Positions 1-64,000 of a stretch of 64,000 nt of DNA are shown here, in pieces (the stretch's first letter is position 1; the number at the start of each line of letters is the position of its first letter). The stretch is from positions 1,952,001 to 2,016,000 of the forward strand of contig CAWCMR010000025.1 in the NCBI GenBank assembly GCA_963796685.1. The letters are read 5' to 3'. Under the pieces are notes generated by a model, which did not search any database, was not told where the DNA came from, and was given only the letters and a program-made list of their open reading frames with translations. The position numbers and the translations under genes were made by a program. The DNA comes from an uncultured delta proteobacterium (GTDB lineage: Bacteria; Myxococcota_A; Polyangia; Fen-1088).

Positions 1-1609
1 GCTGCAGGTTGATGCCCTCAGAAAGACAGTCGGTGGCGATGAGCAGCCGGCCGTGCTCAGCCTCGGCGAATTCTTCAACCTTTGACTCACGTTCCTCGGA
101 TGGCATCACACCGGTGATGACCTCGACCTTTGCTTTGCCAAATCGGCTTTTGAGGTGGTCGCCGAGGTAGTGGGCGGTGGCGATATAACGGCAAAAAACG
201 ATGGGGTTGAATCCGTCGTCGAGCAGCTTGCCGAGATGCTCGGTCAGAAGCTTCAGCTTGGGGTCGCCCGCCTGTCCGGCCAGGTGCTCAGCCTGATCGA
301 TGAGTTTTGCCAGAGCTGGATCGTCCGCGGCTGCGGGGGGCTCGACGTCGTCATCGGGTAGCGAGTCGCTGGTGCCGTCGAATAGGCGGTCGCTCAAGGA
401 TTCTTCGTCGAGGGCCTCGTCGTCGAGGCCGGCGCGCGAGCGCAGGGCCTGGCGGGCAGCGGCGGGGCTGGAGGCCACACAGCGCATGAGCGCCAGGGTG
501 CCCCAGAAGTTGAGACGCTGGCGGCGCTCGTCCGGTCCGGCGCGCCCGACCACGTCGGCACAGTAATCCAGAACGGAGCCGAAGAATTTCTCCCATGCGC
601 CGGTCAGCCGATAGGTCAGCTCTTTGGTCTCGCGGCGAGCAAAAAGCTTGCCCTCTTGCCATTCCGAGATATCGGGACGGCGGCGCTGGACGAAATGCTG
701 GGACAGGCGGTCGCGTAGCCGCACACGGTCGTCCCCCGTCGCGGCCGCGAGGTTCGCGAAATCCCGATCGAGCAAACCGAGCAGCCGAAAGAACGCCTCC
801 TCGTCGCCACTGTGAGGGGTCGCGGTGAGCAGGACCATGTGGCGGCTGGGCGAGTCCGCCAGCGCACGCAACAGCTCGTGCCGCTGGTGGCGGCCCTGGC
901 CCGTAGACGCACAGGTGTGGGCCTCGTCGACGATGACGAAGTCCGGACAGGTCTGCAGAAAGAAGTGCCGGCGCGCCTCGCTCTTGATGTAGTCGAGGCT
1001 GACGACGGTGTGGTGGAAAGCTGTGAAGATGCTCTCGCCGGGTGGGATGCCGTTCTCGAGACGCTTGGCATTGGCAGCGGTCACGCCCACGGCGTGAATG
1101 TGGAAGTGCACATCCAGCTCGCGCACCCATTGCTCTACGAGATGCGGGGGACAGAGCACGGACGTGCGATCAATTTCGCCGCGGTCGAGCAGCTCGCGCG
1201 CAATCAGCGCACCCTCGATGGTCTTGCCCACGCCGACGTCGTCGGCGATCAGCAATCGCACGGTGTCCTGCTTGAGAGCCATCAGGAGCGGCACGAGCTG
1301 GTAGGCGCGCGGCTCGACGCTGATCTGGCCGAAGCTGCGGAAGGGGCCTGCGCCCCGGCGGAGCGAGAGCAGCAAGGCATCGCGCAGCAGGAGTGCGGCG
1401 TCTTGGCTGCCTTGCTGATCAAGCCGGGGAGGCGGAAAGTTGGCATCGCTGATCGGCTCGGTTTCGAGCCCAAGGTGGATGAGGGTCTGGTCGTCTTCTG
1501 ACCCAGTGACGGGCCGGACGTGCAAGACTTCCGCGTCGCTGCCCGCCATGACGATCCACTCGCGGCCACGTGCGAGAACCAGGCTGCCGGGGCCCCAGGT
1601 GGCGCTCAT
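1..1609 (-). CDS. SNF2/RapA-family helicase, DrmD-like (runs off the window start; not in the ORF track)
   Basis: Manual translation from ATG at 1609: MSATWGPGSLVLARGREW...; motifs EPRAYQL, LLIADDVGVGKT (Walker A), VIVDEAH, LLTATPHSG, LLIATDCLSEGINLQ. ATG overlaps the TGA of the upstream helicase (ATGA at 1606-1609). Confidence 0.88.
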   Translation of the reverse strand, partial: MSATWGPGSLVLARGREWIVMAGSDAEVLHVRPVTGSEDDQTLIHLGLETEPISDANFPPPRLDQQGSQDAALLLRDALLLSLRRGAGPFRSFGQISVEPRAYQLVPLLMALKQDTVRLLIADDVGVGKTIEGALIARELLDRGEIDRTSVLCPPHLVEQWVRELDVHFHIHAVGVTAANAKRLENGIPPGESIFTAFHHTVVSLDYIKSEARRHFFLQTCPDFVIVDEAHTCASTGQGRHQRHELLRALADSPSRHMVLLTATPHSGDEEAFFRLLGLLDRDFANLAAATGDDRVRLRDRLSQHFVQRRRPDISEWQEGKLFARRETKELTYRLTGAWEKFFGSVLDYCADVVGRAGPDERRQRLNFWGTLALMRCVASSPAAARQALRSRAGLDDEALDEESLSDRLFDGTSDSLPDDDVEPPAAADDPALAKLIDQAEHLAGQAGDPKLKLLTEHLGKLLDDGFNPIVFCRYIATAHYLGDHLKSRFGKAKVEVITGVMPSEERESKVEEFAEAEHGRLLIATDCLSEGINLQ

Positions 1610-4600
1610 TGCGGCTTACCCAACGCGGCAGAAAGGCGGCGGAAGGGCTCAGCCCATGTGGACTCGGGACCGTCGAATGCGATCAGCTCGAAGCCGCGGG
1701 ACACAAGGGCGGTTGTGACCGCTTCTGCGGGCCGGCCGAGGATTGCGGCTACGTAGTGTGTTCGCCAGACGAGGGTTAGCCTCGTGTCTCCGACCACCAG
1801 CGGTTCAGTATCCGGAGCGGGCAGCTCCCTCGTGCGCGCGAGATCGATCCACCGCGCCAGACCGGGATCCGCGGGCGCGGGGGCGGCGGCTACTACCGGT
1901 GGATTCTCCAGAACGTTGGTGCGCGAACGAGCGAGCCTGAGCAGAAACTCGCGCGCCTGCTGGTCGCGGCGGTCGAGAAGCTCGTGGTCAGGCTGGTTGT
2001 AGTACGACATCAGGCACTTGTAGCAGGCAGCGACGCAGGCCGTACCTGGGGCGTCGGCCAGCAGCCTCTCCTCGGCGGGGGCACGTGAGCGATCCTCGAT
2101 ATCGAAGTGCATGATCTCGAGCGCCTTCCATGCGACCTCGGCCAGAGCAGTGGGCTCGGCCACCAGGCGGGTGAGCACGCCCGCGCCACCCTCGGTGGCT
2201 TCGTAGAGCAGGAAGCTGCTCCGCTCGTCCCGCGCCGGCATGGGCTCGGCCAGGACTTCCCCGGATTCAAGCTGGAAGACCAACTCGACACCGCGAAGGA
2301 GCGCGTGCTGAATCGTGGCCAGTGCCTTCGGGCTGGCGTCCTCGAGGTGTGGGCGCAGCAAGAGCGCGTTCTTGTGGTCGCGCACGCAGGGAACGATCCA
2401 CTGGCGCGGCTTGGCCGTGGGATCGGGCTGGTCGTCGCCGTCGTCCTCGTCTTTCGCCCAGAAACCGTGGATGGGATCGATGCAGAAGCCGAAACGGGTA
2501 CGGTCCGCCCGACGGCGCAGCCCCTTGTTGAGGCGCGTGATGGTCGCGCCGGGGCCGTAGGTCAGGTACGCGACCTCGCCGTCCTGGTCCAGTGCGGCGC
2601 CGCGCCGGACGTCGGGTACGTGGTCGCGCATGGCCCAGACGTAGGTCGTCTGCAGCTCGAAGCCCTGGCGTTTGCGCTCCTCGTCGTTGGCCGTGATCCG
2701 CTCGGCCTGCTGGGTAGCGACGTTCTCGATGCGATAGATGTTGCGAATGACCTCGCCGTCACCAAGAGGTGCCTGGCAGCAATGGCACAGGGAATCGTCG
2801 AGATTGAAGTGGCCGGCCCCGCACTCCTTGCAGATGCGAACGGATTCCACCGGCAAGTTGCTGTCCGCCGTGACGGCCTCACGGCGGCCAAGGGACAGCA
2901 TCGCCCTGACGACGCGATAGGCGCGACCTTCGTGGTACACGAGGCTGCGCGGACCGAACTCGGCCAGAGCCAGAAAGCGCGGTCGCTGTAGGCAAGTCTG
3001 GCGGCCCTTGCCATCGCCGGTCGAGGGGACGAAGGCCATCAGGGGCAGGCGTGGAAAGTTGTAGCCAGGTAGGAAGCCCTCGGTAGCGAGATAGCGGTAG
3101 GTGTAGAAGTCGCTCGACTGGCTGCTGGTGCCCTTCTGCAGGAGGTCGAGCAGCTCCAGCGCCTGCGCGTGCCGGCTTCTGGCGGCGTTCTTCTCTTTCT
3201 GCGGGGCCGAGTAGTCGTCCATCGTCCGGCGAGCAGCATCTCGCTGCATCTCACCCGCCACGAATAGCTCGCGCCAACGCTTGAACGCTTCCTTGAATCG
3301 TTCCAGGGCATTGCCCGCGATGGCCGTGGCGAAGTCGTCGCGGCCGGGATACCAGGGGGCAAGCGCCGGCGTCAGATGTTCACTGAGAAGATCGAGCACA
3401 TGCTTGATGCGTTCGGCGGCCTCTTGCACGACCCGCGGCTCCGCGAGCGGGGCGAGCACCTCAGCCCGCAAGGGGCGGGCTGGATCGTTCAGGACCAAAA
3501 GCTGCGAAATGGCCGCGTCGAGCGGTTGCTCGGTGCAGGCCAACCAAACCGCGTGAAGGTGGCTCTCGACCAGCTCTCGATTGGCAAGGTCCAGCGAGGG
3601 TGGGCGGACCTCGCCGTGCACCATCTCTTTCGGTCGTTGGAAGAAGTACTGGTCGTGCGGGCCCTGGGCCGAGCAGTAGGTGAGGGCGAGCGCGCCCTGG
3701 CCGCTACGGCCAGCACGGCCGCTGCGCTGGGCGTAGTTCGCCGGGGTGGGTGGGACGTTGCGCATGTACACGGCGTTGAGCGCCGCGATGTCCACGCCCA
3801 GCTCCATGGTCGGAGAGCAGAAGAGGACCGGCAAGAAGCGGTTCGCCTCTCGGAGCTCGCGCAGACGCTTCTCGTCGGCGGCCAGCTCGCGCTGCTCTTT
3901 GTCGCCGAACCGGAAACGTTTCTCGCGGATCTCGCGCCGATCGCCATCGACCTGCGCGGTGTGCTCGCGCGCCTCGAACCCAAACAGCGGGTGGCCCGGC
4001 TGCCTGAGCATCTCGGCCAGCGTGGCGTAGAGATCACGGAAGAAGGCGTGTTGGTTGCGCTGCGCGGGCGTCACTTCGGGCGTCGCCGCGCGGAAAACGA
4101 CGGCGTCGGCGTTGAGCCTCCAACCTGTCTGCCCGAACGGTGTGACTTCCTCGGAGACCAGGCCGTGCTTCGAGGCGGCCGCCAGGAGGTTACCCATCAG
4201 CGCATCCAGCTCGGGCGCCTTGATGGCGCGGATTGACCGATCGCCACCCCAGAGCTCGGATGACTTCAGAACACGGCCAAGGGCGCTACGGGACCCGCCT
4301 CGTGCGATGAGATCTTCATCGCGTAGACGAATGTCATCGCGGGCCGGCGCATTCACCATCAACCATCGGGCGGAAGCTGGCTTCTCGTCCGGGCCAAAGC
4401 CCCAAGGAACGCGCAGCCGGTTGTGCGATCGTTCCTGCATCTGGCCGATGGTGATCGTGTCGAGGACCTGGCTGCGAACCGCCATTCCCTTGCGCAGGTG
4501 ATTGAAGATCTGGCAGTAGACGCCGGCTCGGACCTCCGGCGTTGCGTTTCTGAGGATGGCGGGGGCGTCGGCGAACAACCCTTCATCCGCGCACAGGTCC

Positions 4601-6930
4601 TGGAGGCCCAGATAGTCAACCGCGAGCAACCCAAGCTGTTCGAGGTTGGGGTTGGTGAACCGCCAGCCTCGACGCTGGTCGAACCAAACCCGGTAGGCCA
4701 GCACCTGCCGCAGCGTGGATTCGGCTTCTTGCAGATTGAAGCCGCGAAGATCCGGCTCCTGCAGCCACTCGCCGCGAATGGCTGGGCTCGGCCGGTCGAA
4801 ACCCAAGGCAACTTGCTGGGCACTGCCAAGCTGATCGTTGCGCAAGCCGGTGGTCCCGGCCGCCTGGACGGCGCCGAGAAAACCAGCCCGGATCAGACTG
4901 ACGAAGAGGAAATCGTTGAAGTGACCCGACTGCAGAGCCGTGTCCTGACGGTTGTCGGAAAACCCGAGCAGCTTGCGTTTCCATGGATCGAGGCCGGAGT
5001 CCGCGCCGTGCATCCAGCGCAAGGCGCTCGCGACCAGAACCGTGGTGGCCGAGCTGCGACCTTCCGCGGAAAGAGATGCGAGGCGGTTGCGGTCCTTTCC
5101 CGCCCGGCCTTGCGTTGTTCCACAGCGAAGACAGAAGCGGAACTTGCCAGGGAGAAACCACGCTCGGATTCCCGCGCCGATTCTTCCCGTCGGCTCGACG
5201 AAGTACTCGCGCGCCCGAGCCTTGCGATAGGTCGACTTCAGACGTGGGCGCCCCTTCTTGTCGTAGTCGAGCCAGGTTTCGGGATAGTCCTCTTCGTGGT
5301 TCTCGAATTCGAACCCTTCGTCCGCGCCGTGCGGGGTGATGAATCCCAGGATGTCGCGATCGTCGTTTCCGTCCGCCACATCCGCGTCGGCGGCGTCATC
5401 CTCGGGCCGGACGGGGATCGCGTCGTCGATGTCGCGCGAGACGAATATCCTTTCGCCGTTGATGACGGTGAAGCGAACCGGGTGGTACTCATGGCCACAG
5501 TCCCGGCAGAAATGCACCGGGTAGAGACGCTTGTCGTGGGCGCCCGGGAGAAAGACCTGGCCATCCGCCGTGACCACCCGGCGGCCGGGAGCCTCCAGCG
5601 TCGCGAAGGCATTGCCGGCGCCAGAAATGAACTGATGCAGCTTGAAGGCGAAGAAGCTGCGCCCGCTGGCACCGGGTGCGTGGGTGCGCTCGTCTTCCGG
5701 AATGCTCGAGACAAGGAGCAAATCGCGCAGGGCGCGGCGGCAAGCGGCTGGGGTTCGAGAGGAATCCTGGCAGAGTGTTTCGACGGCCTCGGAGACCGTG
5801 AGCGGCTTGGCGCGCACCCACCGCTGGTCAGGATCGGAAAAGCAGATGCCCAGACGAGTTTCGACCCAGACGGCGAGAGGGTGCGTCCGAAGCTGCGCGT
5901 CCGTGATGTTCTGCGGAATCCCGGCATCGACCGCAGGCCCCAGACGCGGGCGCACGGACTCTGGAGTGAGGTCCGGATCCGTGACTCGGTCGAGGGTTTC
6001 GACGACGATATTGCTTTCCGGGATCGCCACAGAGAAGAGCTTCGAAGCCACCTCGGCCACCTTGCGATTCTTGTCGACGAGCGTGCCCTCGCTGGCCATG
6101 GTCGCTGAGGTGCCGATGCACTGTAGCCGCTCGGGCGACAACCTTTCGCGCACTCGGCGCACGAGCAGCGCGACGTCCGCGCCTTGGCGTCCCCGGTAGG
6201 TGTGGAGCTCGTCGAGCACCAGGAAACGCAGCCCGGCGCAGTTGCCGATCACGCGGCGGTCGAGCGCATCCTGACGGGTCATCAGGAGCTCGAGCATCAT
6301 GAAGTTGGTGAGCAGAATGTCCGGCGGGTTCTGCGAGGTCGCCTCTCGCTCGTCGGTGTCTTCCTGGCCCGTGTAGCGCGCGAAGGTGACCGGAGCCGGG
6401 CCCTGGACGTTCTCGACGTACTTCTTCAGCTCCTCTTCCTGGCTATTGGCCAGCGCGTTCATCGGGTAGATGACGATGGCCCGCGTGCGCGGCCGCGGGT
6501 CTTGTCGTCTCTCGGCAAGGACCGCGTTCACGATCGGGATGAAGAAGCAGAGGGATTTCCCGGAGCCGGTGCCCGTGGTGACCACGTAGCTCTGGCCTTG
6601 GGAGGCGAGCGCGATGGCTTGCTGCTGGTGCTTGTAGAGCTCAAGCGGAGCGCCTCGACCTGCACCGGCGGTGGGCTGGCCACGGAAGATGTCCGCACAG
6701 CGCGCATCGAGGGCTCCTTGCTCGACCAGCTTGTCGACCGTCGTCGACCGACGGTAGTTGGGGTTCACCTGGATGAGCGGTTCCGGCCAGTAGCGGTCGC
6801 TCGCGTAGATTGCCTCGACTTGCCGCCGAATGTCCTCGGCATGGATGCTGGTGAAGGATGTCGCGAACTTCTTGTATTCGTCGACGACAAACTCACGCAG
6901 CGAAAAGACGTCCATGCTCTTGAGTGTCAT
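1606..6930 (-). CDS. Large DEAD/DEAH-box SF2 helicase with Zn ribbons and C-terminal DUF1998 (YprA/MrfA-type) domain
   Basis: Motifs TTGTGSGKS, LVLDELH, CSPTMELGVDI, NYAQRSGRAGR; CxxC pairs CRDC, CLRC, CKEC, CHCC; C-terminal CVAACYKCLMSYYNQ. Likely start 6930 or 6915 (MDVFSLREFVVDEY) rather than 7158. Confidence 0.9.
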   Translation of the reverse strand: MTLKSMDVFSLREFVVDEYKKFATSFTSIHAEDIRRQVEAIYASDRYWPEPLIQVNPNYRRSTTVDKLVEQGALDARCADIFRGQPTAGAGRGAPLELYKHQQQAIALASQGQSYVVTTGTGSGKSLCFFIPIVNAVLAERRQDPRPRTRAIVIYPMNALANSQEEELKKYVENVQGPAPVTFARYTGQEDTDEREATSQNPPDILLTNFMMLELLMTRQDALDRRVIGNCAGLRFLVLDELHTYRGRQGADVALLVRRVRERLSPERLQCIGTSATMASEGTLVDKNRKVAEVASKLFSVAIPESNIVVETLDRVTDPDLTPESVRPRLGPAVDAGIPQNITDAQLRTHPLAVWVETRLGICFSDPDQRWVRAKPLTVSEAVETLCQDSSRTPAACRRALRDLLLVSSIPEDERTHAPGASGRSFFAFKLHQFISGAGNAFATLEAPGRRVVTADGQVFLPGAHDKRLYPVHFCRDCGHEYHPVRFTVINGERIFVSRDIDDAIPVRPEDDAADADVADGNDDRDILGFITPHGADEGFEFENHEEDYPETWLDYDKKGRPRLKSTYRKARAREYFVEPTGRIGAGIRAWFLPGKFRFCLRCGTTQGRAGKDRNRLASLSAEGRSSATTVLVASALRWMHGADSGLDPWKRKLLGFSDNRQDTALQSGHFNDFLFVSLIRAGFLGAVQAAGTTGLRNDQLGSAQQVALGFDRPSPAIRGEWLQEPDLRGFNLQEAESTLRQVLAYRVWFDQRRGWRFTNPNLEQLGLLAVDYLGLQDLCADEGLFADAPAILRNATPEVRAGVYCQIFNHLRKGMAVRSQVLDTITIGQMQERSHNRLRVPWGFGPDEKPASARWLMVNAPARDDIRLRDEDLIARGGSRSALGRVLKSSELWGGDRSIRAIKAPELDALMGNLLAAASKHGLVSEEVTPFGQTGWRLNADAVVFRAATPEVTPAQRNQHAFFRDLYATLAEMLRQPGHPLFGFEAREHTAQVDGDRREIREKRFRFGDKEQRELAADEKRLRELREANRFLPVLFCSPTMELGVDIAALNAVYMRNVPPTPANYAQRSGRAGRSGQGALALTYCSAQGPHDQYFFQRPKEMVHGEVRPPSLDLANRELVESHLHAVWLACTEQPLDAAISQLLVLNDPARPLRAEVLAPLAEPRVVQEAAERIKHVLDLLSEHLTPALAPWYPGRDDFATAIAGNALERFKEAFKRWRELFVAGEMQRDAARRTMDDYSAPQKEKNAARSRHAQALELLDLLQKGTSSQSSDFYTYRYLATEGFLPGYNFPRLPLMAFVPSTGDGKGRQTCLQRPRFLALAEFGPRSLVYHEGRAYRVVRAMLSLGRREAVTADSNLPVESVRICKECGAGHFNLDDSLCHCCQAPLGDGEVIRNIYRIENVATQQAERITANDEERKRQGFELQTTYVWAMRDHVPDVRRGAALDQDGEVAYLTYGPGATITRLNKGLRRRADRTRFGFCIDPIHGFWAKDEDDGDDQPDPTAKPRQWIVPCVRDHKNALLLRPHLEDASPKALATIQHALLRGVELVFQLESGEVLAEPMPARDERSSFLLYEATEGGAGVLTRLVAEPTALAEVAWKALEIMHFDIEDRSRAPAEERLLADAPGTACVAACYKCLMSYYNQPDHELLDRRDQQAREFLLRLARSRTNVLENPPVVAAAPAPADPGLARWIDLARTRELPAPDTEPLVVGDTRLTLVWRTHYVAAILGRPAEAVTTALVSRGFELIAFDGPESTWAEPFRRLSAALGKPQ

Positions 6931-7110
6931 GTGGTGACCCTGGTTTCGGCAGACGGTGGGGCGCAGTAGGACCGAGGCGCACACGCGACACCTCAATCGT
7001 GATGAGCGTATCACGGCGGACTGACACGAAGTGCTCGAGTTCGAGACGAGCGTACAATCCATGTCAGACCCGCGCGGTAGGGTTGTGCGGTCAAGGGAGA
7101 AGGCATAGCC

Positions 7111-10100
7111 ATGGCGAACGAACGAACCACAGTGGGCGGTAATGAGGCAACCGGACAAGCGTGGCTGGGACCGCTTGCAGCGGCCCTATCTGCCGACGAA
7201 CCGTTGCTGATCCTGTGCAGGACCGCCGCCTCCAGCCGGGCGGTGTACCGCTTTCTGGCAGAGGTGTCGGCCGGGGGCGGCCGGAAGGGCTACCCGAGCG
7301 TTCGCGTAACCACGCCTGCTGCGCTGATGGGCGAGGCCGCTCCCGGGCGGCTGCGTGCGATGACCGCCGAAGAAGCCCTGGAGGAACTGCCCGAAAGCCA
7401 CCCGTGGCGGGCAAGATTCGAGGGGCGAGCAGGGTTGCGGCGGATGCTTCGCGGACACATGGTGCGGGTACACGAGGCGGCGCTGGCCGGCGTTCCAGTG
7501 GAGAAGCTGCGGCCCGAGATCCGTTCGCTTCTCAAGGCTGGGTGGGCGGCGCCTTCGTACCTCGAAGGGGCGCGGCGGCTGTTGGCGAGGCCGCCGCAGG
7601 AACGCTGCCTGGCCGTGGGTTTTCCGCCGCGAGAGCTCGAAGGTATGGTGGCGCCGCTTGTGCGCGCTTTACTAAGAAGCCTGAACGCGCAGGACGTTGA
7701 GGCAGGTGCGCCAGCCACCGGAAGGCTACCTGCGTGCAAAGTTCCCGATGTCGCTGCCGAGGCGCGCGCGGTGGTGCGAGAGGCGGTTACGGCCTTGGCC
7801 GCGAACCGGCGCGTGCTTGTGTTGGTGGCGAACAGCGACACCGAGGAGCGCGTGCGGGCGGCGCTAGCCCGTAACGGTATCCCAGCTGCCGATGATGCCG
7901 GCGAGCCCCTGCGCCGGCACGCCTTGGCGTCTATCGCGCGACCCCTGCTGCCGCTGTTCTTTTCGCGTGGCGCGGAGCCAGTTGAGGCGGAGTACCTGCT
8001 GCGCGTCCTGACCGATCCGGTGCTGGCGCGCACGGCGCCGGCTGCTGATTCGCAAACGCCGCGGCCAAAGCTGCGCGCATCGGTCAGGCACCTGCGTGAC
8101 ATGATCGTTTCTTGCCGGCGCTCGCGCGCGACCCTGGCCGAGTGGCAGGGCGCGGTCGATGCGATCGTGCAGGACGCGGTCGCCGCCGTCGGTGAGGCCG
8201 ACGATGACAGGCGCGCTGGGGGCGAGCGCCGTCTGGAATCCGCGCAAGTGCTGCAGTCCCGGCTCGCGGAAATGTCCCGTCACGCAGGCGGCGCGGGTAC
8301 GCTGGGCGATCTGCGGAGCTTTTTGGCGGGCGTGGGCCTTGCCGATCCCGAGAACGATCGTCTGGGGCACGCGATCCTGCGTGCGCTGGGGGCATCGTAT
8401 TACCGGCCGGCGACCGAGGATGCGTACGACGAGGCCCTGTCGGGCGCGGTGGGCAGCGGCCGCATCGATCGCGGCGTCGAGATCCTGTCCTACGATGCCT
8501 ACGACGGCCGGCCCGCGGGCATGCTCCTGCTGACCGACTTGCACAACAAGGGGATTTCGCGCGCCCCCGCGCCCGACCCCATTCTGACCGTCGAGGAGCT
8601 GGCTTTCGTCGGCGTGCCGCCCGCGGTGGACCGGGTGCGCGAACGGATCGGAGTTGCGCGCTGGGCAGCGTCCCGAGCGAGTAGCTCCTTGGCGCTGGTT
8701 GCCGCAACGGACAACTCGGGCCGCGCGGTATCTCCACCCCTGGAGCTGGCACTTGGGCCCGTCCGTGACGACAGCCAGGCAAGCTACGGCTTCGGCTTCG
8801 ATCTGCCTGAGCGACGCGACTGTCGCGCTTTCGCCGAGGGCAAAGGGGCGCCGACGGCGCTTGCCATTCAGATCGATGTCGAATGGGCGCGCCAGGGTGC
8901 TTGGTTTGACAAGCCCATCCTGGTGCCCGCAGCGGAGAAGAAGGACAGCATTGTCGAATACCTCGCCCACGATCTGCCGCGCATTTCCGCCGATCTGCTT
9001 CCCTGGCTTGGTCAGCCACAAGCTTATCCGGAGAGCAAGCACGGCCTGCCCGATGGCTTCGTGCTCTCGGCCAGCCGCTGCGCTGGCTTTACGCAATGCC
9101 TGTGGAAGGCGTTCTGCCAGTCGGTGCTGCGTCTGAGGGCGCCCGAAGAGATCGAGGAAGATCTGAGCGCGGCCGAGGTGGGGCAATCGATTCACGCGAC
9201 GATGAAGCAGGCACTGGTGGGGGTATCGCTACTGGTACCCGAGAAGAAGTTGGAGAAGACGCGCGAGGATGTGCGCCAGCGTTTTCAGGTCGCCGTCGGG
9301 CCGGCGATGGATGACAACGCGCCGGGGCTGTCGAGCCAGGCGCTCACGTTGTCCCGCAAGGGGCTGGCAGCGCGCTGGGGACAGTTCTTCGGGAGCTACC
9401 TCGAACGGCGTGTGCGTGAGGTCGAGGAGGCGGCAAGCGGGCTCCGAAAGGGAAGAGTGAAGATCCTCAAGGAGTCGTCGGTGGTCATGGCCGTTGTTGA
9501 TGCCTTGGCCCCGAATCTGGCGAAGTCGCCGCGCAAAGATCTGGCGCGGGCGGTTCTCGAAACCGTGACCGAAGTGGGCAGTGACGTCGATGCCTTCCTT
9601 GCCAGCCCAGGGTTGACCGCGACGATGGCCAAGAAGCACAAGCCAATCATCGAGGCGTCGCTACGGGACAAAAAGACGCGCACGCTGGTCGAGGCCCTGT
9701 GTGACGAGGCCGGTGCGCGACTGGTCGACGCGAGCTACGAGGGAAGTGGCGATCTGATCGTGGTGGCTGGCGAACATCCCTTCGGCGAGATCACGGACAA
9801 GAGCGAGCCCATGTCGCTCAAGCTGGGAAGGGGACTGATACCGGTGCGCGGATCGATCGATCTCGTGCTGCTGCACCGAGGTGCCGATGGGGGCAAGGGG
9901 ACCGCGTACCAGATCGTCGACTTCAAGACCGGCAAGACCGGCAAGTCCGCAAGTCTTGCGGCCACCTCGGTGGTCGAGCCGCAGCTTGCGCTCTACGCAC
10001 TGGCGCTGGAGGCGATGCCGCCCATCGACCGAAAGCATCCAGGGCCCGTGAGGGTGACCGCGGCCGAGCTCGACTATTTGCGCGACAACGTGGCGCAGGT

Positions 10101-10305
10101 GTGGGTCGACGAGCCGCAGAGAAAACACTGGCGCACGGTGCTGGGGGCCGTGCTCGATCATGCGCGTGACGGGTTCTACCCGCCGCTGCCCCATCCGGAT
10201 GGCTGCCCGATGTCAGCGGTGTACAGCGCCTTCTGTGATTTCAGCGAGATCTGCCGTCAGAGGGCCGGTTTCCGATCGGACGCGGGTGAAGAGGAGACGC
10301 CATGA
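7111..10305 (+). CDS. AddB/RexB-like protein: degenerate helicase plus PD-(D/E)XK nuclease with putative Fe-S cluster
   Basis: C-terminal RGSIDLV...IVDFKTG...QLALY RecB-type nuclease motifs; Cys in QCLWKAF and CPM...FCDFSEIC; RBS GGAGAAGG; ATGA overlap with the next gene. Confidence 0.78.
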   Translation: MANERTTVGGNEATGQAWLGPLAAALSADEPLLILCRTAASSRAVYRFLAEVSAGGGRKGYPSVRVTTPAALMGEAAPGRLRAMTAEEALEELPESHPWRARFEGRAGLRRMLRGHMVRVHEAALAGVPVEKLRPEIRSLLKAGWAAPSYLEGARRLLARPPQERCLAVGFPPRELEGMVAPLVRALLRSLNAQDVEAGAPATGRLPACKVPDVAAEARAVVREAVTALAANRRVLVLVANSDTEERVRAALARNGIPAADDAGEPLRRHALASIARPLLPLFFSRGAEPVEAEYLLRVLTDPVLARTAPAADSQTPRPKLRASVRHLRDMIVSCRRSRATLAEWQGAVDAIVQDAVAAVGEADDDRRAGGERRLESAQVLQSRLAEMSRHAGGAGTLGDLRSFLAGVGLADPENDRLGHAILRALGASYYRPATEDAYDEALSGAVGSGRIDRGVEILSYDAYDGRPAGMLLLTDLHNKGISRAPAPDPILTVEELAFVGVPPAVDRVRERIGVARWAASRASSSLALVAATDNSGRAVSPPLELALGPVRDDSQASYGFGFDLPERRDCRAFAEGKGAPTALAIQIDVEWARQGAWFDKPILVPAAEKKDSIVEYLAHDLPRISADLLPWLGQPQAYPESKHGLPDGFVLSASRCAGFTQCLWKAFCQSVLRLRAPEEIEEDLSAAEVGQSIHATMKQALVGVSLLVPEKKLEKTREDVRQRFQVAVGPAMDDNAPGLSSQALTLSRKGLAARWGQFFGSYLERRVREVEEAASGLRKGRVKILKESSVVMAVVDALAPNLAKSPRKDLARAVLETVTEVGSDVDAFLASPGLTATMAKKHKPIIEASLRDKKTRTLVEALCDEAGARLVDASYEGSGDLIVVAGEHPFGEITDKSEPMSLKLGRGLIPVRGSIDLVLLHRGADGGKGTAYQIVDFKTGKTGKSASLAATSVVEPQLALYALALEAMPPIDRKHPGPVRVTAAELDYLRDNVAQVWVDEPQRKHWRTVLGAVLDHARDGFYPPLPHPDGCPMSAVYSAFCDFSEICRQRAGFRSDAGEEETP

Positions 10306-13300
10306 GCAAGCGCATGCTGGCGACCGATCCAGGCGTCGAGGTCGTTGTGGCGCCCGCGGGCTCGGGCAAGACGACGCTGCTCATCTATCACTTCCTGCGG
10401 TTTCTCAAGGCCGGGATTCCCGTCGAGCGGCTGGTGGCCATCACCTTCACGCGCAAGGCAGCGGCAGAGCTGATGCAGCGGCTGGCGCAAGTGCTTCGCG
10501 GCGTGGTCGCGCCGGGGGATCTGCCGCCCGAGAATCTGGCCGAGGCCAAGACGATATATGGCGACGTCCTTCCGGGGTCGGAAGAGGCACGGGCGGCCTT
10601 GGCCATGCTGGATGCGGCGCCGGTCTCGACGGTTGACGCCTTCGCACTGTCGCTGGTACAGGAGTTTCTGCTCGATGCCGGCTTCGCGATGGGCGATGGG
10701 ACACGCGCTCTCATCGACGGGCCCGTGGTTTCTGGGGGTGACACGGCCTCGTTCTACAAGGCCGCAGCGCGGGAGCAAATCGAGGCTCTGGGCAAGCCAG
10801 CCCGCCTGCTGCTGGAGGAGATGACCTTTGGCGAAGCGGTCGAGGCTGTTGCCCGCCTGGCAACCTGTAAGTTGTCCGAGGTGTTGTCGATCGCGGCGGT
10901 GCTCGAGGCGGTGGGAAAGGCATTCGCGCCCGTGGTTCGCAAGGACAGTGATCCCTGGCTCGCTCTCGCTGACGGGCATCCGCGCGCACTGGGCGCCTGG
11001 CTGAAGACGCCCAAGGGCGTGCCACCGGTCTCGGTGCTGGCGCTGCTGGCGAAGGCCAAGAAGGACATGGGTGCGGAAGCGGACGAGGTGGTGAAGAAGT
11101 CGGTCCGCGAGCTCGGATGGAGTGCCGAGGGCGGCTTCTCCGGATTGAGTGCTGTTATGAGGAAGCGGCTCGAAACGTGGAGCGACGACAAGTCCGCCGA
11201 CCGGTGCGACAGGGTGCGGCTGGCCATACTGGAGTTGGCCGAGGGCACGCGCGACGTTGCTCTGCGCGAGATCGCCCGTAGCGGAAGCCTGGGCTACAAC
11301 GAGATCCTTCGTGCTGCCACCGAGCTGTGCCAATCGCCGCCGGCGCGGCTCGCGGAACGCTACGACGCCTTGCTGGTCGACGAGTTGCAGGACACCAACC
11401 CTGCCCAGCTCGCCTTCTACCAAGCCTTCGTGAAGATGCGGCGAGGTAAGATGCCCATTCGCTGGTTCTTTGTGGGCGATACGCGCCAATCCATCTATCG
11501 CTTTCGCGAAGCCGACCCCTTTGGCTGGCAGTCGCTGGTGGACGTCGCGCGAAGGCACGGGACGCTTGCCGAGCTGACGACCAACTACCGCTCGTCGCAG
11601 TTGCTGATCGAGGCCCAGCGGGATCTGTTCGGGCGACTGGCCAAGGCGTGTCCTGGCTCCGTGGACCCGCTGGATGATCTCGCGCCTAGGCCCAAGGCGC
11701 CGAAGGGTGAGATGGGGAAGGCGCAGCAGCCTGCGTTGATCGTCGATGCACCGGAGACCGGCGACGTGGAGCCCTACGTGCTGGCCGAATTCGCGACGCG
11801 CGTGAAGACCCGCTGGGGAGAAGCGAATCTCGCGAAGGAAACGGCGGCCGTGCTCGTGCGCTCGTGGTCCGTGGGCGCGTGGGCGGTCGAGGCCTTGCGC
11901 TCTCACGGTCTGCACGCGCAACTGACGGGCGACCGCGCGCTGCTCGCTTCGCGGCCTGCGGTGGACCTTCGTCTGTTCCTGCGCATGCTGATCGACCCGT
12001 CAGACGACATTGCGGTGGTCGGCGTGTGCAAGCACCCCTCGGTCGGGCTGAGCGATCGCGCCATCATGCTGCTGCGACACGAGAATCTGCTCGGGCGCTT
12101 GCTGGCGCCCGACGTAGACCTGACCTACTTGGAACCGTCCGAGGTTGAAGGACTGCGGCCCGTTCTGGATTCTCTCCGCCGGGCACGCAACCGCATCGGT
12201 CGCGAGTCCACGGCCGACGTTCTCGAACGGCTGCTGGCCGAGCTGCACGTCCGTCCGATCATCGCCGCGGGTCCCGAGGGTGAAGGCGATGTGGGCCTGG
12301 CCCAGATGGACATCCTGCTCGACATCGTGCGCGCGCAAGAGAGCGAGGGCGTGGACCCGCAAGCCGTTCTGGAGAAGTTGTCGGGCGAAGGGGTGGAGGG
12401 TGCCGAGGATCTGCCGGTGGTGCGGATGCACCACTCCGAGCAGGTGGTCACCGTGACCACGGTGTTTGGCGCCAAGGGCCTGGAATTCGACCACGTGGCC
12501 CTATTGCAGGTGGGAAAGGGCGGCAGCGACGGGAGCGTCAAGGCGAAAGCATTCTCCGTGTACCGTCCCCAGGGAAGGCCGATCCTTTCCATGGCGCTCG
12601 ACCCGACCGGCGGGATCGAGACGGAGCTGGATCCCCTGTCGGTCATTGCGCGGGTCGCTGGCGGCGACGAGGGCGTGCAGGAAGGGCTGCGTATGTTGTA
12701 CGTGGGTTTCACGCGCGCCAAGACCAGCGTGACGCTGGGCCTGAAGAAGGCCGGGACGGGCATCGTGCGCTTGCTGCGAGATGTGTTGGCCGAGGGACCG
12801 ATACCCGGTATCAGCACGGTCGAGCCAGACGACGACAAGTTGCGGCCAGCGGCGCCGTTGCAACGCCAGCGCACGGGTGTGCTGCGCCCCTTCGAGTCGT
12901 GTTGGGCCGAACCCGACGGGTTCGTCCTGACCCGGCCGTCGTCCGCCGCGGAGCTCGGGCTGGACGGGAAGGCTCTGGCAGCCGAATTCCGCGCGCGTGC
13001 CACCGTCGTCGCCGCGCCCGCGGAGCTGGCCATGCCCGCGGGAGAGGGACTGGCGGCCGTGTCCGACATCGTCTGGGGCAACGTGGTTCACGGCTGGCTT
13101 GAGCGTTGGGCTTTCAAGGGCACCCCCACCTCGGAGCAGGCCGTGGACTACCTGCGCGAGCAATGGTCGTCGGATGACAAGTCGATTTCCGACTGGCTGG
13201 TCGCCCTGGGGCTCGGGCTGCGCGACCGGCTGCCAGGATTTCGGGCGTTGCTGGACCAGAAGCACAAGCTCCACTTCGAATGGCCTCTGGTCGCCGTGGA

Positions 13301-13547
13301 CGGTAACACCATCTGGCGCGGCCGCGCCGACCTGGTCGTCGAGCTCCCTGGCCGCCAGGTAGCCATCATCGACTTCAAGGCCGGCAAGTCATTCGCGACC
13401 GGGACCGAGATCCCCGGCGTCGAAAGCTACGCCGCCCAACTCGAAGGCTACCGCCGCATGCTGGAAGCCAGTGGCTACCACGTGCGCGAGGTCAGCCTGA
13501 TGTACGTGCGCGGCCCAAGCTGGGCGCGCCTGGAGTACGTGGGGTAG
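10302..13547 (+). CDS. AddA/UvrD-like SF1 helicase-nuclease
   Basis: APAGSGKT, AITFTRKAA, LLVDELQD, VGDTRQSIYRFR, NYRS, AKGLEF, YVGFTRA; C-terminal GRADLV...IIDFKAG...QLEGY nuclease. Confidence 0.9.
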   Translation: MSKRMLATDPGVEVVVAPAGSGKTTLLIYHFLRFLKAGIPVERLVAITFTRKAAAELMQRLAQVLRGVVAPGDLPPENLAEAKTIYGDVLPGSEEARAALAMLDAAPVSTVDAFALSLVQEFLLDAGFAMGDGTRALIDGPVVSGGDTASFYKAAAREQIEALGKPARLLLEEMTFGEAVEAVARLATCKLSEVLSIAAVLEAVGKAFAPVVRKDSDPWLALADGHPRALGAWLKTPKGVPPVSVLALLAKAKKDMGAEADEVVKKSVRELGWSAEGGFSGLSAVMRKRLETWSDDKSADRCDRVRLAILELAEGTRDVALREIARSGSLGYNEILRAATELCQSPPARLAERYDALLVDELQDTNPAQLAFYQAFVKMRRGKMPIRWFFVGDTRQSIYRFREADPFGWQSLVDVARRHGTLAELTTNYRSSQLLIEAQRDLFGRLAKACPGSVDPLDDLAPRPKAPKGEMGKAQQPALIVDAPETGDVEPYVLAEFATRVKTRWGEANLAKETAAVLVRSWSVGAWAVEALRSHGLHAQLTGDRALLASRPAVDLRLFLRMLIDPSDDIAVVGVCKHPSVGLSDRAIMLLRHENLLGRLLAPDVDLTYLEPSEVEGLRPVLDSLRRARNRIGRESTADVLERLLAELHVRPIIAAGPEGEGDVGLAQMDILLDIVRAQESEGVDPQAVLEKLSGEGVEGAEDLPVVRMHHSEQVVTVTTVFGAKGLEFDHVALLQVGKGGSDGSVKAKAFSVYRPQGRPILSMALDPTGGIETELDPLSVIARVAGGDEGVQEGLRMLYVGFTRAKTSVTLGLKKAGTGIVRLLRDVLAEGPIPGISTVEPDDDKLRPAAPLQRQRTGVLRPFESCWAEPDGFVLTRPSSAAELGLDGKALAAEFRARATVVAAPAELAMPAGEGLAAVSDIVWGNVVHGWLERWAFKGTPTSEQAVDYLREQWSSDDKSISDWLVALGLGLRDRLPGFRALLDQKHKLHFEWPLVAVDGNTIWRGRADLVVELPGRQVAIIDFKAGKSFATGTEIPGVESYAAQLEGYRRMLEASGYHVREVSLMYVRGPSWARLEYVG

Positions 13548-13921
13548 GTGGGCGAAGCGTCCGTCGAGACCAGGCATGGCTGAAGGCGGTCCCGCGGAAC
13601 ATCCAGCGGATGTGTTGCCAGGGCGCAACGCCTGACGTAACCCTGCGGTTCCTCAAGGTTATCCTTGCGGTCCACCCCCAATCCCACGGCCACGGGATAG
13701 CCATTTCGGTGGAGATTCCACGGGATATTCTCAACCAGGGGAGAGACATCAGGTTCTGGCAAGAGGCTGGAAATCCCGAGCGCACCTCAGTGGTCAGTCG
13801 ATAGCCATCACGGCAAGCGCTTCGGAGATCCAGTTCTCGATGCCCGTCCGGGAGTTGGTGCGATACGCGAGCCCATACGGTGGAATGCTGTCCTCAGGAG
13901 CTCGTGGCGGCTAGCTTGCTC

Positions 13922-13964
13922 TTGCGTTCGGCGCGTCACACGTGTACTGTTCAAATATTCAGTA
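13922..13964 (+). promoter_or_regulatory. Putative sigma70 promoter overlapped by a LexA-box-like palindrome
   Basis: TTGCGT-N17-TACTGT (13922-13950); TACTG-N10-CAGTA at 13945-13964, 12 nt before ATG 13977. Confidence 0.55.
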
Positions 13965-13976
13965 TGCGGCCCGGCC

Positions 13977-14879
13977 ATGGACCTTCGTGAACGTCTTGCG
14001 AGCCTGAGCATCAAGCGTTGGTCACTCGGTGACCGATGGGATGCTCTGCACGAACCGGCACGCGAAGACGGGGATTGGGGGCTCACCTTTCCGAGCGAGC
14101 CTTACTCCCGGATCTTCGACCGAGCTTTTCCTGACCTGGCCAAGAACCCATGGCGGGTGGTGGAGAGAAGTTGCGCAACTTTCTTTCGCGGCATCACCGG
14201 AGCCGACCTTCAGGCGGTACGCCAATTCATCGAAACCCTCCGCCCATGCGTCGTCATCAAGGATTTCACGAGCGCGAGCCTGGCGCTTGGCTTTCGTGCT
14301 AGGCAGAGTGCCAGCGGGGACCTGGAGGCGACCGAACTAGGCCAACTCATGCGAGACGCGAAGCCCTACAACGAACCTCCGACCGAGGACCATAAACGGT
14401 GTGGCACGGAGCTGGCTCGTCGCATGTGGACGTTCGTCAATGCGATGCCGTTCTATCGGGACGTCGATGGATTCGTGGCGGTGCCACCATCCGATCCCGC
14501 CAAGGCATTTTCGCTTCCGCGTGGTTTCGCCCGCGGCTTGGCCAAACGCACCCACAGACTCGATCTCAGCGGTGCCGTGACGAAGTTGAAGGTCACGCGA
14601 CAGCTCAAGAATCTGCCCCTGGAGCAGAAGGTGGAAGCCTTGGTCGGTTCGGTCAGCGTTGACGCAAGCAGGGTGGCCAACAAGACGATCGTCGTGGTTG
14701 ACGACCTCTATCAATCCGGCCTCACGATCAACTACATCGCCGAGGAGCTGCGGCAAGCCGGTGCCAAGGAGGTGTTCGGCTTGGCCGCGGTCAAGACCAT
14801 GCGCAACGACGATAACCTGCCGAGGATCGCTGCGTTCCCGAGTCTGGATGACAACTCGGGCGACGAGTTTCTGTTTTGA
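13977..14879 (+). CDS. Phosphoribosyltransferase (ComF/ShosT-like)
   Basis: PRPP-binding loop IVVVDDLYQSGLT; VAVPPS motif; ELGQLMRDAK helix typical of ComF-like PRTases. Confidence 0.8.
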   Translation: MDLRERLASLSIKRWSLGDRWDALHEPAREDGDWGLTFPSEPYSRIFDRAFPDLAKNPWRVVERSCATFFRGITGADLQAVRQFIETLRPCVVIKDFTSASLALGFRARQSASGDLEATELGQLMRDAKPYNEPPTEDHKRCGTELARRMWTFVNAMPFYRDVDGFVAVPPSDPAKAFSLPRGFARGLAKRTHRLDLSGAVTKLKVTRQLKNLPLEQKVEALVGSVSVDASRVANKTIVVVDDLYQSGLTINYIAEELRQAGAKEVFGLAAVKTMRNDDNLPRIAAFPSLDDNSGDEFLF

Positions 14880-14890
14880 CTGGTTTGGCG

Positions 14891-15835
14891 ATGGACAAGC
14901 TCGAAACCATCCTCACTCTCATGAGACTTCCTGGGGTCGGCCCGGCGCGCATCCGGCGTGCGCTCGCGATCTTAGGTGCGGCACAGATGCCCATCGAAGA
15001 AGCGTTCAGCGAGAGTGGGCGTCGCTTGCTGAACGCCACAGGGGTGTCTCCGTCTGCTCCGCGCGCGGATATTGGCCACGTGGCCGAACAGCTTCGCCGC
15101 GAGGGCGTGCACTGTTTGGTGGCACCGTTTAGCGAGCTCGAGCTGCCGGAAATGGCGCGCAGGAATCTCCCGCCCGTCCTCTTCGCCAGTGGCCCCGCTG
15201 ACATGATGTCCGTCTCGAGTGTCGGTTTCTGTGGATCGCGAAGCGCGACCGAGCGCGGGCTGGCGGTTGCGTCCGACATCGCAGATCAGGTTGCCCGCCA
15301 GGGCCTCAACGTGGTGAGCGGCGGCGCCAAGGGTGTCGACATCACCGCGCACAAGACGGCGCTGTCGCACAGCGGGACCACCACCGTGGTCTTGGCCGAA
15401 GGGATCCTGCAGTACCGGATGCGGCACGAGCTGCGCGAGGTTTTCGATCCAGCGCGCACGTTGGTGGTCAGCGAGTTCTTCCCCGAAGACCGCTGGATCG
15501 CTGGCCGGGCCATGCAGCGCAACCGCAGCATCTGTGCCTTGTCGCGGGCACTGGTTCTCATCGAGGCCCGCGCAACCGGTGGCACCTTTGCCGCCGGCGA
15601 AGCGGCCCTCGCCATGGGCATTCCCTTATTCACAGCCGACTACAGCACGCAGCTCGAAAGCAACGGCGGAAACCGCATCCTCCTCGAGCGCGGCGCCGTT
15701 CGCCTGCGCCAGAGCCGCGGGACGGGAAGGGCGAACCTCACGCACCTTTTCGAATCGGTCGGCCGCAAGGATCCGCCAGGAGAGAATCGCGGTTTGGCCA
15801 CGGTCATCGGACAACAGGATCTCTTCGGGAGGTGA
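14891..15835 (+). CDS. dprA: DprA/Smf (SLOG) family DNA-processing protein, ShosA-like
   Basis: LPGVGP helix-hairpin, PPVLFASG, VGFCGSR, VVSGGAKGVDITAH, LVVSEF, MQRNRSICALS. Confidence 0.88.
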   Translation: MDKLETILTLMRLPGVGPARIRRALAILGAAQMPIEEAFSESGRRLLNATGVSPSAPRADIGHVAEQLRREGVHCLVAPFSELELPEMARRNLPPVLFASGPADMMSVSSVGFCGSRSATERGLAVASDIADQVARQGLNVVSGGAKGVDITAHKTALSHSGTTTVVLAEGILQYRMRHELREVFDPARTLVVSEFFPEDRWIAGRAMQRNRSICALSRALVLIEARATGGTFAAGEAALAMGIPLFTADYSTQLESNGGNRILLERGAVRLRQSRGTGRANLTHLFESVGRKDPPGENRGLATVIGQQDLFGR

Positions 15836-15919
15836 AGCGCGCAGCAAGGGCATCTCTTCCGGTTGATGTCAGCCGCGCGGAAGCGGGCGCTGTTCGAGGA
15901 GAATAGGGAGCCGGATGAT

Positions 15920-17290
15920 TCAGGGGCAGGAGCACGCGTACCCATCGTTGGAGATACAGCTGTAGGGACAGGTCGCCGGACATGTGCAGACGGCCCCGGC
16001 GCACGTCTGAAGCCCAAGGTTGCAGTACTGGCCTGCCACACACTGAATGGCCGATGTGCATGATCCACTGGACTGCCTGCGCAAGCACGTTCCCACGCTA
16101 CAATAGGAAGCCGCAGATATGTAGGAGCCTGCGTCGCAGTCGCTGTTTCCGTTGCATTGCGTGGTGCATGCTGTTCCCTTACAGGCGTACGGCGCGCACG
16201 CCTTACTCGAAGCGGCACGGCATGTCCCCGCCCCATCGCACGTTCGCGCGGTGCTGGCGGTGCCAGCCGAGCACGTTGCGGTGGCGCATTCCGTCCCATC
16301 CGGCCACAAACGGCATCCGCCATTGCCGTCGCACGTACCGTCGCGTCCGCAGGTGGAGGCGAGGTCTTGCGTGCATTCGCCGCGCGGGTTCTGGCCTACC
16401 GGAACCATCGTGCATTGGCCAGGCGAGGTTGGTAGGTTGCACGCCATGCAGACGCTGGCGCAGGGGCTTTGGCAGCAAACGCCGTCGACACAATTCCCAC
16501 TCGCACACTGTTCCTTTGCGGTGCACGTCTGACCAAGGGGGCCACCAGCGGACGCGTCTGGCTGGGTTGGCGGTGTATCAGGCTGAGGGGATGGGGCATC
16601 CCACGTGAGTTGAGTATCCGACGCACCTTCTTGGCCTCCATCGGATCCGAGGGAGGCGTCCGCCTGATCCGGCTGAGGGATCCCTGGATCTCCCGCCAGA
16701 TCTCGCGGAACGACGGAGTCCGCGGCGGTCTCAGCACGGGTCGTGTCGACTGGACCTTCCACCCACGTGTCCGGGTTCTCCTTGTCGGGCGCCGAGCTGT
16801 CGGGAATGCCAGCGTCCGGCAGCAGGCCTTCCCACTGGCATCGGAAATCGCAACCATCGAAGGAGAACTGATTGTTGTCGTCGCAAGCTTCGCTGGAATC
16901 GATGATTCCGTTGCCGCATGTGGAGGCGCCGGCCACGAGTGTGACGGAGACTGTCGCTGTGCCTCCCACGACGATCTTGGTTTGGGCAGTACCATGGGCT
17001 GAGGGCTGCCCAGCGCTGTCAAGGCCGTCAAGGGCCAGGTCCAACTCTCCGAAGCGCGAACGTGATACGACGACTGCGAAGGATGCCGTGGCAGCCATCT
17101 GGGTCTTGGATGCGCTAGCGGGATAGGTCTTGGTGTCGTGTGCCTGTGCTGTCGACATCGCTACTTGAAGCGAATAGATGGGCTGCACGTCCGCGTTGAT
17201 GGCGACATTCACGACAACTACTGAATCCGGCTCCTTGCACGCGGAAAGACCGGCGAGCATACCGAGGATGATGAATAGACGCATCTTCAT
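15920..17290 (-). CDS. Secreted Cys-rich lipoprotein of myxobacterial type
   Basis: Signal MKMRLFIILGMLAGLSAC; CGNGIIDSSEACDDNNQFSFDGC repeat; CVDGVCC, TCDGNGGC and CAPYAC repeats; ATGA overlap with the upstream TPR gene. Confidence 0.8.
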   Translation of the reverse strand: MKMRLFIILGMLAGLSACKEPDSVVVVNVAINADVQPIYSLQVAMSTAQAHDTKTYPASASKTQMAATASFAVVVSRSRFGELDLALDGLDSAGQPSAHGTAQTKIVVGGTATVSVTLVAGASTCGNGIIDSSEACDDNNQFSFDGCDFRCQWEGLLPDAGIPDSSAPDKENPDTWVEGPVDTTRAETAADSVVPRDLAGDPGIPQPDQADASLGSDGGQEGASDTQLTWDAPSPQPDTPPTQPDASAGGPLGQTCTAKEQCASGNCVDGVCCQSPCASVCMACNLPTSPGQCTMVPVGQNPRGECTQDLASTCGRDGTCDGNGGCRLWPDGTECATATCSAGTASTARTCDGAGTCRAASSKACAPYACKGTACTTQCNGNSDCDAGSYISAASYCSVGTCLRRQSSGSCTSAIQCVAGQYCNLGLQTCAGAVCTCPATCPYSCISNDGYACSCP

Positions 17291-17958
17291 GGTAAGGCCC
17301 TCTGTGAGCCGAGACTGGTGCTGGGGATCTTCGTGGGATCCCGAGTTGCCATGATGACTGCGACGGTGGCGGCACCCGCGGCCACAGCGCCCGCGGCGGT
17401 CCAGAACCACCATCGCTTGTAGATTGGGCTGGATGGCTGAGGCGACGGCTCACTTCGCGTCCTGAGGTCAACACCCGCTGTCTGGATTGGCGCGCCGGAA
17501 ACCTGAGCGATGGCGTTGTCCTGCGCCGCTTGGGAGATAGGAGATGCTTGCGCCTTGGTCCTGGTCGAAGTCGCGATTGCCGCACTTTCAGCGTCCCGCT
17601 GCGATTCCAATTCCGCGATGCGCCGGTCCACCTCATTCCGGTTCTTGGCATCCGGCGCTTCGCGCAAATAGCTCCGGTAGAAGGTGATGGCGTCGGTGAC
17701 GTGTCCGAGCTTCCTGTGACACTGTCCGATGTTGAACAGGAACACGGGGTCGGGTTTGCTTCGGTACGCCTCCTTGAATTCGGCAAGCGCTTGCTCGAAC
17801 TCGGCTAGATTGAAGTGTTGCAGGCCTGCCGCGTAGTGCGCTTTTGCCGCGGTCGTATCGTCTTGGGCAAATGTCTTCGACGGACACCATGCGAGCGAGA
17901 GCACCAGGGCCACGATGGCAACCAGATCGATGTGACGTGAAGTCGGTGCCGAAAGCAT
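17287..17958 (-). CDS. Tetratricopeptide-repeat protein with C-terminal TM helix
   Basis: AKAHYAAGLQHF...FLFNIGQCHRKLG...YRSYL; PIYKRWWFWT membrane anchor typical of myxobacteria. Confidence 0.85.
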   Translation of the reverse strand: MLSAPTSRHIDLVAIVALVLSLAWCPSKTFAQDDTTAAKAHYAAGLQHFNLAEFEQALAEFKEAYRSKPDPVFLFNIGQCHRKLGHVTDAITFYRSYLREAPDAKNRNEVDRRIAELESQRDAESAAIATSTRTKAQASPISQAAQDNAIAQVSGAPIQTAGVDLRTRSEPSPQPSSPIYKRWWFWTAAGAVAAGAATVAVIMATRDPTKIPSTSLGSQRALP

Positions 17959-17977
17959 CAGACCACCGCCAGTCTAT

Positions 17978-18012
17978 CACGCTATTATAGTGGGCTGTAA
18001 TATAGTGGCGCC
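17978..18012 (+). promoter_or_regulatory. C-box-like tandem operator
   Basis: TATAGTGG at 17986 and 18001, exactly 15 bp apart, directly upstream of a C-protein-like gene. Confidence 0.55.
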
Positions 18013-18030
18013 CCGCGATGTGCTGGAGGG

Positions 18031-18363
18031 GTGAAGTTCGACTCGTTCCTCAGGCAGCTCGGGGCAAATATCCGCCAAGCGCGGTGGATCGCCGGCCTGA
18101 CACAGGAAGAGGTAGCTGCCCAAGGGCTCACCTACAGGTACTTCCAGGAGATGGAGCGCGGTCGCCGCAATCCGACGATGCGCACCTTGTTCACGTTGGC
18201 GCGGATTCTTGGTACTTCGGTGTCACTGCTCACGCAGACGGATCAGGACGCAAGGTTGCCCGTCCGCGAAGCCCTGGCTGATGTCGCCGCGCAGCCGCCG
18301 CGGCGTGGTCGGAAACCGCGGACCGCCAGACGAGCGGGACGAGGCGGCAAGCGCGCAGGCTAG
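18031..18363 (+). CDS. XRE-family HTH regulator resembling R-M controller (C) proteins
   Basis: LGANIRQAR...GLTQEEVA...YFQEMERGRRNPTMRTLFTLARILG. Confidence 0.85.
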   Translation: MKFDSFLRQLGANIRQARWIAGLTQEEVAAQGLTYRYFQEMERGRRNPTMRTLFTLARILGTSVSLLTQTDQDARLPVREALADVAAQPPRRGRKPRTARRAGRGGKRAG

Positions 18364-18500
18364 CCAGCTCAATATCCACAGGCCGGGTCAAAGTCACATT
18401 CACCTCACAGCCCGGGTTGGTGAACGCGACCGAGCGCGTGGCGGCGGAGAGGGGACACCGAAGTGCGTGGCAGCTCCTGGTGACGCGGCGAGTTTGCGCG

Positions 18501-19139
18501 CTACTTCGGGGCCAGCGGCTTCTCGCCCTCACCGGCGGGCGCTCCCCAACGCTCCTCCACGCTTCGGGTCGCGGCGACTATGTCCGCCTGTCCAAGTGGC
18601 CGCCTTTGACCACTGGCCGGGTCGACGATCTCGCCGAGATCCGTCGCCTCGGCGACGCCGTCCTCATGGCCTCGGCGATATTCGCCCCGAAGCCGTTCGG
18701 ATAGGGCAGAGACCAGCTCGACCAGGTGAGCCTCGTCGCGAGGTCGGCCCCGAAGCAGGGTGGCGAGCGGTTCAAGAGACAGCTGCCCGATTGTAAGGCA
18801 TGTTGCCATCTGATCGTACTCGCCCCGCAGGCCGCGAATGACCGCCGGGAGTTGTTTCAACGCGATTACTGCCTCGGGGAGTGATTTGCCATCTCTAAAC
18901 AGCTCGAACGCGGCGGAGCAGACGGCGCCGGTCGTCTCGGCACCTGGCTCTCCGTCGACGGCGCCGCGGAGAACGGCGGCCACCTCATGGGGCTCGTAGC
19001 GATAACTGCCGTCCGGCGCCTTGGTGGGGTGGAAGGTGACGTTGTCTCGTGTCTTGACCTCCGCCTCGGTCACGCCCAGGAGCGCGGCGACTTGCCGGCG
19101 GGTAAGCAGGGTTGCTGTGCTTGCCATGGGATTTTCCAT
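18501..19139 (-). CDS. HTH (MerR/excisionase-like N-terminus) hypothetical protein
   Basis: LLTRRQVAALLGVT...HPTKAPDGSYRYEPHEV wing motif; second HTH-like segment AFELFRDGKSLPEAVIAL. Confidence 0.65.
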   Translation of the reverse strand: MENPMASTATLLTRRQVAALLGVTEAEVKTRDNVTFHPTKAPDGSYRYEPHEVAAVLRGAVDGEPGAETTGAVCSAAFELFRDGKSLPEAVIALKQLPAVIRGLRGEYDQMATCLTIGQLSLEPLATLLRGRPRDEAHLVELVSALSERLRGEYRRGHEDGVAEATDLGEIVDPASGQRRPLGQADIVAATRSVEERWGAPAGEGEKPLAPK

Positions 19140-19362
19140 TCTTTCGTTTCCAAAGGTTGATGCGAACGGCGTAACTCCTCGGATCTTCACGGCCCAGGAG
19201 GCGCCTGGCGTCGTTTCAGCTGGCCGCGGGATGGCCTTTCCATGGGATCTTCCCAGGGATCCGGGCGAAATCCTGGACAGGCTGGCGTTGGCGTCCGTCC
19301 AGGGAACCGGTGGAAACTGCGGTCACCCTACTTGTCTCACCTTCAATTGCGAGGAGGACAAA

Positions 19363-20703
19363 ATGATCGGTCAAGGCATCAACACGCAGCGAATCCAACG
19401 ATGGAGTACAGCCGTAGTCTTCGGTCCGAGCGCCCCTGCCGGCGGTCTCAGGCTGACGCTCCACCATGCCTCTATCGACGAGGCACAACGACTACTTCGA
19501 ACCTGGGAGCTTGATAGCATTCCACAGAGGGAGGACTTCAACGATCTCGTCGAGGAAATCGATCGAGAGGCTGCCGAGGACGCCTCGCAGCTTGGCTGGG
19601 GCGTGCAACGCTACGTTCTGCGAGCGACCACCAGCGACGGACGCGAGCTTGGCAGCTTGGCGTTAAGGTACTCGGCGAATGCTGCACAGTCGGGCGAGCT
19701 TGGTGCATTCGTCGACTCGGAGCCGGCGAATGCCCGTGGACAAGTCGCACTGGCGATGCGCCACACGGATGGTGCGTACCGACTTCTAGGTGCCGGGTTT
19801 GGGACCATCCTTGACTCTTTGAATCGGCGTCTGGGTCAGCAAGACGCTCTGTTAGAGAAGACCATGGAGGCGCACTCACGCCTCTATGAGTTGATAGGTG
19901 AAATGGCGGACAAACGCATCGAGCGAGAGGTCTGGGCGGAGACAAAGAAGAAGGAAGCGGAGATCGATCTGCACCGGCAGCTCTCCGAGCTGGATCGCCG
20001 CGATATGTGGACGAAGATGGGCTTCGAGCGGCTGGCGCCCTTGATCCCGGTCTTGCTAACCAAGCTGGGTGGCAAGGGAGCTGCCCCAACACAGGCCACT
20101 CCTCGGGACGAAGTCCTTGCAGGTATCTTCGAAACCTTGACCCCGCAGCAGTTCGCCGTCTTGCAAAGCGCATTGAACGACTCGCAGATGGCGGCGCTGA
20201 TGTCACTGCTTGCCGATCTCCAGGAGGTCCGCTCGCCCGGAATGGCAACGGCCCCGGCGGGGGGGACATCGTCGCCAAATTGCAAGCCGTCAGAAGAAAC
20301 GGGAGTCCTGGCCATGGCGCGCATCAAGCAAGAACTGTTGCCGTGGGCAATCGAACGGTTGAAGTCGGCTCAACCGCTCGACCCACCGACGGAAATGGCC
20401 GCGGCCGTGAAGATCTTCAGACTCCTCGTCACGGCCCTTCCACGCGAACAATACGACGAGCTCGTCACGAAGAACGGACCTCTCACGCCCGCTGAGCGCA
20501 CAGCCTTCGCAAGACTCGCACAGCACCTCAAGCTCGTGCCCGAAGGGGCCGCTGCGCCACCACCGATGGCCGGCAGCAGGTCCCCCGGGAAGACGGCCTC
20601 CACTTTGGCCGAGGCCATCACGAAGGGCATGCCGATCCTGCCCACAGGCTTCGTGTTTAGGCCTCATACGGCAGGTGCAACGGACCCCAAGACAGGTAAG
20701 TAG
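19363..20703 (+). CDS. Hypothetical protein of the integrative element (coiled-coil centre)
   Basis: Long ORF with strong RBS GAGGAGG before ATG 19363; no family recognised. Confidence 0.65.
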   Translation: MIGQGINTQRIQRWSTAVVFGPSAPAGGLRLTLHHASIDEAQRLLRTWELDSIPQREDFNDLVEEIDREAAEDASQLGWGVQRYVLRATTSDGRELGSLALRYSANAAQSGELGAFVDSEPANARGQVALAMRHTDGAYRLLGAGFGTILDSLNRRLGQQDALLEKTMEAHSRLYELIGEMADKRIEREVWAETKKKEAEIDLHRQLSELDRRDMWTKMGFERLAPLIPVLLTKLGGKGAAPTQATPRDEVLAGIFETLTPQQFAVLQSALNDSQMAALMSLLADLQEVRSPGMATAPAGGTSSPNCKPSEETGVLAMARIKQELLPWAIERLKSAQPLDPPTEMAAAVKIFRLLVTALPREQYDELVTKNGPLTPAERTAFARLAQHLKLVPEGAAAPPPMAGSRSPGKTASTLAEAITKGMPILPTGFVFRPHTAGATDPKTGK

Positions 20704-20807
20704 GGCCGGACGCTGGCGCACGGGGCCTCTGACCCTTGCAGATAGGGCGGCTGGGGTGTCCACGGCGAAAGCACGTGTTTGCCCCGTGCGTAAGCTAGAA
20801 TTTGTGG

Positions 20808-21701
20808 ATGGGCAAGACGAAGAAGGGAGGAAATTCTGGAAAGCGCGGTCCCGCGCGGCTAGACCCGAAACCGGAGCAAATTGCTCGAGTACCAGAATTG
20901 CGGACGCGGGCGCGCCGTATTCATCAGTTCAACCAAGGATTCGACTTACTGAGGGAGGCTGCGGCCCTGGCACGCAGCAGCGATGAGAAGATAGACGCTG
21001 CTGAGAAAGTATGGAAGCAGCTGCTGTTGGCCCGCGAACCAAGGAAGGAGCGAACGAAGCTGACCAACCTTGAAACGGAAGGTTGTGCTTCGCCTGGCCT
21101 CGGCACCGAGCGGGCCGGGGGGCCAACAAACGGGGCGGCATCGAACGAGACAACGGCTTCGGCCCGGATGGCCCCGCCGCCTTTCAGTCGACCACGCTAT
21201 TCAGTCGTCACCGACGTGGGAATCGGTGGAAAGCCCGGTCTCCTTATGGCCGCCGCTCGCGGTCTGTTGCGGAGGGTTGACAAGGTTCTCAGGGAGGCGC
21301 TCCGCGAGGCTGCGGACGGTGAGGATGTTGCCGAACCGGGTGAGGGGGTGGATCACATATTCTATCGGCTGATCGAGAGCGAATTGGGACTGAAGGGGAC
21401 GGCAGCCGCGAGGCTGTTGGCTGACGGGAAGAAGCTGGAGAAGATGGAGAAATTCGAGCAGCGGATAGCCGAGGACCGCCTCAGAAAGCGAGTGACTGGA
21501 CGGCAGAAGGCGTCGAAGAAGGTGTTCGATCAGGCAAAGGCGGATTTCTTGCCAGGGTTCCAAGCGGCGCTTGCGAAGCAAGGGATCCAGTTTGATCCGG
21601 GGGACGAGCCATTACTGGATCAGCTTATCCGCCAGACACTCCTTGAGGCCACAGTCGATCCAACGCTTGACCCGCAGGTCCCCCGCGTCAAGCTCCGGTA
21701 A
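20808..21701 (+). CDS. Hypothetical basic helical protein
   Basis: About 297-aa ORF co-oriented with the integrase; no family recognised. Confidence 0.5.
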   Translation: MGKTKKGGNSGKRGPARLDPKPEQIARVPELRTRARRIHQFNQGFDLLREAAALARSSDEKIDAAEKVWKQLLLAREPRKERTKLTNLETEGCASPGLGTERAGGPTNGAASNETTASARMAPPPFSRPRYSVVTDVGIGGKPGLLMAAARGLLRRVDKVLREALREAADGEDVAEPGEGVDHIFYRLIESELGLKGTAAARLLADGKKLEKMEKFEQRIAEDRLRKRVTGRQKASKKVFDQAKADFLPGFQAALAKQGIQFDPGDEPLLDQLIRQTLLEATVDPTLDPQVPRVKLR

Positions 21702-21773
21702 TTCTGGACGCCACCTTCGTTCCAGACGTCCACGACTGGGTTCGTGCGGTCTGGGAGGCTCTTGCTCGCGACC

Positions 21774-22082
21774 ATGCCGAGCGTGCCTCGTACAAGGAAT
21801 ACCCACTTGCTGATCGATGGTGAACCCGTCGGTCTGGATCGCGTTGCCGACGCCATCGCCGACAAGGTGATCGAGCGCCTCGGGCGCCGTGGTATCCTTG
21901 AGGCCTCTGGCATTCGGTCGCACCGCCGAAAGGAGGGCACCCAATGGTGCGACAAGACGAACACCGGGGCCGAGTCCATGGACCGTACCCCAATAGGAGA
22001 CAGTGGCGAATCGTCGTGGTCCATGAAGATGGCCAACGAGATCATCGCTACTTCCCGACGGAAGAAGAAGCAAAACAAGTAG
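21774..22082 (+). CDS. Small ORF overlapping the integrase start; candidate excisionase/recombination directionality factor
   Basis: 102 aa with basic C-terminus (SRRKKKQNK); overlaps the integrase by 139 nt in another frame, as xis/int pairs often do. Confidence 0.4.
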   Translation: MPSVPRTRNTHLLIDGEPVGLDRVADAIADKVIERLGRRGILEASGIRSHRRKEGTQWCDKTNTGAESMDRTPIGDSGESSWSMKMANEIIATSRRKKKQNK

Positions 22083-23122
22083 CTCGATCATTGCGGCGAA
22101 TATTCAAGAAGGCAGCCGCCAAATCTCTCATGAAAGCATTGGAAGAATACGAAGTGTTCATGCGCGACGACCTTGGCAACAAGCCGACGTCGACGAAAAC
22201 GACGGCGGCGCGGTTGACCCAGTTCTTCTTGGGCTACGACGGTAGCCTGGAAGATCTGGACGAGGCCGAGTGTGTCCAACGATACGAGACGCTCCGAAAC
22301 CACACCACGGTTCAGGGCAAGCGTATCGCGGACACCACGCATCTGAACACCTTGGCGCAAGTAAAGACGTTCCTTGCCTGGTGCGTGAAGAAGGGCTGGG
22401 CGAAATCCAACTCGGCGGCGAACGTCGAAGGGAAGGGGAAGTATCGGCACGGGAAACCACAACTTCGTGTCGATGAGGCGAGGCGGTGGCTGGCGACGGC
22501 GCTGAAGATCGCCCGAAAGGCGGAATCGGAAGGTGAGAAGGAAGGGGCGTTGAAGGCTATCCTAACGCTGGTGTTGGGGCTGCGAGAGTCGGAGGTGCTG
22601 AACCGACAGGTTCGGGACGTCGACGATGGTGGGCGTTTGTTGTGGATCCCTGACACGAAGACGGAGGCAGGGCGGCGAACGCTGGAGGTGCCCGACGAGA
22701 TTGTTTCTCTCCTGCTTCGGCAGGCTGGGAACAGGCCCGGGATGGAGCCGCTCTTCGCGCACCGGACACGTGGTATCGGGAGGAAGTGGGTCCAGCGGAT
22801 CTGTCGGCGTGCCGGGGTGATGGTGGTCGGAGCGCAATCGATGAGGGGCCTGCACGCCACCCTCGCCGTGAAGGCTGGCATCACCAGCCACGCGGTGGCC
22901 TCGGCGTTGGGCCACACGTCGTTCTCCACGACAGCGCGGAGCTACGCCAAGCCCGAGGCGGTGGCGGGGGCCAAGCAGCAGCGAGCGATGGCGGCGTTGA
23001 TCTCACCAACGCCTGCGAACGAAAACGCCGACGAGCACCTAGACGGAGAGAAGTTGCACAACTTTCTGCACAACTTTTCGCCGTCTTCAGCTACAGCGTC
23101 AAAAGGCCGGTTGGCCAACTAA
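21944..23122 (+). CDS. Tyrosine recombinase/integrase
   Basis: GLRESEV (Arg), TKTEAG (Lys), QSMR (HxxR position), ALGH, RSY; RBS AAGGAGG; ends 21 bp from a tRNA 3' end. Confidence 0.92.
   Translation: MVRQDEHRGRVHGPYPNRRQWRIVVVHEDGQRDHRYFPTEEEAKQVARSLRRIFKKAAAKSLMKALEEYEVFMRDDLGNKPTSTKTTAARLTQFFLGYDGSLEDLDEAECVQRYETLRNHTTVQGKRIADTTHLNTLAQVKTFLAWCVKKGWAKSNSAANVEGKGKYRHGKPQLRVDEARRWLATALKIARKAESEGEKEGALKAILTLVLGLRESEVLNRQVRDVDDGGRLLWIPDTKTEAGRRTLEVPDEIVSLLLRQAGNRPGMEPLFAHRTRGIGRKWVQRICRRAGVMVVGAQSMRGLHATLAVKAGITSHAVASALGHTSFSTTARSYAKPEAVAGAKQQRAMAALISPTPANENADEHLDGEKLHNFLHNFSPSSATASKGRLAN
23055..23077 (+). repeat. Direct repeat TGCACAACTTT x2, probable integrase arm-type binding sites
   Basis: 11-bp copies at 23055 and 23067, about 70 bp from the tRNA end. 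Confidence 0.55.
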
Positions 23123-23143
23123 CCAGAAATACTAGCTTAAATG

Positions 23144-23216
<73 letters not shown>

Positions 23217-23241
23217 TTGACCCGGCGAGCCGGGTGCAGGG

Positions 23242-23269
23242 ATTGTACTTAGGACGATCAGGTTTGCAA
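23242..23269 (-). promoter_or_regulatory. sigma70 promoter of tRNA-Ala
   Basis: Minus strand TTGCAA-N16-TACAAT, 25 nt upstream of the tRNA. Confidence 0.7.
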
Positions 23270-23300
23270 CCGGGAACTGGACTCGTCGTATTCTCGGCCC

Positions 23301-24095
23301 GTGGGACGCGAGGACAAGAGTCCGACCGAGGAAGCCGAAACTCCGCCAAAGGCCAGCAAGGTGCGCGCGGACGTGGCGGTTTTCGAGCAGGGGCTGGCGC
23401 CATCGCGCGAGCGGGCGCAGGCGCTCATCCTGGCCGGCCAGATCCTGTGCGGCGATAGGCCGGTGGACAAGGCGGGCGAGAAGCTGGCGGCGGGCGCGGT
23501 CCTGCGCCTGCGCGGCGAGCCCATGCCCTTCGTCTCGCGCGGGGGGCTCAAGCTGGCCCATGCGCTGGAGGTCTTCAAGGTGGAGGTGGCCGGCGTGGTG
23601 GCGGTGGACGTGGGGGCGTCGACGGGCGGATTCACCGACTGTCTGCTGCAGCGGGGGGCCGGCCGCGTGTACTGCATCGACGTGGGGCACGGCCAGCTCG
23701 ATTGGAAGGTCGCCTCCGACGCGCGTGTGGTGGTCATCGACCGCACCAACATCCGCCACATGCCGCCCGAACGCATTCCCGAGCGCTGCTCGCTCGCCGT
23801 GGTCGACGTCTCGTTCATCTCGCTGCGTCTGGTGTTGCCCACGTTGCCCCCGCTGCTGGTGCCGGGCGCGCCCGCGGTGGTGCTGGTCAAGCCGCAGTTC
23901 GAGGTGGGGCGGGAGAGGGTCGGCAAGGGCGGCATCGTGCGCGACGAGGGGGATCGGCGGCAAGCCATCGACGACGTGGCAAAGTCGGCCCTATCGCTCG
24001 GGTTCGCGGTCCTCGGCGAAACCACGTCGCCCATCACCGGGGGCAAGGGGAATGTGGAGTTTCTGCTCCATCTGCGGTTACCATCGACGCCATGA
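23301..24095 (+). CDS. tlyA: TlyA family rRNA methyltransferase
   Basis: S4 domain, FVSRGGLKL, DVGASTGGFTDCLLQRGA, DVSFISL, VKPQFE, SPITGGKGNVEF. Confidence 0.96.
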   Translation: MGREDKSPTEEAETPPKASKVRADVAVFEQGLAPSRERAQALILAGQILCGDRPVDKAGEKLAAGAVLRLRGEPMPFVSRGGLKLAHALEVFKVEVAGVVAVDVGASTGGFTDCLLQRGAGRVYCIDVGHGQLDWKVASDARVVVIDRTNIRHMPPERIPERCSLAVVDVSFISLRLVLPTLPPLLVPGAPAVVLVKPQFEVGRERVGKGGIVRDEGDRRQAIDDVAKSALSLGFAVLGETTSPITGGKGNVEFLLHLRLPSTP

Positions 24096-25060
24096 AGATC
24101 CTGCTTACGGGCGCCGCCGGGTTCATCGGCTCGCACCTTGCCGAGAGACTGTGTGGCCGCGGCGACGGCGTGACCGGCTTCGATAACTTCGACCCGTTCT
24201 ATCCACGCGAGGGGAAGGAGCGGAACGTGGCCGGGCTGCTTGCGCGCAAGGATTTCCAGCTGGTCGAGGGTGACCTGACCGATCCGCACGACGTGGATCA
24301 GGCGTTCGACGTGGCGGGGCAAGTCGACGCCGTCGTGCACCTGGCCGCGCTGGCAGGCGTGCAGCCGTCCATCGCCAATCCCGGTCGCACCTGGAACGTG
24401 AACGTCAACGGAACCTTGCACTTGCTCCACGCCTGCCGCGAACGCGGGGTGAAGCGCCTCGTGTTCGCCTCGTCGTCCTCGGTGTATGGCCTCGACAGCG
24501 ATGTGCCCTTTTCCGAATCCGATCCGTGCGGCCATCCCATGTCGCCCTACGCCGCGACCAAGCGCGCGGGCGAGCTGATGGCCTTCAACCACCATCACCT
24601 GTACGGCGCGAGCGTCACCTGCCTGCGCTTCTTCACCGTGTACGGTCCGCGCCAGCGCCCCGATCTCGCCATTCACAAGTTCACGCGCCTCATCGCCGCC
24701 GGACAACCCATCGAGCTCTTCGGCGACGGCACCACCTCGCGCGATTACACCTGGATCGACGACATCCTCGACGGTGTGGTCGCCGCCATCGACCAGCAGG
24801 TCCGGGATCCGCGAACCGCGTATCGCATCTACAACTTGGGCGGCTCGCGGCCGACCACCTTGCGCGAGCTGGTCGACCGCATCCAGTCGGCGCTGGGCAA
24901 GCAGGCCGTCATCGCGTGGAAGCCCGAGCAGCCGGGCGACATGAAACACACCCTGGCCGATGTCGACCTGGCGCAGGGCGATCTCGGCTACTCGCCCAAG
25001 GTGTCCATCGACGTCGGCATCCCGCGCTTCGTCGACTGGTGGCGGTCGGCGAATCGTTGA
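24092..25060 (+). CDS. NAD-dependent epimerase (UDP-glucuronate 4-epimerase-like)
   Basis: MKILLTGAAGFIGSH, ASSSSVYG, YAATK, LRFFTVYGPRQRPD; ATGA overlap with tlyA. Confidence 0.93.
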   Translation: MKILLTGAAGFIGSHLAERLCGRGDGVTGFDNFDPFYPREGKERNVAGLLARKDFQLVEGDLTDPHDVDQAFDVAGQVDAVVHLAALAGVQPSIANPGRTWNVNVNGTLHLLHACRERGVKRLVFASSSSVYGLDSDVPFSESDPCGHPMSPYAATKRAGELMAFNHHHLYGASVTCLRFFTVYGPRQRPDLAIHKFTRLIAAGQPIELFGDGTTSRDYTWIDDILDGVVAAIDQQVRDPRTAYRIYNLGGSRPTTLRELVDRIQSALGKQAVIAWKPEQPGDMKHTLADVDLAQGDLGYSPKVSIDVGIPRFVDWWRSANR

Positions 25061-25062
25061 GA

Positions 25063-25124
25063 TGGAAACCCTGGGAGGGTTTCCAAACCTTCCCGCGATG
25101 GTTCGCGGCCGGCAAAGCCGGCCG
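25063..25124. repeat. Multi-hairpin REP-like element / bidirectional terminator
   Basis: TGGAAACCCT-GGG-AGGGTTTCCA, CCGCGA-TGGT-TCGCGG and CGGCCGGC-AAA-GCCGGCCG between convergent genes. Confidence 0.55.
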
Positions 25125-25147
25125 GCTCCCCACGCGACTGCCCCAAA

Positions 25148-25669
25148 TCAAGTCGGATACACGATGTTCGTGATGGTCAGCTCGCGCTGGCCCTTGTCCC
25201 AGCGAACCTGCACGGTGTCGCCGATCTCCTTGCCGATGAGCCCCCGGCCCACGGGCGACTGCCACGAGATGGCGCCGCCCGCGCTGTCGATCTCGTCCGA
25301 GCCCACGATGCTGAAGGTCTGCTTTTCGCCCTCCTCGTCCTCGACCGTGACGGTGGCGCCGAAGAAGACCCGGTCGCGCCGCTTCTGTTCGCGCGCGTCC
25401 ACGATCACGGCGATGTCCAGACGTTTGCCGAGGAAGCGCATGCGCCCGTCGATCTGGCGCAGCTGGCGTTTGCGGTAGATGTACTCGGCGTTTTCCGAGC
25501 GGTCGCCTTCGGCGGCGGCGTCGGTGAGGGCGCTCACCACCTCGGGCCGCTTCTTGGTCTGCAGAAAGTCGAGCTCCTGGGTCAGCTTGTGGTAGCCGGC
25601 CGGCGTGATGTAGTTCTTCTCGCCTTTGGTTTCTTTCTCTCTGGGCGGGTCGAGGGTTTTGCGCACCAT
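25148..25669 (-). CDS. greB: Transcription elongation factor GreB
   Basis: NYITPAGY, AAAEGDRSENAEYIYRK, VFFGATV, ISWQSPVGRGL. Confidence 0.95.
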   Translation of the reverse strand: MVRKTLDPPREKETKGEKNYITPAGYHKLTQELDFLQTKKRPEVVSALTDAAAEGDRSENAEYIYRKRQLRQIDGRMRFLGKRLDIAVIVDAREQKRRDRVFFGATVTVEDEEGEKQTFSIVGSDEIDSAGGAISWQSPVGRGLIGKEIGDTVQVRWDKGQRELTITNIVYPT

Positions 25670-25732
25670 GGGTACCCCCAGTCTAGGATGAAGATCGCTT
25701 TTGCGGGAATTTGGTGTAGAGCAAAGGCCATC

Positions 25733-26116
25733 ATGCTCGGAAATGCGGAAGCCTTGATTGTGCTCGTCAAGTTTGACTCGAAGGGTCTCGTGCCCGTCAT
25801 CGCCCAGGACCGCGCCACCGGCGTGGTGCGCATGCTGGCCTGGGCCAACAGCGAAGCCTTGCGCGCGACCATCGCCAAGGAGCGCGCCACCTTCTGGAGC
25901 CGCTCGCGCAGCGAGCTGTGGGAAAAGGGCGCCACCAGCGGCAACTCGATGAAGGTGTACGACGTGCGCCTCGACTGCGACGGCGACGCCATCTTGTACA
26001 TCGTGGATGCCATGGGACCGTCCTGCCACACGGGGGCGACCTCGTGCTTCTTCCGCACCGTCACGCCGGACGGACTCGCGACCGACGACGGTCCGGCCAG
26101 CTTCAACAAAGCCTAA
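25733..26116 (+). CDS. hisI: Phosphoribosyl-AMP cyclohydrolase
   Basis: GLVPVIAQD, FWSRSRSELWEKGATSGN, DCDGD, CHTGATSCF. Confidence 0.95.
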   Translation: MLGNAEALIVLVKFDSKGLVPVIAQDRATGVVRMLAWANSEALRATIAKERATFWSRSRSELWEKGATSGNSMKVYDVRLDCDGDAILYIVDAMGPSCHTGATSCFFRTVTPDGLATDDGPASFNKA

Positions 26117-26130
26117 CCTAGGCTAGCCTC

Positions 26131-28113
26131 TTGCTGCTCGAAGAGTCCGTGGCCGAGATCCTTCGTCCGGGCGGAGCGCTGGCACACGCCCTGCCGGGGT
26201 ACGAGCCGCGGCCGGGGCAGCTGGCCATGGCCGAGCGGGTGGCGCGGGCCATCGATCTCGACGAGCGCCTCCTCGTCGAGGCGGGCACGGGCACGGGCAA
26301 GACCATGGCCTACCTCGTGCCCGCCATCCTCTCCGGCCGCCGCGTGGTGGTGTCGACGGGAACGCGCAACCTGCAGGATCAGATCGCCAGCGTGGATCTG
26401 CCGCGCCTCGGCCGTGTGCTGCCGCGGCCGTTTTCGTTCGCGGTGATGAAGGGCATCGGCAACTACGTGTGCCTGCGCCGCTTGGCCGAGCACCAACGGC
26501 AGCTGACCTTCGCCACCGGCCCCGAGACGGCCCGCGTTCTCGATTGGGTCGGGCGCAGCAAGACCGGCGACCGCGCCGACCTCGACGGGGTTCCCGAGGA
26601 CGCGCCCATCTGGCGCGAGATTGTGTCCAGCCCCGAAACCCGCCTGGGCAAGCGCTGTCCCTTCGTCGCCGATTGCTTCATCACCGGCATGCGCCGACGC
26701 GCCCAGGAGGCGCAGGTCGTGGTCGTCAACCATCACCTCTTCTTCGCGGATCTGGCCCTGCGCAGCCGCTTTCCCGAGGCCCAGGTGCTGCCCAGCTACG
26801 AGGCGGTCGTCTTCGACGAAGCCCATCAGCTCGAAGACGTGGCCACCGAGATCTTCGGCGTGCAGGCGTCATCGCTGCGCCTCTTCGCCTTGGGGCGGGA
26901 CATCGAGCGCGCGCCCGTGGAGTCGCTGGCCGCCGTACGTGTGGAATCCGCGGCGCGGCGGCTGGAGGCGGCGACCCATGTGCTGGTCCAGGTCCTGCGC
27001 GGGCGGCTGCCGCGCAAGCTCGGCGACGGCGAGGACTTGCGCATGCCCATGCCCGACGATCTGTGGCAGGGCGAGGTGCTGGCCCGCTACCACGAGCTCG
27101 ATACGGTTCTCGAGGAAGCGACGGTCATGCTCGGCCGCCTGGCCGAGGACGACATGAGCGATGCGCTCCGCTCTTCGTCGCCGTCGCCGGCCAAGGCCGC
27201 CGTGCTCGCGGGCCTGTCGCAGCGGGCGCAAATCCTGCGCGCGGATCTGGGCGAGATCGTCGGTAGCGCGCGCCGCGATTCGGTGCGCTGGATCGCGCTG
27301 TCCTCGCGCAACGTGACCCTGCGCGCGTCGCCGGTAGCTGTGGCGCCGCTTCTACGCCAAACCTTCGACGGTCATCCCGGACCCCTGGTCTTCACCTCGG
27401 CGACCCTGTCGGCTGCCGGATCCTTCAAGTACATGCGCGAGCGGCTGGGATTGGTGGACACCGCGGCCGAGGCTGTCTTTTCGTCGCCGTTCCGCTACCG
27501 CGAGCAGGCTCTGCTCTACCTCGCCGAGGATCTTCCCGACCCGACCCAAGAGGGATTCGCCGAGGCGGCGGCCAGGCGCGCGCTCGAGCTGTGCCGGCTT
27601 TCGCACGGACGCGCGCTCTTGCTCTTCACCAGCTTCAGGAACCTGCGCGTCGCCGAGCACGTGTTTCGCACCGACGACGGGTTCCCGCTTCTGGTCCAAG
27701 GCGAACGCCCGCGCCAGGCGCTGCTCGCCCAGCTGCGCACGCGCGTGGGCTCGGTGCTGCTGGCCACCCAGAGCTTCTGGGAGGGCGTCGATGTACCCGG
27801 CGAGGCCCTGTCGCTGGTCGCCATCGATCGCTTGCCCTTCGCGGTCCCCGACGATCCCCTGACCGCCGCGCGCATCGAGAGCATCCGCGAGGACGGCGGC
27901 GATCCTTTTGCCAGTTACCAGATCCCGCGCGCCGCTCTCGCGCTCAAGCAGGGCTTCGGCCGCCTCATTCGCAGCCGCAAGGATCGCGGCGTGGTGGCCA
28001 TCCTGGACGGCCGCATCCTGCGCAGGAACTACGGCGCCACTCTCCTCAAGAGCTTGCCCGAACCCTGCCCTCGCACCCACCTGCTCGACGACGTGCGCGC
28101 TTTTTTCAGATAG
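26131..28113 (+). CDS. DinG/YoaA family ATP-dependent DNA helicase
   Basis: EAGTGTGKT, VVVNHHL, DEAH, FTSATL, SFWEGVDVPG, QGFGRLIR. Confidence 0.94.
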   Translation: MLLEESVAEILRPGGALAHALPGYEPRPGQLAMAERVARAIDLDERLLVEAGTGTGKTMAYLVPAILSGRRVVVSTGTRNLQDQIASVDLPRLGRVLPRPFSFAVMKGIGNYVCLRRLAEHQRQLTFATGPETARVLDWVGRSKTGDRADLDGVPEDAPIWREIVSSPETRLGKRCPFVADCFITGMRRRAQEAQVVVVNHHLFFADLALRSRFPEAQVLPSYEAVVFDEAHQLEDVATEIFGVQASSLRLFALGRDIERAPVESLAAVRVESAARRLEAATHVLVQVLRGRLPRKLGDGEDLRMPMPDDLWQGEVLARYHELDTVLEEATVMLGRLAEDDMSDALRSSSPSPAKAAVLAGLSQRAQILRADLGEIVGSARRDSVRWIALSSRNVTLRASPVAVAPLLRQTFDGHPGPLVFTSATLSAAGSFKYMRERLGLVDTAAEAVFSSPFRYREQALLYLAEDLPDPTQEGFAEAAARRALELCRLSHGRALLLFTSFRNLRVAEHVFRTDDGFPLLVQGERPRQALLAQLRTRVGSVLLATQSFWEGVDVPGEALSLVAIDRLPFAVPDDPLTAARIESIREDGGDPFASYQIPRAALALKQGFGRLIRSRKDRGVVAILDGRILRRNYGATLLKSLPEPCPRTHLLDDVRAFFR

Positions 28114-28128
28114 TGTGGTGGAAACCGA

Positions 28129-28608
28129 CTATTTCCCTCGCCTGAAATACGCCGCCTGCGCCAGGTCGCTGGCGGACTCGTCGGCTCGGCGCTCGGCCTT
28201 TCGCTTTGCCTCGGCGTCCGCGCGCTCGCGGAGCTTCTCGATAGCCGCGCGTGACTTGCGGGCTTCCTCGTAGGCGGCCTGGGCCGCGCTCTCGGCCGCC
28301 AGGGCCGTCGCCAATCCCGTCCGGCGGTGTTCTTCGGCGAGGCTGGCCAAGCGGGCCGCCTCGTCGCGCAGGCGAACGAGGTAGTGCCCGCGCGCCGCGG
28401 CCTGCGCCGCCGTGGTCGGGCTCGGGCCGATGGCCAGGCGTCCATCCTCGCGCGCCGCCCTGTCGCGGGCCTCTTGCCAGCGCGCCATCAGCCGCGCCTG
28501 TTCTTCTTCCTCCTTGCGACGCAGGGAAGCGGCCAGGTCGAGCGCTCGTCGTGCGCCCTCCTCGGCGTTGCGCCGGAGGTCAAGCAGGGTTTGCAAGGCA
28601 GAAGACAT
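28129..28608 (-). CDS. FliJ/YscO-like coiled-coil protein
   Basis: LQTLLDLRRNAEE start and Ala/Glu/Arg coiled coil ending AERRADESASDLA, the FliJ-type pattern. Confidence 0.55.
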   Translation of the reverse strand: MSSALQTLLDLRRNAEEGARRALDLAASLRRKEEEEQARLMARWQEARDRAAREDGRLAIGPSPTTAAQAAARGHYLVRLRDEAARLASLAEEHRRTGLATALAAESAAQAAYEEARKSRAAIEKLRERADAEAKRKAERRADESASDLAQAAYFRRGK

Positions 28609-28659
28609 GGAAGCTGCGTGGCGTTGCGTCTTGGGCCAAGGGAGCTTAGTGTTGACCCA

Positions 28660-30246
28660 ATGGCTGCCCAAGTTCCGTCGAGGAAGTATCGCATCGAGCG
28701 GTACCTCGCAGAAGGGGGCATGGGTGCGATCTATGTGGGTAAGAAGATTGGCCCGGGCGGCTTCGAAAAGGAAGTCGTTCTCAAGCAGCTCTTACCCGAG
28801 TTCACCAGCCGGCCTGAATTCCGCGACCTGTTTTTTCGCGAGGCCAAGATCTCGGCCACCCTCGACCACCAGAACATCGTGCGCACCTTCGATCTGGTGA
28901 ACTCGAACGACCGCTTGTTCATCGTCATGGAGTACGTGCGCGGGGCGGATCTGCGCACCATCGCCTGGCGCGCGCGTCGGCGCAAACCCTTGACGGTGCA
29001 GGCCATTTTGCACGTGGCCATCGAGATCCTGAACGGACTTGCGTACGCCCACAGCCGTCGCTCACCCACGGGCGAACCGCTCGGCATCATTCACCGCGAT
29101 CTGTCGCCGTCCAACATCCTCTGCTCCGGCGAAGGCGAGGTGAAGCTGTCCGATTTCGGCATCGCCAAGGCGGTGACCTATTCGTCGGTCTTCTATCGGG
29201 TTCGGGGCAAGGTCGGCTACATGTCGCCCGAAATGGCGCGCAACCAGCCCATCGACGCACGCAGCGACCTGTTTTCGCTCGGCGTAAGCATCTACGAGAC
29301 GCTCATCGGCGAGCGCATCTACACCGGCGATTTGAACACGCCACCGGACAAGATTTACGCCCAGGCGATTCCGTTGCTTGCCGTCAAGTGCCCGGGGCTG
29401 CCTGCCGGCCTGCAGCCCGTGCTCGACCGCGCGCTGGCCATCGATCGGACCGCCCGCTACCCGGACGCGGAGTCCTTCGCTACGGCCTTGCGGCAGGTGG
29501 CCATCGAGCATCGCCTGCTCTACTCGGCGCCGGAGCTGGCCGCCGAGTTGCGTGAGATCATGGGTTCCGATCCGGAGCACTGGCTCTCCGATCAGCGCGA
29601 TCCGACCCATGCGCGTAGCGTCCAGGCGGCCCGGGCGCAGAGCGCGCTGGCCGGCCACGAGGTGGATTCCCTGGTCGAGCCCGGCTCGGCCGGTCGATCC
29701 GGCAACGATCCGGACATCGAGGATCTGGCCACGCCACCGGCGCGCGCCTCGGCCTCCCTGCCGTCGGCCAGCAGCGGCTCGTCGAGTCGGATGCCGGCCG
29801 TTTCGTCCGCGCGGTCGTCGGGGCAGATGCCGGCACCATCATCGGGCGGGATGGCGGCCGCCACGAACCGAAGTAGAGAAGAAGAGCAGGTCACGCCGCC
29901 GCCGCCCGCACCGCTGCCTCCTGCCGTGCCCATGCTGAACCGGGCGGTCCAGGTTCCTCGTCTGCCCTTCAGGTTCCTGCGCTTCCACCTTTCGAGGCGC
30001 GCCGGCGGCGTCGCGGCCATCAAGCGCTCGCGGCGTGGGCTGTGGTTGCTGCTCCTGCTCGTTCTTGCCGTGTTGCTCGGATTCGCCTTCGTTCGCTTCT
30101 ACATCGGACCGGCCGTCCCGCGCGCGGGGGGAGGAGGGCGGTTCGAATCGTCGGCGCCACGAGCCCGGCTCTGCGACGCCCACCCCGACCGCAAGCACCT
30201 GGCGAGACTCTGCGCAAGCATGGGCTGCGCGAAGACTGAAGGTTGA
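28660..30246 (+). CDS. Hanks-type Ser/Thr protein kinase with TM segment
   Basis: LAEGGMG, VVLK, HRDLSPSN, DFG, GKVGYMSPE; Pro/Ser linker followed by a hydrophobic helix. Confidence 0.95.
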   Translation: MAAQVPSRKYRIERYLAEGGMGAIYVGKKIGPGGFEKEVVLKQLLPEFTSRPEFRDLFFREAKISATLDHQNIVRTFDLVNSNDRLFIVMEYVRGADLRTIAWRARRRKPLTVQAILHVAIEILNGLAYAHSRRSPTGEPLGIIHRDLSPSNILCSGEGEVKLSDFGIAKAVTYSSVFYRVRGKVGYMSPEMARNQPIDARSDLFSLGVSIYETLIGERIYTGDLNTPPDKIYAQAIPLLAVKCPGLPAGLQPVLDRALAIDRTARYPDAESFATALRQVAIEHRLLYSAPELAAELREIMGSDPEHWLSDQRDPTHARSVQAARAQSALAGHEVDSLVEPGSAGRSGNDPDIEDLATPPARASASLPSASSGSSSRMPAVSSARSSGQMPAPSSGGMAAATNRSREEEQVTPPPPAPLPPAVPMLNRAVQVPRLPFRFLRFHLSRRAGGVAAIKRSRRGLWLLLLLVLAVLLGFAFVRFYIGPAVPRAGGGGRFESSAPRARLCDAHPDRKHLARLCASMGCAKTEG

Positions 30247-30264
30247 CCGCATTTCCGGGCCAAC

Positions 30265-30615
30265 GTGTTTGAAGCCGCCATTGCATCCGTCCTGCTCGTG
30301 TACCTGGTCCTGCTCGGCACGCTGGGGGTCGAGCTGCAGCTCACCCTTGGGGCCGGATTGGCGCTGGTCGGGCTTCTGGGCGGGGGCGGCGCGGGAATCG
30401 TTTACCACCTGGCCCTGCGTCGGGCGCTCGAGCGTTTGGGCGCGAGCAAGCACGGCTGGTTGTGGTCGCCCGTATCGCGGCATCGTCTGCTCGATGACCA
30501 GGGACTGCGCGAGGTATTGCCCTGGTTTCGTCTGGGCGCAGCCGGCTTCTTCGTGTGCCTCGCAGGCATGGGTATGGTCACGGTTGCGGTGATCAAGGCG
30601 ATGGTTGCGCGCTGA
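30265..30615 (+). CDS. Small membrane protein
   Basis: Three hydrophobic segments; GIVYHLAL...WLWSP motif. Confidence 0.6.
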   Translation: MFEAAIASVLLVYLVLLGTLGVELQLTLGAGLALVGLLGGGGAGIVYHLALRRALERLGASKHGWLWSPVSRHRLLDDQGLREVLPWFRLGAAGFFVCLAGMGMVTVAVIKAMVAR

Positions 30616-30618
30616 ACG

Positions 30619-32094
30619 CTAGCTGCTCGGGTTCGGGCTCAGCGGGATTTGGATGGCGAGGGACGTGCCCATGCCCGGCTTGCCTTCCACGTCCAGGGTT
30701 CCGCCCAGGATGGCAATGCGCTCCTTCATGCCGAGCAATCCGAGAGAGCCGTAGCGTTTGATCTCTTCTTCGGTGATGCCGCGTCCGTTGTCCTTGATGG
30801 AAAGCGAGATATGCTCGGACGAGCAGGCGAGCCGGATGGAAACGCTGGTCGCGCTGGCGTGGCGGGTGACGTTGGTCAGGGCTTCCTGGCACACGCGAAA
30901 GAGCGGCGTGGCCAGATCGAACGGCAGCGAGAGGTCTTCGGGCACGTCGACCGTGCACGGGATCTGCGTGCGCGATTCGAAATCGTGGGCCAGCCATTCG
31001 ATGGCCGCGCCGAGACCCAGATCGTCGAGGATGCTCGGGCGCAGCTCGGAGGAAATGCGGCGCACACAGCGGATGGTGTCCTTGACCAGCTCGACCAGGG
31101 CGGCCACGCGCGCCGCCGCGTCCTTGTTTTCGGGATCGATTTGCCTGTCGAGAAAGGCCAGGTCCATCCCCATACAGGTCAGCGACTGGCCGAGCTCGTC
31201 GTGGATCTCGCGGGCGATGCGCACGCGCTCTTGTTCGCGCACCGATTCCACGTGGGCGGCCAGGGCGCGCAGCTGCTCGCGCGACCGGCGCTGTTCCTCC
31301 TGAAGCTGCCGTCGTTGGGTGATGTCGTGGCCCAGGCCGGTGGTTCCGATCACCTTTCCCGCGGCGTCGAAGACCGGCGACTTGAAGGTCTCGACCCAGC
31401 GCAGGACACCACGGTCCGAGATTTGTTCCTCGACCAGCTTCTGCTGCCGGGTTCGTATGACCTCCTGGTCGTCGGCGACGTACGCTGCTGCAAGCTCCTG
31501 CGGCCAAATGGCGAAGTCGTCGAGCCCCAGCAGCTCCGACGGGTGCGCCTTCCCGGCCGCCTTCGCGAAGGGCTCGTTGACAACCTGGAATTTTCCCTCG
31601 GTGTTCTTCAGCCAGGCCAGGTAGGGCAGGTTGTCGAGCATGCTGCGCAAGTAGGCCTCGCGCAGTGCCAGGGTCTCCTGGACCCGGCGGCGTTCGCTGA
31701 CATCACGGACGATACCGACCACGGCGGCGATATTGCCCGAGGGATCGCGAAACGGCACCAGACGGGTATCGATCCAAACCCTGTTGACGCTTAGATCTTG
31801 CTGGTCCTCGGTGACGACGGTTTCCCCGGTATGAAAGACGTGCTGGATGGCCAGGCTGTGACGGACGGCCAGGTCGTGGGGAAAGAGATCGCTCTGCGTG
31901 CGTCCCACGAGGTCCTCGGCTCTCCCGCCCATGGCGCGCGCCGCAACCTGATTCACGAACAAGACGCGCTCGTCTGGATCGACCACGAACACCATGTCCG
32001 GGAGGATCTCGAACACGGAGGACAGCCCTAGCCCGGTTTGGGTGAGAAGCTTCTCGATTTGGAAGATGTCCACCATGACGGCCGCGCGACGCAT
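30619..32094 (-). CDS. Cytoplasmic PAS-PAS sensor histidine kinase (HisKA_3 type)
   Basis: Two PAS/PAC domains, RIAREIHDELGQ, QEALTNV, DNGRG, GLLGMKER; true start near 32094/32076. Confidence 0.92.
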   Translation of the reverse strand: MRRAAVMVDIFQIEKLLTQTGLGLSSVFEILPDMVFVVDPDERVLFVNQVAARAMGGRAEDLVGRTQSDLFPHDLAVRHSLAIQHVFHTGETVVTEDQQDLSVNRVWIDTRLVPFRDPSGNIAAVVGIVRDVSERRRVQETLALREAYLRSMLDNLPYLAWLKNTEGKFQVVNEPFAKAAGKAHPSELLGLDDFAIWPQELAAAYVADDQEVIRTRQQKLVEEQISDRGVLRWVETFKSPVFDAAGKVIGTTGLGHDITQRRQLQEEQRRSREQLRALAAHVESVREQERVRIAREIHDELGQSLTCMGMDLAFLDRQIDPENKDAAARVAALVELVKDTIRCVRRISSELRPSILDDLGLGAAIEWLAHDFESRTQIPCTVDVPEDLSLPFDLATPLFRVCQEALTNVTRHASATSVSIRLACSSEHISLSIKDNGRGITEEEIKRYGSLGLLGMKERIAILGGTLDVEGKPGMGTSLAIQIPLSPNPSS

Positions 32095-32157
32095 TCTACC
32101 CCCTTGGAAAGTGCCGTGTGACGAAATGGCGTGTTGCGTGTTAGCTTTCGCACCGTC

Positions 32158-33468
32158 ATGAAAATCGCCGTTATTGGGACCGGCTACGTCGGTCTGGTTG
32201 CAGGGGCCGGCTTCGCCGACATGGGCAGCGACGTTGTGTGCGCGGATATCGACGCCGCCAAGATCGCCATGCTCGGGCGCGGCGAGATTCCAATCTACGA
32301 GCCAGGGCTGGAAAAGCTCATCGCGCACAACGTCCGGGAAGGGCGCTTGTCCTTCACCACCGACGTTCCCGCCGCCGTGGCCGGAAGCGCAGTGGTCTTC
32401 TTGGCCGTGGGCACGCCGCCACTGGCCGACGGCTCGGCCGATCTCAGCCACACCTTTGCGGCCGCCGAGACTGTCGCGCGCTCTCTTACCGGCTTCACCG
32501 TCATCGTGACCAAGTCCACGGTGCCGGTGGGCACGGGAGACCGAATCGAAGACATCGCGCGCAAGCACGCCCGGTGCGAGCTCGCGGTGGTTTCCAACCC
32601 CGAGTTCCTGAAGGAGGGCGATGCGGTGGGTGACTTCATGAAGCCCGACCGGATCGTCGTGGGCACCAGCGACGCGCGCGCCATCGCCGCGCTGCAGGCG
32701 CTCTATGCGCCCTTCACGCGCTCGAGCGATCGCATGCTGGTCATGGACCGTCGCTCGGCCGAGCTGACCAAGTACGCCGCCAATTCCATGCTGGCCACGC
32801 GCATCTCGTTCATGAACGACCTGGCCAATCTCTGCGATGCCGTCGGGGCGGACATCGAGTGCGTGCGCAAAGGCATGGGGTCGGACGCGCGCATCGGAAC
32901 CAAGTTCCTGTACGCGGGGGTCGGGTTCGGTGGCAGTTGCTTCCCCAAGGATCTGCGCGCGGCCATCAGTACCGGGGACGAGGCGGGCGTACCCCTGCGT
33001 GTCCTCCAAGCCGTGGTGGCCGTGAACGAGAGGCAGAAACACCGGCTGTCTGCGGACATCCTGCGCTTCTTTCACGGCGACCTCGCCGGCAAGCGCATCG
33101 CCCTGTGGGGGCTCGCGTTCAAGCCAGGCACCGACGATCTGCGCGAGGCAGCGGCCCTGGTGCTGGCCGAGGATCTCCTGGCCGCGGGAGCCGAGGTCGT
33201 GGCGACCGATCCGGTGGCCATTTCCGCCGCCCAAAAACTGCTGGGCCAGCGGGTACGCTTCGCGGCCTCGAATTACGACTGTGCCGAGGGCGCGGACGCG
33301 CTTGCACTGGTCACCGAGTGGCGCGACTACCGCCGTCCCAACTTCAAGCGCCTGGCCGGCCTCATGCGCGGCAAGGCACTGTTCGACGGACGCAACATCT
33401 GGGAGCCCTCCGAAGTGCGTGCCGCCGGGCTCGACTACCACGGTATCGGGAGAGGGCACAGAGGGTAA
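32158..33468 (+). CDS. ugd: UDP-glucose 6-dehydrogenase
   Basis: MKIAVIGTGYVGL, KSTVPVG, NPEFLKEG, GFGGSCFPKD, GLAFKPGTDDLRE. Confidence 0.95.
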   Translation: MKIAVIGTGYVGLVAGAGFADMGSDVVCADIDAAKIAMLGRGEIPIYEPGLEKLIAHNVREGRLSFTTDVPAAVAGSAVVFLAVGTPPLADGSADLSHTFAAAETVARSLTGFTVIVTKSTVPVGTGDRIEDIARKHARCELAVVSNPEFLKEGDAVGDFMKPDRIVVGTSDARAIAALQALYAPFTRSSDRMLVMDRRSAELTKYAANSMLATRISFMNDLANLCDAVGADIECVRKGMGSDARIGTKFLYAGVGFGGSCFPKDLRAAISTGDEAGVPLRVLQAVVAVNERQKHRLSADILRFFHGDLAGKRIALWGLAFKPGTDDLREAAALVLAEDLLAAGAEVVATDPVAISAAQKLLGQRVRFAASNYDCAEGADALALVTEWRDYRRPNFKRLAGLMRGKALFDGRNIWEPSEVRAAGLDYHGIGRGHRG

Positions 33469-33740
33469 CAGGAGAGGGCGCAGAGCTTTCCGCGATAGCC
33501 GCAGAAGGTCGTGGCCCTGGCCGATTGTCATGGCCGTCGGCCAGGACGGCGAAGACGCCTACGGATACGGCAAGCCGTCCCCGTCCACGTCCACGGCCAC
33601 GGTAGGCCGTCTACGTCCGAGGCCACCCGTCATCCCTCCGATTGAGTCAACGGAACACAACCTTCTATTTCCGCGTTTTCTCTGTGCTCTCCCTGCTTCT
33701 GTGTTCCCTCTTCTTCCGGATGCTCTTCTCTGCGCTCTCT
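33449..33740. repeat. Nested imperfect inverted-repeat element with CACAGAG/CTCTGTG arms
   Basis: Left arm GAGAGGGCACAGAG...AGAGGGCGCAGAG; right arm CTCTGTGCTCTC...CTCTGCGCTCTCT; internal GTCCAC/GGCCAC hexamer repeats. Confidence 0.55.
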
Positions 33741-34458
33741 ACTTCTTGGGCTTGCGCGCTTTTTCCAGCTCCTGCACGGCCTCGGTGATGCGGTTGAAGA
33801 TCTTGGCCAACTTTTCGCGAAACTTTCCCAAGTCTTTGCCGAAGTAGCGGTCGGGGTGCAGTTCCTTCGAGGCGGCCCCGAAGGCGCGCTTGATGGCGGC
33901 GCTGTCCGCGTCCTTGGCGACCCCGAGCAGCTCGTGCGGCGCCAGTTTGCGCATGCGCCGGTGCAAGCGGATGAGGCGCTTCTTGGTCTCCTCCGAGAGA
34001 TCGGGTCCTTCGACGAGCTCGCTGGGATCCACGGGGCCGCCATCGTCCAAACGCTCCAGCATGGAGACCTGTCCGATTTCGGCCTCGCCGGATTTGCCCC
34101 CGGCTCGTTCTTGCGCCTGGCGCAACATATCGTCCGTGACCACGACGGGCGGAGGGGTCTTGGGGTGAAAATCCGGGTTCGTCGAGCGCAGCGAGCGCTG
34201 GGGTCTGCGCGGGGGGGCGGTTTCGCCCGGGCCCAGGATGAGCTTTTCCGTCTTCAGCTTGCGCAGGATCGCCAGCGTCTCTTCCCGGCCGAGCGAGGAC
34301 ATGCGGCAGACCTCGTCGTAGCTGGCGCGGCCGTCGATGCGCGAGAGGATGAATCCTTCGGTGGGGGTGAGCTTGAGCTGGGTGAAATCGAGGTCGGAAT
34401 TGAGTCGCGGCTTGTCGCTCTTGGCCCCGAGCCCGGAGATTTCATCGCGTGTTGCCAT
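33739..34458 (-). CDS. DnaJ-domain protein
   Basis: C-terminal J domain ELLGV...IKRAF...KELHPDRY; N-terminal LTPTEGFILSRIDG winged helix. Confidence 0.85.
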   Translation of the reverse strand: MATRDEISGLGAKSDKPRLNSDLDFTQLKLTPTEGFILSRIDGRASYDEVCRMSSLGREETLAILRKLKTEKLILGPGETAPPRRPQRSLRSTNPDFHPKTPPPVVVTDDMLRQAQERAGGKSGEAEIGQVSMLERLDDGGPVDPSELVEGPDLSEETKKRLIRLHRRMRKLAPHELLGVAKDADSAAIKRAFGAASKELHPDRYFGKDLGKFREKLAKIFNRITEAVQELEKARKPKK

Positions 34459-34482
34459 AGGCGCCCCTATCGTGATCCCAAG

Positions 34483-35439
34483 CTAGGGCAGCAGCCACTC
34501 GAGCAGGGCTTTCTGCGCGTGCAGCCGATTCTCCGCCTCCTGCCAAACGACGCTGGCGGGCCCCTCGATGACCTCGTCGGTGATTTCCTCGCCCCGGTGT
34601 GCGGGAAGGCAGTGCAGCACGATGGCCTGGGCGTCCGCGGCGCCGACCAGTTTACGATCCAGGCAGTACCCGACGAAGGCCTTCCGCCGCGCCTCGACCT
34701 CGGTCTCCTTGCCCATGGACGCGAACACGTCGGTGGAGAGGATGTGGCGGCTGGCCACGGCCTCGCGCGGATCTTGCGTGAGGTGGATCCTGCCCTTGCC
34801 GGTGCCCCTGGCCCGGGCCAAAACGTCGGTGCTCGGCTCGTAATTCTTGGGACAGGCCAGCGCGAGGTCGAGCCCGAGCAGCCCGGCCGCCTCGACCCAC
34901 GTGTTGGCCATGTTGTTGCCATCCCCGACCCACGCGTAGCGCACGCTGCGCAGAACCGACAGCACGTCGGGCGCCTGGCCCGCGGGAGTGCGGCCTGCAA
35001 CATGGGCGTACACCGTTTGCAGATCGGCCAGCACTTGGCAGGGATGCAGCAGATCGGTCAGGCCGTTGATCACCGGAACCGACGCATACTTGGCCAGCTC
35101 TTGCGCGCCCTCGTGCGCGAAGGTGCGCACCATGATGCCGTGGCAGTAGCGTGCCATCACCCGCGCGGTGTCCTTGATGGGTTCGCCTCGACCAAGTTGC
35201 GAATCGTTGCGGCCGATGATCACCGCGTGCCCGCCCAGCTCCTCGATGGCCACTTCGAAGCTCACGCGGGTTCGGGTCGAGGCCTTCTCGAAGATGAGCG
35301 CCAGCATGCGCCCCGGCCGCGTCGCATGCGGCTCGCGCATCTGGCGGAGGAAGCGCAGCTCCTCCGCGCGTCGGATGAGCATGGCCAGCTCCACGTCGCT
35401 GACGTCAAATAGGCTCAGAAAATCGCGTTTCTTGTCCAT
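34483..35439 (-). CDS. argF: Ornithine carbamoyltransferase
   Basis: STRTRVSF, HPCQ, SMG, HCLP. Confidence 0.96.
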   Translation of the reverse strand: MDKKRDFLSLFDVSDVELAMLIRRAEELRFLRQMREPHATRPGRMLALIFEKASTRTRVSFEVAIEELGGHAVIIGRNDSQLGRGEPIKDTARVMARYCHGIMVRTFAHEGAQELAKYASVPVINGLTDLLHPCQVLADLQTVYAHVAGRTPAGQAPDVLSVLRSVRYAWVGDGNNMANTWVEAAGLLGLDLALACPKNYEPSTDVLARARGTGKGRIHLTQDPREAVASRHILSTDVFASMGKETEVEARRKAFVGYCLDRKLVGAADAQAIVLHCLPAHRGEEITDEVIEGPASVVWQEAENRLHAQKALLEWLLP

Positions 35440-35490
35440 GGTCTCTTGTTCTCTCGCTCTTGTCTCTCGCTTGCTCTCACCTTGGCTTCG

Positions 35491-36690
35491 CTAGCCTTCG
35501 ACCAGCACCTCGTCCAGGATGGCCACGGCCTCGTCAATCTCGTCTTTGCCCACCACCAGGGGCGGAGCAAAACGCACCACCTGCCCGCCCGCCACGGACA
35601 GCAGCAGCCCGCGGTCGCGTGCCTTCTGCACCACCGGGGCGGCTTCACCGTCGAGCACCAGGCCCTGCAGCAGTCCCCGGCCGCGCGTTCCCCGCGTCTT
35701 CGGCCGACGCCGCTCGGCCAAGCGCGACAGCGCCGAGCCCAGGTGCGCTCCCATTTCCTTGCACTGGGCAAGCAGGCCTTGCTCGTCGATGGCCTGCTGG
35801 ATGTAAAGGGCGGCGGCGCATGCCAGGGGGTTGCCGCCGAAGGTGGAGGCATGGGTGCCGGGCTCGAAGGCGCGTTCGACCTCGTCGCTGGCCAGCATGG
35901 CGCCCATGGGTACGCCACCTGCCAGGCCCTTGGCCAGGGTGACGATGTCGGGCACCATGGCCTCGCGCTCGAAGGCATAGAACGTTCCGGTGCGGCCCAC
36001 GCCGGTTTGAATCTCGTCGAAGATGAGCAGGGCCCCCCGCTCGCTGCACAGCCGGCGCAGCTCTTGCAAATAGCCGGGCGGCGGCAGGTTGATGCCGCCC
36101 TCGGCCTGGATGGGCTCGGCGATGACCGCGCAGGTGCGGTCGCTGATGGCCAGACGCGCGGCCTCGGCGTCGCCGAACGGGATGAAGCGAACGTCGCCCA
36201 CCATGGGGCCGAAGCCTTGCCTGTACTTGGCTTGGCCGGTCACCGAGAGCGCGCCCATGGTGCGGCCGTGAAAGCTGTTCTCGAAAGAGATGAATTCGAC
36301 CCGCTGGGGCTTGCCGCGCACCACGGCCTGGTAGCGCCGCGCCAACTTGAGCGCCGCCTCGTTGGCCTCGGCACCCGAGTTGCAGAAGAACATCTTGCCG
36401 GCAAAGGCGCGCTTGGACAGGGCCTCGGCCAGACGAATCTGCGTCTCGATGAAATACAGGTTCGAGGTGTGGTGCAGCCGCGCCGCCTGCAGGGCGATGG
36501 CCTCCGCCAGGCCCTGGTGGCCGTGCCCGAGGATGCACACCGCGATGCCGGCGGTCATGTCGAGGAAACGGCGGCCGTCGACATCCCACAGCACGCAACC
36601 TTCGCCCCGCGACATGACAATGGGCGCGCGACCATAGTTGTTGATGAGTAGTTTTCGCCCCGTGGCGAGTAGTTGATCTGAGAGCGTCAT
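35491..36690 (-). CDS. argD: Acetylornithine aminotransferase
   Basis: NSGAEANE, SFHGRT, EPIQAEGG, DEIQTGVGRTG, AKGLAGG, TFGGNP. Confidence 0.94.
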   Translation of the reverse strand: MTLSDQLLATGRKLLINNYGRAPIVMSRGEGCVLWDVDGRRFLDMTAGIAVCILGHGHQGLAEAIALQAARLHHTSNLYFIETQIRLAEALSKRAFAGKMFFCNSGAEANEAALKLARRYQAVVRGKPQRVEFISFENSFHGRTMGALSVTGQAKYRQGFGPMVGDVRFIPFGDAEAARLAISDRTCAVIAEPIQAEGGINLPPPGYLQELRRLCSERGALLIFDEIQTGVGRTGTFYAFEREAMVPDIVTLAKGLAGGVPMGAMLASDEVERAFEPGTHASTFGGNPLACAAALYIQQAIDEQGLLAQCKEMGAHLGSALSRLAERRRPKTRGTRGRGLLQGLVLDGEAAPVVQKARDRGLLLSVAGGQVVRFAPPLVVGKDEIDEAVAILDEVLVEG

Positions 36691-36756
36691 CGAAAGGGCT
36701 AACCATAACAGAAACTCGGGCGACCATTGATCGTCAGATCGTCGATTTTGCCGCGC

Positions 36757-37533
36757 CTAGAACAGTCGCAGCTTCACGCCGATACGAAGCAAATCGAGCC
36801 CGGAACGCAGCGCCGCCGCCGGGCGCAGCTTGGACCCTGGGACGTCGGTCCACGCCAGCAGAGGCTCCTCGCGAATCCTGCTTTCGGAGATACCCGCGAT
36901 TCCGGCGCGTGGGCGTAGCAGGCGCGCGAGCAGCTCGACATCGAAGACCCAGCGCGAAATGAATGGCTGGTCGAGTGCCGCCGCCAGGGCATCGGTGCGG
37001 AGGAAGAGCTTGGCCCCGCACTGGGTGTCGTAAACCGGCAGGTTGAGGCTGAGGCTGGCACACGTCGCGAATATGCGGCCGAGGTAGTGGCGTGCATGCT
37101 TGCGCTCGATGGTGCGGCCCAGGAGCTGAACGCGCGAGCCCATCAAGATGTCGTACGCGCCCGCGCGCATGATGGCGGCCAGGCGAAGCAGCTCGCGCGG
37201 CGGGGTCGCGAGATCGGCGTCGACGAATCCGACGATCGGGCTACTCTGGGAAAGGGCGCGCAGCATGCCCTGGCGCACGGCCTCGGCCTTGCCTGAATTC
37301 TCGGGCAGGGCGATGACTTCGATTTGGGCGGGCCGCTGTTCGGCGATGGCGCGCAGGCAAGCCGGGGTCTCGTCCCGGGAGCCATCGTCGACGAAGATCA
37401 GGGATGCCGGCGCGTTTTCGTCCAAGAAGGCGAGAAAGGCCGGGCCATCGATGCGTCCGGCCTCCTCGAAGCACGGGACGACCCACGCGATGCGATCGGT
37501 TCGTTCGGTCCGGTCGGCGTGGTCGGTGGTCAT
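36757..37533 (-). CDS. Glycosyltransferase family 2 (dolichyl-phosphate glucosyltransferase-like)
   Basis: VVPCFEE, VDDGS, GKAEAVRQG, DADL, DTQCGAK, FDVE. Confidence 0.9.
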   Translation of the reverse strand: MTTDHADRTERTDRIAWVVPCFEEAGRIDGPAFLAFLDENAPASLIFVDDGSRDETPACLRAIAEQRPAQIEVIALPENSGKAEAVRQGMLRALSQSSPIVGFVDADLATPPRELLRLAAIMRAGAYDILMGSRVQLLGRTIERKHARHYLGRIFATCASLSLNLPVYDTQCGAKLFLRTDALAAALDQPFISRWVFDVELLARLLRPRAGIAGISESRIREEPLLAWTDVPGSKLRPAAALRSGLDLLRIGVKLRLF

Positions 37534-38303
37534 CGGCGTTGGGCCAGCACCCAGGTTGAAAGACCCGCGAAAGGAAGGCGAAACCGCGAGGCGATGCTCG
37601 AGCAGTGCGCATCCAGGGAAAGCACCGCCGTCACCGCTGCGGTGACGACCCGTCCGTGTTTCCAGGCCCCCAGGGAGGTTTCGATGTGCGACGGCTCATG
37701 GACGACGTGGACGGAATTCTCGTTCGCCAACACCTCGCCCAGCTTGGCGGCAGCGCGGGGCAAGAGCAGGCTGGCGAAGAGCGCGCCGTGATCGACGATG
37801 GCAAGCCCCGCGTTCTTGGCCAGGTCGCACAACCGGGCGGGTGCGTACCGTCGCCGGTGGCCGAGGAGCCTGTCGTGGCGCGAGAAGAGCGCCTGGATAG
37901 CCGGCACGCTGAGGAGCATCCAGCCTCCGGTCTCGAGCAGGGTCGCGGCCGCCTCGCGCAGGGTCGCCACATCGTCCTCGACGTGCTCGAGCACATCGAG
38001 CATCAGGACGAGATCGTGCTTTGCCGTGGGTTTGTGTGCGGTGAAGGACAAGCGCGCATCGCGGGAGGACTTCTCTCGTACCCAGCTGGCGTCGTAACCC
38101 GGATCGAAGCAGGTAAGCCGCGCCACCGCCGGCAGGTCCGCCAGCAGCCGCCGAGCGAGATATCCGTCGCCCGATCCGATGTCGAGGGCCGAAAGCCCAT
38201 GGCCGGTCACGCGCCTGCGCAGGCGGCGAATGAGGAAATCCGCGCGCACGATTTCCCAGGGATGGCGCGCGAACGGGCGGGCGGGCAGCTCCTTCAGGTC
38301 CAT
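37530..38303 (-). CDS. Class I SAM-dependent methyltransferase
   Basis: RHPWE, LDIGSGDG, DVLEH, HDRLLGHRRRY; ATGA overlap with the GT2 gene. Confidence 0.88.
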   Translation of the reverse strand: MDLKELPARPFARHPWEIVRADFLIRRLRRRVTGHGLSALDIGSGDGYLARRLLADLPAVARLTCFDPGYDASWVREKSSRDARLSFTAHKPTAKHDLVLMLDVLEHVEDDVATLREAAATLLETGGWMLLSVPAIQALFSRHDRLLGHRRRYAPARLCDLAKNAGLAIVDHGALFASLLLPRAAAKLGEVLANENSVHVVHEPSHIETSLGAWKHGRVVTAAVTAVLSLDAHCSSIASRFRLPFAGLSTWVLAQRR

Positions 38304-38549
38304 GCACCATTGCCCTGTGCAGGCAGGGCCAGGATTCGTTGGCGCCCGGCCAGGGCCGGCGGTGGTGCGGGTAAGCGTTGCTGCTTCGCCACGTGCCCAG
38401 GGTACCACGCCCGCCGGTGCCATTCCCAGGATCGGTGTGGTCGATCCGGTGTCGGCCGGAGCGGATCCCGACGCAAGTAAAGTACCGGGGCCTATCTGCC
38501 GAGCGATCGGTTGCCACGAATGGAATGACTTCAACCAGGAACAGCACCC

Positions 38550-39074
38550 ATGGCCCAAGCGAACCTAAACGAATGGCTTACCCAGTTCTGCGAGTGGCAC
38601 GACGGCTTCAAGAAGGGCTCTCTGCCGGCGGAGACAAGCGGGGCCTACATGCAGGGCCGTCGCGAGCTTTGCTCGGCCTTGCTCATGGCCCAGCGTCTGG
38701 CCATCGAGCCGGGAGCGGCCGCGCGAGGCGCTCTTCGCGTGGCACGCGCGTACCAAATCGAATTCGGCCTTCCATCGGGCGCCGTGACCGCCATCACCAG
38801 CGACGTCAGCACGAGCGGGCTATCCGCCTTGGTGGCGGAAGCGCCAGCCGACGGGACGGTGCTGTGGATGCGGCTCAAGATCGGTGGCGGGGCTGTCATC
38901 GTCGGGCGTTGCCAGGTGGTGAAGAACCTGCCCAAACAGGGCAGTATTCTGATGTGCGTGGCGTTCGAAGGCCTGCCCGCGGAGGCGCGCGAAAAGATTG
39001 AAACCGTCGTCTGCGATGTGGTGGTAAGCGAGCTGCGCGCTTCGCTGCGCCAGCGCCACGCGGCCGTGGGCTGA
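38550..39074 (+). CDS. PilZ-domain protein
   Basis: RGALRV (RxxxR) and DVSTSG (DxSxxG) c-di-GMP-binding motifs. Confidence 0.8.
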   Translation: MAQANLNEWLTQFCEWHDGFKKGSLPAETSGAYMQGRRELCSALLMAQRLAIEPGAAARGALRVARAYQIEFGLPSGAVTAITSDVSTSGLSALVAEAPADGTVLWMRLKIGGGAVIVGRCQVVKNLPKQGSILMCVAFEGLPAEAREKIETVVCDVVVSELRASLRQRHAAVG

Positions 39075-39199
39075 CCCTCCAGCGGTGGGCTGGGGCTGTC
39101 CCCGACGGTGACCCGAATCCGGGTCCTAGGACTTGTCCTGTTGCACGGTGGCTTCTTGCGGTAGTATGCGACCCCTGTCCACAACCACAAGGAGAGCAC

Positions 39200-40591
<1,392 letters not shown>

Positions 40592-40623
40592 TCGAAAAAC
40601 GCACCCCTAGGTGCGACGAACGA

Positions 40624-40663
40624 AAAGGGCTCGGGGACTTCGCAAGAAGGTCCCGGGCCCTTT
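40624..40663 (+). terminator. Intrinsic terminator hairpin
   Basis: AAAGGGCTCGGGGACTTC-GCAA-GAAGGTCCCGGGCCCTTT downstream of ompA. Confidence 0.75.
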
Positions 40664-40705
40664 ACTATTGGGGGAGGGTTTTCCATCATCTTCGAGAGGT
40701 AGGTC

Positions 40706-40807
40706 ACCACCGAGGACACAGCGGCCCGCAGAATGAAGGGTTCTCCGGATCTCGATCCGAACCCTTCATTTCTCATCCGTCTCCGTGCTCTCTGTGTCCT
40801 CTGTGGT
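40706..40807. repeat. About 100-bp fold-back (MITE/REPIN-like) element
   Basis: ACCACCGAGGACACAG (40706-40721) pairs with CTGTGTCCTCTGTGGT (40792-40807); inner stem AATGAAGGGTT/AACCCTTCATT. Confidence 0.65.
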
Positions 40808-40848
40808 TAGAATCCGGAAATTGGTCGGGTTTCAAACCGTTCGGTGCT

Positions 40849-42954
40849 CTAGAAGTCGGAGCCGTCTTTCGCGTAGTGCGTGTTCACGGTGAGCGACAGA
40901 TTCAACGGTTGGGCGTAGAGCTGGCGGTAGCGGGCGTAGATACCGAGGACGCGCTTGATGTATTCGCGGGCCTGGTCGTAGGTGATGAGCTCGACGAATT
41001 CGTCGAGAGGTCGGCCGGCCCACTGGTCGCACCAACGCATCATCGCGTGCGCGCCGGCATTGTAGGCGCCAGCGGCAAGGGCCTCCTGGCCCTGGAAGCG
41101 ACGGAGAAGATTGCCCAGGTAGGCGACGCCAAGGTGCAGGTTGGTGTCGGGATCGAAGAGCTCGTCGGCATAGGATGCGAGCACGAGATTCTTGGCCACC
41201 TCGGCGGCGGTGGTGGGAATCAGTTGCAACAGGCCGCGCGCGTCCGACCCCGAAACCGCGAAGGGCAGGTACGTCGATTCCTTTCTCATGATGGCGTAGA
41301 TGAACAGCTCGGGGCTACCGAACTCCTTGCCGTAATCTCGGGCGGCGTCGCGATAGGCGCGCGGATAGGCGGCCTCCCAAAAGAGGCGCGCGCCGTCGCC
41401 CAGCGCGGCCTCGCCGGATGACTCCGCAAGCTTGAAGGCGCGGTGGAATGCCAGGAGGCGCGCGTAGGTGGCTAGCAGGAAGGGCAGCGCGTGTCCCTTG
41501 CCGTTGCGCTTGAGAACCCCCGATTCGTTGCGCTCGAGCTCGGCGCCTGCTTCGATTTTGAGCCCCACGCGCTCGAGCTCGAGAGCGCGCGCGACCACGG
41601 GATCGCGCAAGGACGCGGGCCCGACCGCCCGGCCGGTTAGTTGCGGCCAGGGCAACGATTCGCCGAGCTCGCGCAGCCGCGCCCGCGCCAGCAGGCCGTA
41701 GTAATGGTATGGGGCTCGGCTCACGCACTCGCGCAGGAGGGCCCGCGCTTCGTCTTGCCGTCCGGCTTGCGCGAGGATGCGCGCGCGCCAGTAGCGTGCG
41801 CGCAGGGCCGCCTCCTCGTTGCGTCGCCCGGCGATCTCGGCATAGGTGGTGATGGCCTGCAAGGCTTGCGCCGAATCGCCAAGCAAGTAGTACGCGAAGG
41901 CGAGATACCAGGCGGCGTCGTCGGCGAAAGCGCTCTTGGGGTAACGCTGCAAGGTCTCGCGCAGACCCGGCAAGGCCTCGCGAAAATGTCCACGGTTGAT
42001 TTCCAGCCAGCCCGAGCGGAACTGCGCCTCGGCAGCCCAGCTGGAATTGGGATAGCTCGCGACCACGGTTCGATAATTGGCGATGGCCTCGTCGTCGCGG
42101 TCGATGCGCGACAAGGCGCGCGCGCCGTGGAACGTGGCGAAGGCCGCCTTCTCTCCAGGGAGCTTGGGTGCCACGCCGAGGAGAAGTGCCGCCGCTTGGG
42201 CGTAGTCGCGACGCGCGTGGTACTTGGCCATGCCCATCGCCAGATCGCGCTCGACGGCCAGGTCTTGGGGCAGGGAAGCGGGCAAGCGCGCAAGCTCGTC
42301 GAGGGCCTCCTGGAAGTGACGGCCCTTGGACAGCGTGGCTGCCCGCTGCAGACGCTCGCTCGGCGATGGCTCGCTGGCCACCGATTTGTCCGCGGTCGCT
42401 GGCGCCAGCAGTGCGGCGCGCCTGCCGGCCTCGTCGCCGAGCGGGTGCGCGGGAAAATCCACGTGAACCTGCATGAAGGCACGCGCCGCCGCGTCCGTCG
42501 CCGATCTGGCGTCCTTGGCGTACGGTGCCGCCTCGGCTTGTGCCTCCGCCATGCGAAAACGCGCCACCGCCTGATCGAACGCAGGTTTGCCGCCGAGGAG
42601 CTTGCGATAGGCAACGGCCGCCTCCTCGTGCTTGCCCTCCATCCACAGGCAATCGGCGACCCGTGCCGGCGCCGCTGCGGCGAAACGCGAATCGCGCTGC
42701 TTGCCCAGCTCCGAAAAGGCCGCACGAGCCTTGGCGTAGGCGCCGGCATAGAACTGACTTTCGCCCAGAAAATAGAGGTAGTAGTCCTTGTTCTTGGGCA
42801 GGGCATCGCCGAGCCCGGGTAGGGCGCGCGCGGATTCCTCGTAATCACCAGCCCGGAACGCGGACAGAGCCTTCCCGAAGTCGCCGGCCTCCGTGCGCGT
42901 CTTGGTCGTGGCGGAAGCGGCAAGCACGAGTACTGCGAAGACGGCGGGCGACAT
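40849..42954 (-). CDS. Slt70-like lytic transglycosylase with TPR repeats
   Basis: TPR superhelix; YAIMRKES, ARGLLQL, AYNAG, EFVELI...YIKRV. Confidence 0.92.
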   Translation of the reverse strand: MSPAVFAVLVLAASATTKTRTEAGDFGKALSAFRAGDYEESARALPGLGDALPKNKDYYLYFLGESQFYAGAYAKARAAFSELGKQRDSRFAAAAPARVADCLWMEGKHEEAAVAYRKLLGGKPAFDQAVARFRMAEAQAEAAPYAKDARSATDAAARAFMQVHVDFPAHPLGDEAGRRAALLAPATADKSVASEPSPSERLQRAATLSKGRHFQEALDELARLPASLPQDLAVERDLAMGMAKYHARRDYAQAAALLLGVAPKLPGEKAAFATFHGARALSRIDRDDEAIANYRTVVASYPNSSWAAEAQFRSGWLEINRGHFREALPGLRETLQRYPKSAFADDAAWYLAFAYYLLGDSAQALQAITTYAEIAGRRNEEAALRARYWRARILAQAGRQDEARALLRECVSRAPYHYYGLLARARLRELGESLPWPQLTGRAVGPASLRDPVVARALELERVGLKIEAGAELERNESGVLKRNGKGHALPFLLATYARLLAFHRAFKLAESSGEAALGDGARLFWEAAYPRAYRDAARDYGKEFGSPELFIYAIMRKESTYLPFAVSGSDARGLLQLIPTTAAEVAKNLVLASYADELFDPDTNLHLGVAYLGNLLRRFQGQEALAAGAYNAGAHAMMRWCDQWAGRPLDEFVELITYDQAREYIKRVLGIYARYRQLYAQPLNLSLTVNTHYAKDGSDF

Positions 42955-42997
42955 GGCCGACGACTATAGCGCAGCCGTTCCCGAAAGATGCCTAGGT

Positions 42998-43213
42998 CGA
43001 CTTGCGCCGGCTCCGCCTCCACGGCCTCATCGCCCGCATCCCGGGCACCCGGCGCTATGTCGTGACCTCCTATGGCCTCAACGTCGCCTTCTTCTATTAA
43101 AGGTCTACATCCGCATCCTGCGGCCTGGCTGGGCTGCTCTTGCCGCCGACGATCACGCCGACATTCCGCGCCCAATAGGCACCATCCTCAACAATCTCGA
43201 CGTGCCCCCATGA
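42998..43213 (+). pseudogene. Degraded C-terminal fragment of a probable mobile-element protein
   Basis: DLRRLRLHGLIARIPGTRRYVVTSYGLNVAFFY, then a frameshift to KVYIRILRPGWAAL; winged-helix-like tail with no N-terminus. Confidence 0.45.
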
Positions 43214-43310
43214 AGGGGTCTGGTTCCCGGCTGGCGTTGGCGCGTGGCGACGTGGCGCTCGCGGTTTTCGCTCGCTGATCGGTCGCTGACGCTGTTACCC
43301 TTGCGCCATA

Positions 43311-44713
43311 ATGATGAAGGCGGGCAATTCGGAAAAGTGGCTGTCCTTTGTTCTTGTGTTGGGGTTGGCGCAGGCCTGCGGGGGCAGTCTCCACCCGAGC
43401 GGGGCCGGTGGAACGGACGCGAAAGGCGACTCAGCCGCAACGGCTGGCGGAGGCAGCAGTGGCACGGGCGGAGCTCAGGTGACCGGAGGTGCGTCGGGGA
43501 CCGGCAGCGCCATTCCTGGGACCGGGGGCATCTTGGGTAGCGGCGGGAGCAATCCAGGCACCGGGGGCGGCGCCTTTGGAGGCAGCGGTGGTGGGGACAG
43601 CGGAGGAGGGGCAGGCGGGACAGCCCTGGGCGGAAGCGCAGGCAGAGTCGGCAGCGGTGGCACCAGCAGCGGCGGTAGCGGTGGCACCGGCGGAGGTGCG
43701 GGCTCGATGGCAAGCGGCGGGAGAAGTGGAAGCTTGGCCGGCGCAGGTGGAAGCGCAGGAGCCGCAGGTGCAAGCACGGGAGAGGGAGGGCATCTGGGTG
43801 GAGCGTCCGGCAGTGGGGGCGCAAGCGGCGGCGCAGCGGGGTGAGTGGGAGCGCCGGCGACTCGTCCGGTACCGCGGGCACGGGCGGCACAGGCGCCGGC
43901 GGAGCCGTCACACTGATGACGGGATCTTGTACGGCTCCGTGTGGGCTCAAGTTCGGCACGACACCGCTGCCCGGCTCGTCCGCAACGTCGCAAGGCGCGC
44001 TCCTTTACTACAATTTCGACACCGGCGTCGCCACGCTCGAAGATGCTCCCGAGGGAACCGGCACGACTGGAAAGGCCATCCTGATGTTCGAGTTCGAATC
44101 CGCCAACGATTCTTCCCACGATCGCGGGTACAGCATTTATACCCAAGGGAACAATCTCTGGGACGAATTCACCGAGCCTTATCAATACGACACCACGGTG
44201 GGACCCTACAGTGTCGCGCAGTTCGTCCTCATGACAGACGAGCTCGTCGATGTAGCCTCGAACACGCTGCTGGTCGCCAAGTACTACCTGGCGGATCACG
44301 GCGTGGTCATTCAGTCCATCGCGGTGCCAAGCTGCACGACAGGGGCGGGTGCTTGTCAGTCGGCGACCAGTTGTCCCATCGTCGATAGCGGCGCAGCCGG
44401 TTCTCCGTCCGCGACGTGCGATGCGAGCTGCTCCGGTGCTGACGCATGCGCCGCCCAGTGCGTGGCCGATGCGACAGGCCTGCCGTTGGCATGCGCCGAT
44501 TGCTACGCCCGCTTCGTAGCTTGCTCGAGAACGAAGTGCCCGGGCCAGTATGAGTGCCCGACGCCCAGACTGGCCGGTAACGGTTGCCTGAGATGTGAGG
44601 TCGACCAGGGGTGTCACCACGACTTCATGGCCTGCAGCGGTCTTGACTATATGCCGCTCGGAACCTTCGTGTTGCCGCTGCCTAGCCCCAATGCCAGTCG
44701 GTTAAGCATTTGA
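43311..44713 (+). pseudogene. Gly-rich lipoprotein split by a one-base frameshift; 3' end altered by IS4
   Basis: Lipobox LAQAC; the Gly/Ser linker continues across ORFs 43311-43844 and 43841-44713 if G4 (43838-43841) were G5; Cys-rich C-terminus. Confidence 0.7.
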
Positions 44714-44936
44714 TGGCCGTTTTCTCGGGAAATTGCTCATTTTGATCTTCACGGCCCGTGGATATCTGCGGGCCGTGCGCCGCTCTGGGAGAACAAGGCT
44801 GGTGAAGAGCTCTCGCATGGTCTTGAGGCGAGTAGGCAAAGCGCCGGGCGAGGCGAGCGCACACCATGACCAGGTGTCACAGATGATCCGAAGTGACGTG
44901 ACGAAGCTGATGCGCGTGGGCTCGACGCCGAAATCG

Positions 44937-46347
44937 GGCTCTCCTGACATCTTCGTAAGGGGAGATCTCGTAGGTGCGACGCACGTCGTCGACGGAGATG
45001 TGGGCGGCATGAGTTTCGGGTGAGGTGGAGACGAAGTGCGCACGGGCACCTGGGGTATCGTGTGGCTTGTCTAGAACCCACAAGCCCAGGAGCCCATGCG
45101 CGCAACCACCCTATTCCGAAACCTACTCCAATTTCCACATACCCGTGTCCTGGCGGTCGAATTCGATCTGCTTGGCATATTGGTGCACGTGGCGCCAACG
45201 ACGACCGTTCCCTACTGCTCAGGCTGCGGATGTCGGGTCCATGACGTGTTCGATGCTCGGGCTCGGAACTGGCGGCATCTGGACGCGTGCGGGATGGAGG
45301 TTCTTCTGCGCTACACCCTGCGCAGGGTTGACTGTCCTCGGTGCGGCGTGGTCATCGAGATGGTCCCTTGGGCCGAGCCGAAGGTCGGCTTCACGCGTGA
45401 CTTCGAGGACCATGTGGCCTATCTGGCCCAACAAGCAAGCCAGACGATGGTGGCCGAAACCATGCGCATCGCGTGGCGCACCGTCGGCGCCATCATCCAG
45501 CGGGTGGTGCCGCGGCACCGAGATCCTAGCCTTCTCCTCGAGGACCTCGAACACATCGGCGTCGACGAGTTGTCGTACCGGCGGCACCATGAGTACGTCA
45601 CCGTCGTTGTCGACCACGTCTCGCAGCGGGTCGTCTGGGCACACGAGGGCAAGAACGCTGCGACGCTCGGCTGCTTCTTCGACGCTCTCGGCCCGGAACG
45701 AACTAGCAAGCTCAAGACCGTCACCATCGACATGTCCGCGGCCTACATCGACGCGGTCACCTCGCGAGCGCCACAAGCGCAGATCGTCTTCGACCGCTTC
45801 CACGTTCAGAGACTCGTGCAGGAAGCACTCGACGAGCTCCGGCGTGCGGAGGTCCGACTCCTGGAGGACACCGACGAACGCGGGCAACTGAAGAAGACCA
45901 AGTACCTTCTGCTCAAGAATCCGTGGAACCTATCCAGGGCCGAGTCTGAGAGGCTGTCGACCCTCCCGAAGACCAATGCCCGACTCTATCGCGGCTACCT
46001 GCTCAAGATCGCCATCTGCGACATCCTCGGTCGTCGCCAGGTCAACGTCGTCAAACAGAAGCTCGAAGAATGGATCAGTTGGGCCAGGCGATCCAGACTA
46101 CCTTCCTTCAAGAAGGTCGCCGCGACCATCAAGAAATACCTGGACGGCATCGTGGCCATTGTCGCCACAGGGCTCAATAACGGAAGAACCGAGGGCCTTA
46201 ATGGCAAGATCAGGGTCATCACCCGCAGGGCCTATGGCTTCCACAACGCTCAAGCCCTCATTGGCTTCATCTTCCTCTGCTGCTCAGGCGTTGTCCTTCA
46301 TCCCGTCTTCAAGGTGCCCGCGCTTCCATGAAGATGTCAGGAGAGCC
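44937..46347 (+). mobile_element. ISL3-family insertion sequence (1411 bp)
   Basis: IR GGCTCTCCTGACATCTTC at both ends; 8-bp TSD CGAAATCG (44929-44936, 46348-46355). Confidence 0.95.
45096..46331 (+). CDS. ISL3 transposase
   Basis: Zn finger CSGC/CPRC, WRHLD, VPWA, GVDE, IDMS, DRFHV, NGRTEGLNGKI, RRAYGF. Confidence 0.95.
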   Translation: MRATTLFRNLLQFPHTRVLAVEFDLLGILVHVAPTTTVPYCSGCGCRVHDVFDARARNWRHLDACGMEVLLRYTLRRVDCPRCGVVIEMVPWAEPKVGFTRDFEDHVAYLAQQASQTMVAETMRIAWRTVGAIIQRVVPRHRDPSLLLEDLEHIGVDELSYRRHHEYVTVVVDHVSQRVVWAHEGKNAATLGCFFDALGPERTSKLKTVTIDMSAAYIDAVTSRAPQAQIVFDRFHVQRLVQEALDELRRAEVRLLEDTDERGQLKKTKYLLLKNPWNLSRAESERLSTLPKTNARLYRGYLLKIAICDILGRRQVNVVKQKLEEWISWARRSRLPSFKKVAATIKKYLDGIVAIVATGLNNGRTEGLNGKIRVITRRAYGFHNAQALIGFIFLCCSGVVLHPVFKVPALP

Positions 46348-47643
46348 CGAAATCGTCGGCAGTCCTTTCCATTTCGAGGCGAATCAAGTTGTATGCGAGA
46401 AGAATGCCCCACAATTCCTGCTCGACGCCAGCGACGCTGCGGCAGCGGATGCTTTCGAGACGGTCGAGCATATCGGTCTTGATTTCGCCATAGCCCAGTT
46501 CCAGCTCCCAGCGCTCGTGATAAAGGCGGGCGACCTCGGCAGCAGGAAAGGCGTCGGGGTCGAGCATCGAGGTGAGCACGATCTGCGGACGGAATCCCTT
46601 CACCTGGTAGGTGATCGCACGCGCCAGATAGGTCGCTGGCAAGCTTGGGTCCTGCTTTCGCGCCTCGCGCGAAACCGTCAACTCGACCAAGTCGTCGTTC
46701 TTCCCGAGGTGCTCCACGACGCGCCATTTTGTGGTCGACTTGGCGCGGGTCAGCCAATGGCGATTCTTTCCGTCGCGAGCCAGCGGCACCAGGATTCCGG
46801 CTGCCAGGAAGCCGCGGTCGACCATCACCAGCGCATTGTCCGGCACGGCTCGCCACAGAAACGCGCTCAGCGTGATTTCACTGTCTTCGTAGGGGCCGAA
46901 TTCGGCGGCCACCAGGATGTGCGAACGCAACGCCATCAACGCGGCGATTCGAACCAGCGGATAGCCACTGTCGCCTCGGTCGCCTCGGGTTCCACCGAAA
47001 TGAGCGCGATTTTCCGGAGAGTCTGCCACGCGAAGCGTGGACCCATCCACACCGTAGAGCGCCAGGCCTCTCCATGCGTGCTTGCGCGCGCTCTCGTGGC
47101 CCCACTTCTGAGCGCTCATCTCGAAGATCCGTTCCAGCGGCTCGGCACCAACGCGCGCCCGAGCCTCAGCGACCGTGCTGGGAACAACCGTTGCTCGTGG
47201 TCCAGGCAGAACCAAATTCAGCTTCCCAACCAAGTCCGCAATAGGCCACTTCCGAAACATGGCCATTCCAATCACCAGCCACACCACCTGGTCGGCCGGA
47301 AGCCGTCGCTTTCGCACCGTGGCTGTTCCAGTCGCCGCCAGAGCCTCGGCCACCCACGCAGGGTCAATGTGCTGCCTGATGCTCTCGAACTGCTCGGGCG
47401 CCGTGAATACGCTTACCGTCTTGAGGGAACTATCCAGATGCATGACCTTCTCCATCGAAGATCGATGCATGGTGACTTCGCTTCTTGCCTAAAGGCAAGA
47501 AGCGAAGTTATCCACAGGAATTCCTGATCAATTTCGATCACTTACGCGCTAACCGATCGGCATTGTGCCTAGCCCCTGAGCGCCGTCAGCGTGCCGGGCA
47601 CAGCGCTGCGATCAGGTCCCGGACACTCCGCAGAACCACGTGG

Positions 47644-48894
47644 TCAGTTGAACGTCGTGTTGGTGATGGATATGTTGGCTGTGGCAGTCTGCAAGAAGAC
47701 GCCGATCTCGGCACGCCCCGGCGAGGGCGTGTAGGCGTAGCGTGAATTGTTCACCGCGAACAAGGAACGGTCGATCCAGACATTGCCAAGCAGATCGTCG
47801 GTAGAAAAGTAGACCGCCCCCGCGCTGTCGACTGCTTCGTTGTTCGAAATCGTCGAGCCACAGATTGTCAGATTGATGCCGTTTCCATGACTGTAGATGG
47901 CGCCGCCGCAGCCGCCCCCAGGTGTGTTCGGAGCCGGTGGGATTCCGCCAAAGCTGTTTGCGCCATTGTAGGTCAACTGGGTGTTGAGAATAGTGAAGGA
48001 TGTCGAGCTTCCGCCGAGGCCGCCACCATTGGCCGCAAGGTTGCCGCAGTTACCGCTTCCGCCGAAAAGGCTATTGACGATGTAGACCTGCCCATACGCG
48101 TGTTCTGCATAAATGGCCCCCCCGGACTGGGTCCCGGACTCATTGCTTATGTTGTTGCAGAAGGAGCTAAAGAATATCTTGAGGCCGCCGCCGCGCAAGT
48201 AGACTGCCCCGCCGCCGAGGCTGTCGGAGGCCGCCGTGGCATTGGCAAGCGCCAGGTTCTGAATGACCAACGACGGATTGGGCGAGCTCGTGCAATCGCC
48301 AGCAACCTGTCCCAGGCTCTGGTCGCAGGCATCCTGATATAGGAGCCTAGTCGTGTCGCCACCACTCAGCACCACCTTGCTTCCTCCGTCGATGACCCGG
48401 TGGCCAAGACCGTCAGGCCCCGCGTTGTTGAGGAGCTTGATTTGATGGTCGAGCGTGATAGTGGCTTGATCGTGCCCGCAGTTGAAGGTGACGACTCCGC
48501 CTTTTTGCACGGCAGTCTCGAATGCCGCCGCCGTGCAGCCCGCAGGCGTGCCATCGCCGACCACGGTCGCGCCGGCCGTCGACTCGGGTTGAGCGTCGGC
48601 TGGGACATCGCAGGTCCCCACCGCCACCGTGCTGGCTGTCGAGCCCCCCGTGGAGGGTGCACCACCCTGGCTGGAGATCCCGCCACTCCCTGCCGTTCCT
48701 CCTGTGAGACCTCCCGTTCCGGTGGCGCTGCCGCCGGAGCCACCCAGGACCGCTCCTCCGGTCCCGCTATGGCCCCCTTCGCCCGAGCTCTGCGAGCTCG
48801 AGCTGTGGCAGGCACTTAGCAGGACAGTGGCGAGACAGACATACGGGATGGCGGCGATGATTGCGCGATGCATGATTTTCCTCAGCACAGCCAT
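47644..48894 (-). CDS. Gly-rich lipoprotein with right-handed beta-helix (pectin-lyase/Pmp-like GGAI repeats)
   Basis: LLSAC lipobox; VVGDGTPAGCT, GGVVTFNCG, repeated GGAVY/GGAIY and F/I-xxN. Confidence 0.8.
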   Translation of the reverse strand: MAVLRKIMHRAIIAAIPYVCLATVLLSACHSSSSQSSGEGGHSGTGGAVLGGSGGSATGTGGLTGGTAGSGGISSQGGAPSTGGSTASTVAVGTCDVPADAQPESTAGATVVGDGTPAGCTAAAFETAVQKGGVVTFNCGHDQATITLDHQIKLLNNAGPDGLGHRVIDGGSKVVLSGGDTTRLLYQDACDQSLGQVAGDCTSSPNPSLVIQNLALANATAASDSLGGGAVYLRGGGLKIFFSSFCNNISNESGTQSGGAIYAEHAYGQVYIVNSLFGGSGNCGNLAANGGGLGGSSTSFTILNTQLTYNGANSFGGIPPAPNTPGGGCGGAIYSHGNGINLTICGSTISNNEAVDSAGAVYFSTDDLLGNVWIDRSLFAVNNSRYAYTPSPGRAEIGVFLQTATANISITNTTFN

Positions 48895-48992
48895 ACTACC
48901 GCAGCTTCGCGATCCTCAGCCGGAGAATCGCCCGCTGACGCCGCCCACGAACCAACTCCGAGATGCCGCCCGCTTGCCAGCCTGCCGCTCGC

Positions 48993-50213
48993 TCACTCGA
49001 CTGGCTTTACCATGCGTCCCATGAAGATGATCGCGCCGCTCTTCACGTCGCGGATCAGGTACAAGAACGGATGGTTCGCATGGAAGATGACCGGTGGCGG
49101 TGGCGGCGGCCCCAAGGCTTGAGACTGGTTCACGAGATCCATCTCGAAAGCAGTTACCGCCGCAGCCGCCGTCCCCTTCTCGTTGGTTTCGAGCCAAGCC
49201 TTCTGGATTGCATCCCCGATGAACAGCCTAGTCTCGGTCACGCCCGAAAAGTCCGCGTGATTGGGATCGAAAGCCTGACGGATCCCCATCGTTTTCAGCA
49301 TGCCTACCAACGGCAACTCTGTCTCCACAGTGAAGCGGGGCAACTCCAGATCCACCTTCTTGTATTCCAGAGCTCCGATCCACCCGGCGTGCGAAGTGCC
49401 CAGCTGGTCCTCGATCCTCTCCAGGCCGTCAACGTCGCTCGGCAGAACCACAATCATCGACAGACCACCCTTGTAGGGCAGCTCGACCAGCTTTGCCCCA
49501 CCCACTTGCGCATACCGGAACATCGAGATCTGTCTCATCATCTTGACCGAGGTCTCTTCCTCCACGGTGGTGAACTTGCCGTCATAGGTCGCGCGTTCGT
49601 CGAACGGCTGCTGCCACCCACCCATCATGTAGACGGCATTGGCCAGGACCATGCGAGCCGCCGGGTTAAGCTTGCCGAGGATTTGCGGAATGCGGCCATG
49701 GGTCTCGTCGGAGGACCATTGGTTAATGGCGGACAGCGCGGCTTCGCGGTTAGTTGCGAAGTCCACCTTAGCCAGCGGCGCGTGAAAACCGTCGCGAAGC
49801 CGTGAAACATACTCCGGCCGCAGCTTGAGGTCTTTCTGCACCCACACGCGATCGGCCACGTTCAGCACCAGACCGTCATTACCGTTGCGCGATGTTAGTG
49901 CGTTGAGAATGGCGGCAAACGATCTATAGGTCTCGTCGAGGTTCGCGGGATCGATGTGCAGCGTGTGCAGCATCTCGTTCTGGGTTTCACCTTCCGCGCC
50001 CGCAGCGACCATGGTCAGCGCGATGGCTGCCCCGGCGGGCGAGCACACAAAGTTGTCCTGGTCTCTTCGAGCCTGGCGGTAGAAGTCGAATCCGAAGGCA
50101 TTGCAGGCCTTCACCGCCCCGTCTACTGTCGAGGCTTTGAAGCTGGAGGCGCAGCCTCCGGCTAACAAGGCCAACGAAGTCGCGGCAATGGCGGCGGAAA
50201 CGCGCATACTCAT
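48993..50213 (-). CDS. Serpin family protease inhibitor (lipoprotein)
   Basis: LLAGGC lipobox; NAFGFDFY, GAEGET, INQWSSDETHGRIP, LANAVY, LPRF, NEKGTAAAAVT hinge, FHANHPFLYLI, FMGR. Confidence 0.95.
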   Translation of the reverse strand: MSMRVSAAIAATSLALLAGGCASSFKASTVDGAVKACNAFGFDFYRQARRDQDNFVCSPAGAAIALTMVAAGAEGETQNEMLHTLHIDPANLDETYRSFAAILNALTSRNGNDGLVLNVADRVWVQKDLKLRPEYVSRLRDGFHAPLAKVDFATNREAALSAINQWSSDETHGRIPQILGKLNPAARMVLANAVYMMGGWQQPFDERATYDGKFTTVEEETSVKMMRQISMFRYAQVGGAKLVELPYKGGLSMIVVLPSDVDGLERIEDQLGTSHAGWIGALEYKKVDLELPRFTVETELPLVGMLKTMGIRQAFDPNHADFSGVTETRLFIGDAIQKAWLETNEKGTAAAAVTAFEMDLVNQSQALGPPPPPPVIFHANHPFLYLIRDVKSGAIIFMGRMVKPVE

Positions 50214-50370
50214 GACTCCAACACTAGCGAGTCCCATGGAGAACACAAGCGGTGCTGCTTGCTCAAACTGACTCACTACCGTCTGGTCGATCAGTCGCAG
50301 ATTTTGCTACAAGCGATTGTCCAGCGATATCAAGGTGTTGCACTGCGGTGGCTCTAATGAGCAAGATATC

Positions 50371-50396
50371 TCTTGACAAGGCGTGATGTGTCAAGA
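50371..50396. promoter_or_regulatory. Perfect palindrome containing TTGACA on both strands, between divergent genes
   Basis: TCTTGACA-N10-TGTCAAGA. Confidence 0.55.
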
Positions 50397-52184
50397 TAAA
50401 AAGGCACTGTGTCAGAAGGGTGGTAATTCAGATGCATAATGGATCTAAGTCCCGGTGGTTAGTCGCGTTCATTGGTAGCGTCGTCGCCCTGTACTTTGGT
50501 TGCATCTCTGATCCTTTGCCCAAACGCTCCATCTCGACGCCAGATGGTGCCACAGAGGCCGCGCCGCTTATGCCCGAACTCAAGGACCAACCGGGCACAA
50601 GGGTGCTCAAGTGCACGGACGCCTACGGCTCCTCATCGCGCTATGCAGTCGATGATATGACCCGCAAGTTGGTGCGGTTCCCGAGCCTTGCAGCGTCCAT
50701 CGGCCTTACCTCTGTCAGTAACTGTGACGAGGCGATATCCTATGCCGGCGGCTACGATGAGTATTCGGGGCGCAACCCTGGCTTTGAGGAGCGCCCTGAT
50801 CCTAAATGGTCGGGCAATCCACCAACGGTGGACGATCGCGCGATCTTACCGAGGATCAAAGTGAAGGGCGGCGGGAAGACCGACACCTGGGCATTCCCTA
50901 CCAAGGATCATCCCGGCACCAGTCCGGGCCCTGTTGTTAAGATCGAGTCCGTATCTTGGTGGCCAAATGGGCAAGAGCAGATATTCCACAAGACTGCGGC
51001 AGATGGCATTGAATATAACGCCAACCAGTTCTGCGAGATATCCAGCAGCTGTACGGCCTTCTTTATCAACAGAAGTTGGCTATTGACGGCGGCCCACTGT
51101 ATGCAGAACGTGAACAAGTTCCCGGTGACTTACAATCCAGTCATGGTAGACGGACTCCTCACGTGCCAGTATCCTAGCGAGCCTAATCCTGCTTCCACTG
51201 ACCCCAAATACCCCCAAACTGGTGACCACAACGATTACCTTCCGGGCAAGGACATGCATGCGTCACATACGGGAGTTGCCCGCTACGTAATCTCTTGGCC
51301 AGCGAACGGTGATTACCCAAACGACGCTAATCAAGGTGTCTACTCGGTGCGATCAAATGCAGAGGAAATCTACTATGGAGTAGGCCTGTATCAGTTCCCG
51401 CATGAACAGTATGACCCGACGCAGGGTCAGCCCGACCTCAAGCAACCGGAAAACGTGGGCTCGCCAATCAGGCGCGGTCCCGATGTCGCGCTTCTCTCCA
51501 TGGCCAACTGGACCTCAGCGGCCGAATACATGGCACCTGACCTCGACAACGAAGCAGCAATGTACATAAAGGGAAAGCCGACATCGGCGACCGGGAACCC
51601 TGGCGCCGGCCTAACCTTCTGGGTCGCTGGTTATGGGTATAATCCGGCGCAGAACGATGGCGCGCTGTATGACGGAGTTCTGACGGGCAATGTGACATTC
51701 ACGGCTGATTGGCAGGACCAGGACACAAACAACAGGTTCGGCGGCTTCGGTAGCGTTTCGATGAACGTGACCTCTTTGGCCGAAGTCATCGTTTGCTCGG
51801 GAGACTCAGGCTCCCCGCTTTACACGGTGTTCACACCTGTCGATGGCGGACCCAGAAAGTTTATCGCATACGCCGTCCATTCCGGGGCATATCAAGCTCC
51901 ACCGGATGACGGTCGGGCGTGTTCGAAGCCGCCGGGTGACATTCTCTACTGGTCGCGAATAGAGGCTGATGACAGGTTGAGACAGTGGATGAATGTCAAG
52001 ATGGCTAATGGCCCCATAGCAACGACGGAAGATGAACAGGGTAAGTACAACCAGTGCCAACCCATGACCGACGCGGTCAACGGCTTGTACTACAAGTGCT
52101 GGGGAGATCCGTGTGACGGCCTAGATAAAGATGGCTCCTCGCTGTCTAAAATGGACGCGAGGTTGGTTGTTCCGCTAATCTTCC

Positions 52185-53462
52185 GTGGTGCAAAATCCAA
52201 GTTCTGGTCTTGACGTCAATGCGCTTTTTACAGTGGCTCTCGGCATGGTCAATCCATGGGAGGTCGTAGAGCTGAACCTTGACGCCGAGAAGAAGCGCCT
52301 CGACATCAAAGTCGACTTCAAGCCGGGGAGCACCTTCCCTTGCCCTACGTGTGGCGATGCTTGCAAGGTACACGATGCCTCGCCGCAGACATGGCGACAC
52401 CTGAACTTCTTCCAGTACCTCACCTATGTCGAGGCAAGACAACCTCGAACCAAGTGTGACAAGCACGGCGTCTTGACGGTCGATGTGCCATGGGCTCGTG
52501 GCGGGTCGAACTTCACCCTTCTCTTCGAGGCGATGGTGGTGGAACTGGCACGCAACGGCCTCACGGTGGCGGCGGTCGGTCGCATCGTCGGCGAGCATGA
52601 CACGCTCCTGTGGCGCATCCTGGAACACTACGTGGACGAGGCCCGTGAGCGAGCCGACTACAGCCAGGTCGCCGAGGTTGGCGTCGACGAGACTTCGCGG
52701 CAGAAGAACCACGTCTATGTCACGGTCTTTGCCGACATGGTTGCGGCGAAAGTCTTGTTCGTCACGGAGGGGAAAGATCACGGCACGGTGGCTTGTTTCA
52801 AGGACGATCTGCTCGCTCACGGTGGAGACGTGAAGAAGGTGACGGACTTCAGTCTCGACATGTCGCAGGCATTCATCAAGGGCATCTTGGAGACGTTTCC
52901 GGCGGCGCACCTAACCTTCGACAGGTTCCATGTCATCCAACTCATGAACGACGCAATCGATGAGGTGCGAAGGCAGGAGCAGAAGTCCTCTCCGGAGTTG
53001 AAGGGCACGCGCCACGACTGGCTGAGGAACGAGGCCAACATCAAATCCGAGAACAGGGAGCACTTCGCGGTCTTGCGCTCCTCCAAATTGGCCACTGCGC
53101 GGGCCTACCACATCAAGCTCATGCTACAGGAGTTGTATAGCCTGAGTGCGGATGAAGCGGAGGCGTGGTTTCAGCGCTGGTATTTCTGGGCCACCCATAG
53201 CCGATTGGAACCCGTCATCAGGGCCGCCAAGACCCTCAAGGCGCACCAGGCAGGCGTGATGAGATGGTTCATGTCAGGCCTGACGAATGGTCTCTTGGAA
53301 GGACTCAACAGCCTCATCCAGGCGGCCAAGGCGCGGGCGCGTGGCTTTCGCTCCGCGCGCAAAATGAAGACTGTGATTTATGGCTCCTCGCTGTCTAAAA
53401 TGGACGCGAGGTTGGTTGTTCCGCTAATCTTCCGTGGTGCAAAATCCAAGTTCTGGTCTTGA
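52185..53462 (+). pseudogene. ISL3 transposase of the outer copy, C-terminus replaced
   Basis: Identical to 53434-54696 up to KMKTVIY, then reads into the inner copy's left end. Confidence 0.85.
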
Positions 53463-54705
53463 CGTCAATGCGCTTTTTACAGTGGCTCTCGGCATGGTCA
53501 ATCCATGGGAGGTCGTAGAGCTGAACCTTGACGCCGAGAAGAAGCGCCTCGACATCAAAGTCGACTTCAAGCCGGGGAGCACCTTCCCTTGCCCTACGTG
53601 TGGCGATGCTTGCAAGGTACACGATGCCTCGCCGCAGACATGGCGACACCTGAACTTCTTCCAGTACCTCACCTATGTCGAGGCAAGACAACCTCGAACC
53701 AAGTGTGACAAGCACGGCGTCTTGACGGTCGATGTGCCATGGGCTCGTGGCGGGTCGAACTTCACCCTTCTCTTCGAGGCGATGGTGGTGGAACTGGCAC
53801 GCAACGGCCTCACGGTGGCGGCGGTCGGTCGCATCGTCGGCGAGCATGACACGCTCCTGTGGCGCATCCTGGAACACTACGTGGACGAGGCCCGTGAGCG
53901 AGCCGACTACAGCCAGGTCGCCGAGGTTGGCGTCGACGAGACTTCGCGGCAGAAGAACCACGTCTATGTCACGGTCTTTGCCGACATGGTTGCGGCGAAA
54001 GTCTTGTTCGTCACGGAGGGGAAAGATCACGGCACGGTGGCTTGTTTCAAGGACGATCTGCTCGCTCACGGTGGAGACGTGAAGAAGGTGACGGACTTCA
54101 GTCTCGACATGTCGCAGGCATTCATCAAGGGCATCTTGGAGACGTTTCCGGCGGCGCACCTAACCTTCGACAGGTTCCATGTCATCCAACTCATGAACGA
54201 CGCAATCGATGAGGTGCGAAGGCAGGAGCAGAAGTCCTCTCCGGAGTTGAAGGGCACGCGCCACGACTGGCTGAGGAACGAGGCCAACATCAAATCCGAG
54301 AACAGGGAGCACTTCGCGGTCTTGCGCTCCTCCAAATTGGCCACTGCGCGGGCCTACCACATCAAGCTCATGCTACAGGAGTTGTATAGCCTGAGTGCGG
54401 ATGAAGCGGAGGCGTGGTTTCAGCGCTGGTATTTCTGGGCCACCCATAGCCGATTGGAACCCGTCATCAGGGCCGCCAAGACCCTCAAGGCGCACCAGGC
54501 AGGCGTGATGAGATGGTTCATGTCAGGCCTGACGAATGGTCTCTTGGAAGGACTCAACAGCCTCATCCAGGCGGCCAAGGCGCGGGCGCGTGGCTTTCGC
54601 TCCGCGCGCAAAATGAAGACTGTGATTTATCTGCTGCTGTCAAAACTGGACTTCAGACTTCCCTGTGCATTTCCCAATTCAATCCATTCCAAATAGCGAG
54701 GAGCC
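53382..54705 (+). mobile_element. ISL3-family element (inner intact copy, 1324 bp)
   Basis: Both IRs present; 8-bp TSD TGATTTAT (53374-53381, 54706-54713). Confidence 0.95.
53434..54696 (+). CDS. ISL3 transposase (intact)
   Basis: CPTC, WRHLNFF, VPWAR, GVDETS, DMS, DRFHV, NGLLEGLNS, KARARGFR. Confidence 0.95.
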   Translation: MVQNPSSGLDVNALFTVALGMVNPWEVVELNLDAEKKRLDIKVDFKPGSTFPCPTCGDACKVHDASPQTWRHLNFFQYLTYVEARQPRTKCDKHGVLTVDVPWARGGSNFTLLFEAMVVELARNGLTVAAVGRIVGEHDTLLWRILEHYVDEARERADYSQVAEVGVDETSRQKNHVYVTVFADMVAAKVLFVTEGKDHGTVACFKDDLLAHGGDVKKVTDFSLDMSQAFIKGILETFPAAHLTFDRFHVIQLMNDAIDEVRRQEQKSSPELKGTRHDWLRNEANIKSENREHFAVLRSSKLATARAYHIKLMLQELYSLSADEAEAWFQRWYFWATHSRLEPVIRAAKTLKAHQAGVMRWFMSGLTNGLLEGLNSLIQAAKARARGFRSARKMKTVIYLLLSKLDFRLPCAFPNSIHSK

Positions 54706-55065
54706 TGATTTATCTGCTGCTGTCAAAACTGGACTTCAGACTTCCCTGTGCATTTCCCAATTCAATCCATTCCAAATAGCGAGGAGCCATAAAGATAACG
54801 GAAGCCAACACTGGTGCGACGACTACCAATCATGTGTTGGGTCTGGCAAGCAGCTTGATGATCAGCACCGTCCGTGCCTAGGCTGCCCCAATGCCCCGGC
54901 TGACAAGCCTTGCTCGTGTATCATGGGGTACTGCCAGTGGGACTCAGCAAAATTGGCCAACGCCGGTTTCGGAGGTGCGGGTGGAGCAAGTGGCGCGGGG
55001 GGGTCTAGCGGTGAGGGTGGCTCCACAGATGAGGGTGGCTCCACAGGTGAGGGAGGAAGTGCACC

Positions 55066-58000
55066 ATGAAAGGGTATACCGTGATGTTGAGGCGATCCGG
55101 CTCAGCCTTTGCGGTGCACGGCCTCCCGGCCTATCGTGCGCTCTTGGCCGCAACGATTCTGGCTGCAGCCGTCGGCTGCAGCTCGAAGGATGACGCCACT
55201 GGGAATGACCGCACAGGCTCAGCCGTGGTTGCGGCGAGGTCGAAAGCAATCATTACCGTGACCTCCACGCAAACCGCGACCGGAACCGTGACATCAACAG
55301 CCTACGGGACCAATTCCTGGACATCACTCGGGACGGTGACGACCACGGCCCTCGGAACGGTGACCTCGACGGCACTGGGGACCGTGACGACTACGGCGCT
55401 CGGGAGCCAGACCTGGACTTCGTACGGGACCGTTACATCTACCGCGCTCGGAACCCAGACTTGGACGTCGTACGGGACGGTGACATCGACGGCACTTGGG
55501 ACGGTGACATCAACGGCACTTGGGACGGTGACATCAACGGCGCTTGGGACGGTGACTACGACAGCATTGGGGACGGTGACGTCGACAGGGTTGGGAACGG
55601 GAACTGTGACGGCGACCGTAACAAACACTGCGACGATGATATCGACAAGTACGCAATACGTCACGGTGACCGGCACCGTTTCTGGGACGTGGACTGTGAC
55701 GGCGTGGTCCACTGGTTCTTGGACGGGCCCCGCCACCAAGACCCAGACGACGACGAACGTTTCCCCCAATCAGAAGCCTGTTACATCTAGCATCACTGGG
55801 ACCAAGACAGCCACCGATACCTCTGGCTACAATAGCGGAGTAACGAAGACCGTCACGGGCACGGTCACACAATTTGCCACCTGGGCGGGGACAACGACTG
55901 TCACGATGAGCGACACCGCGACCGGGACAAACCACTACAGTGGTTCTGGCACGCGAACGGTCAGCGGGACCGCGTCCAATACCGGAACGGCTACAGGCAC
56001 TTGGACCTACAGACTTACAAGTACGGCAACTCAGACGGCCCACAACACGGTGACGAACTACAATACACTGACGAACTACAATACCGTGACGGTCTATAAC
56101 ACGGTAACGAGCTACAACACGGTGACGGTATCGAATACGCTAACGAACCACAATACCGTGACGGTATCAAATACGCTGACAAACCACAATACCGTGACGA
56201 TTTCCAATACGGTGACAAACTACAACACCGTGACGAATTCGAATACGGTGACAAACTACAACACCGTGACGAATTCGAATACCGGGATCGTCACCACGAC
56301 GGGTACGGGCACGGCGACGGCAACTTCAACCAACACAGTTACGATCATCGTTCCGTTCCCAGTTGGGCTTGGGGTTGACACCAGGGCTGTCGGTGCTAAC
56401 GGGTCGCTTCAGGTGGGGGATCGTTCCAAGTCTCAGATGGGCGACGGCACGCCTGGCCCAATGTCCAACGCAGGGAGCGGTGTGGCAGATATCGGGGTGG
56501 ACTGCCAAATTGGAAGCCTGACCAGCCTAGGTTCGGTCTCGCTGCGGGAACGGGCACATATTCTTGGAAATCTGACGACATCGGGCACGGTGAATCCGCA
56601 AAACGATACCGTGGTTACCGGAACGACAACCCAGAATGCAGTGTTGACGCCGCTCTCGATCATGGCCTGGAGCACAGTGGTTCCGGCGACGAACATGGGC
56701 AACGTCCTACTCTATCCCGGTAGCAATGCCACGGTGAATCCTGGCGCGTACACAGATCTTACCGTCTACACCGGGTCAAACATGACCCTGACTTCTGGCA
56801 CGTACTACGCAACATCGTTCGATATCGAGCCGCAGGCGACGCTGACCCTTAATATGACCTCGGGCCCGATCGTGGTGTACGCGACCGGGGCAATCGTATA
56901 CAGGGGGACCATGGTGAACCAGGGGGGGACTGACGGAGCCTTCATGCTGGTCGAGTTGGGCGACACCGATATGGCCGTCGAGAACACATTCATCGGCACC
57001 ATCGTGGTGCCCAACGCGACGTTGACGTTGGGGGCAACCGTTCCCCTCACACTGCAGGGCCAGTTCTATGGGCAGAATATCGTCGTTCGCCCGGATACGA
57101 CCCTGGCGGCGAAATCGTTCCCGTGGACTGCGCTTAACCCGCCGTCCGGGGGTGAGTGCTGGTCCGCTGACGACACGGACAACGACGGGGTGTGGGATTG
57201 CCATGACAAGTGCCCGTACGATAAGAATAAGACAGAGCCTGGCGTCTGCGGTTGTAACATTCCTGATGTCAATAGCGACAGCGATGTAGCTCCCGACTGC
57301 ATCGATCAATGCCCCACTGATCCTAACAAGACCACGCCGGGACAGTGTGGGTGCCTGGACAAAGGATTTACAGCTGCGGGAACGCCATGCACCGACCGAC
57401 CCTGCCCACAACTTGGGCCACAGGAAGACACGGTGTGCAATGGCATGGGGGCCTGTGGAGATGTGAGCTCGTGCATACCAAATGAGGGGGACTGCAAGCT
57501 CTTAACCCTGGGCCAGATGGCCTATTATTTCTGCGACGCCACCTCGATGCCAGGCGAGCCACCACCTGCGGGGACTCCTCAGGCGAACGCAGAAAACGCC
57601 TGCCGGCAGAAAGGCATGGCGTTGATAAGTGTTGAAGACGCCACGAAGAACGAGAACATCCGGCGGATGCTTTCGGCGCCTATCTGGCTTGGGGCGAATT
57701 CCCTCTCAACCGCGGGTGTGTGGAGATGGGCGACGGCGGCCACAGACGACGGCAGCCAGTTCTGGAGTGGCGGTGCGAACGGGTCTAGGGTTGGAAACAT
57801 GTATGTGAACTGGGCAGCCAATGCCCCAGCGGATGGACAGTGTGCAGCGATGAACCCGGCAGATGGAAAGTGGTTTGCTGCAGACTGCGGATCGAACCTG
57901 GGCTATGTCTGCGAGTATTGGATGCCGTGGGCGAGCGTGCCCCCTCTTGGTGGTCCCCCAGTCCCGCTAGCTCCGCCGCCGATGGATAAGTGTACCCCCG

Positions 58001-60747
58001 AGAGCGCATCGATAGCCCAGCTGCCGCAGCCCGTCGGGAATCCTCCATCGGATGCCGCAATTCTTGCTGCTCAAGACGAGCTGCTGTGGCAGATAGGGCA
58101 CCCCGATGCAGGACAAGGCGCAGCGAGGAATCCTCCTGGGCCAGGCTCAACCTGTCCTCAGCCTGACCCATCGACCCTCGCGCTAGGACCAGTAGGACCA
58201 AGCGGACTGGCCGGGGTAGGCTGTCAGATTACAAACCAGAAGCTAGTTGACGGAGGGGCAGCTGGGGAGTGTACCAGCGATGAGCAGTGTCAGAGGAATT
58301 TTGGCGCCTCATATGTCTGTCGCGAGATCATGGATGATCCGCAGTGTCCAAAGACCTACGACCCGAACACCGACGCTTCACCGTGTAAGGAACGCGCCTG
58401 GTGCGTTGTTCTTGACTGTTCAGGACTGACGCTTCCAGGTGATAATAATCCATGCGACGAGATCCAAATCTGCAATCCGGGCAGCGAGTATGACGCCGGC
58501 GTGGATCCTGACACGAGATGGGATCCCCCGACTTTCGATCCTGGTCCGCTATTCCCGGGTGGCACGGTTCCCGACGCGAGCCCATCATCGGCCTTTAACA
58601 AAGATGATCCGAACCCGGGCGAAGCCGATGCAGGTGTGAACCACCCGTGGTGCAAGTTCACCACGCAGAACCCAGCGATGCCTGCGGCGGATCAACCAGG
58701 CAACAACAGCCCTAGTGCGAAGACTGATCAGAGCAAAGCAATCAGCCTTAGCTTCGACCCCAAGCTCACCTTCAATATCAACATAAGCCCAATTGCGATG
58801 GGCGAGACTAACCTTTCGATCAGGGCAGGGGCGAGTATGGGCGCGACGGTAAAGATCAATTCGTTCCTGGGAATGCCCTCGATGGAGAAGACCATACTCT
58901 ACGCTGGCGCAAGTCTTGCCCTGGAACGGTGCACTTTCCGAACAGACGATACACGACTTGAGCTCTTCGGCATCAATGTCCCGATCGACGACTATGTTCC
59001 TATCCTCAACACATCGATTAACCCGGAGGATCCGAGCACCGGTGACCCGAACCATTCAAACCAGGCGTTGTACAATGTCAGCAAGGCTTGCACGGATGCG
59101 CTGAATACGTACCAGGTCTGGTCCGGTCGCGTGAAGAAGTCTTTCCGCGATGCCCAACAGCTTCTCAAACAGTATCACGCCTTGGCCGGTATGCTGAACA
59201 AGGACAGCCTGTGTGCTGCAATCGAGTCGGTTGGCCCCGAGGTTCATGACTTTCCCGGTGGCGCAAAGTGCTACGAGAATGAATCGGTCGAGGACCTCAT
59301 CAATCGGTTCGTCTACTATTATCAAGCTCCGGGTATCGGACAGGTCACCAAGATGAAGGCCATGGCAGGCGGGCTGAAAGGTGCAAGCGCCGCGCTAATC
59401 CAGGGGATTATCGGAGCGTTGGCGGCGAAATGGAAGGAGGGGGGGCCGGGTGACTCAATGATTGAAATCAATTTCCTGAAGATCGACCATCCATATGCCC
59501 AGACCATCGCAAACGTGCCGTTCGCTATCGGTCCAATACCATGTGTGCTGCAGGTCGACATTGCGGCCAACTATGGCATCGTCGGCAATTTCGGGCTCGA
59601 CCTCAATTTTCCGACGGATATCCTTTTCGGCGACCCACCAGTATATGGACAACAAATAGCGCATGCTCGGGCGCAGGTTGTACCTTATGCGTCGGCGAAG
59701 TTGTCGGCATTTGTCGGAGCTGGATTTGACTACGGACCGTTCTCTGCAACATTAGGTATCGAAGGCTCGGTCAGTCTTGCGAAGATCCGCCTACCGATGT
59801 ACGGGGGAGCGGGCCTTGACGTGGATGTGCTGCAAGATTACCGCCCAATTCCTACTGACGTCGGGCCCCCCGTCTCCATAGCAACAAATGCTTTCAGTTT
59901 CGGGATTCCGAAAAACTTTACCTTCCACGCCACATACGACTATGGGATCAGGGTTGACGTGGACGACATTCTAGCTGGGGCCATCAATGCCCGGCTTCGC
60001 ATCAAGTTCGGCTGGTTTTTCAGCAGGACCTGGCGCAAGCAGATCGCGAAGTTCAATGGCATGAGTTTCCACAAAGACATTCTCGAGGGTCAAGGTACGA
60101 TTGCGAACGTTAACGTCAATTTGAGCCGCAACACACCTCCGCTGCCACCAACGGGGGCTTCTGCCCAGCTGCTTGGGGCTCCCGATGGTACGAAGGTGGA
60201 CGATGCAACGGCTACCACCGCGGTAGGTAACGCCACGATGGGGATTTCGGAGAGCGAAGTGCCATTGACTGTTCTTGCCTATCTGCCCGGCCCGGGCGAC
60301 CCGAACTACCACTATACTCCGGGGACTCTACCCGACGGTGGGGTCGGCGTTGATGGCGGACCGACCGGGCCAGGCCAAGTGACCTTCGAGAAGCTGGCAG
60401 GGTTGTTCTACGATAATCAGTGCTGCGCAAAGCTGGGAGATGCCTGCGAGGTAGACTATACCCCGTACCCGCCTTGCTGCCCAGGCACAGATTGCACTCC
60501 GGATACGAATGCTCCGTCGGTCAAGCACTGTACACAAGGGTGTCGAGCTCAAGGGGTGGAGTGCACAGGCGGTGGCCAGTGCTGCCCAGTCAATGACAGT
60601 GTGATTTGCAACAGTTCTGGTCTCTGCGGGACCTGTTCCAAAGGGCCCCCCGAGGACAGCCTAGGATGCACGACCGATGCGGACTGCTGCTACAACTATG
60701 CCTGCTATCATGGCGACCACTGTGTTTACCAAGGCGTCATCTACTGA
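55066..60747 (+). CDS. 1893-aa multidomain surface lipoprotein: Thr-rich repeats, beta-helix, TSP3 repeats, C-type lectin, beta-sheet domain, Cys-rich tail
   Basis: AAVGC lipobox; TVTSTALG and xNTVTN arrays; PGAY...GTYY...FIGTIVVP beta-helix; DTDNDGVWDCHDKCP; CTLD YYFC...IWLGAN...WRW...YVNW...GKW...YVCE; CC-rich end. Confidence 0.85.
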   Translation: MKGYTVMLRRSGSAFAVHGLPAYRALLAATILAAAVGCSSKDDATGNDRTGSAVVAARSKAIITVTSTQTATGTVTSTAYGTNSWTSLGTVTTTALGTVTSTALGTVTTTALGSQTWTSYGTVTSTALGTQTWTSYGTVTSTALGTVTSTALGTVTSTALGTVTTTALGTVTSTGLGTGTVTATVTNTATMISTSTQYVTVTGTVSGTWTVTAWSTGSWTGPATKTQTTTNVSPNQKPVTSSITGTKTATDTSGYNSGVTKTVTGTVTQFATWAGTTTVTMSDTATGTNHYSGSGTRTVSGTASNTGTATGTWTYRLTSTATQTAHNTVTNYNTLTNYNTVTVYNTVTSYNTVTVSNTLTNHNTVTVSNTLTNHNTVTISNTVTNYNTVTNSNTVTNYNTVTNSNTGIVTTTGTGTATATSTNTVTIIVPFPVGLGVDTRAVGANGSLQVGDRSKSQMGDGTPGPMSNAGSGVADIGVDCQIGSLTSLGSVSLRERAHILGNLTTSGTVNPQNDTVVTGTTTQNAVLTPLSIMAWSTVVPATNMGNVLLYPGSNATVNPGAYTDLTVYTGSNMTLTSGTYYATSFDIEPQATLTLNMTSGPIVVYATGAIVYRGTMVNQGGTDGAFMLVELGDTDMAVENTFIGTIVVPNATLTLGATVPLTLQGQFYGQNIVVRPDTTLAAKSFPWTALNPPSGGECWSADDTDNDGVWDCHDKCPYDKNKTEPGVCGCNIPDVNSDSDVAPDCIDQCPTDPNKTTPGQCGCLDKGFTAAGTPCTDRPCPQLGPQEDTVCNGMGACGDVSSCIPNEGDCKLLTLGQMAYYFCDATSMPGEPPPAGTPQANAENACRQKGMALISVEDATKNENIRRMLSAPIWLGANSLSTAGVWRWATAATDDGSQFWSGGANGSRVGNMYVNWAANAPADGQCAAMNPADGKWFAADCGSNLGYVCEYWMPWASVPPLGGPPVPLAPPPMDKCTPESASIAQLPQPVGNPPSDAAILAAQDELLWQIGHPDAGQGAARNPPGPGSTCPQPDPSTLALGPVGPSGLAGVGCQITNQKLVDGGAAGECTSDEQCQRNFGASYVCREIMDDPQCPKTYDPNTDASPCKERAWCVVLDCSGLTLPGDNNPCDEIQICNPGSEYDAGVDPDTRWDPPTFDPGPLFPGGTVPDASPSSAFNKDDPNPGEADAGVNHPWCKFTTQNPAMPAADQPGNNSPSAKTDQSKAISLSFDPKLTFNINISPIAMGETNLSIRAGASMGATVKINSFLGMPSMEKTILYAGASLALERCTFRTDDTRLELFGINVPIDDYVPILNTSINPEDPSTGDPNHSNQALYNVSKACTDALNTYQVWSGRVKKSFRDAQQLLKQYHALAGMLNKDSLCAAIESVGPEVHDFPGGAKCYENESVEDLINRFVYYYQAPGIGQVTKMKAMAGGLKGASAALIQGIIGALAAKWKEGGPGDSMIEINFLKIDHPYAQTIANVPFAIGPIPCVLQVDIAANYGIVGNFGLDLNFPTDILFGDPPVYGQQIAHARAQVVPYASAKLSAFVGAGFDYGPFSATLGIEGSVSLAKIRLPMYGGAGLDVDVLQDYRPIPTDVGPPVSIATNAFSFGIPKNFTFHATYDYGIRVDVDDILAGAINARLRIKFGWFFSRTWRKQIAKFNGMSFHKDILEGQGTIANVNVNLSRNTPPLPPTGASAQLLGAPDGTKVDDATATTAVGNATMGISESEVPLTVLAYLPGPGDPNYHYTPGTLPDGGVGVDGGPTGPGQVTFEKLAGLFYDNQCCAKLGDACEVDYTPYPPCCPGTDCTPDTNAPSVKHCTQGCRAQGVECTGGGQCCPVNDSVICNSSGLCGTCSKGPPEDSLGCTTDADCCYNYACYHGDHCVYQGVIY
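55285..55596 (+). repeat. 13 x 24-bp coding tandem repeat (TVTSTALG)
   Basis: Counted units: TVTSTAYG, TNSWTSLG, TVTTTALG, TVTSTALG, TVTTTALG, SQTWTSYG, TVTSTALG, TQTWTSYG, 3x TVTSTALG, TVTTTALG, TVTSTGLG. Confidence 0.92.
56041..56274 (+). repeat. 13 x 18-bp coding tandem repeat ([Y/S/H]NTVTN)
   Basis: Counted 13 full units from HNTVTN to YNTVTN, followed by a partial SNT. Confidence 0.92.
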
Positions 60748-60866
60748 GGACTCAAGTTTACTCGGTCGATGCGAAGTGCCGCGCGGCTTTCGGCTTTGCT
60801 TGTTATCACAGCGCTATACGCATCCGCCCCGAAGCTATCCCATCGATTTCAGGAGAGACACGAGAG

Positions 60867-62780
60867 GTGCAGTTGCGAACGATTCATGCAGTAGCGATTG
60901 GCTGTCTGGCCTCTTGCCAGCCGGCCGGACGGACTAGCGTTAAAGCAGCGCGGGAATCGAGCGCTGTTGGTGCGGCGCACTCGACGCAGACGAGGGCACT
61001 TGCGCCGGCCCCGTCTCCACCGGGGGCGATTTGGGCCGCGGGAAAGGTATACGATTTCCGCGTACATTCGACGGCGATGGTTGACTTTGGCAGCGCGGCA
61101 AGCGGGATCAGCTACGAGCTTGAAGCAAGTCCCAGGATCATGGTGGTCGACCATCGCGGGGATCGTACGACCCTCTATCTACGGCTATTGGGAGTTACGG
61201 TCAGGAATCCCCAGGCCAACGGCGGAGCGAACTTCGACCAGTTGGCGCAGGAGCTTCGTGAAGGCGCATGTCTGGCTGTGTTGTCCAGTGGACGCTTGGT
61301 AGAGCTCGGCTTTCGAAAAGGCGTCTCCAACGCGGCATTGGCCACCTTCAGGCAGCTAGCTTCAAGTCTCCAACTGGCGAAGCCGGGGACTGGTAGCTCC
61401 TGGCAGGCGGAGGAGTACGACACGAGTGGGCAGTATGTGGCGCAATATACTTTTGACGATGGGTCAAAGGTCTATCGCAAGGAGAAACTGCACTACCTGG
61501 CTCTGCTAGGGAGGCCTGTTGTGCCTGGTGTGGGGCCGCTCCAACTGGTTCCAGAGGTCAGAAAGTCAACAGGCGAAATCCGCCTGACCCACGATGGTGC
61601 CCTTGAGCTGGTGGACCTTGAAGACGCAGTGGTCCTGCAGGGCGCGCAGGTGCCCATGCTTTCTGAGACGCATCTCGTGCTCAATCTGACGGCGGTTGGG
61701 ACATCGGGAGTGGCAACCGATCCGACTCGGCTGAGATCAGAGTTCACGATTATGCCGGCCTCGGAGCAAGGCGCCAACATGCCAAGCCTGGAATCTTTGG
61801 ACCGGGCGCGGACGCAAGGGGCTACCTTTCGCGCAATTCTATCCCGCATTGAAGCGGAGCGTGAGACTCGCCAGCGCGAGACATCCAAGAATGTTCCAAA
61901 GCGCAAGAGCCAATCCGCGCACGGACAGCAGCAGATAAGCGTTAGAGCCATTGGTGATGTCGGGCTATTCAATGCCTTGGTTGCGTCGCTTCGCGAGAGC
62001 CAAGAGGCAGTGGATACAGCGGTGCGAATGATCAAGGAGGAGTCTCCCCTTCTCGACGTGCTGATCGACGCTTTGGGCTCGGCCTCCAACCCGGGATGCG
62101 AGGCTGCCTTGACGGGATTGCTGTCGTCCGCAGATTCGGAAACCAAGCCTCGCATTCTGTATGCGCTGTCACAGGCGCCCAGACCTGGCGACAAGGGTGT
62201 GGCGGCGATGAAAGCGTTGCTGGCAGAAGATCCCTTCAGCCAGACCGGCCTTTACGGGCTTGGGAGCTATGCCCGGCGATTCGCTGAGCAGGGGAACAAA
62301 GAAATGGCGGCTGAATTGGGCGAGTTTTTGATTCAGAAGCTGGAGAAAGCGCACGGGGCGACGAACAAGATTACGGCGCTGCGAGCCATTGAGAACTCAG
62401 GATACGCGCCGGCGATTAGCAGCTTGCAGCGATATTTCGACGATCCGGATCCGTTCGTTCGCACCGCCGCTATTCGAGCTCTTCGGCCGATGAAAGATCC
62501 CTTGGTGGCTGATGTCCTTGCTTCTCGAATCAGGTCAGATCATTCTTCCGAGGAGAGGCTGCTTCTCTTGGAGATTGTTGAGAGCAGGGAGCCGTCCAAC
62601 ACGCTGATTGGAGCGGTTGTGGATGCGTCGAGCACTCTCGACGTGAAGGTGCGTCGGCAAGCTGTCGGGCTATTGGCCAAATGGGTTGCCGGGCAACCAC
62701 AGTTGCGACAAGTGCTCAGGAAGATAGGCGAATCCGATTCCGATCCGCAGGTCCGCGCCGCGGCGCGCGTGGATCTCTAG
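60867..62780 (+). CDS. Lipoprotein with vitellogenin/MTP-like N-terminal beta domain and HEAT repeats
   Basis: GTG start with RBS; IGCLASC lipobox; GKVYDF...QEL...GRLVEL...FRQLASSLQL...EYDTSG pattern; HEAT repeats DPFVRTAAIRAL, DPQVRAAA. Confidence 0.7.
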   Translation: MQLRTIHAVAIGCLASCQPAGRTSVKAARESSAVGAAHSTQTRALAPAPSPPGAIWAAGKVYDFRVHSTAMVDFGSAASGISYELEASPRIMVVDHRGDRTTLYLRLLGVTVRNPQANGGANFDQLAQELREGACLAVLSSGRLVELGFRKGVSNAALATFRQLASSLQLAKPGTGSSWQAEEYDTSGQYVAQYTFDDGSKVYRKEKLHYLALLGRPVVPGVGPLQLVPEVRKSTGEIRLTHDGALELVDLEDAVVLQGAQVPMLSETHLVLNLTAVGTSGVATDPTRLRSEFTIMPASEQGANMPSLESLDRARTQGATFRAILSRIEAERETRQRETSKNVPKRKSQSAHGQQQISVRAIGDVGLFNALVASLRESQEAVDTAVRMIKEESPLLDVLIDALGSASNPGCEAALTGLLSSADSETKPRILYALSQAPRPGDKGVAAMKALLAEDPFSQTGLYGLGSYARRFAEQGNKEMAAELGEFLIQKLEKAHGATNKITALRAIENSGYAPAISSLQRYFDDPDPFVRTAAIRALRPMKDPLVADVLASRIRSDHSSEERLLLLEIVESREPSNTLIGAVVDASSTLDVKVRRQAVGLLAKWVAGQPQLRQVLRKIGESDSDPQVRAAARVDL

Positions 62781-62812
62781 AGGATGTTTTCTTCTGCATG
62801 TGGAGAAATGGC

Positions 62813-64000
62813 ATGATTGAAGCCAGACACGTCATACGGGTATGCAGCGGCAGCAGGTGGCTCATTGCGGTCGCGGCTTGCATTCTATTATTCGGTGATG
62901 CCTGCCGGGAGTCGGGCAGCGGAGCTGGGGTCCGGGATGGAGGAAAGCAGGACGCATTCGCGAATATGAGCACAAGTGATGTTACTACAAGCGACTTGAA
63001 TGGAAACGACGCGGGTACATCTGGAAACGTGGGAGGCTCCGAGGTAGGCTCGGTGATCGGTGGGGACACTGCCGAGGGCAGAGAGGCGAGCGCCGAGGTC
63101 GACGCACGGTTTCAGGTGGATGTGGGCAGCGGCGCATCAGCGGACGCGCTGGATTCTTCTTCATGGTCGCCAGCCTGTTCGGCATATGCGAAAGCGGCAT
63201 GCACGCTGATAGCCTGTATCCCGAGCGGCTTGCACGTGCTATTCGGCAGCGAGCAGAACTGCGAGAATCGATACGGAGGTGCCGCCTGCGAAGCACAGAT
63301 GACGAGCGTGGGAAGCCATGTCACACAAAGCAGCCTCGCAGCCTGTGCCCAGGCACTGGCAACGGAGAGCTGCGCGGAAGCCAGGACGGAGTTCCCGGCA
63401 GAGTGTTCATGGCAAGGCGATCGAGCGAACAATTCCCCGTGTACCTACGCCCAGCAATGCGAATCAGGGGTGTGCGTGCCGGCCACCGGTACGTTCTGTG
63501 GCACGTGCCAAGCAAAGCTACCCGTTGGCGCATCCTGCCCGTCTACCGCGCATGCGTGCCAGAACGGCCTGGTGTGCACGGATAGCGTTTCATCTGGTGG
63601 CGACTGGTTCTGCACGGAGCCGGGGTCAGAGGGGGATGCGTGCGTATCACCGGCACAGTGCGCTTGGGGGCTAACCTGTTTTGGCGCACGCTGTGTCCGC
63701 GTGAGGAGCCAGGGAGATGCCTGCACTAACACAGTCGAATGCGATCAGGGGCAGGATCTGACGTGCAGTCCGAACGTCAGCGGAATCGCGAGCAGTTGCA
63801 TCCCTCGGACGTACGCCGATGCCGGCGAAAGTTGCGGTACGACGGCAGCGATGGAGTGCCTGGATAACGCGAGCTGCGTCGACAAGACCGGCAGCCCGGC
63901 GGTTACCGGGGTTTGCAGCGCGTCTGCCGCGAACGGGGAATCCTGTGAAATCGGCACTACTAATTGTCAGTATCCAGCCCTTTGCATAGGTGGAAAGTGC
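62813..64000 (+). CDS. Secreted Cys-rich lipoprotein (runs off the window end; not in the ORF track)
   Basis: Manual translation MIEARHVIRVCSGSRWLIAVAACILLFGDAC..., then ACSAYAKAAC, CESGVC, CGTC and GxxC repeats; no stop found before 64000. Confidence 0.78.
   Translation, partial: MIEARHVIRVCSGSRWLIAVAACILLFGDACRESGSGAGVRDGGKQDAFANMSTSDVTTSDLNGNDAGTSGNVGGSEVGSVIGGDTAEGREASAEVDARFQVDVGSGASADALDSSSWSPACSAYAKAACTLIACIPSGLHVLFGSEQNCENRYGGAACEAQMTSVGSHVTQSSLAACAQALATESCAEARTEFPAECSWQGDRANNSPCTYAQQCESGVCVPATGTFCGTCQAKLPVGASCPSTAHACQNGLVCTDSVSSGGDWFCTEPGSEGDACVSPAQCAWGLTCFGARCVRVRSQGDACTNTVECDQGQDLTCSPNVSGIASSCIPRTYADAGESCGTTAAMECLDNASCVDKTGSPAVTGVCSASAANGESCEIGTTNCQYPALCIGGKC

Follow-up and report, generated by a model that had tools for sequence, protein, structure and literature searches.

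The 64,000-nucleotide stretch of DNA that was analysed, referred to here as the window, carries a gene whose product contains, close to its N-terminus, a threonine-rich module made of two different tandem repeat arrays on either side of a Thr/Trp-rich core. The module, at positions 55249–56349, corresponds exactly to amino acids 62–428 of the 1893-residue open reading frame, and the features of the gene are as follows:

55066..60747, plus strand: whole gene, encoding a predicted lipoprotein of 1893 aa with the Thr-rich module in its N-terminal part; the sole long open reading frame at the locus
55066..55248, plus strand: putative signal peptide and linker; a lipobox-like ...AAVGC (Cys38), then a non-repetitive linker (aa 39–61), read from the translation
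55249..55284, plus strand: N flank, aa 62–73 (IITVTSTQTATG), with the octapeptide pattern already in its final 8 residues
55285..55596, plus strand: N-arm, 13 octapeptides, aa 74–177, 16-aa super-period
55597..56043, plus strand: Thr/Trp-rich core, aa 178–326, the proposed tip domain
56044..56277, plus strand: C-arm, 13 hexapeptides, aa 327–404, 12-aa super-period
56278..56349, plus strand: C flank, aa 405–428, with TVTII at its end
56353..57135, plus strand: next domain, about aa 430–690, from a paralogous family that Pfam does not name; it lies outside the module and marks its end
57583..57915, plus strand: C-type lectin domain, aa 840–950, Pfam PF00059 (Lectin_C), 42.8 bits, cut-off 22.6, E 9.7e-11

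The protein is predicted to be a bacterial lipoprotein. The putative lipobox AAVGC (aa 34–38) was recognised by its pattern after a hydrophobic stretch, and a cysteine directly after the hydrophobic N-terminus is also found in five relatives of the core. The Lectin_C domain is in the same frame as the module and scores above the Pfam gathering cut-off; a Pfam search of the protein gave no other match at E ≤ 1. The domain at about aa 430–690 is matched at E ≤ 1e-10 in 40 of the 89 family genomes, and none of the 17 homologous open reading frames that were inspected has a Thr-rich module ahead of a domain of this type. Taken as a whole, the protein most probably acts at the surface as an adhesin or lectin.

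A preliminary description, made from the letters of the DNA alone, had listed 13 octapeptides, a Thr/Trp core of about 148 aa and 13 hexapeptides. All three are present, with a core of 149 aa that consists of 36% Thr and contains five Trp; Thr accounts for 37% of the module as against 8% of the remaining protein. The 13 consecutive octapeptides (aa 74–177) have the consensus TVTSTALG, and the 13 consecutive hexapeptides (aa 327–404) read NTVTNx in the register used here. At the DNA level Tandem Repeats Finder places the first array at 55325–55581 with a period of 24/48 and the second at 56042–56282 with a period of 18/36/72, the better higher-order periods indicating super-units of 16 and 12 aa. 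Automatic counting finds a period-8 segment at aa 80–184, equal to 13.1 units, and in the C-arm period-6 segments at aa 322–408 and a period-12 segment at aa 318–418. Units that encode an identical peptide share 81% DNA identity among the octapeptides (13 pairs) and 92% among the hexapeptides (6 pairs), and the arrays are ancient and, at the peptide level, conserved. They are 67–77% identical in DNA to the arrays of a paralogue and orthologues, described below, and this likeness is therefore not the result of recent copying.

The flanks of the module had also been described as mirror images. A specific mirror part does exist, the pair IITVT and TVTII at opposite ends. Compared over 12 positions, the N flank agrees with the C flank at 9 when the latter is reversed and at 7 when it is read forward, which is only slightly above the Thr-rich background. 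The arrays had further been aligned through their variant units, and in the window the Trp units at octapeptide positions 2, 6 and 8 do coincide with the Leu units at hexapeptide positions 2, 6 and 8. This exact coincidence of three positions in 13 has a chance of 1/286, but it was spotted post hoc and, as judged by eye, no such pattern occurs in the three other proteins with arrays of 8- and 6-residue units, so that it was rejected as evidence for a register.

The core (aa 186–325) has full-length homology to the cores of other predicted lipoproteins, namely P0004 (1e-14), L004 (7e-11), P0047 (1e-10) and P0056 (1e-9), and no Pfam family was found for it. In the core relatives the arms are short or missing on both sides, measuring approximately 29/33, 29/32, 8/14, 69/66 and 69/68 aa after subtraction of a linker of about 24 aa judged by eye. 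A HMMER search of 1.84 billion representatives returned 85 matches at E ≤ 0.001, and the 26 proteins that were read (25 of these 85 together with P0003) were mostly unrelated low-complexity sequences, with the core present in six. A word-based homologue search with aa 60–430 yielded the query itself and only two weak matches among 7999 scored candidates, and a pattern scan of genome contigs with the module of the window found nothing. One candidate relative (G083/L028) was ruled out, as it contains an unrelated GGNT repeat.

A comparable module is found in a family of PilY1-like proteins, in which a tip domain flanked by an N-arm and a C-arm occurs at the same site, between two conserved stretches. 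The middle part is exchangeable, being either a Laminin_G_3 domain (L057, 2e-14; L058, 7e-7), a CBM60 domain (L064, 1.8e-9) or a Thr/Trp core. A paralogue in the genome of the window itself (P0006) reaches the PilY1 profile PF05567 with 29.4 bits (cut-off 28.1, E 5.2e-7), as do several metagenomic relatives with the module in precomputed Pfam annotations; this domain, a C-terminal beta-propeller, was not found in the window protein. In the paralogue, Pfam found nothing in the pieces flanking the module and a sequence search of the PDB gave 0 matches. The idea of a VWA fold as host of the module was dropped, since the VWA_2 profile (PF13519) has 22 matches in the genome and none at the locus of the paralogue, although the profile could miss a domain that is split. 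Proteins of about 1150–1300 aa that look like versions lacking the module start immediately behind it; most likely their gene calls were cut short, and they were left out of the comparison. The out-and-back layout that had been proposed for the chain gains support from these relatives, through the position of their module between two conserved stretches, their swappable tips and their length-matched arms.

The combination of octapeptides and hexapeptides, or 8/6 design, is shared by the PilY1-like paralogue and two orthologues. The respective counts are 13.1/14.5 in the window protein, 16.9/19.5 in the paralogue, 17.0/18.5 in L062 and 12.9/14.2 in L063, these being the only four complete proteins of the design and three of them being orthologues or paralogues of one another. 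The automatic hexapeptide count exceeds that of the octapeptides by 1.3 to 2.6 units, which means that the match is approximately 1:1.1 and depends on the scoring of degenerate units at the array edges. A 16/12 design with an unrelated repeat sequence has 13.4/12.6 units in L058 and 19.1/21.1 in P0122, and among the six proteins whose arms differ in unit length, and whose sequences are not phylogenetically independent, the counts in the two arms are correlated with a Pearson r of 0.96. The N- and C-arms of the 8/6 proteins compared as orthologues measure 210/168, 203/162 and 170/138 aa, and the differences between them, 40/30, 33/24 and 7/6 aa, are consistent with 5, 4 and 1 units gained or lost in both arms, at 8 aa per unit in the N-arm and 6 aa in the C-arm. 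No such match is seen for the short outer arrays that the 8/6 PilY1-like proteins also have, at 5.5–7.8 versus 3.1–4.1 units.

Where both arms are built from one period they agree in length, with 325/324 aa in L040, 245/244 in L042, 447/450 in L050 and L057 and 401/408 in L069. L040 and L042 are orthologues without a single clear period, and each arm differs by 80 aa between them; L057 and L069 have a period of 14 in both arms. L051 is the exception in length, with arms of 335/372 aa, and here a period of 14 is the best for the N-arm and the second best for the C-arm. Overall, the arm lengths match in eight of nine measured proteins, or follow units of 16 versus 12 aa at near-equal counts, and across ten measured proteins they are correlated with an r of 0.98. 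In the CBM-type proteins L064 and L065 the arms look unequal by eye, at about 140–165 versus 100 aa with rough borders. Co-variation of the two copy numbers, as had been anticipated for the window module, is thus seen in the four 8/6 proteins, with orthologues shifting both arms by an equal number of units, and independent copy numbers, named beforehand as the contrary outcome, were not observed in the homologues.

On balance, it is probable that the module (aa 62–428) is a two-arm stalk with a fixed rise per unit, whose two arrays must co-expand, and the relatives suggest that its tip would bear the core or a sugar-binding domain. The octapeptide array would run outward from the lipid-anchored N-terminus, the Thr/Trp-rich core would be placed at the far end and the hexapeptide array would run back, such that the remaining protein would begin beside the anchor. 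Every unit, or every two units together (16 aa of N-arm and 12 aa of C-arm sequence), would add the same fixed rise, as one beta rung does in a solenoid or cross-beta stack. As the arms would reach equal height only at equal unit number, selection would couple the expansion and contraction of both DNA arrays. The core would then be displayed by the stalk as the lectin-like domains are in the relatives. What the sequences show directly is the arrays, the core homology, the coupled unit numbers and arm lengths and the swappable tips; the out-and-back topology of the window protein, contact of one arm with the other, the rise that each unit adds and the role of the tip are inferred.

The chain had originally been pictured as one continuous antiparallel ribbon, in which each 8-mer pairs with a 6-mer and for which AlphaFold should draw long-range antiparallel contacts. 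An AlphaFold2 (AF2) model of aa 1–495, with a mean pLDDT of 46.4, instead contains two separate solenoid-like bodies at aa 62–182 and aa 283–414, drawn at low confidence and with different numbers of residues per strand. The N-arm has a 5-residue strand and a 3-residue turn per unit (pLDDT 62–76), the C-arm has 9-residue strands and 3-residue turns (pLDDT 56–66) and the core remains below 50; the predicted secondary structure and the alternating T-x-T-x-T pattern point to an all-beta module. This model gives the ribbon no support, and equal unit numbers with differing unit lengths (8:6, 16:12, 14:14) are explained more readily by a fixed rise for each unit than by pairing of single residues. 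A complex prediction of aa 58–190 against aa 310–432, run without controls, gave a score of 0.00 (mark 0.34) and carries no weight in either direction.

The two bodies of the AF2 model would suit a different explanation, in which the arrays are independent rigid beta-solenoid spacers that make no contact and act as a linear spacer or decoration, with the equal counts arising from shared ancestry or a loose preference. The N-terminus of the window protein is topologically unconstrained, being free apart from its lipid, and nothing compels the chain to return; moreover, the automatic unit counts are not exactly equal. This explanation is nonetheless unlikely, since the model that supports it is of low confidence, orthologues of different array size alter both arms by an equal number of units, and arms of 325/324 and 245/244 aa are hard to obtain without a constraint.

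With VIA-align the octapeptide part of the AF2 model resembles the solenoids 3jx8 (Z 10.6, rmsd 3.0 Å) and 3p4g (Z 10.4, rmsd 2.6 Å), and the hexapeptide part a SufD-like beta-helix (9h78_B, Z 10.8, rmsd 2.2 Å), in a set of 34 chains at Z ≥ 8. Foldseek returned 0 matches for the AF2 model against the PDB at E ≤ 0.001. AF2 applied to the module of a short-armed relative (L004), with an alignment of 8 rows, gave a mean pLDDT of 34.7, too low for use, and the ESM Atlas held no usable match for the module of the window or for the relative P0047, for which its own model has a pTM of 0.29. That fold predictors yield no confident fold would be consistent with arms that are flexible, possibly O-glycosylated Ser/Thr-rich linkers without a defined fold, as in secreted glycoside hydrolases, and the arms of the LamG-type relatives are indeed rich in S/T/Q/A with few hydrophobic residues. 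Such linkers have no need of matched lengths, however, and in the window the units hold Val, Leu, Ala, Tyr and Trp at constant positions and the peptides are conserved despite synonymous drift, which makes this a distinctly improbable account.

The units also carry T-x-T-x-T and T-x-T ladders, and these faces had been put forward as putative surfaces for ice binding or nucleation or for amyloid-like self-association, with the repeat number tuning the activity. The VIA matches include a pair of ice-binding solenoids, 3ult (Z 11.4, rmsd 8.4 Å) and 3p4g, but these are solenoids of a generic kind within the set of 34 chains, and no Pfam ice-nucleation or antifreeze family was matched. As the arms of relatives at the same site are S/Q/N-rich and lack the T-x-T ladder, the role common to the arms is structural. 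The idea received no specific support and is very improbable.

A tentative extension of the two-arm stalk is that it represents an undescribed architecture, a ‘geared’ cross-beta stalk in which repeat lengths may differ (8:6, 16:12 or 14:14 aa) at equal rung number. Its length would be heritable and tunable in steps via coupled expansion of two DNA arrays, and in Myxococcota it would serve as a general cassette presenting lectin-like tips, both on lipoproteins and on the adhesins of type IV pilus tips. It is rare for two separate tandem arrays within a single gene to change their copy numbers in a coupled manner, and such a case offers a clean view of how selection acts on protein geometry. 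Equal unit numbers at unequal unit lengths make for a sharp structural prediction that is open to direct testing, and the rule could also help in designing rods of a chosen length. If the arms do form a stalk, this could explain how carbohydrate-binding domains are held off the body in some PilY1-like pilus tip adhesins and in lipoproteins of uncultured Myxococcota.

No described family with a matching design was found in Pfam or the literature, in line with what had been suspected at the outset. Beetle antifreeze beta-solenoids have coils of 12 aa and bacterial InaZ repeats have 16 aa. The window module resembles such T-x-T antifreeze and ice-nucleation solenoids in its short Thr-rich T-x-T repeats and in its super-periods of 16 and 12 aa, which equal these coil sizes, and the AF2 model of the octapeptide array superposes on MpAFP (3p4g), with a pLDDT of 62–76 there and 46 overall. 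It differs in having neither a family match nor a disulfide pattern, and these solenoids are single arrays without a count-matched second array or a tip domain. The InaZ-type Pfam ice-nucleation repeat is not matched, and only the 16-aa super-period is common to both. For the Hexapep left-handed beta-helix there is likewise no Pfam match, and the super-periods in the DNA measure 36 and 72 bp rather than the 54 bp of an 18-aa coil.

With the PilY1 tip adhesins the link runs through the paralogue and the metagenomic relatives, which combine the module with PF05567, whereas the window protein lacks the PilY1 domain. N-terminal variability of myxobacterial PilY1 has been described (PMC13190605), and the main text of that paper makes no mention of threonine, repeat, insertion, lectin, laminin or carbohydrate-binding. 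In fibrillar adhesins a repeat-built stalk projects an adhesive domain (PMC9210967). There, folded domains follow one another in a line to build the stalk and the adhesive domain occupies one end of the sequence, whereas the proposed tip of the window module lies in mid-sequence between two arms.

The nearest analogue is the A/P stalk of streptococcal antigen I/II (AgI/II), with a likeness in design only. AgI/II hallmarks, namely Ala-rich heptad A-repeats, Pro-rich P-repeats and an LPXTG anchor, are absent from the window translation, and there is no sequence or Pfam relation. In the Gram-positive LPXTG proteins of the AgI/II type one arm is an alpha-helix and the other a proline-rich strand, whereas both arms in the window are Thr-rich, predicted to be beta and built of 8- and 6-aa units, in a predicted Myxococcota lipoprotein and PilY1-like proteins. 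For the window module an association of the arms is proposed. In antigen I/II proteins (SpaP, SspB, BspA) a variable ligand-binding domain lies between two repeat arrays of different kinds, which come together as a single stalk and hold the domain away from the cell (PMC7732690). If its arms form a stalk, the window module would be an all-beta counterpart in Gram-negative bacteria, and in both systems the units of the two arrays differ in length yet must match each other.

The Thr-rich module lies within a single open reading frame whose product begins with a hydrophobic stretch followed by Cys38 (...AAVGC), read from this pattern alone as a predicted lipoprotein signal. The sole Pfam match of the protein is a C-type lectin domain (aa 840-950, E 9.7e-11), and an NCBIfam search gave no match. 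Window positions 55249-56349 correspond exactly to aa 62-428, and the Thr content of this module is 37%, against 8% in the remaining protein.

55066-60747, + strand: single open reading frame, 1893 aa (translation)
Start of module, before the octapeptides: N flank, 12 aa
aa 74-177: N-arm, 13 octapeptides
aa 178-326: core, 149 aa, 36% Thr, 5 Trp
aa 327-404: C-arm, 13 hexapeptides
End of module, after the hexapeptides: C flank, 24 aa

The arrangement of two arrays around a Thr/Trp core, as given in the preliminary description, is confirmed both by translation and by Tandem Repeats Finder. The latter detects both arrays with better-scoring periods of 48 bp (octapeptides) and 36/72 bp (hexapeptides), and the structural units are therefore probably 16 aa in the N-arm and 12 aa in the C-arm. 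Two finer symmetries hold less well. The Trp units 2, 6 and 8 do coincide with the Leu units 2, 6 and 8, an exact match with a chance of 1/286, but it was spotted post hoc and is not seen in three other proteins of the same 8/6 design (8-aa units in the N-arm, 6-aa units in the C-arm) when read by eye. Likewise, the N flank agrees with the reversed C flank at 9/12 positions but already at 7/12 with the forward C flank, so that the mirror image is weak. Units with the same peptide have diverged in DNA, with an identity of only 81% for octapeptides (13 pairs) and 92% for hexapeptides (6 pairs), which argues that the array peptides are kept by selection and not by recent slippage; a look of recent duplication is limited to octapeptide units 9-11 and hexapeptide units 10-13.

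The window's own genome (G000, 88.6% complete) encodes a paralogue of 2029 aa that also has the 8/6 design, with about 17 octapeptides, a similar-sized core and about 19 hexapeptides, together with a short hexapeptide run ahead of the module and a short octapeptide run behind it. In its C-terminal part, the PilY1 propeller of Pfam (PF05567) scores 29.4 bits against a cut-off of 28.1. A search with the paralogue module matched 4/89 family genomes at E <= 1e-8, including G000; orthologues are found in two other genomes of the genus, G001 and G007, and the match in G083 was rejected as an unrelated repeat. The contig of a fifth 8/6 protein, L031, ends after the octapeptides. The arrays of the window protein share 67-77% DNA identity with those of the paralogue and orthologues, and so they are not recent copies of each other.

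Unit counts in the arms of 8/6 proteins, by motif-free period segmentation
Window protein: N-arm 13.1, C-arm 14.5
Paralogue: N-arm 16.9, C-arm 19.5
L062 (orthologue in G001): N-arm 17.0, C-arm 18.5
L063 (orthologue in G007): N-arm 12.9, C-arm 14.2

The whole arms of the paralogue and its orthologues, measured between fixed anchors, are 210/168, 203/162 and 170/138 aa (N/C) in length. The pairwise differences of 40/30, 33/24 and 7/6 aa fit the gain or loss, in both arms, of 5, 4 and 1 units (8 aa each in the N-arm, 6 aa each in the C-arm). The proposed co-expansion of the two arrays thus stands insofar as both arms change by the same unit number among relatives, but the automatic counts give 1.3-2.6 more hexapeptides than octapeptides in the 8/6 proteins, so that "equal" holds only within about 10%, depending on the scoring of edge units.

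An alignment of the conserved first 116 aa of PilY1-like proteins retrieved 31 metagenomic loci and 9 from genome records (uncultured Myxococcales and delta-proteobacterial MAGs), of which 16 have an open reading frame of at least 600 aa from the match and 17 one of 150-599 aa. All loci that reach far enough share, at one and the same site, a layout of Thr/Ser-rich N-arm, non-repetitive middle domain and Thr/Ser-rich C-arm; a conserved Cys-rich stretch comes after the C-arm. The middle domain matches Laminin_G_3 in L057 (2e-14) and L058 (7.4e-7) and CBM60 in L064 (1.8e-9); in L065 there is a weak CBM35-like match, under the cut-off, whilst L040 and the window protein have family-less Thr/Trp-rich cores. 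Behind the 116-aa N-terminus, the PilY1-like proteins of uncultured Myxococcales (L006, L031-L070) carry a hypervariable arm-tip-arm cassette, which behaves like an exchangeable adhesin head.

G000:C25:~1013500-1019900, - strand: L006, PilY1-like locus

Arm lengths in the wider family, measured by anchors
L040: N-arm 325 aa, C-arm 324 aa
L042: N-arm 245 aa, C-arm 244 aa
L050: N-arm 447 aa, C-arm 450 aa
L057: N-arm 447 aa, C-arm 450 aa
L069: N-arm 401 aa, C-arm 408 aa
L051: N-arm 335 aa, C-arm 372 aa
L058: N-arm 306 aa, C-arm 240 aa

The close relatives L040 and L042 differ by 80 aa in each arm. The best period is 14 aa in both arms of L057 and L069, and in L051 it is best in the N-arm and second best in the C-arm. 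L058 and the protein P0122 have N-arm units of 16 aa and C-arm units of 12 aa, the same 4:3 ratio as 8:6 in unrelated repeat sequence, with N/C counts by period segmentation of 13.4/12.6 and 19.1/21.1. The correlation between N-arm and C-arm is r = 0.98 for length (ten measured proteins) and r = 0.96 for unit count (six unequal-period proteins), values that overstate the independent evidence because the proteins are related; the orthologue differences are the stronger argument. The matching does not hold in L051, in the CBM-type L064 and L065 (unequal by eye, with rough borders) or for the short outer arrays that the 8/6 proteins carry.

The rule of equal unit number in both arms at any unit length (8:6, 16:12, 14:14) is robust across these sequences. 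Flexible or glycosylated linkers would not need such matching, which makes this account of the arms improbable. The rule also tells against the ribbon originally proposed, if its pairing is taken as strictly residue to residue in one flat sheet, since this requires equal residue numbers. The matched counts, together with the exchangeable lectin-like tips of the PilY1-like relatives, make a two-arm stalk presenting the middle domain the most likely reading of the module, held with modest confidence. Each unit would add a fixed rise, like stacked beta rungs, and arms of equal height would let the chain run out and then return. In the window protein, the Thr/Trp core would sit at the stalk tip and the lectin-bearing remainder would begin next to the lipid anchor. 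That the arms touch, how far each unit extends the stalk and what the core binds are inferred.

Structure prediction gave models of low confidence that do not decide the geometry. The AF2 model of aa 1-495, made without an alignment, has a mean pLDDT of 46.4, with a 5-residue strand and 3-residue turn per unit in the octapeptide array (pLDDT 62-76), 9-residue strands and 3-residue turns in the hexapeptide array (56-66) and a core below 50; that of a short-armed relative (34.7) was unusable. Foldseek found no match for the model at E <= 0.001. With VIA-align, the octapeptide part superposes on beta-solenoids such as 3jx8 (Z 10.6, with 121 residues at an rmsd of 3.0 A) and 3p4g (Z 10.4, rmsd 2.6 A), and for the hexapeptide part the matches are beta-helices of the SufD type (9h78_B, with an rmsd of 2.2 A at Z 10.8). 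The low-confidence model thus shows two separate solenoids instead of the long-range antiparallel contacts expected of the ribbon. It thereby favours two independent solenoid spacers, an unlikely though not negligible reading; solenoid shapes are a frequent default of prediction for repeats at low confidence.

The window core itself (aa 186-325) is nearer to a second family: it aligns full-length to N-terminal regions of other predicted lipoproteins: P0004 (1e-14), L004 of the same genome (7e-11), P0047 (1e-10), P0056 (1e-9) and, more weakly, P0003, P0088 and P0090. In these relatives the arms are short or absent on both sides (about 29/33, 29/32, 8/14, 69/66 and 69/68 aa, with borders from alignments minus a linker of about 24 aa judged by eye). 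Compared with L004, the window protein looks like the same base module, lengthened by 13 octapeptides before the core and, in mirror position, by 13 hexapeptides after it. The next domain (aa 430-690, window 56353-57135, about 260 aa, without a Pfam name) occurs in 40/89 family genomes at E <= 1e-10, in many paralogous copies with up to 9 matches per genome, and a Thr-rich module precedes it in 0/17 homologous open reading frames inspected. In two further predicted lipoproteins, L010 and L023 of genome G012, the N-terminal region is very long and rich in Thr (32%), and its long-period repeats differ between the first and second half with no obvious core between; these proteins may be a core-less version of the same arm pair.

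The lectin gene stands amongst the following features.

45096-46331, + strand: third ISL3-family transposase gene, 7 kb upstream of the tandem pair
48993-50276, - strand: serpin gene (Pfam Serpin, E 1.5e-101)
50420-52213, + strand: gene with a short trypsin-like match (E 3.1e-9)
52185-53462 and 53434-54696, + strand: tandem pair of ISL3-family transposase genes
54623-54788: perfect 83-bp tandem duplication (2.0 copies, 100% match)
60606-62780, + strand: downstream open reading frame with HEAT repeats and a match to the vitellogenin/lipoprotein N-terminal region (E 6.7e-11)

All three transposase genes match Pfam DDE_Tnp_ISL3 (E about 1e-62 to 1e-71), and the tandem pair, immediately upstream of the lectin gene, could be a true double insertion or an assembly effect. 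The 83-bp duplication lies where the second transposase gene ends, about 280 bp upstream of the lectin-gene start codon; it may represent an IS end in two copies, and an influence on the lectin-gene promoter is conceivable. The serpin gene and the adjoining trypsin-like gene could form a protease/inhibitor pair, which is unusual in bacteria. With its listed TTG start, the downstream frame would share about 140 bp with the end of the lectin gene, and a later true start is therefore probable.

N-terminal diversity is emphasised in a 2026 survey of PilY1 proteins from myxobacteria (PMC13190605). The words "threonine", "repeat", "insertion", "lectin", "laminin" and "carbohydrate-binding" do not occur in the main text of that survey, and its supplements may list such architectures. 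Among the matches listed in a full-text search for threonine-rich tandem-repeat adhesin stalks, only fungal adhesins or fibrillar adhesins generally were found. Solenoid antifreeze and ice-nucleation proteins have the T-x-T motif in common with the module, as well as coil sizes of 12 and 16 aa, but each consists of one array and has no tip domain, and it is very doubtful that the arms are ice-binding or amyloid surfaces. The nearest system in design is the streptococcal AgI/II adhesin, in which alanine-rich and proline-rich repeat regions flank a variable domain and, wound around each other, form a stalk that raises this domain >50 nm from the cell (PMC7732690). The module follows the same logic but lacks any defining sequence feature of AgI/II and so is not a member. 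Repeat-built adhesin stalks are already known and the module is best rated as a variant of these, with a fair chance that its fold and gearing rule are new.
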